This document shows positions 1 through 64,000 of a stretch of DNA of 64,000 bases, piece after piece (the first letter of the stretch is position 1; each line of letters opens with the position of its first letter). The position numbers were made by a program, and so were the translations under genes. The notes below the pieces were generated by a model. The model was not told the origin of the DNA, made no database searches, and worked only from the letters and a program-made list of their open reading frames with translations. This DNA comes from Squalus acanthias (Eukaryota): assembly GCA_030390025.1 (NCBI GenBank), contig CM059432.1:75828001-75892000 (forward strand), written 5' to 3'.

Positions 1-283
1 AGGACATTTAGGACTGAGATGAGGAGAAATTTCTTCACTCAGAGGGTGGTGAACCTGTGGAATTCTCTACCACAGAAGGCTGTGGAGGCCAAGTCACTGA
101 ATATATTTAAGAAGGAGATAGATAGATTGATTTCTAGTCACAAAAGGCATCAAGGGGTATGGGGAGAGAGTGGGAATATGGTATTGAGATAGAGGATCAG
201 CCATGATCATATTGAATGGCGGAGCAGGCTCGAGGGCCGAATGGCCTACTCCTGCTCCTATTTTTCTATGTTTCTAGGTTTCT
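1..283 (+). mobile_element. CR1-clade LINE 3' end (HER1-like)
   Basis: Encodes FRTEMRRNFFTQRVVNLWNSLP (CR1 ORF2 C-terminus), followed by the 3'UTR 'gatcagccatgatcatattgaatggcggagcaggctcg...ggcctactcctgctcct' and a ttctatg-type tail. Confidence 0.9.
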
Positions 284-1541
284 AAAGCTATAAAGCAGCC
301 TGACCTAGAGGAGCAGAGTGTGTGAACTGGGACTTAGGGCTGGAAAGGATTATAGTGGGAGGGAGGAGCAAGGCTATAGAATGATATGTAAAGTAGGGCA
401 AACATGAGAGAGATGGATATAAATTGTTTACTGATGATTGGAAAATGTTTCAGTTTAACTATTTCAGGACAGACTATAAGATTGGGAGAGAGAACGCCAT
501 GTATTGTCAGCTGGCGATAGGAACTGCCCTAGAGTGTCAGCCTCAGGAGCATTTGACGTTTCAGAATCCAGTCAAAGTGTGGTGCTGCTGATTGAAATTG
601 CCCTTCAGTAATGATCTCAGAGGTATATTTAAGGTTTGATGAGCTTTCCTTGGCTGTGTTTCATTTGCTTCAGATTAAGTAAAACTGGGGAGCATTGCTT
701 GATTATAAAGTAGACTGTGTGGTATTGATGTAACTTTTCTGACATTGGAAACATACTCCTGCGATGTAGTAACTAAAAAAAAATCCAAAAGGGAGAACAG
801 AAAATGCTAAAAATGAACAGCAGGTTGGTTAGCATCTGAAATATAAAGATAGATTAATATTTTGGGTTTGACCCATCATCAGAATTGGCGCATTCAGTCT
901 GCATGAGCCCTTTTATAGACTGATGAGGGCAAGTTTGGACATGGCCAAGAAAGCAAGTTCACAACTACTATGTGCTTCTAATTAGAAAAATTGAATTTCA
1001 TCGCTATTAAAAGCTACAAAAAAATACAGATCGGGATCTTCAAAACACAGCCTACAATCTGGGGCTTGAGCAGATAATGTTGCTCTCCTGTAGATTCCTC
1101 AACAAGCCAGGACCAAGTATATTATTACAGGGTTTAACTAGGTCCCATGGGTAAAAATTGCTTTTCTGTCAGTGTTAGTAATACAACTGTTCAATGTTCC
1201 ATGTATTAAATACAGTCAGAAGGTGGTGAGAGTGAAATAGAACACTGTTGTCAGGATGAATAGTTTTTAAATCAGATAGGTTGCTGAACATTGGCGAGTG
1301 AAATGGAGTTTGGTGAGTCTTGTGTTTGGGAAACAAAATGATAGAATGATGGATGACCACTGTGATAGTGTGTTTGAAACGGTGGATATTTCTGTTGCTA
1401 AACTAAAGTATACAATCCTTTTTATGATTCAGGATTTGAAATAGGAAGCAGTAATGTTGGGCAAGGTGTCTGATTTCAGTCAGATTAAGGACAATGAACA
1501 TAGAAAGGTGAGATAGAGAGAAAGAAACCAAAGCACATAAT

Positions 1542-2239
1542 GGGCTGGAAATTGCGGTCGGAGGCTTCCCGCGGGCAAATGCCTCCGAACCGCATGAAAA
1601 GTATGCAGCTACCTGGTGCCTCGCATCTTCGGACTCTTGCGGTCCTGGGCCTGCAGCTGTGCGTAAAGGCCCACGTATCCCAGGGAGCATGTGGTTTGCA
1701 AGCGTCCCTGGAATCACGTGGGCTGGCCCAACCAATCACAAAGGAGGATTCCCATTATGCTTATGGGGATTCCATTTACGTACAGAATCCCCATAAGCAT
1801 AATATTAATCCCCTAAAAAGTACATTTTAGCAACACTGAAATAAAAATAAATCCTCACGTTAAAAATGAATGAATTTTTTTTTTTTTAAATGGGTCAAAA
1901 ATAACCTAAAACTAATTTGAGGTTTTTGAATGTTTAAATTATTTTTAAAAATGTATTTTAATATTTATTTAAACCCTCATGCTGGTAAAAGTAGGCCTTA
2001 CGCCTGCTTTTACCAGCTATAAGAGTTTCGAGGGCATTCACTGAGCAGTAGTTGGGCAAATAGCCCAACTCTACGCCAGCGAATGTCCATTTCCTTCGGA
2101 TTCATACGATCTGTCAAGTGAAAATTTGACAGATCGCACTTTCTGGGATTTCACGCATGCGCATTGCATGTGGAAACCCAGAACTTACAGGGTACTTACG
2201 ACCTGCGTATGCGGTCATAGGCCCCAGAAAATCCGGGCC
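1542..2239. mobile_element. Non-autonomous Harbinger-type DNA transposon (MITE)
   Basis: Imperfect TIRs gggctggaaattg / gaaaatccgggcc; 3-bp TSD aat (1539-1541, 2240-2242); CpG-rich ends with AT-rich middle; shares motifs with 13013-13779. Confidence 0.7.
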
Positions 2240-2289
2240 AATGTATTTGTATGAAATTTCTTTCTATTATTACTAACGTAAAATTCCTA

Positions 2290-4200
2290 GGCCTAGAAAT
2301 TCATGCTCGCGACGAAAGTTGCTGGTGTCACCGGCAACTGGAGTTAACGACCGCTGAAATTGGCCGCAACGCGAAGGAGAATAAATTTGTCTGGGAGGCT
2401 GTAAGATTGGTGGCGCAGCGCTAACCTTCCATGCAACGCCCTCCTAGTGGCGTTAGTGGAGACCTCCGAGGTGAATTTGGCGTTTGAGCTTCGCACAGCC
2501 TCTGGGAGCGAGGCTGTGGAGCTCGCAAGGAATTATGGGCAATTCAAAGGACTATGAATTAAAGGGGCAATGTGTTCAGAACTAATACAAATTAAGATGC
2601 AGTGAAAAAATGCAGCTTTCAGTCCTTGCTGCCTTTCCAAACAAAAACATTAAAAAAGTCCCAAATGTAAATATTTAGCTCTTAAGGCTGAATTCCCTTC
2701 CGAACTTCAAAAATGGGAAAACTGCTTCAGCACTAACACAAATGGCTCAGCAAGCCAAGGAAGGGGCACCCAGGGTCTCACACGCAGCACTCCAGCTTTG
2801 TGCAGGGGGGTCAACATTGCAAGACTGGTCCCCTCCCCACAGGGACCAGGAGGCCCTCCAGAAAGAAGGCTGTGGGGCTACATCACCGAGGCCGTCACTG
2901 CCAGCAGTGTTGCCCCCACCACCTGGCTCCAGTGCCCAAAGAAGCTTCCTGACCTCAGACCAGTGGTCAAGGTCAGTGAATGCATCTTCAAAAGCCGACT
3001 CCTACCAACTGCACCACTAGCTTAACACACAGCTCACGACCCCCACCCCCAATCACTCACCAACCAACAATCTGCACCAATCACGAGGCACATCTCACAT
3101 TCCTAGCCTCACCTCACCCCCTTGGAGCAGACGGTGCTGGCCATTCTTGGCAGGGGCATGGCTGAGCCCTTGGCCAGCGGCAGGGCTGAAAGATGCTGGT
3201 ATCCTCACACATTATCCTCCTTCTCGCATGCACCTCTTGCTTTCCCACCCTCCCCACAACTCCACCCTTGTGCCTTCCTCATTTCACACACCCAACAAAT
3301 GCAGCCTGCCCAGCCAGGGGTTGGGGTTGGAAGAGAAGAAGAAACATCATCACTCAATTTGACACTCCCAGCCACCAGCTCCTCAAGGTCGACCAACAAG
3401 GCCATCTGCAGTGTCCCCCACTGAAAGTCAGCAGCCTTCCACCAGCCATGCTGCAGCCACTGGGGTAGCACTGTGTGACGTCAGTAGGATAGTCAAAGGC
3501 AGACACAAGACAGTTACTAAGAGAATATATAAGGGTGATGAGTTGATTTCTTGATGTCATATTGGATGAATAGATGTATAAAGTTAGATTGGAAAGTTTG
3601 CTTTGTGGTGGCTTTTATTTCAGCATTGTGGCCAAGAGGACACTGTGATGGTCAGTAACAGAGGGAAGGTAAGGTGTGGGACAAATGTTGAAAGGGGAAT
3701 TGGGGTTGTGGTCACTGGTACCGCAGGCGGATGATTCCATCCCGGATATCCCAGCCAGAAAGGGGCTGTCTGGATTGCATCCTTCCTTCTGCTTCCTCCT
3801 CTTTGGCATCTTCCTCTTCTGTGTCTTCCTCTTCCCTCTGCAAGCAGATGCTGTAAATCTGATATGACAGCTTAAAATGCTGGAAATACTCAGCTGGTCA
3901 GACAGCATCTCGACTTGAGACGTGAACTCTGTTTCTTTCTCCACCGGATGTTGCCTAACCTGCTGAGTATTTGCAGCATTTTCTGTCTTCTCAGAGGTCT
4001 TCCTTTACCATCCGAGGCCTTTCAAGTGTCCAGAAGCACTCCCTACATACTTAAAAAACTTTTAACATCTATTGCAGCAAGCCACTACTTCAATAAAATC
4101 AAAAAACCCAGTCCAAAAGCTTGAATCCAAACTTACCTGAAAGATGTGTGTGTCCCTTTAAGAGGTGCTGAAATCACCACTGTCAGCCTGCTTGCACACC
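2290..4200 (+). mobile_element. Degenerate, internally deleted PIF/Harbinger element (Myb-like gene remnant on +, transposase scraps on -)
   Basis: TIR-like ggcctagaaattc at 2290; MAQQAKEGAPRVSHAAL...TWLQC.KK Myb/SANT exon remnant at 2742-2970; 3423-3476 nearly matches 32875-32926 of the fuller element. Right boundary uncertain. Confidence 0.6.
3877..3983. mobile_element. Penelope-like terminal fragment in inverted arrangement
   Basis: aaaatgctggaaatactcagctggtcagacagcatc faces its inverted copy gatgttgcctaacctgctgagtatttgcagcatttt; same sequence as the PLE 3' ends at ~23960-24050 and ~57280-57370. Confidence 0.65.
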
Positions 4201-4509
4201 AGGGTAACCACAGTTCGTGAAGGTGGTCCAGGATTTTGACCCAGCGATGATGAAGGAACGACAATATATCTCCAGGTCAGGATGGTGTGTGACTTAGGGT
4301 GGATCTTGGAGGTGATGGACTATTAACGATATGGTGACGCCATGGTTCCCAAGGAAGCAAAAGAAAAAGCAACTGGTGTGTTACCTTGCTTACCCTTGTC
4401 AGGTCATTGAACTTTTTGCAGCACTGCTCTGCAGTTTCTGGGGGTTGAGAGAGGTGGTACTCAGTGCCACTGCACCTCCTTCTAAGTGGCATGCCAGACA
4501 GTATTCTGA

Positions 4510-4705
4510 GCTTACAACAGAAAATGCTGGAAACACTCAGCAGGCCAGGCAGCATCCGTGGAGAGAGAAACAGGGTTATCGTTTCAGGTCGATGACCCTT
4601 TGTCAGAACTGGAAAAAGTTAGAGATGTAACAGGTTTTAAGCAGGTGCAGAGAAATGCCCACCTTGAAGAAGTTCTGCTTCCAGCATCCGCAATATTTTG
4701 CTATT
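4510..4705 (-). mobile_element. Penelope-like 3' end with degenerate hammerhead motif
   Basis: Matches the PLE end at 57280-57450; the minus strand reads agttCTGACAA-a-gggtc-atc-gacct-GAAA-cg-AT, with core positions mutated. Confidence 0.7.
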
Positions 4706-6606
4706 GTATTAGCATTCTGAGCTTTCCTGCCATGGTCATCCAGTGGTCTTTCTCTACTTTTCAGCATTTCATTCAGGAATGTCTAAAGTTTGGCCTCATT
4801 AAAATGTTGTGCTCCTCTTCTCTGCCTCCTTCCAAGGCTGTGCTCCCTTCTTTGGGTGCCTCTGACCATTCCTCCACTTGTAGGCATGAGCCATCTATTG
4901 TAGCTACTGTACATTCGACACAGTCTCTCAAACAATGTCATATTTAACTGCTGCTCCCTCAGCCTGTTGCTGCATATCTTCACCCACTTTTGGCTTTTTA
5001 AGGGCTACAACTGACAATTTCCAAACTCTCCCAGCACAATACTCCTGTGTTACACAGCAGTTGAGCTCAGCCAACACCAATGAATATATAAATGAGCTGA
5101 GCTGACTCCACGATTTACAGCATGTGCTGCAGAGGATCGGCGGGTGGACATCCCAGCTCAGCTGAATTTTGGGTCCAAGATTTTACAACTCTTGTGGCTC
5201 TTTAGGAGTAAAGTAAAATATAATGAAAGCATCTTACTAAAAAAGCAATCCAATGACACACTCTAATTTAAAATAAAATGCAGGCTTCAGGCACATCACA
5301 GATGTAGAGAGCAATTATCACAGTGTCAATTATACATGGTTTTGTCTATCATAAACTTGGAGTAAGAAATTCTTTGTATTTGAGCAACACTTTAGTAAAT
5401 GGTGCTGAGACGCTGCTGTAATACAGAACAGTTATGGTCCTCCAATAGACTCCTCAGTCTCTATATAGTGAAACCCCAGAAAGTAGCTGTGTTAAATTGT
5501 CCACATAAATTAGAGAATGTGCACAAGTACCGTACACTGAATACCTGGCTAACAGTACAGACTTAATTTGTCATTAAATTCATCCTAGCTAGACATTGTC
5601 ATTACCATATCTCCAATCAATTAATGTCAGGATGTCAACAGAGACTCCTTAAAATCAGTATAGCAGAACCTTGCATGAGGCAATAACCACCATGCTACAA
5701 ATTGCTAACTGACTAGCATGACAGCTGGACATGCTCATAAGAGCAAATCATTAATTAAAAATCATTTTGCTTCATTAAAATATTAAAATTTGAAACTAAT
5801 TTGTTTAATAAAATATTTCATTAACATATTACTTGTGTTTTAAAAGCTAAAACTCTTAAATTAGAATTTTTCTCACTACTAATCACAGTCCCAATATGAC
5901 AAATTCTCAACTCATCACAAATCACATTCTTTATTCAGATTTATTTAGAATTATTTCAACTCACAACATTTTAGCAGTAATCAGACATTACTATCAATAG
6001 GTTTTAAACAGAATATTGCACTGTCCAAACTCAGATCAAGAAACAGTTTGAAAATTAAATTAGTTGCACTCACACCATGGGCTTGATTTTGCCAGGCCCG
6101 AGGAGGCGGGTTTGGAGGCGTGAGTTGTCAAAATCGCAAAAAATGGTGGGCGGGTCTGATCCCGCCTCCATCCCGCCTCTGAGCAATTTTACCACATTCG
6201 TGGTTTCAGACCCTGTTTCCATTCCGCCTCCAAGTGGCGGGATAGGCCCTTAAGGCCCTTAACAACCAATTAATTGCCTCTATAATCCCATTTTGAGAGG
6301 CCTTTCTGATTTTAACACATTTCCACCATCCTGCACGTCTCCTCTGGAACACGCCAGTTAATCCTGGCGGCCTCACAAGTGGATTGTTTACCAGCAGCTG
6401 CAGCTCCACCATTAAAAAGGAGTTTTCACCAATGATCATTTGCAGGTGGCAGAACTTTGTTGTCTCAGGTCTGGGGGAACTTTTAGCAGGCCTACTCATT
6501 GTTGTGGAAGTTTGGAGCCTGAGACCCATCTCCAGTGTGACCTCCTGGGAAACCCCTCTCCCCACCTTGTCTGAGCGCTTCCTCAACTGAGGTATATACC
6601 AGAAGC

Positions 6607-6840
6607 ATGGAAACCATTTATTTCCTTTCCTCCTGGACATCAGATTCGGATCAAGACCAGCCGTGGCAGCAGCAGAACCCTGAACAACAGCACCATCAAC
6701 AGCAGGAGCAACAACAGGAGCGCCAAGCTGCTGCTCACCCATCTGAAGCTGCACAGGCCAGAAGGCGCCAGCACGCGACCACATTGCTGCCCGGATGCAA
6801 GGGACGCACTCGTTGGCCGATTTGCTTAGCCTGCACAATC
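6607..6840 (+). pseudogene. Probable N-terminal remnant of the Harbinger transposase
   Basis: METIYFLSSWTSDSDQD...QQQ...ARRR is a low-complexity N-terminus resembling those preceding the DDE domain in the other Harbinger copies here; no DDE domain follows. Confidence 0.45.
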
Positions 6841-7087
6841 AAACACTTTTGCCTCACACCTTCTTACCAGAGCATCGACAATGGACAAGAACCTGCAGAT
6901 TTCTATCACTCTGATCACCATACTGACAATTGCAAGTTGCCCTAAGCCCTCAATGTGGAAGTCCCATTTGCGAAATGACACAGGTCACAACTTCAACAGT
7001 TTGCCATCAAATCTGTTTATCATAACAATTCAAGGATGGCTTGTCAAAAATCAATACAACAGAACACCCAAGTGACTACCCTTGTGA

Positions 7088-9056
7088 CTACTTCTGCTTT
7101 ATCTTCCTCTTACACGTGCTCCTACGTGGTGCTTCCCCTGTGGCTTCAGCAGATGTGGAGGCCCCTTGCTCACTTTCTTGCTGCTTCTGTCTCGACACCT
7201 TTGGCGGCTGTCCTCTGGGGTTGCGAACCTGTGAGGGCTCAGCAACAGTCTGCTGCTCCTGCGGCTGTGCAGGGGCTGAGACGCCCATCTCAGTTGGGCG
7301 AGGACTCTGGTGGGGCTCTGACCGAGGGCTTTGCAGTAGCATGGTCGTGTGAGCGCTTGGAGAGGAGCCCCCACTTCCTTGTTGTCTCTCACCAGCATCC
7401 CTCTCATGGGTCAGTCCCACTTCAGAGCTAGCAAGTGGCTTGACAGCACCTTGCTGCACTTCAGGGGAGCCATGAGGACCCGTTTCTGCACTGGAAGTCC
7501 TACTCCAGAGGACTTCCATGAAGGTCTGGTTTCTATGCTCAATAGCTGACCATCGCTCCTCAAGAGATGTCAGTCTATTCTGAACAATGGCCATGTTTTC
7601 AATACCCTGGCGACTAAGCTCCTCCATGGCCGTAGCCATCCTCTCATCTACGGTTGCCAGCCTTACCACAGAGGTAGCCATCCTTTCCACGGAGGTAGAC
7701 ATCCTTTCCATGGTGATGCATTCATGCGCCAATGCCTCCACAAAGGCTATGCTCATGTTCGCAATGGACTCCTCCATTCGCTCCACACTCGCAGCGACCC
7801 GGGAGACAAAACCTGCCAGAGACTCCTGCACCTATTCCTGGAGTTCCAGCACCACTCTCCTTCTGGATGGACCTGGAGACACAGGGTCGACATGCAGCTG
7901 AGCCGAGCTGGGAGAGTCCTGCGCCCTCCAACAAGGACTCTCCACTGCTGTCCCTGTCTCCACCATCTGCTGATGCTCACTTGTGATCTGTGATACACCA
8001 GGTGACAACACTACTCTATCCCACGAAGGTCCAACCGAGGTGTGAGTGTCGGTGCTGGGTGCGCTGTATTCTGCTGACGCTGCGCCCTCAGAGGTTGCAG
8101 CTTCCTCTGAGGAGTCTTGAGGCTCAGGCTGCTCCTCCTGGACAGTGGGGATGGGGGCTCTCGATGGTCCTGTAGGGGAGTAAAGGAAAGAGTTAGAGAT
8201 GTGAGGTAAAGGTTGCATGCACATTGAATTGTGCAGATGATCATAAGTCAATCTGTTAGAGCATCAGAATCATTATCAGTCACTCATGCAATGTCAATGA
8301 GAGAGATGCAAAACTATTCTGTCACCAGCTTGCTGTGATGCGCCTGTCTGTCAGTCCCCCACTTGCAAATCGTCCTCCACTCCGGCGATCTCCAGGGCCG
8401 CCTCCTCCGAAGTGGTGAGCTGGGCTACTGAGGGTGGCCATCCTCCTGTCCTCGCTCTTTCCCTCTTATTGTGGACTATCTTTCCCTGCAATGAGGGACA
8501 CAAGTGGAGTTTGAGTGAGAATGAAGGAGTGAGTGTAGAGAATCTATAGCATAGATGCTTAGAAGGAGACAAAGGGCCCTCCCTGTGTGTTGTAAGTTGT
8601 TGTCATTGCATCACAGTGATAGGGAGTATGAGGGCTGCATGGTCGAATAGTTAAGTGAATGTAACCATAGAGAGAGAGAGAGAGAGAGAGGGAATGGGTA
8701 AGGGTGCAGGGATGTAAGGGTCAAGTGGGATGTGGAGGAAGAGGTTGGCAAAGCAGAGTGCTGGTGAGGAGAGGCAATGGGGATCAGATTGAGGCTGATG
8801 GGAATGTCATACTCACTTTTCCTGTGCGGAGAAGGTCATGAAACTTCTTCCTGCACTGCAGCCAGGTTCTGCTGCACATAGAAATTGCATTTATCTCTTG
8901 GGCCACTTGCAGCCACACAGCTTTAGTCTGCTGAGGAGGCTTTTTCCTCCCTGAGGAAGGGAAGAGCACCTCCTTATTTGCTCTTGCTCCCTCCACCAGA
9001 GCTTGGAGGGAGGCTTCATCGAATCCTGGAGCACACTTTGGTCTACTGGTGGACAT
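7088..9056 (-). pseudogene. Harbinger Myb/SANT-like DNA-binding protein gene, 3 exons (9056-8817, 8485-8326, 8169-7088), two in-frame stops
   Basis: Exon 1 (80 codons) ...W LQVAQEINAISMCSRTWLQCRKKFHDL ends at GTGAGT; exon 2 follows ttgcag (GKIVHNKRERARTGG); exon 3 follows cctacag. Phases 0 and 1 are consistent. Stops at 8353-8351 and 7834-7832; heptad-like VERMATS repeats in exon 3. Confidence 0.85.
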
Positions 9057-10142
9057 AATTGCTGAAGGAAGCGCTCAGAACAATGGGCATAAAGTTTAAA
9101 GGCTGAAAAAGAAGCAAGGCTGCTTGCAGGCCTTAAAGCCAACAGCATTGATGATGTCATCGGAGGCGACTTTCCGAATGAAAAGGCTCATTGGGCCAGG
9201 GGTTTCCACACGCTGGAAATCAAGTGCCCAATTAGGGCAAAATCGCACTTTTGTCCCACTTCTCATCGGAGTAGGGATCCTGACACGCCCCCAGCCCAAC
9301 CCCAATGGCAAAATTGAGCCCCATGCCTCCAATTGACCACCCTAAGTAGATAGGCCGGCCCTATAAATTAAGCCTGAATAAATGCATTGTTTGTTAGATC
9401 CATGATATAATTGCTGAGATTTCTGATAAACACAAAGACCTGTGGGGGAAGAGACGGGCCTAGAAATGAGTTCACGTCAGCAGGCCGGCACAAACTCAAT
9501 ATAGGGAACGGGTAGGCCTGAGGCTCACCCGATATTGGGCCTCGGGTCACATTTGTATCAGACTGGCGTGCTGCGGACACCTGAAATGTAATAAAAGGGT
9601 TAGCCACATGCTTTTAGTTTCCCTTTAAAGCACTTACTTTATTATGTTATATGTCATTCACACAGAAGCTAAATCCTAGCGATTTGGTAGCTTCCAGCAT
9701 GGGCCGCACATCTCATACCAACGGCCGGGGGGGTAATTTCAACCACCAAACGGGGGTGGGTTTGGACCAGGTGGGGAGTTAAAATTAAAAAATTTCAAAC
9801 CTGAACCGAATCTGCCTCAAACCTGCCCACTTCCAGTTTTAATGGAGACGGGACGGGATGGGATGGGACAGGACAGGAAGGATGACCAATCTGCTCTCAG
9901 GAGGCGGGTCACTCATTGAAAGCTTTTAAGGTGACTGCATGCCTCCATTTTAACAAGCTTTCTATTTTTAACTAATGTTGGCCGGATTTCCCAGGCGATA
10001 AGGTAAGTACCTTTACAGCACTGTTTGTGGGCTAGGAGGAGCAGGAGTGTTTCCTCTCGGCCCAACAATCTACCCTGTAAAACCCCCAGTCCCTGGCGAT
10101 CTGTCCGACCCCCTTCCTCCATGTTCCCCATGGTGGACACCC

Positions 10143-11320
10143 CACCCCTGATCTCCCCCCCACCCGGATCTCCTCCCCGCTCCCCCCCACCCGGATCTCC
10201 TCCCCGCTCCCCCCCACCCGGATCTCCTCCCCGCTCCCCCCCACCCCTGATCTCCTCCCCGCTCCCCCCCACCCCTGATCTCCTCCCCGCTCCCCCCCAC
10301 CCCTGATCTCCTCCCCGCTCCCCCCCACCCCTGATCTCCTCCCCGCTCCCCCCCACCCCTGATCTCCTCCCCGCTCCCCCCCACCCCTGATCTCCTCCCC
10401 GCTCCCCCCCACCCCTGATCTCCTCCCCGCTCCCCCCCACCCCTGATCTCCTCCCCGCTCCCCCCCACCCCTGATCTCCTCCCCGCTCCCCCCCACCCCT
10501 GATCTCCTCCCCGCTCCCCCCCACCCCGGATCTCCTCCCCGCTCCCCCCCACCCGGATCTCCTCCCCGCTCCCCACCACCCGGATCTCCTCCCCGCTCCC
10601 CCCCACCCGATCTCCTCCCCGCTCCCCCCCACCCGGATCTCCTCCCCGCTCCCCCCCACCCGGATCTCCTCCCCGCTCCCCCCCCACCCGGATCTCCTCC
10701 CCGCTCCCCCCCACCCGGATCTCCTCCCCGCTCCCCCCCACCCGATCTCCTCCCCGCTCCCCCCCACCCGGATCTCCTCCCCGCTCCCCCCCACCCGATC
10801 TCCTCCCCGCTCCCCCCCACCCGGATCTCCTCCCCGCTCCCCCCCACCCGGATCTCCTCCCCGCTCCCCCCCACCCGGATCTCCTCCCCGCTCCCCCCCC
10901 ACCCGGATCTCCTCCCCGCTCCCCCCCACCCGGATCTCCTCCCCGCTCCCCCCCACCCGGATCTCCTCCCCGCTCCCCCCCACCCGGATCTCCTCCCCGC
11001 TCCCCCCCACCCGGGATCTCCTCCCCGCTGCCCCCCACCGGATCTCCTTCCCGCTCCCCCCCACCGGATCTCATCCCCGCTCCCCCCCCCCCCCGGCGAT
11101 CTCCTCCCCGCTCCCCCCCCCCCCCCGGCGATCTCCTCCCCGCTCCCCCCCCCCCCGGCGATCTCCTCCCCGCCCCCCCCGGCGATCTCCTCCCCGCTCC
11201 CCCCCCCCCTGCGATCTCCTCCCCGCTCCCCCCCCCCCCCCGCGATCTCCTCCCCGCGCCCCCCCCACCGGATCTCCTCCCCGCTCCCCCCCCCCACCCC
11301 CCGGATCTCCCCCCCCCGAT
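10143..11320. repeat. C/G-rich minisatellite, ~26-28 bp unit (gatctcctccccgctcccccccacccg)
   Basis: Roughly 40 tandem units visible directly; lies inside a Harbinger-like MITE remnant starting near 9726 (ggggggtaatttc). Confidence 0.95.
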
Positions 11321-11662
11321 CTCGTCCTCTGCGGCCACTATCTCACACCCAGTGACTACACTCTACCCTACCACGACCACCATCTTGCCCCAACCACGCT
11401 TTACCCCTTAACGACTACGCATTACCCCCCGCGAACATCATCTTGCCCCACCTGACCACGCTGTACCACCCCCCCCCCCCCCACACAATCTCTCTCCCTC
11501 CCCCCCCACCCAACCATTAGACCTACCTGCTCTTCCGGTGCGTCCTTCTGCTGCAGGTTTTCCTTCCCAATAGGCAGCCAGACTGTCAATCAAGCTGGCT
11601 GTAAGGCGTGAAACCTGAAAAAAAAATCCAATTGTAGGATGTTCGGAAAACCCGTACTTCCG

Positions 11663-12447
11663 GATAAGAAGAATAGAAAAACAGAATATTTTTTAAATGG
11701 TGAGAAACAATTAAATGTTAGTGTTCAGAGAGATTTAGGTGTCCTCGTACAGGAAACACAGAAACTTAGTATGCAGGTACAGCAAGCAATTAGGAAGGCA
11801 AATGACATGTTGTCCTTTATTGCAAGGAGGTTGGAGTATAAGAGTAAGGAAGTCTTACTACAATTGTACAGGGCTTTGGCGAGACCACACCTGGAGTACT
11901 GTGCACAGTTTTGGTCTCCTTATCTGAGAAAGGACATACTTGCCTTGGAGGCGGTGCAACAAAGGTTCACTAGATTGATTCCTGGGATGGGAGGGTTGTC
12001 CTGTGAAGAGAGATTGAGTAGATTGGGCCTATACTCTCTGGAGTTTAGAAGAATGAGAGGAGATCTCATTGAAACATACAAGATTCTGAGGGGGATTGAC
12101 AGGGTAGATGCTGAGAGGTTGTTTCCCCTGGCTGGAGAGTCTACAACTAAGGGGCATAATCTCAGGATAAGGGGTCGGTCATTTAGTACTGAGTTGAGGA
12201 GGAATTTCTTCACTCAGAGGGTTGTGAATCTTTGGAATTCTCTACCCCAAAGGGCTGTGGATGCTGAATCGTTGAATATGTTCAAGGCTGAGATCAAAAG
12301 ATTTTTGCACTCTAAGGGAATCAGGGATTGGGGGATCAGGCAGGAAAGTGAAGTTGAGGTCAAAGATCAGCCATGATCTTATTGAATGGCGGAGCAGGCT
12401 CGAAGGGCCGTATGGTCTACGCCTGCTCTTAATTCTTATGTTCTTAT
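11663..12447 (+). mobile_element. 5'-truncated CR1 LINE (ORF2 C-terminus + 3'UTR)
   Basis: ORF 11639-12376: QRDLGV...LYRALARPHLEYCAQFWSP...RRMRGDLIETYKI...FFTQRVVNLWNSLP; tail ttcttatgttctta. Confidence 0.95.
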
Positions 12448-13012
12448 TAGCCTTTTACCATTACCTTGCCCATTACTCCTCACCCTTCCTGCAGCTTGAA
12501 TAATTGCAATAGAGAAAATAGAAGTTGACCAGATAAATATTAAATAAGTGTCTTTTAGTAGGAAAAAGACTTATGACTAGAATTTCTGTAGGGGTTCTCC
12601 CAATCTCCCACTGTAATTTTGGCAGAAAATAAGTGAAAACCCTGGAGAAACGGCGTAAACAGCCATTGAAATTATAGCGAGTGATCGAAAGCCCCTTCCC
12701 CTCCCAGACCCCCCTCGCCATGGAAATTCTACCCAATGGAATTTTTTTGAACATTATATGGGTGTAAGCTTCTTTGGAAAAGGGGAACGAGACTAAGACT
12801 TTTATTAAGTATAAGAGTGAGATAACAATACAAATCAATTTAAATAAACCACTGTAAAATACCGTATAGGTGCATACAGAAGAAAAATTCCTGTTTAGAA
12901 ATTGTCGATTTCCAAATATTACTTATTGTATGTCCCCATGACTAATGTCAAAGAAGGATCAGTATCTCCCTGTGACCAATATTAAACAAAAGCTGCTAGG
13001 CTGCCAGATTTT

Positions 13013-13779
13013 GGCCCTGAAATTCGCCTCTCCGGCTTGCCGCGGGGGTAAGGATCGCGCGCGCTCTTACCTACCGCGCCTGCCGTTGACCTCTGGGCCC
13101 ACGGGAACTTCAGCTCCTGGGCCTGCTCCAAGTGCCGGCGCGCAGTGCTTGCGTGTCCCAGGGGCGCAGTTAGTGCGATGCATCCCCTGGGATCACGTGG
13201 GCCATGGAAAGCCAATGGCAGCAGACCATCTTTCATTCATAAATTTGACAGGAAGACCTGTCAAATCTATGAATTGAAATCGGCCCCAAAAGAACAGCTA
13301 AACTTCAAATAAATTTTTGTAAAAAACCATCACATTTATAAAATAACTATAAGTTAAATAAATTAACTACTTTAAACAAAAATTTAAATTTTTGAAAAAA
13401 TTTAAATACTTTTTAACAGTGCTAAAAATAAACTTACCTTTCTTTAAAGTATCTAAAAAAGATAAACCTGTTGAAATTTTTTTTAAATTATAATTAATTA
13501 ACCACTTACCTTGTTGAAAACGGGTCCTGCGCCTCCTTTTTAAAAGCGCAGGTTCTTCAATACTTACCCTCCCGGAGAAACCTGAAAAAAAACCTAAGTT
13601 TGCTGCGTGCGCGCAGCCTCTACCGCGCACGCGGTTCACCTCTGAACCGCTCCCTTCACCAGACCAGAAGTTCCGGTTTCCCGCGCATGCGCAGTGCATG
13701 CAGGAAACCGGCACTTCAGGACGCCTTACAGGTGAGTACACAGTGCGTACTCACCCGGCAAGGGCCGAATTTTTGGCCC
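13013..13779. mobile_element. Harbinger-type MITE
   Basis: TIRs ggccctgaaattcg / cgaatttttggccc; internal motifs (gatcacgtgg, cgcatgcgca) shared with 1542-2239. Confidence 0.65.
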
Positions 13780-16279
13780 ATTATCCAGTATCTGTAAGAC
13801 AATTAGCCAGTTCCCATTGATGTGCCAAATTACTCAATTAGGCCACCTATCTCACTCACCTTTGCCTAGATCCAAAGTCAACCAGCGATTTCTTGCCATA
13901 TCTTTTTGGTTGCTGGCATAATGAACTTGTAGTTGCTCATGAACTATTGGGAGTTTCATGGGTTAGTAATTCAGTACAGCCTCGATTACAATTATGTGTT
14001 TCTCATTGGGAATTTCCTTGGGGATTCTTCCAATCGACTGTCTTAACTTTATTTCCGCCACATAAATGAAAGTTCTTTGGGAGCTCACCCAATCAGCCAC
14101 TGAAATATTGGGGGCCGATTGAGAGAAGCCCAAAGGAAATTCCCAGCAGATATGTTTACTGACAATTCCGGTTTTGATTTTAGGATCAATCTTGGTCTAT
14201 GCTAAATAGAACTAAAAAAATATTTGCACAGAAAATGTCTGGGTTTTATTTCTACAAAAGGTCTGCGCGGTCAGCTGTAAAAAGAACCTCAGTCGTTGTT
14301 TAAACATAACTGGTTCAATATGGTGCCAATAATAAAATAAAGGGGGTGATCTTCATCTTTAGATGTAAAACAATTCTAATTTGATTTGCACTGCTTTAAT
14401 CCCCCTTGAATTCCAAGTGCTAATAGCACTCAATCTTCTGCTGTATCCTCAATTGCAAAATTATTCACAACTTCAAGTGCAAATTTAGTAGTCGAGCAAT
14501 GACCCCACTGGTAGGAGAGAAAAATTGTGTGCCAGTCGAATTTATAGGGGAGTATCCCAAGGAGGGGGGAGGGGAATTTAGAAAGCTACTGGAGAGCTTT
14601 AAAAAGCATTTTAGCCCATCAGCAACCTTTGCCAAGGCTGAAGGGGCATATGATTAAGGAGTGGTAAGCCAGCATGAAGGGAAAGGTGCAGACATGAGTG
14701 TGCAGAAAAGTGATGGTGCAGCCCAGCACTTGGCCTCCTCTTTGATGGCTGCTTAAGTCGAGGTGGTATTGTATGCGATGCTTATGAGAAGGTTTTTCTT
14801 CTGTGCTACCCTACAGCATCATTCCATAGGTCAGCACTGTGACATGCCTACAAGAAGGTGCAGACTAGTTTCAGGCCAAAGCTGACTGTTACTCTATGTT
14901 GCAAGCTAGCTACTGGTGTCCTTGCAGCAGATGGTAATAGTTGGTATCTGCCCCTCTACTGATCCAGACCCTGAGGAGGCAAGTTACCACAGTTATTCCC
15001 AGGTAGGTTTTCCAGGTGATTGGTAGCACCTTGGGAGGTGTGGCCAAGCAGGCAGTGCTGGCATGCCTTCTTTGGTGCAACACCATATAAAGCAGGTCAT
15101 GTTGTGATTGGAATGCTTATGAAAAAACTTCCAGCATAAGGATTAACAGACATTCATATCTCATTGTGGTGCTACTGGGGTCTGCTGTTGCAGTCATCAT
15201 TGAGGAGAGGAGCCTCCATCAACAACATCGGTCAAAATGAGATGTTGGAGGGTGGGTGTTGGCAGGAGGGTCCAGAGCACCTCATTGGAAGCCCAATCTG
15301 CCATGCATCCTCCCCAATCCTCTTTCCCTCTAGACACATCAGCTCGAAGAATTGCTAGTGGCACACACTCTGATGACATTAAAGAGAGATTGGGGAAAAT
15401 TAAATAAATAAGAGTAACTAACTGGCACAAAGGCGCATGACCTATGAAAGGCCTAATGTGCTTACCTTGAAAGTGCGTGGACTTTTTAAACAGGTCCAGC
15501 CAAAGCCTTGTTTCTGCCAGGTTTCACTAGACGTGTTGGAGACTCGATGTCCTGCATGCTCATGGGCCAGAAGATGGTGTGGTGCCCTTCCCCGCGCCCT
15601 TGAGCATAATAATGAAGCTTCTGCTTGCTTCAGGCAGGATCTTCAGACACCCACCCCAGGCCCAACAAGAAGATAGAGAAAGACCTTAAACCAGCAGGAA
15701 TCCAGCAGAACTGATTTCTCCCATATTTCCCGACCAGGACCCCAAATCGGGGCACTAGGAAGATGAAAATCGGCTCCAGAAGTCTTTGCAAGGACCTATC
15801 TAATGGCATAGTTCTGCACGACAAGTAGCTGTTGACTGTTGTGTGATTTCTAGGCACCTGAATTGTGTTTTTTTGGAATAGTTTGGTTGCTCTTTTACTC
15901 ATGTCTGTGTCAGCAAATATTGCTTTGTATTTCATTAAAACCATTCCCGAAGACTAGGTGGCATATTTTACTAAAACATGATAGCTTCATCTCACGAACG
16001 TGGCTTCTAATTCCTTACAAATATATTAGATGAAGATTTCAAAGTGGTCTAAGAGAAGTATAGTTTAGAGTGGCATGACTGGCATTAAACTATCGTAAAT
16101 TGACAACTAAAACTAAAAAGGGGTAAAATGTAAAAAAGCCATCTTTCAAGCACCAACACATTCTTAAATAAGAATGGAGGGACTAGTTAGTTCTAATCCA
16201 AGGATTGTAGGATAAATACATTGAAAACTACTTCAAACAGTATATAACCTTGAATTCTCTTTGTCTCTTCTCCTCACAG

Positions 16280-16340
16280 CTCATTGGTTTTGTCTATGCC
16301 TGCTATGTGATCAGCGTTTTCACTGAGGAAGAGGACAGCT
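16280..16340 (+). CDS. NKAIN3: NKAIN family (Na+/K+-ATPase interacting protein), internal coding exon
   Basis: tctcctcacag|...|gtaagt; 61 bp encoding LIGFVYACYVISVFTEEEDS, the conserved NKAIN TM + EEEDS motif. Paralog call rests on adjacency to GGH. Confidence 0.85.
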
Positions 16341-18094
16341 GTAAGTACTGAAACACACCCGTCTCTGGATCACTCCAGGGTGAGACATGACCTTTGCAAT
16401 AATGACTAATTTATCATAGATTCACACTACATCTCCGCAGGGATGCATCAAAGTAATGAGCATTTTCTTTAGACAGTACCTCTTGTTTGGCTTTGCCAAG
16501 CTGATGCCACAACTGGTAATATTATGTAAGATGTGTCCGATTTTATTTATTCAAATTGAAGTAGAGATAAAAAGAAGTCATAGTTACCAGCCATCTTGCT
16601 TTCCCATAGATTCATGTACTGTGAGAAACATTAGTCTCAAAAGCTGAGGAAAACAAAGGTTTATTGTTCATGATCCCCAATTCAATCCCCGTTGTGTGCG
16701 AGTTATCCGATCTTAGCTGGGCAGTGCTAGGAGTGTTGCAATTGACTACAATGAGCTAGGCATGGTTCATATTCTTGATTGCTAGTTATTCCCGCTGGAA
16801 GGTGACCTGTTTGGATAACAAATGAAGACATGATTGTACTTTAGATTCAAAATACAGCCAAACAAACGTGCATACATTTCCATTTGCGGAAAAAAATCAT
16901 GGGATGGAACTTTCAACATTGGTGGGCCCTAAACGGGCGGTAGTGGATTGGCTGCTCTTTATACACCCTCCCGATGATCATTTCCATTAACTTCAATGGA
17001 AAAGTATAACCGGCAGCCAATCCTCTACTGCCTGTTTTACTTCCCCGGACATTTCTGTGCAAACAAACCCCCCCCCCCACCCCCCCATGCTGCTCAATAG
17101 TTTCCCTTGCCATTAGTGGGGGGTCAGAAATGTGCTGGTGACCAGAAAGTCCGTCACTCGAGCAGATGAAAGTCCAGCTCAGTAGCTCCCCAAGGCAGAA
17201 AAATAATTCCTAAAATATGCAGGCAGACTAGAGAAATAGGTAAAGGTTTTCCAGGCAGTAAGCACCTTAAATGAACCACTTCCACGGAACGGGACAGCTC
17301 ACGAGAAGGCTAATGTCTCATCTATTTTCGTGTAAGCTACACCAATAGAAATGCGGGCATAAATGATGAAAATTGTGATGCCTTACACCATGCACGCCAT
17401 TTGTACGTAAGTGCCAGTGAACGGATCAGAATTTGGGAGATGGTCCCTCCTACCCGGACTGAAAATTTAACAGGGAAGAAAAATGAGCGTAACTGGTGGA
17501 AATGGCTCCTACCCAAAATTCTAACCTTGAAAATGTTGTTGCACTGGTATTATGCTTCTATCTCGCCAAATCCATTGCGGATTTCTGGCCCCATAATATC
17601 TATAGTGGTGTGAGTCTGTGTGTGTGTTTTACCATCCTGCTTCCCCTCGGTGTAAGTGTGTGATCTGTGCACTCAAACCCAATCTTGTGCTTCTGTCAAG
17701 GTTGTACCCGAGTGGCAAGAGTGCGTGAGCTGCTGTTTTCCAAAAGGAGCTTTTTGGGGCTGAGGTGGCCCTCATCTCACAACAGTTACGTTCTGCTGCA
17801 GGTTGCATCTTTGGTCTGGGCTGGGTGGGTGGGCTGGCTCGCTCTGTGCCCTTTCTTTAGGCATTGGAAGGAACTGGCAAGACAGCTTACATGTACTTCT
17901 CTCCTGAGACAGCATCATTATCCACGCACACTTCTGTCATGCCACTAGTACCAGGCACTGGCTCTGCACAGCCGCTGATCTATGAACAAAACAGGCCTAA
18001 GGGTACCAATAAGATCAGTGACTCCCTGCCTCATGGTTATCTAAAATGAGAAGTCGCACAACACCAGGTTATAGTCCAACAGATTTATTTAATT

Positions 18095-18132
18095 TTACAA
18101 GCTTTCGGAGCTGTCGCTCCTTCCTCAGGTAA
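18095..18132 (-). ncRNA. Minimal type I hammerhead ribozyme motif (mirror copy in the left palindrome arm)
   Basis: Exact reverse complement of 18671-18708. Confidence 0.7.
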
Positions 18133-18670
18133 GTTAGCAGTGAGAGAATCTCCCAGAATTCACAATTTAAACACAGACAAAATCTATTCAAATATTTCCC
18201 TACATCAAAGACACACTAAGAGCACAGCCAAGACAATGAGATGTGTCCCAGGGGGTCCAACGTGTCAAACCACCTGCTGGCTGCATATCCTGTCAATTTG
18301 TGTTGGTTCTTGTGTTAGTCTTTTTTTAAAAAAACCACCTGGGAAGACCAGCCATGATGTCAAGTCACGTTCTGTATCGTGACATGAACCCGATATCGCG
18401 ATCGCGATATCGGGTTCATGTCACGATACAGAACGTGACTTGACATCATGGCCGGTCTTCCCAGGTGGTTTTTTAAAAAAAAGACTAACACAAGAACCAA
18501 CACAAATTGACAGGATATGCAGCCAGCAGGTGGTTTGACACGTTGGACCCCCTGGGACACATCTCATTGTCTTGGCTGTGCTCTTAGTGTGTCTTTGATG
18601 TAGGGAAATATTTGAATAGATTTTGTCTGTGTTTAAATTGTGAATTCTGGGAGATTCTCTCACTGCTAAC

Positions 18671-18708
18671 TTACCTGAGGAAGGAGCGACAGCTCCGAAA
18701 GCTTGTAA
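18671..18708 (+). ncRNA. Minimal type I hammerhead ribozyme motif
   Basis: uuac-CUGAGGA-a-ggagc-gaca-gcucc-GAAA-gc-UU-guaa: core boxes, 5-bp stem II, palindromic AGCU helix III, 4-bp stem I (uuac/guaa). Confidence 0.75.
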
Positions 18709-21681
18709 AATTAAATAAATCTGTTGGACTATAACCTGGTGTTGTGCGACTTCTCATTTTTGTCCACCCCAGTCCAACGCCGGCATCTCCACATCATGGT
18801 TATCTGTAATTGATCACAAAGCATGTCAAAGCCAGAAGAGTTAGCCCTCTCCAATGTGACACCCCAGGTCTCTATGGTCGCAGTCTGAGCATCTATGAAG
18901 ATCACAGACTGCTGTTAGCACCTTGCTACAGATGTCCCTAGACCTGCCACACATTCCATAAAGGCTTGCGGTGTTGTTAAACCATCCCTGATATGACCAC
19001 CGATGTCAGTACCAAGGCTCGATCCTCTGCCAGAATCATTTTTTTTTAAATGCTAGGTCAGTGAGCTGCAGATTCCCAGGCTCTTCAGCTGAATGGCAAC
19101 ACCTCCTAACTCTGTGGCCGGCAATGGCTTCCTCCTCATTTGCCACTACCAGCTGCTCTCCTCTAACTCTCCTGGAGTGGATGTCTCTCAGCTGGTGCCT
19201 TGCAGAGATAGGGTGAGTGACAGAGTGTGCTGTGAAGTGTTGACAATAGCAGATGCTGAGGACTTGTGTTGTCTTCTGGCAGCACATCTAAAGAAGGAAA
19301 TGAGGAAGAGAAGTTAGTGCGATTAATTGAGCAGCAGAGATCACATGTCACTTTCAGTCGGAGTAATATGAGGGTTTCATGATATTTTCACACAAAGTCA
19401 ATGTTATTTATTTGACCTTTCCCATGTCTCAGCAAACACTAACAAAACACTGTTTATTCTTGCCATTTCAGCCATCTGCTTTATTTTCTTAATTTTCATT
19501 TGTTCAACAAGATGAGTGATGCAAAGAAAACCTCCTTCCTACTCTACATCAATGATGTGCCCTCATCCCAACCTCAGAAGATTGTCCCTTAGTGTAACAG
19601 TGTGATTTTTCCCAATCCCATACCAGAGATCCATTTAAATGAAGTGGAGTATGGTCTTCATTAAGTTTATGGATAAGAGAAATGTCATATGAACATGTTA
19701 AGTGTTCATCTGCTAATATTGCTGGTAGTGATTTCTAGCCTACTGAGATTTATTTTAATGGCTAATACAGGGGAATACCATTACATCTAATGTGTCATGG
19801 TAAATCAAAAATCAATATAGTTCTTGATCCAGATGAAAATCAAAATCAACAGCTATGAAAGTTTAAAATGTACGTATAAACAGAAGATACTCGGAGAACA
19901 ACAATTACAATCATAACTCCTATTTATACCAGGGGGATATAATGAGATTCCTTGGGGTGAATGTTTACTTTTATTGATAGTGAATTTACATCCTGCCCGA
20001 TTTTCTTTTTCATTGACTTCAAGCACAATGTAAAATTATGCTGTAGCTTTACTGAATATTATGTGGAATTCTAGTCTTCAATCAAACAACAGAATCAAGT
20101 GAAACCTCCATGTAATGCTACATTTCCATTGCAACAACTTGGAGTTCAGAATTACCAGTCAATTTTTGTTAATGGGATTGCACACTTTAGGGGATCAATT
20201 TCTTCCCCGTACATTCTACAGCACTTGCTTAATGGCAAGAATTGGACAGCGGAATAGTATTTTTTTTTTAGGTATATTCATTGAAGAGGCCTCCTTAGAT
20301 TATGGTAGATTCTGATCCATAACATGATGTCAAAAATTTTATGTGCAGAATAGTTTTGCAAACGATCGAATTCTTGTTCAAACTGATACTCAAAATAAAT
20401 ATTTTATTACATGGAAACTCGTGCTACAGTTTTATATCAAGTAGCAAATACGGGAAATTCACTTAGTGTGTACATTGAGGTACATTTGCTGGTTCAGTTT
20501 GTAATACAATATGTGGCTCTTTAGGTTTCTCTGATGGATCATTACATTAAACCAACAATGTACATAACCAGAAGGAATTGACAGTTGGTGTAGAAATATC
20601 ACAGAGTCCACAAGGGGAAATTGACAGACAAATTCTCAGAGCTAAATCAGATCCTCCACTGAGACTGCACCTCAGGGTTTCATTTCACTCCTTTCCTGTC
20701 TTGATATATACCACCGTAGTGTTCCTGGATGTTAGTTGAAGGTTAACTGCATCTCAGAATTCTTAAAAGTAAATCAGATTTATTTTATCTTTAAGTACTG
20801 TATTTCAAGCTATGACATAAAAATAAATGTAATCAGATGATTTGTATTCCAATGTGTGAACTTAAAAAAAAAGTCAAACTGCTTTCTCTTAAAAAGCAGG
20901 GCTCACATACAGCCATTGCATCTTTTACTTTGTACATTAGTATCACACTCAAACTAGAATTTACACCCGCTAACATCCAACCCAATACAGTTATTATTAA
21001 ATTAAGCGGTCAATGGATTTGAATAGATATTTTCTTAACCTACTTTTTAAAGTTATTTTCTCCTCCTCGGCCTCTCTCCACTACGTTCCATTTCCCAACA
21101 GGAAAGGCAGAAATAACTTGCTCCAAGGCTTCTACTGACAATCTTGCTGGTCATCTGACTACAAAAAAATTGCCTGTAATTAATTCTTTTGTAGTGCTTT
21201 CCAACTTTCGGGTGTTTTTGTTAAATGTGAGAAGGGGCAATAAATGCATTAGTCACCTTTAGAGAGCAGACTTTGCTCAGGCTCAGAGGCAAGTGGTGGA
21301 AAATGTGTGGAAACCACAGCAAAACGTCCCATGGGTAGCTAACCAGCAAGTTCTGGATGGTTAATGACCTTGTCTCTGTTGTTGAGTAAGTGCCTGCTGC
21401 TTTGTGCTTCTTTGTTTAAAAGGGAGACAATGAATGTAAGTGACATCAATCTAAATAGTAATGTCTTGTCAAACGACTCCAAAGAAACAACTAATTCAAA
21501 GTCTCCAGCTACACTTGTACACAGCAAACTTTACAAGCGATTGGGTTGTAATTGATAGCTCAACAAGTTGAAGGCACACAACTGGTTCTTGGGAATAATG
21601 AATATTAATTATCACATAATTGGTTGTATATTGTAGCTGTAACTCTTTGTTGCTCACTCTTGATGTTATCACCCCTAAATG

Positions 21682-22389
21682 CTGAAATCGGTGTTGCCAA
21701 AAACAGGATTTAATGCAGTATAGAACTATACCATCTCCTTTTACATAGAGGGGCGGTTGTTAGATAACATTTAGAAAATATTTAATGAAATAATTAAATC
21801 TTACAAGTATGTGTTCTGGGGTGTCTCACACAATTGAATACCATGAAGTTACTCACAGGCCAGGCTCATGTAGGGAGAATAGCTACAAAGGGTTAATACC
21901 ACAGCACTGCTGGCACCTGTAGATCTGTACTCCAGCGTGAGTCACCACCTTCAGAAAGGAGGGGAGGAAATTTGAGAATAAATAAAGAATACAAAAAATA
22001 CTTTTAACAGCCTTATTAAAATGTCACAAAGTGCTTCAGAGAGGCAAAAATACATTGAAACTGAGCAATGGTAGGATAAAGGTGATGACTGAAGTCATAA
22101 TTGACTTCCAGTCAACATTCCAGATTGTGGGTCGAGACGGATGAAGGCTGTGTGACTGAAGGACGAGCCAGTGGTGGGGGAAAAGCGTATGAAGAGTGGG
22201 GGCTACATGCAGAAACAGAGCTGAAGGAGTTAGCAGAGGCAAGGAAGGAAGAGGCTGTGGAAGGACTTAAATACAAGGACAAAAATACTGAAATCGGTGT
22301 TGCCAAAAACAGGATTTAATGCAGTATAGAACTATACCATCTCCTTTTACATAGAGGGGCGGTTGTTAGATAACATTTAGAAAATATTT
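21682..22389 (+). repeat. 102-bp identical direct repeat (21682-21783 and 22288-22389)
   Basis: ctgaaatcggtgttgcc...ttagaaaatattt occurs twice, 606 bp apart, identical by eye. Confidence 0.9.
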
Positions 22390-22426
22390 GTATTACATCT
22401 CAAAAGCATCACCAACCTAGATTGAG

Positions 22427-24058
22427 CATTCTCCCAGTTTCTCCATCTCCGCTGCATCTGCTCTGATGATGCCACCTTCCATTCCAGTGCTTCCGACATG
22501 TCTTCCTTTTTCCTCAACCGAGGATTCCCCTCTACCGTGGTCGACACGGCCCTCGACCGTGTCCGTTCTATCTCCCACACTTCTGCCCTCACCTCTGCCC
22601 CTCCCTCCCGGAACCACGATAGAGTTCCCCTTGTCCTCACCTTTCACCCCACCAGCCTCCACATTCAACGGATCATCCTCAGCCATTTCCGCCACCTCCA
22701 GCGTGATCCCACCACCAAACGCATCTTCCCCTCACCTCCCCTTTCAGCATTCCGCAGGGACCGCTCCCTCCGCGACACCCTAGTCCACTCATCAATCACC
22801 CCTAACAGCCCTTCCCCTTCGCCCGGCACCTTCCCGTGCAAGCGCAGGAGATGCAACACATGCCCTTATACCTCCCCTCTTCCCACTGTCCAGGGCCCCA
22901 AACACCCCTTCCAGGTGAAACAGCGATTTACTTATACTTCCTGCAATTTAGTATACTGTATTCGCTGCTCACGATGTGGTCTCCTCTACATTGGGGAGAC
23001 CAAACGCAGATTGGGTGACCACTTTGCGGAACACCTCCGTTCAGTCCGTAAGGGGGACCCTGAGCTCCCGGTCGCCTGTCACTTTAATTCACCGCTTCAC
23101 TCCCACTCTGACCTCACCGTCCTCGGCCTATTACACTGTTCCACGGAAGCGCAGCGTAAGAAACATAGAAACATAGAATCTAGGAGCAGGAGTAGGCCAT
23201 TCGGCCCGTCGAGCCTGCTCCGCCATTCAATACGATCATGGCTGATCATCCAAATCCCTGTCCCTGCTTTTAATCCCCACAGTACACATATCCCACCCTA
23301 CCCCCGTAACCCCACGTATTTAATTCCCCCTAACATATCCCATCCTATCCCCATAACCCCACATATTTAATCCCCCCTAACACTAAGGGTCAATTTATCA
23401 TAGCCAAATCAACCTAACCCACACATTTTTGGACTGTGGGAGGAAACCGGAGCACCCGGAGGAAACCCACGCAGACACGGGGAGAATGTGCAAACTCCAC
23501 ACAGACAGTCACCCGAGGTCAGATTCGAACCCGGGTCTCTGGCGCTGTGAGGCACCAGTGCTAACCACTATGCCACCGTGTTGCCCATCGTAAGCTCGAG
23601 GAACAGCACCTCATCTTTCGTTTAGGCACGCTACAGCCCTCTGGACTCAATATCGAGTTCAACAATTTTAGATCATAACCTTAGCCCCATCACATTTATA
23701 TTTTATTTTCTCATTTTTTTTTCCTCCTAGAAGCTGGCAGCTGTCCTTCATTCTGCCAGTGCATTTCACACTTCTTTCAGCCTTAACCTGTCACATTAAC
23801 ACCACCTCTTGCCTTGATATCTCTTAATGTCTCTCAATGTCTCTTAATCTCTCCTTTTGTTCTTTTATCCCCTCCCCCTTTTCCCAGCTTTATCCTTGCT
23901 TTAAATCTATTTGATTTCCTGCTGTCTCCAGTTCTGATGAAAGGTCTTCGACCTGAAACTCTGTTTCTCTCTCCACGGATGCTGCCTCGCCTGCTGAGTT
24001 TTTCCAGCGTTTTCTGTTGTTATTTCGGATTTCCAGCATCTGCAGTATTTTGCTATCA
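22427..24058 (+). mobile_element. 5'-truncated Penelope-like element (GIY-YIG endonuclease region + 3' end), interrupted by a SINE
   Basis: NLVYCIRCSRCGLLYIGETKRRL..FAEH (GIY-YIG) and C..RCNTC; reading resumes after the SINE as LEEQHLIFRLGTLQPSGLNIEF; TSD tagattgag (22418-22426, 24059-24067). Confidence 0.9.
23161..23588 (-). mobile_element. HE1-like V-SINE (tRNA head, V-domain, CR1 tail)
   Basis: Reverse complement of 60871-61297; TSD cgtaag (23155-23160, 23589-23594). Confidence 0.9.
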
Positions 24059-25233
24059 TAGATTGAGAAAGTCTTCATTTTCAGACAGCCCTAATGATCC
24101 TAGGTGAAATATAGTTGGGCAGTCTCAATCCATTTCCCTATAGATGCTGGTCCACTGCATACAGTTGCCCACAATTTGACATTAATTGGTATTAAATTGG
24201 GAATCTCACTCAAGAGACGTGATTGCTTGTTTAGGAAGCAGAAATATTACATTGTTGTAGCAATGGTTACTCTGGGCAGATAGTCAGGATAGTGTAGAGG
24301 GAGTTTCCCTGCATCGAACCCATAGCCATGGCCACTAGAAAATTGTGGCCGTGTTTAATTGCAGAATATGAGCAAATAGTGCCACCCCATGAAAAGTGCA
24401 CCATTCTTCCCACCTTGCCTCTCAGCACCACTTCCAGGTGCTGCTGTTGTTGCTGCTCTGGGAATAGAAATCTGCTGCAACTGTGAATGGAAATTCTTGA
24501 CCTTGCAATAGTTTTGTGAGATGAGGAGTTTGTGCCTGTAGCAAGCAGCAGAGTGAATTCCTCTGGAACTGTAAATCAAGGAAGACTGACTCTGAACTGG
24601 AGGGGAACCAAAACAATGGCCATACCTTAGGTACACTTGGGTTATTTTCCGACATTGCACTGCTTGGCTGGAAGCTCCTTACCCCAGTCGCACATATCAG
24701 AAATTTGGGCGTGCAAAGTTGGAAAATTGCTCTTTTGATGCTAAGACTTGATACTAAGAATAGAAAAGTATTCCATTCTCCATCATTGACATCCTCTATC
24801 TTGAACGGCATGTATTTTGCTTAAGAAAGTACACAACTTCTCCACCATCCCAAACATAGGCTAAAATTTCTGCTACCGATATTAGTGGATGAACAGATAA
24901 TGAGTTCTTGTGTCTACTGTTTTAACTGAAGCATTAACCCATTTAAAATAAATAAGGAATTAAACTGGCAAAAGGAAATGTCAGAATTGATTTTAGAAAT
25001 CATTTGATCGCACAATGAATGATTGATAACTGGAATGATTTTCTAGGTAGGGTAGTAGAGACAAAACTCTGGAATCATTCAAGATGCAGTGAATGTTTTC
25101 ATAGGTTCCTATGGAAAGATACTTCATCTTTGTGAAATGGGTTAAAGCATCTCCTAAAATAGCCAACCAAGGAATGCTGGGCCAACAATGTGATTTTATT
25201 TTGTTAAGTGTTTGCATTTTTATTTCTATTTAA

Positions 25234-25413
<180 letters not shown>

Positions 25414-26168
25414 TAAGTAAGGTTTGGTGTTTTAATATAATGATACTAATCCACAGGAATAGAAACTAAATTAATAAATTAACCTACCCTCATTACTTGC
25501 TGTGCAATTTTAATACTTATTATTATAGCCTATCAGTCATTCTACTGCAGTTGAACCTTGTAACTACAAACTCAAAAGGTGCACAATAATAATTCTTAAT
25601 AACGTTTGAACTCTTATTGTATTAATGGAGCCACAGACAGGACTGAGGATAAAAACATGCGCTAGAAGAAGGAATGTGTAGTAGTTGAGTTCTGTTGTAT
25701 TTAGGTGCTGTATACTGCTCAATATACCACTGCTTTAAATGCATACCAGCGATTGCTTGCATTGGTGCATGCTTGGAGAAACAGTCAGAACTCAGTACTA
25801 ATATGCTAATACTTTAAACCAACAGCAGAAACATGGAGTATATGATCTACATTCTTAAAACATTTCAAATTTAGCAACTTTAATCTTAGTTACAGCTGGC
25901 ATAGTATTTAAAATGATAATGGAAACCTTCTTGCATTATTATTGTTTTAGAAGGCTCTTATTGAATCGTTAATGTCAGTGCAGTACTGTGCTGACTCTGA
26001 TATCACCACCATCACTCAGCGAGACCATAGTGTGGCTGATAATGGGAAGTGGAAATGTTCATACTGGCGCTGTATTGGAAGCCACTCTTAGCTCAGAGGG
26101 TTAAAGCATATTATTGATGGAGAGTGAAGGGAATTTTGCCAACTGAAATTAAATTTGACCTAACCTAT

Positions 26169-27860
26169 AGGGGTGATTTTAACCCATCTCGCCTGGCAGG
26201 AATGGGGTGGTTCACTGTTAAAATTGCTTCAGAGTACTTACCGACCCGTTCCCACTGCTTTCCTGCTGACCACCATTTTAACCGCACACTTGTTTTATTT
26301 GGCCAAAGCACCTGCTGGAGACAGGTGGGGCCTCGTGAATGTATGCAAATCGGGGTCATATGATGTCATTAGGACCTCAACGTGATCTTAATACAAAATT
26401 GTGGAAGTCCCAACCAGTACCCAACCCGCTAGTAAAATCTAACAGGATTGATTTCCATGGGCCACTGGAAGCACTATTTAAAGGGGCACTCACCTGCAGG
26501 CAATTGGATTATAGGGCTGTGTGTGTCATCGTGCTGTTCAAATTGCCAGTAGAGTTTTCAGCTTCCAGATTGCTTCCTTCTGAGATTTTTTGACTTACTT
26601 ACCTTGATTAAGCTCTCACAGCTTATCATGGCTGCCATTATAGTCACATTAACTTGGATGGAGGAAGAGCTGGAGCAAGAGGAGCAGCAAACAGCAGGTG
26701 GCCTATAAGAACACAGCAGGTGAGTGGGCTGTATATAGGAGGCCTTATCCAGACCAGAGGGTCGAGAGGCCAAGAGTCACTTTTCTGTTGCTATCTGAGA
26801 AGCAGTGCATTAGGAGGTTGAGCTTCTCCAGGCAGGCTGTTCCAGACCTCTGCAGCCTGTAACAGGCCCTGCTGCACCAGGTGGCTATGCTTTGCCAGTG
26901 GCTGCCAAAGCCACCACAGCTCTTAACTTCCCTGACATTGGCTCATTCCAGGCTGCTACAGGGGACAGCTGCATATCCCAATCTGCAGCACAGCTGCAAT
27001 AAGCAGATCACCAATGTCCTATTGGCCAGTACATCACTTTGCCCATTGATGTCAACAAGAATGAGTTCAGCAATTTACAGTAGTGGCTGGTCACCCATTG
27101 CATCCAGGGTGTGATTGACTGCACACATGTTGCCATCAGGGCACCAGACAGCAGCCTTTGTAAATAGGAAGTGCTATCACTCAATTAATGTGCAACTCAT
27201 CTCCAAATCACAGAAACAGGATAACTGTGTGTATCTCATTAACCAATCAGATTGAGGGATTGTGAAATTAACAGCGCAAGGACTGAGAAGGAAGTGTAAA
27301 TTAGAGTGGGTGAAATCAATGTCAAGTCAGGTATAGAAAGAGAAATAAAGAGAGGGAAAGATTGGATTAAGAGATAGAAAAAAAAGAGACAGAAAGGAAA
27401 AGTAAAAAAATTAAAATTTTAAATGACATTTTTAAAATCTCCAACAATTAATACCTGATGGAATAAGACTCCACACTTATAATAGTTGCCAGAGAGGTTG
27501 ATTGGCAGTAATTAACATTATCACATTGTTAAAAGGGTACTTAGAATTAAAATGATGCACCATTCAACTATCCCCCCATTATTGGACCCTTGCAGGAATG
27601 TGACAGAATGTCATCGGGGGGGACAAGGGATACCCCCCTACATACGTGGCTCATGACACCCTCGGCAACCCCACCACACCTGAACAACACAGGTTTAATA
27701 AGAGCCATGGGACCACTAGGATTATAATTGAGCACACCAAAGGGCTCCTCAAAGGTTCGGGTGTCTCAACAGGTCTGGGGCTCCCTGCAATTAGCCCCAC
27801 TAAGAGTCTCCTGTGTCATAGTGGTGTGCTGCATCCTGCATAACCTTGTCAACCAGAGAG
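26169..27860 (+). mobile_element. Highly degenerate Harbinger transposase remnant
   Basis: IDCTHVAIRAP (~27113), NRKCYHSINVQL, DKGYP..TWLMTP, SHGTTRIIIEHTKGLLK; interrupted by another repeat at ~27220-27560. Confidence 0.75.
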
Positions 27861-28079
27861 GCCTGCATTTGGAGGAGGTTTACTAACTCTGTTACTCCTA
27901 TGAGGTGCTCCCCTAGCGGCCTCAGCAAAGCTGGATGGGGAAGTTATAAATGGAAAGTCAAATGGCCAGAATGTGGTGAGGAAGGAGTCCTGAGAGAAGT
28001 TGCTGGTTCTGCAAGAGTTACCACGTGTGAAGAGAATGCTGTTGGTGCCTGGTGTGAGAACAGCAAAGGAAGAGGTATC

Positions 28080-28415
28080 ATAGAATCGTAGAATAATACA
28101 GCACGGAAGAAGACCATTCGGCCCATTGTGCCTGTGCCAGCTCTCTAAAAGAGCTATTCAATTAGTCCCTGCTCTTCCCCATAGTCCTGCAAATTTTTCC
28201 TTTTCCAGTATATATCTAATTTCTTATTGAAAGTTACAATTGAATCTGCTTCTACCACCCTTTCAGGCAGTGCATTCCAGATCATAACCACTCGATGCAT
28301 AAAAAAAATTCTCCTCATTCGCCCAGGCTTTTTTGCCAATTGTCTTAAATCTGTGTCCTCTGGTTACTGACTCTCCTGCCAGTGGAAACAGTTTCTCCCT
28401 ATCTATTCTATCAAA
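28080..28415 (-). mobile_element. CR1 LINE 3' fragment
   Basis: Minus strand encodes RVVMIWNALPERVVEADS; CR1 tail. Confidence 0.85.
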
Positions 28416-28869
28416 ACACCATTATTTAAGCATTTTTCTTTCATTTTTCTACAAAAGGCACTTTGGAAACTATTCCAACATCCAAAACACAACTGAAAGT
28501 TCTGTATTAAAACTTTAGTGTCTATTACTTTAATAGATAGAAAGGGAAAAAAATATTTTCAGCACAGTCCATCAGACAGGATAAATAGTATTTTTGACAA
28601 AATCATAACACCACAGATAATCCAGGACTCTTCTGATGTACGTCTATAAGAAACATGGTTAAAACTGCCGGCAGAGAGGAAACTTTCATCCCATCATTCT
28701 GGTCAGGATTCAAACCCAGATCCCATAGATTAAAGGACAGGATTTAAACCTCAGTACCACCTGGTCCTCTATGTAAAAAAACAACGTTTGAATACATTGT
28801 TCAGTCATTCATTAGCTCGATCTAGGTAAAAATATAGCTGAAGAAAGTTTGCTTAGTTTATAACCCATA

Positions 28870-29529
28870 GGGCTGGATTTTCATTGACCCGTGGAGGTGG
28901 GTTTGGAGGCGTGTGGGGGGTTAAAATTGCGAAAACTGGCGGGCGGGCACAAGTCCGCCTCCACGCAATTTTCATTAAATCGTGTCTGCTGGTCCCGACT
29001 CCGTCCTGCCTCTAAGAGGTGGGATAGGCTGTTAAAGCCCTTAACAAGCACTAAATTGGCTCTATAATGCCATTTTGAAAGGCCTTTGTGATTTTAACCC
29101 TTGTTCTATGTGAAGCACGCCTGTTCTGAACCACGATTGTGAACCCTGGCGGGAGCACATTTGGGGCGGGCGGGCTGGCTGGCTGGCTATGGGGATGCAT
29201 ATGTGGATGGATAGAGAGGAGACATATCTGGGAGTGGTGGTGTCAAAATATCTGGGAGCAGACTTAGGGCTGCTGCTTATTTTGCAGGTCCTCTCACAGC
29301 AAAGGCCAGGCAGTCCTTGCAGACCTTCAATGCAGCAGCAATGATGACATCATCAGAGGCGACTTTCAGACTGAAAACACTAATTGGTTCATGGGTTCCC
29401 ACATGCTGGAACTCAATTGCCCAATTAGGTGAAAATTGCATCAATCTCCCACATCCAATTGCAGTCGGGTGGATAACACGAAAAGTGGATGACACGACCC
29501 CAACCCGCCCCAGTATCAAAATCCAGCCC
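28870..29529. mobile_element. Harbinger MITE, deletion derivative of the 6079-9321 family
   Basis: Perfect 12-bp TIR gggctggatttt / aaaatccagccc; TSD ata; both subterminal regions align to those of 6079-9321. Confidence 0.85.
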
Positions 29530-31084
29530 ATAGCATCTGAATGCTGTGCATTATTCTCAGATTTGCTATTGCTTCACTGATGTACCATGGCACACACTTG
29601 CACCAGTTTTGAGATCAGCTGAGTGTCACTGAAGATTTGTTTTACAGGATTACACAAACAATGGAATTTGCATTTGCCCAGCAACATATTTGAAAATTGG
29701 GCCTGGAGTCGGGGAAAATCCTCAGATAATATAATATTCCCTTCATGTGGTGCCTACTTCGTTAAGTAACTCCGGGGAGGGAAGCAAGGCTGTAAGGAGA
29801 TTGTATAGAGAACAACAAACACACAGAATAAAAAAGATAGGAAGTAAAAAAGGCTTTAAAAAATGAATGAGTGATCGAAGCAGATGGTATTTAAAATTAG
29901 TGTTTTGAAGTCAGGATTAATTATATTAATTTAAATCTGCAGCAAAAATCATTTTGATAAGGAATAAGAACATATCCCTAGGGAGACTAAACAACATTAT
30001 ATTATATTTATTCATAGGCCACAGATAATGAGCTTCTCAGAGTGCCGACTTAGTCAGGAGTTTGTTCTGAATTTCCCCATAGATAAGAAAAAAATTAAGA
30101 GGTTGAAAATGATTTTATTTCAAAGGCTAAAAACAGCATCTCACTCCAAAAAAATGATGTAAAAAGGTTAGAGTTGGATTATATTTATTTGTAGGCCAGA
30201 AACTGATGAGTTTCCTTAGTTGGGGCTTTGCTTCCTTTTGTCCTTCTAGACAAGCAAATTAATCGCAACTGTTACTGTTCATTTTTCAAAGACCATATTA
30301 TTAATGACTGGAGAGGACAAGTGAAAAATTAGGTTACATCATGTGGCGGAGCCTACTTTACTCTGTTATTATTCATTTATCATTAATTTTCAAAAAGACC
30401 AATCTTTCCTACTTTCAGCAATATAGTCAAATTGCAGCTTATGGTAAAACATAATCAGGACACTTTTTAGGTCAAATTTCATGCTTTTTTATTGTACCTG
30501 AATAGATCAGACCTCTAACCGAAAGGATATTGTGAGCTTGTTTCTAATTTCTAATCATAACACATTTTTCCCAGCAGCCTTGATTGCTGCTTCAAATATA
30601 CTGTTTCAAGGGCCTTGATTCAACAGTGTTTAACAACAGAGTTGAAAAGGAAAACTAAGTTTTGGAAATTTGGAATAAAAATAGGAAATCGAGATCAGAT
30701 CGATCAGCAGCTTAAACTGATAAACGAGGTTAATGTTTCAGTTGACATTCTTCCCCAGCACTGGCCAGTGCTGGGACTATGCACCTTTAGTAAACTCTAT
30801 GGGGGTGAAATTGGATAAAGCTTAAAAATGGGCATGGGGAGTGCGAAGTGCGATGGGCCCGCGCCCGTTCAAAGTGGTGTAGGCAGCATGCAAAATTCCT
30901 GCTGCCTGTTCATTATAATGATTGGAGCGCTGATCTCAGCACTAAACGCGCTGCTGGTTGGCTTAGTGCTCAACAGGGGGGCCAATACCGGGTCTAATGG
31001 CCAATAACGTTTGGCCTAGGCTTGCTGCACTACTTAAAAGGGAGGTGATTTGTTGCAGAAGCACCTCATTGTCAGTGTGAAGCC

Positions 31085-32993
31085 ATGGCCCAACAGGAAA
31101 GAAAGAGAGAGCAAAGAGGTTCTTTGATGCGGCACTGGAGGCCTGGGACCTGGGGGTGCACAGACAACGTCAGTTCCTCTACCCGCAGGGGGACAGGAGG
31201 CCTTCCAGGCAGCACGCCGGAAGGAGGAAATAGCACAAGCTGTCACTGCGACGAGTGTTGTCCCCAGGACCTGGATCCAGTGCCGCAAGAAATTTAATGA
31301 CCTCAGACAAGGCATCTTCAAATGCCATATCCCACCAACTGCACCACTAGCTTTGCACACTGCTCAATGCACCACACCCCCATCACTCACCTACCAACAA
31401 TCTCTAGTAATTACGATTCATACCTCAATCATAGCTTCACCTCACACACTTGCCATTGCTGCAAGACTCACACCCACATCTCACATCTTGCACACACTGC
31501 CAGCTATTCAACCATGGCAGGAACATCACCCAAACACATTGCACCACAATCACTGAGACACTTCCCTTTCTCTTACAGGCAAAGGTGGCACACAACCGCC
31601 ATGAGCAGCAGCAGACGGGCAGAGGGGAAGCTCGACTTCACAGAGCTGGAGAACAAAGTGCTGGAGATAATTGGTGGGGCCGTCACTGAGACCGTGGCGA
31701 GCGACGAGTTTGAAAGCATTGCTGATGATGACAGTATGCTCATACCTAATCCTTCTTCTCACATCCCACTTGCCCCTCATCCCACAATCTCTTCTCACTT
31801 ACAAGCTGATGATGGTGTAAGTATGAACATCTTGTTCCCCCCCCTCACCACAACCCGACCCTTCAGCCTTTCTCCTTTCAGATACCCAAGACATGCCACC
31901 AGCACAGCCTGTCCCCGATGTAATGGAGGAGGAGAATGAAGGAGAAGAGAAGCACCGTCACTCGATCTGACACTCCCATGCACCAACTCAGAAAATGGCA
32001 CTGTGCGGACTTTAGAGGATAGGATAGAGGCGGGATCTGCACATGGTGAGTCACTGCGCCCAAGTGGGCTACAGCCAGGCAGGGTAGCTCAGGTGCCAGC
32101 TCCCCGGAGTGCGAGTTTGCGCATGAGTTATGCTGCACAGGACTCAGGTGATGACTTCAATGGAGCAGCCTTCAGAAGAAGGGTGATGGCCATGCACACA
32201 GGAATGCTTGATGCAATGGCAGGCCTGCCAGAGAGCCTCTTGTCAGTGTCAAGGAGCATGGAGGAGTCCGGCTCCAACATTGCATGATGTTTTGTGCAGA
32301 GCCCATGATTTCCAGGATGGATATGATGGGCAACTCCATTAGGGAACTTGTGGACCCAAACATGATGCTTGGTGTGATTGGCGATCTCGCGGCATCCATT
32401 GCAGCACAGGCAGAAGCGACCCAACGTCTCAGTGCTGCAGTGGAAGCTCAGATTACTCTCCTGCAGTCTCCGCTTGCTTCCGCACAAACTCAGCCTGCCC
32501 TCATGCAGTCTCAGCTGGCTGCCATGCAAGATCAGACTGCTGCCATCGTGGCTGGGTTTATGCATGTGGATAAGGGCTTGCAGGGTCTCTCAGCAGTCCA
32601 GCAATCTGTGCTCCAACAGATGGCTAGGAATGCTGATGCACCTCCCGGGGGAGTGGCAGTGGCTCCATAGAGCAAGAACCTAATGTCCTCACTCAGGATG
32701 CCAACATTCCTACCACCACCACTGCCACTCTGCCAGTGCCCTTGCAGCTGCCTGCCAGCCAGCCAGCCCAGACTGCTGCCACCCATGCCGAGGAGGTGCA
32801 GTCTACAGCTGGGCCTTCTAGGCCCAGAACTGCTTGAGGTCATCCTGCAAGGCTATCTGCAGTCTCACCCACAGAAAGTCAGCAGCCTTCCACCAGTAAT
32901 GCTGCAGCCACTGGGGTAGCACTGTGTAGGAGCACTAGACTAAGCAAAGGAACACAAAAGATAGACACTAAGGGAATGCACAAGGGTGATTAG
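31085..32993 (+). pseudogene. Harbinger Myb/SANT gene, spliced (acceptors before 31579 and 31882), frameshifted
   Basis: EIAQAVTATSVVPRTWIQCRKKFNDL in exon 1; cttacag|AKVAHNRHEQQQTG in exon 2; ctttcag|atacccaag exon 3 with an acidic then coiled-coil-like region. Confidence 0.75.
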
Positions 32994-33187
32994 TTGACAT
33001 TTTGTAGTTTGGCATTGATAAATTTATAAATTATGTTTGGAATGTTTGTTTTGTGGTGGCTCTCATTTCAGCTTCGTGCCCAGGAGGACGCTGTGATGTT
33101 CCGTGACAGAGGGATGGTAACGTGGGGAAGTGGTGAGCAACGGGGATCTGGGGTTTGATTCAGGGGAACCGGATTCTGATGAGGTGC

Positions 33188-34245
33188 TCACAGACAGCCC
33201 GTCCAGAACTGGGATCTGCTGTCAGCCTCTTCCTCCTCCTCCTGAGGTGGTTCCGGAACCCATGGTAGCAAGGGCTGGGCCCTCATGATGGCCAAGTTGT
33301 GGAGCATGCAGAAGAGCACAGTGAAATGGGACACCTGTTCCAGTGTGTAGTGGAAGGCTCCTCCCGAGCGATCAAGGCAGCAGAACCATTGCTTCAGAAC
33401 CCCGATGGTCTGCTCAATAAGGTTCCTGGTGGCAGCATGGCTGTCATTATATGAGTGCTGGCTATGAGTGGTGGGGTTGTGGAGGGGAGTCATCAGGCAG
33501 GTCTCGAGCGGATAGCCCTTGTCTTCAAGCAGCCACCCTTGAGTTCGACGTGGTGGCTGGAAGATTGCTGGCACATCGGACTGATGCAGGATGAAGGCAT
33601 CATGATGTGCTGGGCGTGGTCGCACACCAACTACACATTAAGTGAGTGGTAGCCTTTGCGGTCGTGGTACATCTCAGGATTCATATGCCATGCCCACAAA
33701 CCCATGTTTCTCCAGTCGATTGTTGCCTGCACCATTAGGAAGCCCAATATTTTGGCAAAGCCACATGCGCGCTCCTCCTGCTTCTCTCTGTTCAGAGAGA
33801 AGACAATGAAATCAATCCTCCTGGAGTACAGAGCTTTTGTGACCTCCTGGATGCAGCAATAGACGGTGAACTGGGAGATGTTAGCTGTACCTCCTGCTCC
33901 AGCGTGGAAGGATCCGTTGGCGAAAAAATTGAGGGCCACGGTGACCTTGAGGGCCATTGGCAGCGCGGTCATCGCCCTGTTCTGAGGCTGCAGGTCTGGT
34001 TTCAGGAGGTGGCAGAGTTCTGCGACCACCTCCTTGGTGAAGCGGAGCCTCCTAATGCACTGCTCCTGGCTTAGGTGCGGGTAGGAGCAGTGCTCCCTGA
34101 AGACCTTAGGTGGGATTATGCCTCCTGCTGAGAGGCCTCCTGCCCCTCCTCCTCCCTCTGCAAGCATCTTGTCCTCTTCTTCACTGCCTCTGCTTCATCT
34201 TCCTGTCATACCCGAGTGCGAGGGGACTGCAAGTAGAGCCCCCAT
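33188..34245 (-). pseudogene. Harbinger (HARBI1-like, DDE_Tnp_4) transposase, disrupted
   Basis: CIRRLRF...LKVTVALNFFANGSF...ATID...RKGYHSLNV*...HDAFIL...WLLEDKGYP...LMTP...HAATRNLIEQTIGVLK..F..LD...CMLHN. Confidence 0.92.
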
Positions 34246-34880
34246 GACTGGGAGCAAGTGGTCTGAGCAGAACCCTTTAAATGAGAAGCAAGGCCTTCTC
34301 CACTTGCAGCAACACTCCGTCACCTCACCAACTTGAGATAACAGTAGAAAGCTGCAAACAGTTGCACTAACTTGCACAGAGCCAGTACAAATCAAAAAGC
34401 AAGTCACCTGCAAGTTGTTGCTGATCCCTTTAAATAGCGCTGCTGGGAGGCCCTTCCTGCTGCTGAACGCACGTTCAGCCGTTCGTGATTTGGAGAGGGC
34501 GTTGAATGGAGTGGCGACGTCGAAAATGGCAGGCCATGCGTTAAATCAGTGTTGCTCACTCATTGACGTCATGATCTGCCTCATTACCATTTCTCCAGTG
34601 AGCGCAGGCAACGGCCGTGCTGCCAACCTGCCCAAAATGGAGGCCACTGCAGGACCTGCTGGAAGTGGGCGGAAGCGAGGAGGCCATCATTTTTCCTCCG
34701 AAACCAGCCTGATCAGCTGGCGCTAGGGTGCCGAATTTCACAGCCTCTGTATATTATAATGTCACACTGAAGCAGTAGAAGGTGTTCTTCTGAGATAAAA
34801 ACAGAAAATGCTGGAGATACTCAGCAGGTCAGGCAGCATCTGTTAAGAGAGAAACAGAGTTAACGTTTCAGGTTGATGAT

Positions 34881-35243
34881 GTAATGTGGAAAACGCGGCA
34901 GCCAATTTGCACACAGCAAGCTCCCACAAACAGCAATGTGATAATGACCAGATAATCTGTTTTTAGTTATGTTGATTGAGGGATAAATATTGGCCAGGAC
35001 ACCGGGGATAACTTTCCTGCTCTTCTTCGAAATAGTGCCATGGGATCTTTTCTGTCCACCTGAGAGGAGGCGAGGCCTTGGTTTAACGTCTCATCTGAAG
35101 GACGGCACCTCCGACAGTGCAGCACTCCCTCAGCACTGCACTGGAGTGTCAGCCTAGATTTGTGTGCTCAAGTTCCATGGAGTGGGACTTGAACCCACAA
35201 CCTTCTGACTCAGAGGCGAGAGTGCTACCCACTGAGTCACAGC
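34881..35243 (-). mobile_element. Deu-domain SINE (SacSINE1/AmnSINE1-like)
   Basis: tRNA-like head on the minus strand (B-box gggttcaagtccc); Deu-domain-type 'gtttaacgtctcatctgaaggacggcacctccgacagtgcagcactccctcag'; abuts a truncated PLE end at 34795-34880. Confidence 0.8.
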
Positions 35244-36054
35244 TTGACTTGAATTGAAATGAATATTGGGCAGGTACTAAAACTGGTGGGCGATCTGCTC
35301 TGCCACTTTACCACCCAAACGGTGAAGGTGAAAATTGACCCCTTGAATTGATCTTACTGCTGCACTTCAGGAATTGGAGCAAGGACAGAAACCCAGTAGC
35401 TACAGCTTAGTAACTATTATTGAAAGATTGAGCAGTCACATTTTGCTTCTTGGAAAATATTCAGTTAGTAATGGTTGACTGCTAAAGTTATTTACAGTAA
35501 CAAAATGCAACTTTAGTATATGATTTGTGTCAATGATTAAAAGAATGATTGAGACATCACTGTGATGAAAGTGAAATAAAGTGAACATGAGTATTAAAAA
35601 TAGAAAAATGTGCAATGCAAAATTGGGCCAAAATAACAAATCACTGGGTACTAATGAGTTTTTTCTCTTTCTGCCAACGCGATTGGAGAGAACAGAATTA
35701 TAAAGGTCTTTCAGTTTCTAAATAATGCACATGTCTGGAAAATGGATTTCCTTAATTTGACATTTTTTTCCCTTATTTCAACAAATTATTGTTTCTGAAA
35801 ACTAGCGAATTGTTTTGTTGAGCAAAGAGATACCCTAAGGGAAGAAATGATCAATACAACCACTGACACAATGATTATTAAATTCTCCTTTTCTGCAAAT
35901 ATGATCCTTCGTGAAATTATAGAGGTCTACATGCACATTACATGCTGCATGCCTTTATTTAGTCACTTTCTTTTGTTAACATAGAGATAGAAATAGTCTT
36001 CCGTATGAATTCATACGACTAACTTTGGAAGTAGGGCAGTTGTCACCAGACTTT

Positions 36055-36234
36055 GGGAGTGAAATTCAACTTTGGCGGGAGGCGCAAAATGGGCGGTAGT
36101 GAATCGACCGCCCGTTATACAGCCCGCCCAATATTCCTTTACAGTGACTTCAGTGGAAATCGGGCAGGGTGTATAACAGGCGGTCAATTCACTACTGCCA
36201 GTTTACACCCCTGCCAAAGCTGAATTTCACCCCC
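36055..36234. mobile_element. Fold-back MITE (180 bp, long TIRs)
   Basis: gggagtgaaattc...gttatac pairs with gtataac...gaatttcaccccc; TSD ttt. Confidence 0.8.
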
Positions 36235-38330
36235 TTTGTTTCTCGAGGGTTTTGTGTGAGATAAATACTATGAAGTTGTGTTATCTAGTTTGCAATATTG
36301 CTAAATAGTGATTTGTTTCTTAAAGTCTTGGAATAGCTTATTCGCCCTTATATCAGTATATATCCCTCCTGACTTTTTTTAAAGTTTGCTTTTCATAGAA
36401 GAGTTCTGGTATGATTTTTCTAATCATGTAAATTATTTCCTCAGGAGTCAGGTTCAAGCTAGCTGGCTAGTTACTAATAAGATTGATATTTAATCCTATC
36501 CTTACTGATGTCCATTTTCCAGCAGGAGTCATCAAATAACAATCTGGAGCAGGAGGCCAGGTTAATTTTCCTGCTCCTTAGTCCAAGGCACTAAGACCAA
36601 TTGTAGCAACAGCTAACTCAATACAAACAAATCCCTTTGTCTATCACAGGGATCTTTCAGCAGACACCTCCCTTTAACCTGGAGGATACAATATTAATGA
36701 AGAGATAATATATAGACTGGAATCCTAGGTGTCCATGGACAATTCCTGACCACTTGTAAAGCGTATTTTCCAGTACAGTGAATTTTGTCTGAGCCCTAAC
36801 ATCAAAGCTTTTAAAATGTTGGCAGAAGAGCTGACAATTATAGATAATCAGCTTCTGACAGTATTCTTGCAATTGTCTCATGAGCTGTTCTAAGCCTAGA
36901 CAATTGCAAATAGATTTATAAGATTGAAGGGACCTTGGTCTAAACTATAGAAAAACGAGGCACTCATTTTAGATTTTCCTAAGGAAAAATCACTGTATTG
37001 GAAATGGTCATGCATGTAGAAGCAAGTAATATGCAGTTTGATTGACATGTTTTCTAGAGTACTTGCTGCTAAAAATAGAACCCATTCTACCTCTAATATT
37101 GCACTTTGATGCAGGCACGCCATCCAGTGGCGTAATGCACCCTGTGTGTGTGATTCACAGCAATTCTAGTGACACTGTCTACAGTGTTGCATAGTTTGAG
37201 ATACTATACGCACAATCTTTCATTTGCTGCTTTGAGATGTAATAAAACTTTACAGTTCATATTTTGGTAATTGACCCATCTATACTATGAATTATGCTAT
37301 CCATAAGTGTTACTTCTTGTTTGAGTTTGAACTAACAATCTTTAATATTAACAGACAGGAGGCCAATGGCGTTTTCTTTTTCTATGTTGATTTATTCTTG
37401 TTATTTTCAGCTCGCTTAAGGCCTTCCCACAGTTTTTTTGGCTAAGGTGGTGACTAGGTATCTGCCTGTGCTGCTGTTGAGGAGGATACCTGATCTCTCC
37501 AGATGGTTTTTCTGAGATGCAGCAAAAATATCATGTAGTACTGATCTGTGGCACAGGGTATTAATACAATAACCTGTTACACCAGGAAGTCATTCCATGT
37601 CCTTCACATTTTTAAAAAACAGCTACTGAATCTCCTGGGACTTTGAACATGGGTAGTCAAGAACAAGTGCTATTTTCAGGTAAAGCAGGGTTAGAGGGCA
37701 GTAGATAATTGGACAAAGGCAGAGGAAAAGGGGGGATGGGAGGTAGCGGTGAGAGGGACGAGAGTAAAAGCAAGGGCAAGGTGGGAAGGAGAGGTGGTGA
37801 GTGCTGGGGAGAGAGGAAACAAGAGAGGGCTTGGCAGGAGGAAGGAGGGGAAGGGATAAAAGGGAAGGGGAAGTGAAGGGGCTGGGGAGAGGGGGATGGG
37901 TATGGGGAAACTACCTCAGCTGGGGGAGTTTAGAAAAAGTACCTCAGTGGGGGAGTACTAAAAAAATCTCTTTGTTATTAGTAAAAGATCCTCAACCCAA
38001 TTAAAAAAATAAAATAAATAGACTCCTGATTTAAAAAAAAAGTAAAATGCCCTGATTGTTAAAACATCAATGCACAATTAATAAAAAAAAATAATAGGCC
38101 CTCTTTTTAAAATGAAAAAAATGATGCCTGATTTTTTACCCTACTGTGCAGGTCAGGTAAGTTCCATCGGGCAAGAACACTTGATTACTGTATAGGTACC
38201 GAGGGGTAGGCTAGTTACTAACATTAGTACCTTTACATTGAAAACACCTATCACAGCAGCACCTACAGGCATAACAGATATTGAATCAAATTTGATGATC
38301 ATTTACGGATTTAAATATATTATATAGACA

Positions 38331-38790
38331 GAAAGAACTTGCATTTATATAGCCTCTTTAAATTCCACATGATGTCCCAAAGTGCTTCACAGCCACTGAA
38401 TTACTTTTTGAAGTGCAGTCACTGTTGTTTGCTAGGCAAATGTGGCAGCCAATTTGCACAGAGCAAAGTCCCATAAACAGCAATGAGATAATGACCAGTT
38501 CATCTGGTTTTTTTTGGTGTTATTTGGGGGATAAATGTTGGGCAGGATGGTAAGAGAACTCTCTTTTTCATCTCTTCGAAATAGTGTTGTGGGATCTTTT
38601 ATGTCTACCTGGACAGGCCGATAGGGTGTCAGTTTAACGTCTCATTCAAAAGACTGCACCTCTTGACAATGCAGCACTCCCTAAGTACTACACTGGATTG
38701 TCAGCCTAGATTATGCAATCAAGTCCTGTAGTGGGACTTGGATTAATGACTTCTGATTCAGAGGCAATAGATGTTTTAGCAGTCAAGCTG
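38331..38790 (-). mobile_element. Deu-domain SINE, older copy with L2-type tail
   Basis: Homologous to 34881-35243; begins aaagaacttgcatttatatagc (tail on the minus strand). Confidence 0.75.
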
Positions 38791-40534
38791 GCACCTTCAG
38801 CAGCTTACACCTCAACCTGTTTAACTCTATGGGGTACAGTTTCCGCTTTGGCGCAATTTCCCGATTGCGCCCAAAATGCACTAATTTGCATAATCACAAA
38901 CTTAACATCTTCCACGAACCAGCGCAATAGGGCAGCGTAATTAAACGTATTTGCTTCTTTTTTTTAAATTTCCATTAAAAAGTATTTCTCGATGTACGCA
39001 AGAGTGGTAACTAGTGCAGTTTTATTAATAAAGCTGGAAATAATTTTTTAATAAGGGTGCCCAGTCCTCCACCTGTGAGTAACCTGATTTAAAATCACTG
39101 AAAATTACTTAAATGGTTCATTTAGTTTTTTTTAATAGTTTCATTGGTGTACACTAGTCAGTTTCTTAGTAAATGAAATATTTTTTGATATGAAAAACTT
39201 TTTAAACGTGCCTTGCGCCTAAGAAAACAAGCGCAATTTGAAGAGCCTTCCCGAACCAGCGCAATCTGCGGAATCTCGCCATGTTGACCTGGGGGCTTGG
39301 CCAGTTTAGTGGGCGGGACTTGATTTGGGCGGATTGAATCTTAAACCAGCATAAAAGATCACGGAAAACACAAACATAAGTGGTTTTTGATGTAGCTCAC
39401 TCACGTTTAAAACTCCACTATCTTTTGCGCTGGTTTGGCAGATTCTGCCCGGACTGTGCGGATATAGCTAGCACATTCAAGTGGAAACTCAAGGCCGCCC
39501 CCCCCCCCACCCAACCCCAATCCCAATTTTTAAGGGTGCAAAGTAGCTCTGAGCTGAGAGGTTGACTCCCATTCAGAAAACCCTAATTCAAATCCCAGCC
39601 TCACTGAAAATCTGTTGCCAAGTTTAATATGTTCTCAGCCAGGGTCAAGATGGTGAAGTGTTCCAAATTGAGAGAGTTACATTAGCAGTGAAACCAACAT
39701 GTACCCTGCTAAACATACCTCTGATTGGCTGATACACAGAGAGGCATTACTGTGGCCTTGTACTGTCCTGGACAGTGTTACCCTCTCAGCTGAAGATGGG
39801 AAGGCAACAATCTCTATACGTAAAATAATATTTAATAATCAATTTCCTCCCCTCCTCTCCTGAAGCACTGACTCCTGCTGGGGTATGGTTTCATGACCAC
39901 TGGTAGCCTTCCAGTACTTTGCCCAAGGGGTCATTCTTGGTGTATTACTATAGATATTGATAGTCAGCAAGCTATTGAACCATCACAGCCAAGCCTGATA
40001 TCAATACATGTGCATCCTCCAGTAGGGTCATTGGCTAGTGATCAGGGGGGTTCCTGGCCGATTTTGCCTTCCTAACCCAGGGGTGTTGAGGTCAATTGTA
40101 AAAAGAAAGATTTGCAATTATATAGCGCCTTTCACGACCTCAGGACATCCCAAAGTGCTTTACAGCCAATGAAGTACTTTTAAAGTGTAATCACTGTTGT
40201 AATATAAGAAATCATTGCTCACACCAATGAGATCAGCTAGCTCAGCAGAAGCCAGGGATCAATTCTGTAATATTTCCATTTTGTATGAGCTCATAACTAT
40301 ATCATGCATTGTACTTACCCACTAAACCATTTGGCAAAGCCCAGTGATCAATCATAAGAGATCTGTAATTATATGTTTACACTGATCTGCCTTCAGGCTC
40401 TTTTCATCAATGTATAAAAAACGTTTTCATTTTATGCTGAAAAGGTTAATGCTGTCAAAACATGATTCTGAAACAGCATAGTTTGTTTTGTCACAAAAAA
40501 GTCAATACTGATTTTTTTATTACATCTCTTCCAG

Positions 40535-40544
40535 GTCGAAGTAA
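40535..40544 (+). CDS. NKAIN3: NKAIN family, last coding micro-segment (L-S-K-stop), then 3'UTR
   Basis: ttttattacatctcttccag|G TCG AAG TAA completes the phase-2 codon CT+G; gives ...PVYLSK*, matching the NKAIN2-type ...YMSK* ending. Confidence 0.75.
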
Positions 40545-41402
40545 ATGACAGACAACAGATGATCATGGATGGATAGGCCTCTGATGAAGATGTACTTCAA
40601 ACTACAGTTTAGAGAAAAGAGAAAACATTATATGTGATATCAGGTGTGGGCAGGTACTCCCACGTAATTATTCATTTCTGACCAAAACTCGAGTAAAGGA
40701 CTTATTTTTAGGCATATCCAAGTTGATTCTGAAATACTTGGTTCTGGTTACTGTTTCTTGTCCTTTGCTGTACAATAATGGTATCTTGTATGGAGCGTCT
40801 AGTTAAAGTATGTACACTGTAGCAAACAGTGAATTCAGTACAGTCAAGTGATTTGTTTCAGGTAAAATCCACTGTGAAACAGAAAACATTACTGGACTTG
40901 TGCTGAGAGTGAATCAGTCCCTCTGACGGTAGCAACTGTTTCTCTGTAGAATATTTAAATGAGTCAGTTTTCAACTTGTACAAAAATACTTTTTTATGGA
41001 TTTATGAAGTATTAATTCTTAACACATTTGTAAGATAATGTTAGCACCCCAGTATTTTGTAGTCGTGTGAATGTTACAAACATTTTATGTGAAACATCTG
41101 TTAGGCCATTCTATGGATTATAGATTAGGTGATTAAAAGAAACCTTTTATTCTCATTATTGCTGTGTTCCACTCACTGAAGTAGTTGAGAATCTTGTCAT
41201 GGTCTTCTGTTGAGTGGAGCATGTGGCTTGATTGTAATACCCTAAATGATAGGTCCAGTCTACATCATTCCACATTCTTAGAAGGCACTTGGCAGTTTTA
41301 AGCACCCTTCTCATCTCAGAGCCCACAGAAAACTGCCTTTATAGCCTTCACTTGGACCACACCATGCAAAACACCAACAGGAAGTATACTTCTAGACTCG
41401 AG

Positions 41403-43411
41403 GGCCTAGAAATTCGATCGCGCCCAAAAAGAGGCACGCAGGGGATAAGGCACGGACTGCCACCTCTGTTCACGTGGGTGCAGGGACCACAGGCGTCCAG
41501 CCAGTGCTACCCTCACTGCTAATTAACTGCGTGCCTGTTTGGGGGCATGGGAAATAGAGCGTCTCTGGTGCCACTTTAAAGGCACTCAGATATTGGTTGT
41601 GAGGAAAGTGCTCATAAGGATGGTGGCACTGTTGGTGTATTGGGGATTGGAGGGATGGTTCAGGTGAAGAACTCTGGCAGCAAATGGTACAGGTGATCGA
41701 TGGTGCTCTTAAATCTCCTAGAATATAAGAAATAGGAGCAGGAATAGGCCACTTGGCCCCTCGAGCTTGCTCCGCCATTCAATATCATGGCTGATCTTGG
41801 GCTCAAAGCCACTTCCCCGCCCACTCCCCATAACCCTTCACTCCCTTATCTTGCAAAAATCTGTATCTCCACCTTAAACGTATTTAATGACCCAGTCTCC
41901 ACAGCTCTCTAGGGCAGAGAATTCCACAGATTTACAACCCTATTGCTGCCCAGAAGGTGGTAAGGGTTGGTCCTTCCTTTTAATGATGTTATACAGCACG
42001 TAGCAATTGAGCAAAAATCAGGATACATGTTCAGAGGTGTGCTGCAGAGCTTCTCGCGAACAGTCCAGGTAGTTGGAGCATTGCTTGAGAACGCCGATGG
42101 TCTACTCAATTTCTGGTGGCAGCATAGCTTACAATGTAGTCCAACTCTGCGCCTGTGCCCGGATTCCTGACAGGAATCATGAGTCATGTCCGGAGGGGAT
42201 ATCCCTTGTAGCCAAGTAGCCAATCTGTGACCTGATGCCCTGGTAGGAATAAAGGCAACACCGAGGACTTGCACAGGATGAATGAATTATGACTGTTGCC
42301 AAGAAACAGGGAAGAGACCTGTATGATGTGCTGCCTGTGGTCACAAACAAGCTGCACATTGAGGGAGTGGTTATCCCTTTCTATTGAAAAAGATGCCAGG
42401 GTGGCAAAGCAATATGGGTGCAGTCTATGGCCTCTTGGACCCTGGGGGAGCCTGCAATGTGTGCTTCCTGTCCTGCCTTGCTCTGTCCATGGGGAATGTA
42501 ATGCATGGGTTACTCCTGGCATAGAATCCAGTCACCCTGGTACAGCAGTGGACTGCACACTGTGATATGTCACCTGCTGCAGCCTGAAACGACCCCATGA
42601 CGTAAAAATTAAGGACCACATTGACCTTGATAGCCTCAGGCATTGCTGTCCATGCCCTGGTTTGAGGCCCGAGCTGTGGCTGTAGCAGATGACATAGCTC
42701 AGTGACAGGCTCCTTGCTGAAGCGAAGGCATGTGAGGCATTGCTCCTCAGTGAAGTTGAGGTATGAGAAGTGCTCCCTGAAGACCAATTGTGTGGATGGG
42801 CTCCTGCGCAGGGCCCTCCTCCTCCATCTTCTCGCAGCTTCTCCTGCTCTCTCCTGTTTTCTTGGCTGCTCCCCTTCCTCCTCCAGCCCCAAAGGAAGAC
42901 CGACCAGATCACCCATGGCTGGAATAAACTGCAGTACAGACAAAAAACAGTCCAGCACCATCAGCACAAAGTTGTTCCTGGAAGTCAGAATCACTTGTAG
43001 AAAGGAGAAAATAGCAAAGAGAAGGCCCAGCAGTTAACAGCAATCCAAGAGGATAAACCAGCAACTAACCTGTATGGAATCAATGAACCCATTAAATAGC
43101 ACTCCTGCCAGATCCTTGATGACTGTTAATGTCATGATTTGTTGGGCGAGTTTATCATGTAACGAGTAAGGCACTTGAGCAGACCAATTTTGCAAAAAGT
43201 TCCTAAAACAAGCTTAGGACCCTTATTTTAATATTGTAATGAGGTTTTTAATACTTCCGGGGCCTGCCCTGGACCCCTATGGAGCAGTCCGGTCCAATAT
43301 GGCGGGCGGCACACTTTCAGCAGGGGAAATGGGCATGCCATTCCATATTGGACCCCTAGGCACTCATTTTAAGCCTGCAAAACAGATGCAGTGCAATTGA
43401 ATTTCTAGGCC
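41403..43411 (-). mobile_element. Harbinger element with decayed transposase (no Myb gene seen), containing a CR1 3' fragment at ~41720-41942
   Basis: TIRs ggcctagaaattc / gaatttctaggcc; VFREHFSYLNFTEEQCLTCLRF...LNFYVMGSFQ...HSLNVQLVCDH...WLLGYKGYP. Confidence 0.85.
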
Positions 43412-46400
43412 AAGGAATCAGTTTGAAAATGGTGTTAATATCCTGGGAATAACGTGGATATTATGGGCTAGAAATTACTGTTGGCGAGATTAGCAGATGA
43501 GCAATTAATGTGATAGACAGGAAACCTCCTACTGCTATTTTAACAGGGTCAACAATCTATTTCAAATAAATGTCCACTAATATCAACATTAACAATGCTT
43601 TTTGGATAATGGGGAAAAGGGACCAAGAGGAAAGAAGGACAAATATTATGAACATTTAAAATGCAAAGTTCATGGTTCAATGGAAGCAGGTTTACATCAT
43701 ACACCCCTGATAAATCTTGCTATATACAAAAAAAATCCTAAAGTATGATGCATCCTATTCTTGTAGCAATAGAATTTAAATACTTATAGTTTCCTGGTAT
43801 TGGCCTTTGTCCACATTTGCAGAGACAAGAAAGATAACTAATAACTTGAGCGAAATATAATTTCTGGAAGTATTTGCTCCAGAGAAGCTTTGCTTCTTAT
43901 CTTACCAGTAAGCACATCATTAACAAAATAGGATAACAACTCCAGAGGCCCCAAAATTCTGATCAAGACCAAGAGTGGAGAGCTCGGGATTACCCGCCCG
44001 TGGTCGGAATCAGCTTTGCCAGGATTGCACCCTATTTTTAGCTCCAGCCATTTTCTGGTGATGGGAGATGGGATGGGCGGATCTTCTGCCGCCCTCCACA
44101 CATTGAGCTGGGGGAGTTCCCAGGCTGCTCCAGGAAGTCTGCCCAGTGTGTCTTCATAAGATTTCAGTGGAACTCTCGCCAGCTGACAGCTAGCATGTGT
44201 AGTGTTGAGGTCTTCTGAAAGGCGCCAAACCATTACCAAGCAAAGGTAATCAATTCCAGAGATAATCAATTGCCTGAAGCAGCAGCTCATTGTGAGCTGA
44301 AGAAACAAAGTTGTTGAGGCCTTCCCAGGCCTCTCTCCTGCCCTCAGAACAGCATGAAGCTGCTCTAATTTTCTGGTCCTCTGTCAGGACAGGCACGGCC
44401 CACCCCCGCAGAGGACCCTATGCTCAGAATTTGGGACCGGATCTGCGCTACTGTGCCTGAACAGCCAAGAGTTTTACTTCACTGAATTTCCACTGGCAGA
44501 GCTGGACTCCTGGAATTTCGGCACCACCATCCTTCACTATGCTGTGCATTGTGCTAAATCGAATGCTGCGACTGCATTACAAACTTCTTTCTGTAGCCAT
44601 CTATAGCAATGGCTTTTAGAAGAGGCAGTTATGGGCTGGATTTCCTTTAGTTTCAAAAGGACCTTTGAAACTGCCAAGTTCCTACTGATTACAAATGTGT
44701 AATGTTACTAATACAGCAGATGTATGTGCGCTGATGGTAGCCTTTGGATACTGAATCTCTTGCGTAGACCTGATGGATAAAGCACATTTTGCGTAACGTT
44801 TTTTATAATCTTGTACATATATGCACATTCTTATGTGTATTGAGGGTGTTATTGATAGAAATACTATGTAAACAATTTTTACTTATCTAGAAAGCCCATC
44901 ACCCTGGGTATCATGTAAAAACTAGTATGGATGGTAAATACTTCATGTCAGCTTAAAATGATTAAATTGTACATTGGATTACAAGCTAATTGTAAGCATT
45001 CCCTCTTTTCTACACCTTGATTTCTAAATTAGTCTATACTAATGGGTTTTTAAGCCAGTTTAGTCACTCCGACTGATTTTATATACAGACTTTTTAAAAA
45101 TTATATATACACACATCCACTACAACAGTAACTACACTTCAAAAACACTTCATTAGCTTTGGCACATCTTGAGCATGTGAAAGATGCTCTAAAAATGCAA
45201 GTTTTGTCTTTTTTCATTCAATTAAGAAATCATCTTTTCATGATTTCCCTGATCAATAATAGGTCAAATAAAATAATGGATATATCGTAAGAACTGTTGA
45301 ATGAAGTTGAATTATTTCTTTAACAGATATATAGAGGCTGAAAGAACATCTATGAATAGAACTACTTGATCTGTTGCTATGCTCTAGGGTAAAAGACCAT
45401 GATGCATTGCTGCAGAGAAGTTGGAAGTGCACCGTTCTCAGACAACCTTTGCAGGATGCTCATCGTAGTCTCAAAAAAGCCTATTGGTCAACCAATCCCC
45501 TTCTGAAAGCAGGCCCAGTAGGTTACTAATCCGTGGCCCGCAATGCAGAGGAATGCCTCAGACTTAAAGCTCAGGCAACATTAAAAAAAAAAATGGCCTT
45601 TGGATGTGCACAAAACTGGCAAGGCCCATCTTGAGTTGTCGGAGGGCACTAAGAGTCAAGCACATAGAGATGGCAAGTCTCTTCCCTGAAGGACATTAAT
45701 GAATCTTTTGAGCAGGCGAGCGGGACACCCGCAGGAAGGCAGCGGGGCCCTTTAAATATGTAGATCAGGTCCGATTATGTCATCCGGACCCGATCTGCAA
45801 TTTTAGTTGAAGGCCTGAGCGGGGGAGCAGTGATGGCTTCCCCGTCGCCAGACCTGCTGGGAGGTGGATCGTGGGCCAGAAAAGGCCCAGCAAGTAACTT
45901 TTAAAATTTTAAACTTAATACTACATGCTCTGCACTTTCCTAGGGCCCCAATTTCCGCTTGTTTTACACGGATTTTTACGTTCCAGCGTATGCTTGAGAT
46001 TTTCAGGAAATCGCACCGTAAATTGCCGTCAACAAGATCGGTTAAGAAACTGGCATAAATTCGGTGCAAGTTAGATTGAGGAAATTACGGCTCACCATTC
46101 TTATATAGCCAAACTCTTACCAGGTCCCTAATTATTTTTAGCTAAGAAAGTTCTAAAGTGAACAATTTAATCGTATACAAATATTATCATAAGCAACTTA
46201 TTTTCGGTCCGATCTCTTGTATGCAACAAATACATCAGTAGTCTTATTTGATTGCATGGTAACCAATTTCTAGCTTTGTGAGTGGATACTTATCTGTTGT
46301 AACCAGGCAGTTTCCAATCAGACACATGTTTGGCAGCCCTATGGTAAGCTTAACCTACTGTAGATTCAATGCAATTGTACAATTTAAATACAATTAAGTT

Positions 46401-46991
46401 CATACAAATGAAGAATCTGTCCTGATCTTTTGCAATCATTAGAAGTATTTACTTAACAGGAAACCAGACTAAAATTATGTAGTATGTGAAGTAAACTTAA
46501 AGATTCGGAGACAACTATAATCTGCTTTTAATTTGCTAAATTGGCTTGGTTAGTATACTTATTATAGCAGGACACATGGCAGCACTACCTGAAACTGGAC
46601 TAGAAGAGTGCAAAGGTGTAACATTGACCAAACATTGTAAATAACTGTGGGAAAAAAAAGTTCTAATAAACCAAGGGGTTTGATCTGAATCTAGCACACA
46701 CTTATGGGAAAATAATCTTCTCGGTGATAGCTGTACAAATCTGGGCAACCTCAATTCCAGTGGATATGGGCCGGATGGCCTCCTTCTGTGCCGTAAATTT
46801 CTATGATTCTATGTCCACAATAAAATAAAAATACGGTAACTAAAGCAGACTTGGCAGATTAACTTCATCAATGATTTACCTAGTTAATTGTATTCTGTAC
46901 TTGAATTTTCTAAATACAAATAAACACACAGACTACTCGGTGCATCACTGGATTAACCAGAAAACAAGCACAAAGATCACTTTTTATGATT

Positions 46992-46997
46992 TTTATT
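46992..46997 (-). terminator. Candidate polyadenylation signal of GGH
   Basis: AATAAA on the minus strand, followed by U-tracts-free spacer then GU-rich gtgatctttgtgcttgtttt (46980-46961). Confidence 0.5.
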
Positions 46998-47346
46998 GAG
47001 CTTTATCACAGATCAACAACACACAGTCTCAAATTCCAAGGTCTTTGTACAACCTGAACTGTCGATAGACAGTAGAGATTTGCAGAATTATGCAGTGCAC
47101 AGAAATCATTCTTCTGATATTCAGATCAGATTATTGATGTAAAATGCATTCTGCAAAAGAAGGGAAAATCTACTTCCTACAAAGATAATAGTTTCCTCAA
47201 AAATAATCAGATACTGAAATGTAAAATTATTTTTGCTATATAAAGAGCATTTCAAAGGTTAAATTATAATAAATTGTCTTGCATTTCATTTCACTTGGTC
47301 AATTTCACAGCCCAAAACAATGCTGCATTTCCAGATCAAAAACTTT

Positions 47347-47471
47347 GGGGGTGAAATTGGTGTTGGGCAGACAGTGTAAAACGAGCAAGCGGCGATTTGG
47401 CAGCTCATTTTACAAGCGCCATGATTTTCTTTCCCCTTTTCACGCTACCGCTGAAGAGCGATTTCACCCCC
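47347..47471. mobile_element. Small MITE in the probable GGH 3'UTR
   Basis: TIRs gggggtgaaat / atttcaccccc, same type as 36055-36234. Confidence 0.65.
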
Positions 47472-48636
47472 TCTGTCCGCAATAAAGAGAAAATCTGCTT
47501 TCCAGGCACAGCTCGGTTAATTCTCGTCGTTAAAGACTTTCTTTGAAAATGTAGCAATGGACCTGTTGCGTTTACTCATTCTTTGAGTAGCAGGCCCATC
47601 TAAACTAAAGTTTTCGAAGATTGAAATGGCATTTTGTATAAGAATATCACATGTACGAATATAGAGAAAAAAAGATACTTTGTGTAATAACATTTGCATT
47701 AAAGTAAATTGAAGCCTTACATGCAGTTCGCTCGCAAGCTTCAAAGAGCCTTCCCACATGGAAGTTCCAGAAGACGAAGCATAAATTTTCATCTTCAGCA
47801 TTTCAGAAACTTGTGCACTAGGGACGCACATCAGAAAATCAGATGGGTTTTACCAATGATTTTCTACTTGTCCTTTCAAATGGACAGAAAAACGGTGGAC
47901 AGCATTTACCCGATTTTCTGACATGCGCTTCCCTGGGAGCACTGAAGATGAAAATTTACTTTCAGCGAGAAGAGTAGGCAGAAGCCTTAAAACATGAACA
48001 GCTTTGTTATTTAGAAATGGAAGTAATGATTTAATTCTGATGGATATGAACTTCGGTGGTGCTGGGGACCGGCGTAAATAAAAGTCTTCATTTGGATAAT
48101 TTTACTGAAAAAGTCCATGCGAGTACAAAATGGGGAATCTGGTTTTATATTTAGGGTAACTTGCTAAAACTATGAACTGGAGGAATTTCAGCCCCAATAA
48201 GTAAACTAGATTCATGTGGGCTTGCTGTTTCATGCATGTGCATACCGGCAGTCATATCCTGGCTGGTGCACAAACAGTGACATCATGATGTTGTGTCTCT
48301 ACCAAAACGCACTGTTGCAGCCAGAACAGTACATTTAATGACACTAGTAGATCAGAGGCAGCCAGGAAGACACAGCAAAAAATGGGTCTCAGAAAATCCT
48401 TGACATTGCCACCGGCTACAGAATAACCAACTGTTTGTTACTAAGGCCACAAAGTTACCAGAACTGCTTGGATATATGAAACATTAGATAGAGTCAAGTG
48501 ATTAGATTTAAAGAGTAATTTCTGACTTCTAAATGGTTGGAAAATCACACGCATCACGCACCAAAATTTCAAACAGGTGTTCCCCACCAGAGCACAAAGA
48601 TGGAAAATGATCAGTTTACTCGATCAAAGCTCATCT

Positions 48637-48773
48637 CTATCTGGAGTAGCTGACATCAATGAAATAACTTTGCTCGAAGCTAGAAATGCTTTCAGTGTAA
48701 ACTGGTGCGTAGTTGTAAATCAAAGCATTTGCCTCTTCAGTTCCATCAGAAAAATAATGGGAATTCTTCCGAG
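48637..48773 (-). CDS. GGH: Gamma-glutamyl hydrolase, last coding exon
   Basis: tttttcag|; (A)RKNSHYFSDGTEEANALIYNYAPVYTESISSFEQSYFIDVSYSR*; aligns to the human GGH C-terminus ARKNNHHF...ALIYQFSPIYT...SSFQQCYIFD. Confidence 0.92.
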
Positions 48774-49562
48774 CTGAAAAATAAGAAAGTAATCTTCTTC
48801 AGGTTTTAAAATTTCAGTACTGATTTACAAGATTTGCAGTTATGAAATGAACAAGGAAACAAAACATGTATAAAGTGAGACAGTCAATGCGGGAAAATTG
48901 TTTCATTTATGTGGTGAAGAGTTCAACTACCAGGGAGCTCTAGTTATAAAGTAGGAAGCCAGGTAAAGCGTGGTCTAACAAGTCTGCTGCTGGGCTATGG
49001 AACATAGTGTAAAAAGCATCAACAGCAGCAGCCAGCTCACAGATGCCAAGCTCCTGGAAGCCATAAGTATAGAGAAGCAACTTTAGATGGGTTAATGGAG
49101 AAAAAAGGGTCTGAGATTTGGGGCGATGGGGGCTGGTCAGATCGGAGAGAAAATGGATAGGCAACTTAGCTTTATTGTCTATTTTCTGTTTCTAACAAAT
49201 GTTATGCTTGTACCTTGTTTAAATAGGATAGATTGGTGGGGGGAGTGAGGAGGAATGCAAAGTATTCACGGGTTTTGACATGTACGTTTTATCCTACATA
49301 CTCTAGTCTTTGCAATTCGTGCAGTATTAATTTTGCCATTTGCTGAGGGCAGACAGATACACCGTAGGTTTAACAACTCGTGAAAGCTGGTTCCTTTTGC
49401 TGCAGTAAAGTACTAGCATTACCTACAGGCTTAAGAACTGCCCCAAAGAGGACTACCAACTCACTTAATTGCTACAAATCATTTTGCTGATGACAATCAA
49501 CATAAAACTAAATTCTTTGCTGTACACAAAACAGGTTAATTATATATTTCATTTGTCCATAC

Positions 49563-49700
49563 CTTCGTTAACAAAAAAGTCAGCCATGTACCATGCTACT
49601 TTCACAGCGTTGGGGGTATGTGAGATGATGTGCTTTGTGTTCCACTCAAAAGGGTTTTTCTCAGGGTGCCACTGAACACCATAAATAGGGTAATTGCGTG
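49563..49700 (-). CDS. GGH: Gamma-glutamyl hydrolase exon with the catalytic His (QWHPE)
   Basis: ttgcag|...|gtatgg; 138 bp encoding (A)[45 protein letters not shown]. Confidence 0.95.
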
Positions 49701-49926
49701 CTGCAATAAAGCAAACAAACTTATCATTTCCTTAACTTTACCTTTATCTCATCAATGAGCATACCTTCCAACAAAAGCTCCCCAAGTTTCTGATACCCTA
49801 CATAGAAGCTAATTGTAAAAGTTTTCAGTAACATGCGCCATTTACATGTCCTCTAATTGCAGTTTGATACTCTGTCTAAACGGACTCTTAAAATGACACA
49901 TGCTTCTGATCCATGCATAAACATGG

Positions 49927-50106
49927 CTGAATATATTTAAGAAGGAGATGGATAGATTTCTAGACACAAAAGGCATCAAAGAGTATGAGGAGAGAGCGGG
50001 AATATGGTATTGAGATAGAGGATCAGCCATGATCATATTGAATGGCGGAGCAGGCTTGAAGGGCCGAATGGCCTACTCCTGCTCCTATTTTTCTATGTTT
50101 CTATGA
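49927..50106 (+). mobile_element. CR1 LINE 3' end
   Basis: Nearly identical to positions 97-275. Confidence 0.9.
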
Positions 50107-50852
50107 TTCCCTCTCCCACACTGCAGAGTGTATTTATGCTCCACAGAAAAGTAAATACAGCATCGTCTATACAAGCTTTACTGAAACAAACTTCTGTTTG
50201 GAAGTTGCATACAAGGATTGCAGAAGCACTGCAATCTAAAGACATGATTCCATCAGAATCAGCTCTTTCTATCCTTGTGCTCTCTCATTCTTCCCTCCCC
50301 ATTAATAAACGTATATGTGCTTAGCTACCTTTCCAGTAGACACTGTGGCAAGTTTTTAAAAAGGAATTGCTCTGTGGAGGGCGCATGCGCTCTGTAGTTC
50401 AACCATTCTGTAATGGTGGGCTCCATGCTGAGTGCTACCAGGAGGTAGGGGTGGGCAGCACTGAAGAGTCATCCATGTTTATGCATGGCAAGAAGCAGAT
50501 GTGATAACAAAATCTTTTTTTATATATCTAAGAAGCCAATCTCAAATAAACAAATTACTTATTAAAACAGAAAAACAGCCAAACTAATTAACAATCAAGG
50601 TACAATTAAAATAATTTTTATTGACAAAAGAAAAAAAAAATCAGACCTTGGTTTTCACATTTACAGGCAGGCATATAGACAGCATATTATATATGTTTGC
50701 ATAGTAGTTTAACACTTCAGAACCAGGAGCTGCATCAGGTGGGATGGCACAGTCGTATGTGGGTATGCAGGGATTGTCCTATCTTTCCTAGAGATGTGTC
50801 ACTTTTCTGTACAGCTAGAAATTAATGAGTTGTTTGCTCTCATTGACATTTT

Positions 50853-51559
50853 TTTTTATTCGTTTATGGGATCTGGGCGTCGCTGGCAAGGCCAGCATTT
50901 ATTGCCCATCCCTAGTTGCCCTTGAGAAGGTGGTGGTGAGCTGCCGCATTGAACTGCTGCAGTCCATGTGGTGAAGGTACTCCCACAGTGCTGTTAGGTA
51001 GGGAATTCCAGGATTTTGACCCAGTGACGATGAAGGATCAGAGATATACTTCTAAGTCAGGATGGTGTGTGACTTGGAGGTGGTGGTGTTCCCATGCGCC
51101 TGCTGCCCTTGTCCTTCTAGGTGGAAGAGGTCGCGGGTTTGGGAGGTGCTGCCGAAGAAGCCTTGGCGAGTTGCTGCAGTGCATCTCGTCGATGGTACAC
51201 ACTGCAGCCACGGTACGCCGGTGGTGGAGGGAGTGAATGTTTAAGGTGGTGGATGGGGTGCCAATCAAGCGGGCTGCTTTGTCCTGGATGGTGTCGAGCT
51301 TCTCGAGTGTTGTTGGAGCTGCACTCATCCAGGCAAGTGGAGAGTATTCCATCACACTCCTTACTTGTGCCTTGTAGATGATGGAAAGGCTTTGGGGAGT
51401 CAGGAGGTGAGACACTCGCCGCAGAATACCTAGCCTCTGACCTGCTCTTGTTGCCACAGTATTTATGTAGCTGGTCCAGTTAAGTTTCTGGCTAATGGTG
51501 ACCCCCAGGATGTTGATAGTGGGGGATTCGGCGATGGTAATGCCATTGAATGTCAAGGG
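50853..51559 (-). mobile_element. 5'-truncated CR1-group LINE of a second family (A-rich tail)
   Basis: ILGVTI...YKAQVRSVMEYSPLAW...LDTIQDKAARLI (RT C-terminal region); a related fragment lies at ~4205-4345. Confidence 0.85.
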
Positions 51560-52467
51560 GACATCAATCTATACCTCCTACTGCATGGCTGTGTTGGGGA
51601 GTTTGAGGGAAGGGACTTATTTATATGGGACTCCAGGAAGAGGGTGCAGATTTGTTTGGTCTAGTACAGTTCTATATAGAGCAGTCCATTATTACTGCAG
51701 AAATACTTCAACACAAGTGTCAACCAAAAACAGCAGCAATAAAGTTAGCTTCATGGCTGCAGATCTTTAAAAGTAAATCACTAATAAAAAGCACTGAGGT
51801 GGACAATTAAGAAATAATGTTTAGAGAACTAAAATACATCACTGTCTCCAAGAAATTCAAAGGTGTTTTAATAGTTTAAATTTGTGCTGGGATGTCATAT
51901 CAGCAGCAAACTAATCGACGGCTTCCATTCCCCATTCATTTCAATTTGGAAATGGAGCCTGTCCATAATCACCCTCGAAGGGTAGACATTAGAGGTCTGC
52001 ACCGCAAAATGAAAATGGCATTTAAATATTCAACTAAGTATAAAAGTGGCAAGCTGCTGGTTGGAGAGTAGCACAACATAGCACACTGCAACCACATTCA
52101 GGTGACATTCTAGGCTGAATGAGGCACCGCAGGAACTGAATGCGCAGCTCCGTAAACATCAGTGTACAGCTGGAGAATGCTCATCTCTCTCAATCTCTAC
52201 CTACGCACTTGTTTCTCTGTGCACCTGCACTAAGGAAGCCATCTGGCAGTGTCCTAGGACCAGGAGCCATGAGTATGATGGCAAAGGGAATCTTCAGAAA
52301 CAGTAACAATTAATAATGTAAAGGAAGATGTCACAGCAGTAATTCATTTTCTGAAGAGGAAGGATAAAAATAAAATGACAACATGACACTTTGTGAAAAT
52401 AAAATGGATTTAATTCACTCCAAAGAGGGCCCCACTTTTACTAATTACCACTGTTATTTGTAAGTAC

Positions 52468-52561
52468 CTTCCATTGTGGATACAAATTCAATCTCCTGGC
52501 TGTCAGTATTAGTAGTCAAGATTTTGTAGAAGTTTCTTAATTTTGCATTGCTTGTAAAATT
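52468..52561 (-). CDS. GGH: Gamma-glutamyl hydrolase internal exon
   Basis: atttcag|...|gtactt; 94 bp encoding NFTSNAKLRNFYKILTTNTDSQEIEFVSTME. Confidence 0.93.
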
Positions 52562-52902
52562 CTGAAATTAATCACAAAAAGATATGAATGTAAATCAACA
52601 TACAATTTTCTATACTGTACAGCAGATCCTGAAAATGTGGCTTTGTGTAGTAAATGAAAGTGATACAGTACATAAAATGCATGGCTGATTTCAAAAATAA
52701 TTAGCATGTGGAGGGTGAAGAGATGTCAACAAGTGAAAATCCCGCGTGACTCAAACACAACTCTGGCAGAGGCCAAATGTTCAAATAGTGAAGGGATGTG
52801 CACCTGATTTTATTTCCTTCTTTCCCTCCTCCACCACAAAGAAAAAAATAAACGATTTCCGAATCAACAGTATGGGTCCAGTTAATCAAGTAGCAACACT
52901 GA

Positions 52903-54515
52903 TTACATAGGATATACAGCAGAGAAACAGGCCATTCGGCCCAACCAGTCCATGCCAGCGTTTATGCTCCACTCGAGCCTCCTCCCATCTTTCCTAATCT
53001 AACTCTATCAGCATAACCCTCTATTCCCTTCTCCCTCATATGCTTATCTAACCGCCCCTTAAATACTATTCGCTTCAACCACGCCCTGTGGTCGCGAGTT
53101 CCACAATCTCCCCACTTTGGGTAAAGAGGTTTCTTCTGAATTCCCTATTTGATTTCTTGGTGACTATCTTATATTGATGGCCTCTAGTATTGCTCTTCCC
53201 CACAAGTGGAAACACTCTCTCTGTATCTACTCTATCAAAACCTTTCATAATTTTAAAGACCTCTATTAGGTCACCCCTCAGCATTCTATTTTCAAGAGAA
53301 AAGAAGACCCAGCCTGTTCATCCTTTCCTGATAGGTATACCCTTGCATTTCTGGTATCATCCTTGTAAATCTTCGCTGCACCCTCTCCAATGCCTCTTTT
53401 TCCTTTTTATAATATGGTGACCAGAATTGTACGCAGTACTCCAAGTGTGGTTCGATACAAGTTTAGCATAACATCACTACTTTTCAATTCTATCCCTCTA
53501 GAAATAAACCCTAGTGCTTGGTTTGCTTTTATTATGGCCTTGCTAACCTGTGTTGCAACTTTTAGTGATTTGTGTATTTGTACTCCGAGATCCCTTTGCT
53601 CTTCTACCCCATTTAGATTTCCAAGTAATATGGGACCTCCCTATTTTTCTTACCGAAATGTAATACCTCGCATTTATCTGTGTTGAAATTCATTTGCCAA
53701 TTATATGCCCATTCTGCAAGTTTATTAATGTCTTCTTGTGATTTGTTGCAGTCCTCCTCAGTATTGACTATTTGGTGTCATCCACAAATTTAGAAATTGT
53801 GTTTTTGATTCCAAAGTCTAAATCGTTAATATAAATTGTGAACAACTGTGGTCCCAGTACTGATTCTTGTGGAACACCACTTCCCACCTTCTGCTACTAT
53901 GAATAGCTACCCTTTACCCCTACTCTCTGCTTTCTGTCTTGAAGCCAGCTAGCTATCCATTCTGCTACTTGTCCCCTGACTTCGCATTCTCTGACCTTAT
54001 TCATTAGTCTATTATGTGGTACCTTATCGAAGGCCTTTTGAAAATCTAGATAAATTAGATCTACTACATTACCCTTGTTTACTCTCTGTTAGCTCTTCAA
54101 AAAATTCAATGAGGTCGGTCAAGCAAGACTTTCCCTTTTGAAATCCATGCTGACTATTCATTATTATATTTTTGATTTCTAGATGTTCTTCTATTTTCTC
54201 CTTTAGTTGGGATTCCAATATTTTTCCTACCACCGTTGTCAAGCTGACTGGTCTATAGTTCCCTGGACATGTTCCATCTCCCTTCTTAACTATAGGTATT
54301 ACGTTAGCTATCCGCCAGTCCTCTGGTACTACACCTTTTTCTAACGAATTATTAAATATGTGTAGTAATGCCTCTGCTATCTCTTCCCTAGATTCTTTTA
54401 AAATGCGCGGATGTAATTTGTCCGGACCAGGAGTTTTATCCTCTTTGCGTTTGATTAGTTTATTTAATATTTCTCCTCTTTTTATTTTTAATGTAGTTAT
54501 CTCATTTTTAATCTC
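52903..54515 (-). mobile_element. CR1 LINE, truncated and decayed RT region
   Basis: KTPGPDKLHPRILKE...VPEDWRIANVIPI.KKG...NYRPVSLT...QHGFQKGKSCLT; LRGDLIEVFKI. Confidence 0.92.
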
Positions 54516-54601
54516 ACCCAAGACTGCTCCATCCTTCCTACCACCAAAGCGACAGTGTGTGGGTAAGGAAACAATGCTGGTGATGTTACCTTATGAATGT
54601 T

Positions 54602-56700
54602 AAGAACATGAGAACATAAGAAATAGGAGCTGGAGTAGGCCATTCGGCCCTTTGAGCCTGCTCTGCCATTCAATAAGATCATGGCTGATCTTCTACCTCA
54701 TCTCCACCTTCCTATACTATCCCCATATCCCTCGAGTACCTTAGTATCCAAAAATCTATCGATCTCTGTCTTGAATATATGCAACGACTGAGCATCTACA
54801 GTTAGAACATAAGAACTAAGAGCAGGAGTAGGCCATACGGCCCCCCGAGCCTGCTCTGCCATTCAATAAGATCATGGCTGATCTCTGGGGTAGAGAATTC
54901 CAAAGATTCACAACCCTTTGAGTGAAGAAATTCCTCCTCATCTCAGTCCTAAATGGCCGACCCCTTATTCTGAGACTGTGACCCCTAGTTCTAGACTTCC
55001 TAGCCAGGGGAAACATCCTCCCAGCATCTATCCTGTAAAGCCCCTTAAGAATTTTATATGTTTCAGATCACCTCTCATTTTTCTAAACTCTAGGCCTAGT
55101 CTACTCAATCTCTCGTCATAGGACAATCCCCTCATTCCAGGAATCAGTCTCGTGAACCTTTATTGCACTCTCTCTAAGGCAAGTATATCCTTCCTTAAAG
55201 GGAGACCAAAACTGTACACAGTACTTCAGGTGTGGTCTCACCAGGGCCCTACTTAATTGTAGTAAGACTTCTTTACTCTTATATTCCAATCCCTTTGTAA
55301 TAAAGGCTAGCATACCGTTTGCTTTCCTAATTGCTTGCTGTACCTGCATGTTAACTTTCTGTGATTCGTGTACAAGAACACCCAGGTCCCTCTGAACACC
55401 AACATTTCCCAATCTCTCACCACTTAAAAATATTCTGCTTTTCTATTTTTCCTACCAAAGTGGATAACTTCACACTTCTCCACATTATATTCCATCTGCC
55501 ATGTTCTTGTCCACTCACTTAACCTGCCTATATCCCTTTACAGCCTCTTTGCGTCCTCCTCACAGCTTACTTTCCCACCTGACTTTGTACTGTCAGCAAA
55601 CTTGGATATATTACACTCGGTCCCCTCATCTAAGTCATTAATATAGATTGTAAATAGCTGAGGCCCAAGCACTGATCAACTTGAAAATGACCCATTTATT
55701 ACTACTCTGTTTTCTGTCCATTAACCAATCCTCAGTCCAAGCTAATACACTGCCCCCAATCACATGAGCCTTAATTTTGTGTAATAACCTCTTATGTGGC
55801 ACCTTATCGATTGCTTTTTGAAAATCCAAATACTCTACATCCACTGGTTTCCCCTTATCTACCCTGCTAGTTACAACCTCAAAAGATTTGTCAAACACGA
55901 TTTTCCTTTCATTTGACTCTGTCCAATCATATTATGATTTTCTAAGTGCCCTGTTACCACATCCCTAATAATAGATTCTCGCAATTTCCCTACTACTGAT
56001 GTCAGGCGAACTGGCTTATAGTTCCCTATTTTCTCTCTCTCTCCTTTCTTGAATAGCGGGGTTAAGTTTGCTACCTTCCAATTCACGGGGACCGTTCTAG
56101 AATCTAGGAAATTCTGGAAGATCAAAACCAATGCATCCACTATCTCTGTAGCCACCTCTTTTAAAACCCTAGGCTGTAGGCCATCAGGTCCAGGGGATTT
56201 GTTGACTTTCAGTCCCATTAATTTCTCCAGTACTATTTCTTTACTAATACTAATTTCTTTAAGTTCCTCATTCTAGCTAGACCTTTGGTTCCCTACTATT
56301 TCCGGAAATTGAGTGTCTTCTACCGTGAAGACAGATACAAAGTATTTGTTTAATGTCTCTGCTATTTCCTCATTCCTCATTATAATTTCTCCTGTCTTTG
56401 CCTCTAAGCGACCCACATTTACTTTTGCTAATCTCTTCCTTTTTACATACTTATAGAAGCTTTCACAATCTGTTTTTATGTCTCTTGCTAGTTTCTCTCA
56501 TTTTCTCTATCAATTTCTTGGTCCTCTTTGCTGAATTCTAAAATCCTCTCAATCCTCAGGCTTACTACTCTTTTTGGTAACATTATAAGCCTCTTCCTTT
56601 AATCTAATACTATCTTTAACTTCTCCTGTTAGCTATGGTTGGACCACTTTTCCCGTGAAAGGTTTTATTCCTTAGAGGAATGTATATTCGTTGGGAATTA
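54602..56700 (-). mobile_element. CR1 LINE, truncated and decayed, with a short nested CR1 tail at ~54803-54882
   Basis: KSPGPDGLQPRVLKE, YLDFQKA.DKVPH, QRDLGV, FFTQRVVNLWNSLP; 3' tail present twice. Confidence 0.92.
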
Positions 56701-57277
56701 TGAATGAATTCTTAAAATGTTCAATTACGCTATTTTAACGGAGACATTAATCCATTTACTTTAAAAGGGGGGTAGAGCCTACATTACAATCACAGAGAGA
56801 GGATCTTGATAATGCATTAAGTGTTTTCACAACACAGACAGCTATTTCTACACTTATACTTACTGACCTTCACATCATGCTTGATGAGCCAAATAAAGTG
56901 TTAGCTAGTTTTATGGAGCTTTCGCAAAGACGTCAGGAGAGAGGAAGTATTAGACAGAGAAGTTGTAGCTTTCTGTTGAGTAGTAAAACTTGCCTTAAGA
57001 CACTTCCCATTACTGACAATGCCATTCATTTACATGCATATCCAGGCCATACTGGATGCAGGTAATTTAGGTGGCAAAGTACAGGTGTAATTTATATCAA
57101 CATGTTGCTGAAAGCTAGATTTTACATGTCATTCAAGCAAGGGCTTAGAATTTGATGATTGGGCAAGAATCAATTGCCATAGTTGCTAATGACATTGAAC
57201 ACTGGAAAAGTGGATACTGTACTTCTACATCTGCACTACAGAATAACTAATCCAACAAGTCTTCTATAGGACAAAAG

Positions 57278-58476
57278 CAAAATGCTGCAGATGCTGGAAA
57301 TCTGAAATATAAACAGAAAATGCTGGAAATACTCAGCAGGTCTGGCAGCATCTGTGGAGAGAGAAACAGAGTTAACGTTTCAGGTCAATGACCTTTCATC
57401 AGAACTGGAAAAAGTTAGAGATGTAACAGATTTTAAGCAAGTGCAGGGGCAGGGAAAGGGGGGAGGGGAGGAAAGAACAAAACAGTAGGTCTGTGATGGG
57501 GTGGAAGGCAGGAGAGATTAAATGACAAAAGGCATGATTATACAAAGCAAAAGGAGATGGTAATGGGACAAGTAAAGAAACAAAAGATGGGTCTAGAAGA
57601 GGTGTAAATGGGAATGGCAGAATCATCAACAGCTGCCATCTGAAAAAATAGGGGCAGAGGTTATGATCTGAAATTGTTGAACTCGATGTTGAGTCCAGAA
57701 GGCTGTGAAGTGCTTAATCGAAAGATAAGGTGCTGTTCCTCGAGCTTACGTTGAGCTTTGTTGGAACAGTGTAAGAGACCGAGGACAGAGAGGGAGTGGA
57801 GTGGAGAATTAAAGTGACAAGCGACGGGAAGCTCGGGGTCAAGCTTACGGACTGAACGGAGGTGTTCCGCAAAGCGGTCACCCAATCGGCATTTGATCTC
57901 CCCAATGTAGAGGAGACCACATCGTGAGCAGCGAATACAGAATACTAAATTGCAAGAAGTAAAGTAAATCGCTGTTTCACCTGGAAGGAGTATTTGGGGC
58001 CCTGGACAGTGGGAAGGGAGGAGGTAAAAGGGCAGGTGTTGCATCTCCTGCACTTGCACCAGGAATGTGCTGTGAGAAGGGGAGGGGGTGTTGGGGTGAT
58101 TGAGGAGTGGACCAGGGTGTCGCGGAGGGAGCGGTCTCTTCGGAATGCTGAAAGGGGAGGTGAGGGGAAGATGTGTTTGGTGGTGGGATCACGTTGGAGG
58201 TGGCGGAAATGGTGAAGGATGATCCGTTGAATGTGGAGGCGGAGGATGATCCATTGAATGTGGAGGCTGGTGGGGTGAAAGATGAGAACAAGGGAAACCC
58301 TATCGTGGTCCTGGGAGGGAGGGGAAGGGGTGAGAGCAGAAGTGCGGAAAATGGAACGGACATGGTCGAGGGCCCTATCAACCATGGTAGAGGGGAATCC
58401 TCGGTTGAGGAAAAAGGAAGACATATCGGAAGCACTGGTATGGAAGATGGCATAGTCAGAACAGATGCGATGGAGA
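57278..58476 (-). mobile_element. 5'-truncated Penelope-like element (same family as 22427-24058)
   Basis: NLVFCIRCSRCGLLYIGE...LEEQHLIFRL...GLNIEFNNFRS*; imperfect TSD ataggacaaaag (57266-57277) / ataggtcaaaag (58477-58488). Confidence 0.9.
57370..57406 (-). ncRNA. Minimal type I hammerhead ribozyme motif, intact
   Basis: aguu-CUGAUGA-a-agguc-auu-gaccu-GAAA-cg-UU-aacu: stem I aguu/aacu, 5-bp stem II, palindromic ACGU helix III, GUU cleavage triplet. Confidence 0.78.
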
Positions 58477-60641
58477 ATAGGTCAAAAGGAATTCAGTTTT
58501 GAATTACTCATTACTACGGTATTTCTCTTCACCTCCATACTCACAATCCAGATCATCTTATAACAAAATTCAACATTGGTAATGACAACTACTTTTAATA
58601 ACCCAAGAAAAAAAAACACTCAAGTTCATAACTGATCAACAGAAATATCACTTTAACGTTAAGAGGTTGACATTAAGATAAAAATAAGCCACAAATAGAA
58701 TCAATCAATTGCACACAAAAGAGCATTGACTGTCCTGGTCAGAAACAACAATCCTTGTTAGAAAGAAAAAAAATTGCTGACCTTAAATTTGCTCTACAAG
58801 TTCACAGTAGAACAAACTAAGCAGTATTTTGCAGTGTGAGCTGCAAGCACAACAATGCTACATCAGAGGCTGGAAGGTAAGTACAACTCCCACAATATCA
58901 TCCACCTATCACCTTATTCAAGGAGACCTATGCTGAGCCTACACACAAGTCAAACACGTACCATGTTTGGTTTGCGGTGTATTATACAAAAAGGTTACTA
59001 GGTGGCAGCATTTGGTTTCACAACCAAGTGTAGGAACGTGAATGTAATCGGTGTTGAAAGGTTCTTTCTCTTCCTTGTCCGAAAAATGTGACTAATTAAA
59101 GTTTCTTCAAAACACTTGCAAACATTTACTATGTTGACTTATCAAATGCTGCAGGAACAGAAAGATCACATAAGCATTAAGAGAAGCAAGAGAAAGAGAC
59201 AACATTTTTCTTTACAAATTTTTAAAGGAACAATGTAAAGATCAAAGGACCCAAAATTTTGAATTACGGCAAAAAGAATAATTGCAGAAGATAGAATCTG
59301 TAGGAATCAGATGAATAAAAGAGGTAGAGTTGCGCGAGATTTGCATGATCATGATTATCCACTTCACTCTATACTTAATCTTATTACCAGTGAGGTATAG
59401 GGGAATATAGAACAGGGTTGGAAAAACAAACATATTTTTTTCCTAAAGTAAATGGGCAGTATATAAAGGTCCCAATTACAATATCATGTTCGAATAAATA
59501 GTTTTCACTAACAGGCCAATTGTACATAGTTTGAGTCAATTCAGAGCAAATTTAGATTTTCTATCAAAATGAACTGTGGAATGTAATTTGGGTATGAAGT
59601 GACCCAAAGTGTGCTTAGGCAATAGATGCGAGACCAACTTCTGATACGGGCAGGTTTCATATTTGCTGCAGCTTATAAAGTTCCCAAGTGATCCAAACCA
59701 TTTTAAAACTGGTTTAAGTTATACCCAACACACAGGAGGATGGCGGTGGTTGTCAGATGCCCCAGGACATGACTGCAGGTCTTCCTCAGGGCAAGGATCT
59801 CGGTCCAACTATATTAATCCATTTCTTCAATGACCTTCCCTACATCATAAAGTCAGGTGTGGGGTTGTTAGCTGATGATTACACAGTGTTCAGCTCCACT
59901 CATAACTCTGCCAATATTCAACTTTTTTTTAGTTAAAAGAACTCAAATCTGTATGCCCATCGGTCTTTGTCACTATTTCTGGCTTCTGAAGGTAACAGAA
60001 ACCCCAATATTAAGCCCCAATTGCCCAATGTGAACAGGGCATGTGGAGGGATTAAACTAGGGGCAGAGAAGTTCCCTCCCCTTCGCACCGGCTAGTATTT
60101 TAACTCACAGGTTTCGGGAGGCGTGAGGTCTTGCCGCATACACGCAATCACCTCTAATATTCAAAAGTCAGGGGTTGATGACGTCATTTGGACCCCGACA
60201 CGAATGTTACCCCAGGCCACACAAGTCGTGCATAGTGCCAACCACGCCAGGGATAGCTGCCGCAAAATTCATACAGATAAAGATTTTTAATGGTTTCCTT
60301 GTGGACAAGGAGAAGCCTCTCCTGCCCTGGGCTTGCCTGCCCCCGACCATGATTGCTCTTAACCCTCACTTACCTGACTGCCGAGGACTGTTCCCTTGGG
60401 TCCCCAGTGATGGCCTCCTGAAATCTCGCCCCCGTCCACCTCATTCCTCCCGGGTTTGGGCGGGGACCATGTGGGATATGCTGATGAGGCCCGGGGGTTA
60501 AAATGGTTTGGGCCTCTCAACAGTGTGGCTATGCGAGCTTGTCGCTTGCCCTCTCTCCCGCGCCCCACTTCCCCCCCGCCACCCTCCCACCCCCACAACC
60601 TCCTGCGCCCCACTCCCCCCTCAAAGTGCTAACTACCATAC

Positions 60642-60748
60642 CTTCACAGAGATGCTCCAACGGTGGGAGTTTACAGTTAAAGGTTCTACAGCCAAAGCCT
60701 GCATCAGATCTCCAGGAAAGTTCTTAAACAATTGACTGTCCACTGCAT
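60642..60748 (-). CDS. GGH: Gamma-glutamyl hydrolase internal exon
   Basis: ttttgtttag|...|gtatgg; 107 bp encoding (x)AVDSQLFKNFPGDLMQALAVEPLTVNSHRWSISVK; upstream exons not found in the window. Confidence 0.93.
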
Positions 60749-60870
60749 CTAAACAAAATGAAATAATAATTTACAATAACTATTTCCTCATTTATCGAAT
60801 TAGAGTTCTTTTTCATTTTCAGAATTTCCCATATACTGTATAGGGGTTTAGCCCTGAACTTTCGCCCAGA

Positions 60871-61297
60871 GGCAACACGGTGGCATAGTGGTTAGCACTG
60901 GTGCCTCACAGCGCCAGAGACCCGGGTTCGAATCTGACCTCGGGTGACTGTCTGTGTGGAGTTTGCACATTCTCCCCGTGTCTGCGTGGGTTTCCTCCGG
61001 GTGCTCCGGTTTCCTCCCACAGTCCAAAAATGTGTGGGTTAGGTTGATTTGGCTATGATAAATTGACCCTTAGTGTTAGGGGGGATTAAATATGTGGGGT
61101 TATGGGGATAGGATGGGATATGTTAGGGGGAATTAAATACGTGGGGTTACGGGGGTAGGGTGGGATATGTGTACTGTGGGGATTAAAGCAGGGACAGGGT
61201 ACTGGATTTGAATGATCAGCCATGATCGTATTGAATGGCGGAGCAGGCTCGACGGGCCGAATGGCCTACTCCTGCTCCTAGATTCTATGTTTCTATG
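60871..61297 (+). mobile_element. Full-length HE1-like V-SINE
   Basis: A-box tggcatagtgg, B-box ggttcgaatc, V-domain gtggagtttgcacattctccccgtgtctgcgtgggtttcctccggg, CR1-derived 3' tail ending ttctatgtttctatg. Confidence 0.92.
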
Positions 61298-62547
61298 TTA
61301 ATTATGCAGTAACCGTTTTAGACTGCTCAAGGCAAGTTTTCCGATATATACATTACTTAAAGATCTAATTTACTTGATGCCAAGAAGAAAGAGTTTATTG
61401 TATAGAACAGTGGCTTGATACTTGCGGCAGCTACAACAAGGCTTTGCCAGTGCCTCTTTTGCCTAAGCCTTTGACACAAAGTAGAAAGCTGCACTCAACA
61501 ACATGCATTTAAAAGACATATTAGTAGCAAGAAAAATAAATATATCAGAATGATTCATTTAGGGTATATATTTGAATCTGTAGAATGTTCATAATCACAG
61601 CACCGTGTTGGATGTCTTAGCAGTTGGACTGGTTCCATGTCATCAATTCCTCCTCCCAAAAGTATGAAGGAGAAAGGAAAATGAGAGCGCGGTTCCTTTC
61701 TGCCCAGATGAGAAGAAATGTTTGTTGAACACGGGTTTAACTCTTGGTCAAGTTGCAAAGCATTCAAACCATTCAAATTCAAATTAGGAAAATGGGAAGG
61801 TAAAACTCAGTTAGTGCACTGGGGTTACATTAAGGATATGAATCCATCCACATACATCAACACCAGTGGTCCTTTTAGAAACCCGCCATGTGACGGCTGG
61901 GTAGAGATGATCCACCAGCTCAAATCCCTGCAGCAGGATCCTACAGATCCTACTGTGTGTGGAATCTCCATCACATACCTTAGGTTGTACCACATCTAAT
62001 AGGGCACTCAAACAACCTGACAGACAGCCATGTCTCCTCAAACTGGATTGACTCTGGTTACCTCAGTACAGCAACAGCTTTACTACCATTACCTTTCAAC
62101 CAGCAGATTTAGAACACCAAGGTCAGTGCTCTCAAGGTCATTTCAAATGTGTGGGCTAAGCAACAGGATAGAGCTCTATGGGTTAAGAGTCAGATACATA
62201 AAGTTTACTGGATTGTAATCTTTCATAGGCTTCACCTAAAATGGGAGGACTGGAAGCATCAGGGATTAAACAAAGGAGCAGATTTCAGCAGCCCAGAAAT
62301 TTTATGAACACACATGGCAGCAAGGAGATTAACTTATGGAAGCCTTTAAGGCTCAAAACTCTCAAGAGACTAAAGAAAACATGAATGCCAGACTTGCTTC
62401 CAGCTTTCACTGACTGCAGCTAAGAATCCCTTGAAATAGCAATGCAAATGACTGCCCCTTAACCTGTACCACCCATGGTTTGTGAGCAGGTTGAGGAAGT
62501 AGCAATGACAGCACTGATTGACATGAGGGATCCTGACAACATCAGTT

Positions 62548-63562
62548 AGAATCATAGAATGGTTACAGCACGGAAGGCGGCCATTTGGCCTGTCAAGCCC
62601 GTGCCAGCTCTCTGCAAGAGCACTTCAGCTAGTCTCACTCCCCCGCCCTTTCCCCGTAGCCCTGCAAATTTCTTTCCTTCAGATACTTATCCAACTCCAG
62701 TTTGAAAGCCGTGATTGAATCTGCCTCCACCACCCTTTCAGGCAGTGCATTCCAGATCTTAACCACTCGCTGCGTAAAAACGTTTTTTCTTATGTCACCT
62801 TTGGTTCTTTTGCCAATCACCTTAAATCTGTGTCCTCTGGTTCTCGATCCTTCCGCCAATGGAACAGTTTCTCTCTATCTACTCTGTCCAGACCTCTCAT
62901 GATTTTGAACACCTCTATCAAATCTCCTCTCAATCTTCTCTGCTCCATCCTTCCTAAAGTGTGGTGCCCAGAATTGGACAATACTCCAGTTGGGGCCGAA
63001 CCAATGTTTTATACAGGTTCATCATAATTTCCACACTTTTATACTCTATACCTCTATTCATGAAGCCCAGGATCCCCTAAGTCTTTTTAACTGCTTTCTC
63101 AACCTGCCCTGCCACCTTCAATGATTTGTGCACATATACCCCCAGGTCTCTCTGTTCGTGCACCCACTTCAGGATTGTACCATTTAGTTTATATGTCCTC
63201 TCCTCATTCTTTCTACCAAAATGTATCACTTCACACTTTTGTGTGTTAAATTTCATCTGCCACGTACGTGTCCACCCATTCCACCAGCCTGTCTATGTCC
63301 TCTTCAAGTCTATCACTCTCGTCCTCACTGTTCACTATATTTCCAAGTTTTGTGTCATCAGCAAATTTTGAATTTGTGCCCTGTACACCCACGTCCAACT
63401 CATTAATATATATCAAGAAAAGCAGTGGTCCTAGAACCGACCCCTGGGGAATACCACTGTATACCTTTCTCCAGTCCGAAAAACAACCGTTCACCACTAC
63501 TCTCCGTTATCTATCACTTAGCCAATTCCGTATCCATGCTGCCACTGTCCCTTTTATTCCAT
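62548..63562 (-). mobile_element. CR1 LINE 3' part
   Basis: SGIPQGSVLGPLLFLIYINEL...KFADDTKL; FTQRVVKIWNALP. Confidence 0.92.
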
Positions 63563-64000
63563 GGCCCTGATTTCGCCATCGGAGGCGGGATCGCGGTGGA
63601 TGAGGTTGTTGGCGGGTCCCGGTCCCATTCCTGGCTCCAGCCGCTCTGTGAAAAGGATTTTACGTAGATTGGGCTCGTTAAGCCCGCCCTGCGAGGTTCC
63701 CGGCCAATTAAAAGGAAGCGGGTCTGATGACGCGTCATCAGCCGGTTTCCTTAAAGGGACCATGGCCACATTCAATTCATTTTGACAGTTGTTCTGTCAC
63801 TGTTCAGCAGCATTGAGGTGCTGCAAACACTGACAAGCACTGCACAAAGGTGCACGGCTGCACTCCCTCCATATGCTTATGGAGAGCGTCACAGCACGCA
63901 GGGAGGTTCTCTTCCCTTCCAAGGGCGGAAGAGACCTCCCCAGGACACCAGCGCAGCCTGGTTGCACATTGCACAGGAGGACACAAGCAGGGATGTCGCA
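63563..64000 (+). mobile_element. Left end of a Harbinger element inserted into the CR1; start of a Myb-like exon (runs off the window)
   Basis: TIR-like ggccctgatttcg; SLHMLMESVTARREVLFPS...RKRPPQDTSAAWLHIAQE resembles Myb exon 1 at 9056-8817. Confidence 0.7.

Follow-up and report, generated by a model that had tools for sequence, protein, structure and literature searches.

A spacer-less palindrome in Squalus acanthias, most probably derived from a single integration of a Penelope-like element

The palindrome with its flanking repeats at positions 18031–18805 of the window (the whole 64-kb stretch of DNA that was analysed) is best explained, with a probability of about 0.9, as two head-to-head copies of the last ~360–390 bases of a high-copy repeat, brought in when a Penelope-like element (PLE) integrated once, recently. 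The locus is most likely real, young and ordinary, the last because its layout can be found in passages already published on PLEs (PMC8557442, PMC3846280, PMC4209133, PMC11167929). The insert by itself matters little, since its family is abundant, with very many copies, and its arrangement has been published; its value is that of a clean and young case in which the geometry agrees with the two-start, two-strand priming of the PLE PAc in vitro.

Geometry of the palindrome and its repeat family

The features of the locus, including the host exon upstream, are as follows.

16280–16340, plus strand: NKAIN-like host exon with AG acceptor and GTAAGT donor; Pfam NKAIN match below the cut-off
18031–18042, no strand: left copy of the target-site duplication (TSD), 12 bp, exact direct repeat
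18043–18401, minus strand: left arm, 359 nt, an inverted, tail-less, 5'-truncated copy of the element's 3' end (inverted-repeat search)
18095–18132, minus strand: minimal type-I hammerhead motif of the left arm, core starting at 18128 (sequence motif, descriptor match)
18401/18402, no strand: junction; an AT dinucleotide compatible with both arms, i.e., a 2-nt overlap
18402–18760, plus strand: right arm, 359 nt, a direct 5'-truncated copy with the last 11 codons of the open reading frame (ORF), the 3' untranslated region and a hammerhead motif
18403–18438, plus strand: end of the ORF including the stop, in the right arm (frame translation, and upstream ORF context in loose ends of the runs X1, X5 and X18)
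18671–18708, plus strand: minimal type-I hammerhead motif of the right arm, core starting at 18675 (sequence motif, descriptor match)
18761–18793, plus strand: one-sided unpaired tail, 33 nt, perhaps ~5 nt longer, into the right direct repeat
18794–18805, no strand: right copy of the TSD, 12 bp, exact direct repeat

The repeat search reproduced the geometry given in the original prediction: 359-bp arms without a spacer (0 nt between them), 99% complementary and together forming a palindrome of 718 bases, which differ at exactly two positions, as well as the unpaired 33-nt tail and the flanking 12-bp TSD, an exact direct repeat. At the first mismatch, C at 18453 is opposed by A at 18350 of the left arm, a C>T substitution within a CCGG/CpG motif; at the second, A at 18475 is opposed by A at 18328, at a T-run/A-run boundary that is variable across the repeat family. 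Among the 10 inverted-repeat pairs found in the window at a spacing of up to 3 kb this is the only one longer than 44 nt, and in the inverted- and direct-repeat search the locus showed no direct repeat of any length comparable to the arms. The frame from 18403 is translated as RDIGFMSRYRT*, as had been read before, and the insert has no protein-coding capacity. The junction abuts two palindromes of the element itself, ATCGCGAT (axis after 18404) and CGATATCG (axis after 18408). A loose end before 18401 in X1 contigs indicates that the native sequence continues through 18401; around the axis of the window's palindrome this native sequence is palindromic for AT only.

Public contigs from four runs, including X18, which may be an RNA run, were aligned to the stretch (13,613 aligned contigs from X1 and 11,405 from X5). 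The summed depth over the arm is 2e5–5e6, versus 7–170 over the flanks; the arm thus belongs to a huge, very abundant repeat family. Other members are collinear with the arm and extend upstream of its centre into the ORF, and the loose ends before 18401/18406 in X1, X5 and X18 lengthen the frame to ...G-L-N-R-D-I-G. The motif G[LMI]N, typical of Penelope-type proteins, is present within the last 30 residues of 73/150 proteins retrieved with the other PLE of the window and in 8/1,468 interior windows; in five of these 150 proteins submitted to a domain scan, GIY-YIG was detected in 5/5 and reverse transcriptase (RT) in 3/5. The RT-EN ORF of the parent element was not recovered among the 150 PLE-like proteins, none of which ends in the NRD-x-G motif, and when the same proteins were compared with the arm by tblastn, the matches were all noise (best E 0.005, frames non-coding). 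Exact patterns of 23–24 nt from the arm and the tail matched no metagenome contig and no viral contig, and a scan with a bacterial promoter model, irrelevant to a eukaryotic host, gave nothing above shuffled sequences. The family may already carry a name in Repbase or Dfam.

The ends of family members in the public contigs cluster at 18754–18763 (tail-less) and at 18793–18799 (tailed). The outer end of the left arm mirrors 18760, within the tail-less cluster. As family ends often reach 18796–18799, the right direct repeat may begin with ~5 nt of element sequence. Both arms have T at position 18609, where G accounts for 91–92% of the family depth; this agreement is consistent with one template. 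The earlier view that a PLE 3' end inserted here once and recently, as a non-coding copy, is supported.

Integration model and comparison with described elements

In the proposed mechanism, the GIY-YIG endonuclease of a PLE would nick both target strands 12 nt apart, and reverse transcription would be primed from each nick at two start sites on the element lying 33 nt apart, one of which would yield the tailed copy and the other the tail-less copy. Both copies would halt at the same point, where short palindromes occupy the final ORF codons, and would be joined via the 2-nt AT overlap. That two target-primed cDNAs of one template were joined end to end is somewhat probable; a less probable alternative is that the RT switched templates to the first cDNA. 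A plain snap-back of a single cDNA was also considered and fits poorly, since the native sequence around the axis is not palindromic beyond AT. The insert itself is probably a dead-on-arrival copy.

The closest experimental parallel is PAc, a Poseidon-type PLE of Anolis carolinensis, described as having two RT start sites and as nicking and extending both target strands (Frangieh et al. 2024, PMC11167929). Each arm of the palindrome, on its own strand, reads as an antisense copy running inward from the target end, which matches this nicking and extension of both strands, and the two terminus clusters of the family are as expected from the two start sites (PMC11167929). As in PAc, the start sites would bracket the tail and a hammerhead lies near the end, so that the PAc scheme predicts one tailed and one tail-less arm, both running inward; unlike in PAc, which belongs to a different family and is reported to prime without homology in vitro (PMC11167929), ~5 nt of the right direct repeat, i.e., of the target, match the usual tailed end of the family. 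This match, which fits template-target microhomology or a target preference, is a point against the model.

An inverted tail-less terminal copy and hammerhead ribozymes had been cited beforehand as common traits of PLEs, and both can be traced to published descriptions (PMC8557442, PMC4209133). Endonuclease-bearing PLEs are described as having a 5'-truncated copy in inverted orientation next to them, and a tail of 30–40 bp (Craig et al. 2021, PMC8557442), and Pen2/Pen2a_Av of Adineta vaga with inverted pLTRs, TSDs of 8–10 bp and palindromes at the junction (PMC3846280). The insert shares with these elements the head-to-head inverted copy beside a direct copy, the short TSD around the whole unit, the tail on one side only (33 nt) and the palindromic sequence at the inverted junction. 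It differs from them in that both copies are cut to ~360 nt, with no ORF or second pLTR left, in its TSD of 12 bp versus 8–10 bp, and in its junction overlap of 2 nt versus 15 bp in Pen2a_Av (PMC3846280). Non-LTR retrozymes, proposed to be non-autonomous PLE derivatives and reported in one chondrichthyan, are likewise non-coding, hammerhead-bearing and related to PLE ends; as described, they are head-to-tail tandem repeats, whereas the insert is a single head-to-head pair that keeps the last codons of the ORF (bioRxiv 10.64898/2026.07.22.740005).

Alternative origins and support for the locus

The original prediction had proposed, should the centre recur in many copies, a distinct hairpin-type non-autonomous family. 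In such a family a palindromic master would be transcribed and re-inserted as a unit, giving many loci with one centre. In its favour is a single X1 contig of depth 111 (~8–15 times single-copy), which has a junction 6 nt shorter than that of the palindrome at 18043–18760 and is perfectly palindromic about the native axis ATCG|CGAT; the centre at 18401/18402 equals this palindrome plus a 6-nt tandem duplication. This exact centre has a depth of only ~14 in X1 (125.2 minus 111.2), where single-copy contigs range from 7 to 16 and the arm itself has a summed depth of 3.5e5–4.9e6; these depths lend no support to a dedicated family sharing the centre. The depth at 18395 is zero in X5 (of which 55% was read) and in X18, values that carry no weight as absence. 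Moreover, the arm is collinear with ordinary members continuing into the ORF, and a self-complementary 8-mer at the axis explains recurrent independent joins as well as library fold-back chimeras in a large family, which leaves the dedicated family very unlikely. The depth-111 join on ATCGCGAT may represent recurrent joins or library chimeras, inheritance from one master also being possible. At rather long odds, this self-complementary 8-mer in the last codons could be a joining hotspot, with about ten loci on one axis stemming from a hairpin master multiplying as one unit or being the footprint of two target-primed cDNAs annealing end to end. The latter, if true, would settle the choice between twin priming and self-priming in vivo, and junctions of the 18401/18402 type, counted genome-wide, could separate cDNA end-joining from template switching or self-priming; passages of the PLE papers call this joining step of the PLE cycle unresolved.

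Perfect palindromes are a known artefact of long reads and of libraries, and none of the public contigs from the four runs spans the whole palindrome; these two points speak for an assembly fold-back, with the inverted arm absent from the genome. Nevertheless, the 12-bp direct repeat is present at both outer ends with unique sequence beyond each, one of the arm differences is a CpG transition, the left arm stops at the tail-less terminus of the family, and X1 contains contigs that cross 18395 gap-free at single-copy depth; such an artefact is accordingly hard to credit. Foldback elements, too, have long inverted arms and a TSD, and resemble the insert in this respect. In foldback or MITE-like DNA transposons, however, symmetric terminal inverted repeats reach both ends and there is no retroelement 3' end, whereas here the ends are asymmetric by the 33-nt tail and coincide with the two terminus clusters of a retroelement family, whose ORF end, 3' untranslated region and hammerhead make up the arms. 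For an inverted duplication arising after insertion by an error of DNA repair or replication, a clean TSD outside both arms is not expected, and the probability of either origin is close to nil.

In a related species, a contig of 3,862 nt aligns from exactly 18794, the first position of the right TSD copy, with 921 unaligned letters before it, and positions 18382–18645 have no depth; on these two observations the species appears to hold the empty site. An X1 contig that links the tail to the flank has 20 letters to the left of 18794, the bridging rule being 31 letters, and an X5 contig that begins at 18811 with 18 unaligned letters fits neither a filled nor an empty call.

Hammerhead motifs and host context

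Hammerhead motifs on both strands, as predicted, were matched at 18675 (plus) and 18128 (minus) by a custom minimal-hammerhead descriptor, which gave 3 matches in the 64-kb window versus 0.01 on average across 100 Markov simulations. The two motifs of the palindrome lie 547 bp apart on opposite strands; for metazoan PLEs, dual minimal hammerheads on opposite strands are described at distances of 100–700 bp (Cervera and de la Pena 2014, PMC4209133). The plus-strand motif consists of a 4-bp stem I, CUGAGGA, an extra A, a 5-bp stem II, GAAA and the palindromic AAGCUU, with a predicted cut after 18704. It has the traits given for PLE hammerheads, namely, a short helix I, an extra base before stem II (at 9/10.1), the pair G10.1-C11.1 and a palindromic helix III, and differs from the Schistosoma hammerheads in its stem II of 5 bp versus 7–8 bp (PMC4209133). 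No Rfam model detects it: in the Rfam search nothing reached the gathering score and the hammerhead family was absent among 28 weak matches; those to miRNA precursors were rejected, as they merely reflect the perfect hairpin. The free fold of 18640–18793 is not unusually stable (z −0.46), which is what a minimal hammerhead lacking a stable helix III should show.

The original prediction that the hairpin would sequester its own ribozyme agrees with the in silico mean pairing probability of 0.999 between the hammerhead and the mirror arm. If the NKAIN pre-mRNA runs through the insert, it is predicted to form a 359-bp duplex burying the hammerhead, a by-product rather than a function. In PLE-rich genomes, perfect intronic hairpins such as that of 18043–18760 are candidates for giving rise to dsRNA, editing or small RNAs.

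The next NKAIN exon was not found within the 64-kb window. The placement in an NKAIN intron holds in the sense that an NKAIN-like exon is present 1.7 kb upstream and that the insertion falls within the intron after the donor site of this exon; the exon matches Pfam NKAIN with an E value of 1.2e-4 and a score of 22 bits, less than the 25.9 of the curated cut-off.

Architecture and family of the insert

The insert, a 718-bp palindrome, is most likely a real, young, ordinary insertion of a Penelope-like element (PLE). The originally predicted geometry, with its arms, absent spacer, two mismatches, 33-nt tail and 12-bp repeat, was borne out:

18043–18401: left arm, 359 nt, without a spacer to the right arm
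18402–18760: right arm, 359 nt, 99% complementary to the left arm
18761–18793: unpaired tail, 33 nt
18031–18042 and 18794–18805: exact 12-bp direct repeat enclosing arms and tail

One mismatch, 18453/18350, is a C>T change within a CpG, the kind expected from decay of methylated C after insertion. The other, 18475/18328, lies at the boundary of a T/A run, with T in 77% of the depth of X1, a public sequencing run of organism A used as contigs. Since the arms differ at only 2 of 359 positions, the insertion can be considered young, as had been proposed. Within the window, neither further arm copies nor comparable inverted pairs were found, the next longest pair being 44 nt. The layout is already known from published PLE insertions: a truncated copy lying in inverse orientation next to the direct one, with a 30–40-bp tail on one side, is described as frequent (PMC8557442), and in Adineta inverted PLE terminal repeats occur with 8–10-bp target-site duplications (TSDs) and palindromes at the junction (PMC3846280). 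One literature search for a shark-specific description of such inserts gave a review only. Identity with the retrozymes of a 2026 preprint (bioRxiv 10.64898/2026.07.22.740005) was rejected, those described there being head-to-tail arrays.

Among 21 public runs listed, five contained half or more of the query words, and the contigs of four were aligned to 18382–19700, including 13,613 from X1 and 11,405 from X5, two samples of organism A. The depth summed over X1 and X5 contigs, which is not a copy number, was 2 × 10^5 to 5 × 10^6 on arm and tail versus 7–170 on the flank, and the arm appears to belong to a very large repeat family. Among the matches listed, loose ends before 18401 (six contigs in X1) and before 18406 (15 in X1, 13 in X5, 8 in X18, another run) indicate that ordinary family members run on upstream of the centre. 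In the window's frame they read ...G-L-N-R-D-I-G-F-M-S-R-Y-R-T-stop. With the other PLE fragment in the window, 150 proteins were retrieved. In 73 of these the motif G[LMI]N occurs among the 30 C-terminal residues, against only 8 of their 1,468 interior windows; a domain scan of five of these proteins found GIY-YIG in all and RT in three. The exact ending NRD-x-G was found in 0 of the 150, and tblastn of them against the arm gave noise only, so the right arm's start in a PLE-type ORF end is supported by motif position only: the C-terminal G[LMI]N comes from the loose ends of other family members, and the predicted ORF end has no direct protein match among the 150.

Loose ends into diverse flanks cluster, among the best-supported matches listed, at 18754–18763 (31 contigs at 18762 in X1; 23 at 18754 in X6, a run of organism B) and at 18793–18799 (61 at 18798 in X5; 39 and 15 in X6). 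These clusters are the tail-less and tailed family termini, of which the insert has one each. Most tailed family ends reach ~5 nt into the insert's right TSD (18794–18799), an overlap that may reflect template–target microhomology at priming or target preference. One single-copy contig in each of X1 and X5 jumps from 18759 to 18728, with ATATAT at the joint; it probably comes from another locus, where two tail-less ends have been fused.

Organism B is ~3% diverged in the flank (6/194 and 20/713 letters). A 3,862-nt X6 contig aligns from exactly 18794, preceded by 921 unaligned letters, and organism B has no depth on 18382–18645; from these we infer an empty site with a single copy of the 12-mer, which the original prediction had proposed looking for in other individuals. 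One X1 contig runs from the tail, with 20 nt of it, into the right flank, the bridging threshold being 31 letters; two SNPs and ~41 extra bases at 18987 make it a probable alternative haplotype.

Centre of the palindrome and route of insertion

At 18395 the X1 depth is 125.2, of which 111.2 comes from a single contig that lacks 18395–18400 and is perfectly palindromic about the native ATCG|CGAT axis following 18404. The residual depth of 14 at the exact centre lies within the range of single-copy contigs in X1 (7–16). The window's exact centre is therefore about single-copy, which argues against the dedicated hairpin-type family with this centre that had been suggested. The commoner X1 junction (window 18395–18408), 6 nt shorter than the window's and on the element's own ATCGCGAT, has ~8–15 times single-copy depth; it may stem from repeated joining at the self-complementary 8-mer, from the copying of one master, or from chimeras in the library. 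The window's centre equals this junction plus a 6-nt tandem duplication. Native sequence continues past 18401, which gives the arms a 2-nt overlap, AT.

Each arm, on its own strand, reads as an antisense copy beginning at a target end and heading inward. PAc, a Poseidon-type PLE of Anolis carolinensis, nicks and extends both strands, with reverse transcription starting at two sites, either side of the tail (PMC11167929). Taken together, these make two target-primed cDNAs joined end to end the simplest route, to which we assign a probability of about 55%. One template would yield two cDNAs, one from each start site, both stopping at the same place and then being joined via the AT overlap. Both arms carry T at 18609, a minority variant of the family (G in 91–92% of its depth). 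The main alternative, somewhat less probable, is that synthesis switched template to the first cDNA and the endonuclease trimmed the tail; Craig et al. ascribed the tail to endonuclease resolution (PMC8557442), and self-priming was proposed by Arkhipova et al. (PMC3846280). Plain snap-back of one cDNA fits poorly: a loop would be expected to remain wherever the native sequence lacks self-complementarity across the axis, and such self-complementarity exists at 18404 but not at the window's axis.

Hammerhead motifs

An Rfam search detected no hammerhead in the insert; the motif was called by inspection and a custom descriptor, which places one in each arm, in agreement with the predicted ribozymes on both strands. 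Each candidate combines a stem I of 4 bp, CUGAGGA, a single additional A, a stem II of 5 bp with closing G-C, and GAAA, with palindromic AAGCUU replacing helix III; the predicted cut falls after 18704. The descriptor matched three sites in the window: one per arm, plus 57402, which lies in another PLE family. The chance mean was 0.01 (100 Markov simulations). Minimal PLE hammerheads with the same traits, and opposite-strand pairs 100–700 bp apart, are reported in PMC4209133, in which cleavage by a single minimal motif was not detectable. The PAc hammerhead depended on PAc's own protein, and in vitro insertion could do without the ribozyme (PMC11167929).

The insert's RNA is predicted to fold at −695 kcal/mol (+ strand) and −705 kcal/mol (− strand), the hammerhead region being predicted to pair with its mirror with probability 0.999. 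With transcription in either direction the antisense arm comes ahead of the sense hammerhead, which would leave the ribozyme buried; sequestration by the hairpin, as anticipated, holds in silico.

Putative host intron and other repeats

16280–16340, + strand: NKAIN-like exon with canonical splice signals (Pfam E 1.2e-4, short of the curated cut-off)
22426–24054 (+), 57276–58476 (−) and 60871–61307: a second PLE family, present as decayed copies that include a remnant of GIY-YIG
3840–4000 and 4490–4660: short inverted ends of the second PLE family

The insert lies 1.7 kb downstream of the NKAIN-like exon, whose donor site is the reason for calling it intronic; the following exon was looked for in the window and not found. 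At 18985–18988, X1 and X5 contigs have ~41 extra bases and organism B has 64, so the window's haplotype has lost a short stretch 180 bp to the right of the insert. The minimal hammerhead at 57402 belongs to the second PLE family. ORF remnants at 33188–34194 (−), 42425–43033 (−), 7088–8263 (−) and 31128–32670 (+) resemble genes for PIF/Harbinger transposase and for its Myb/SANT-like partners. At about 10450–11410 there is a long G+C-rich tandem repeat array in which several frames stay open.
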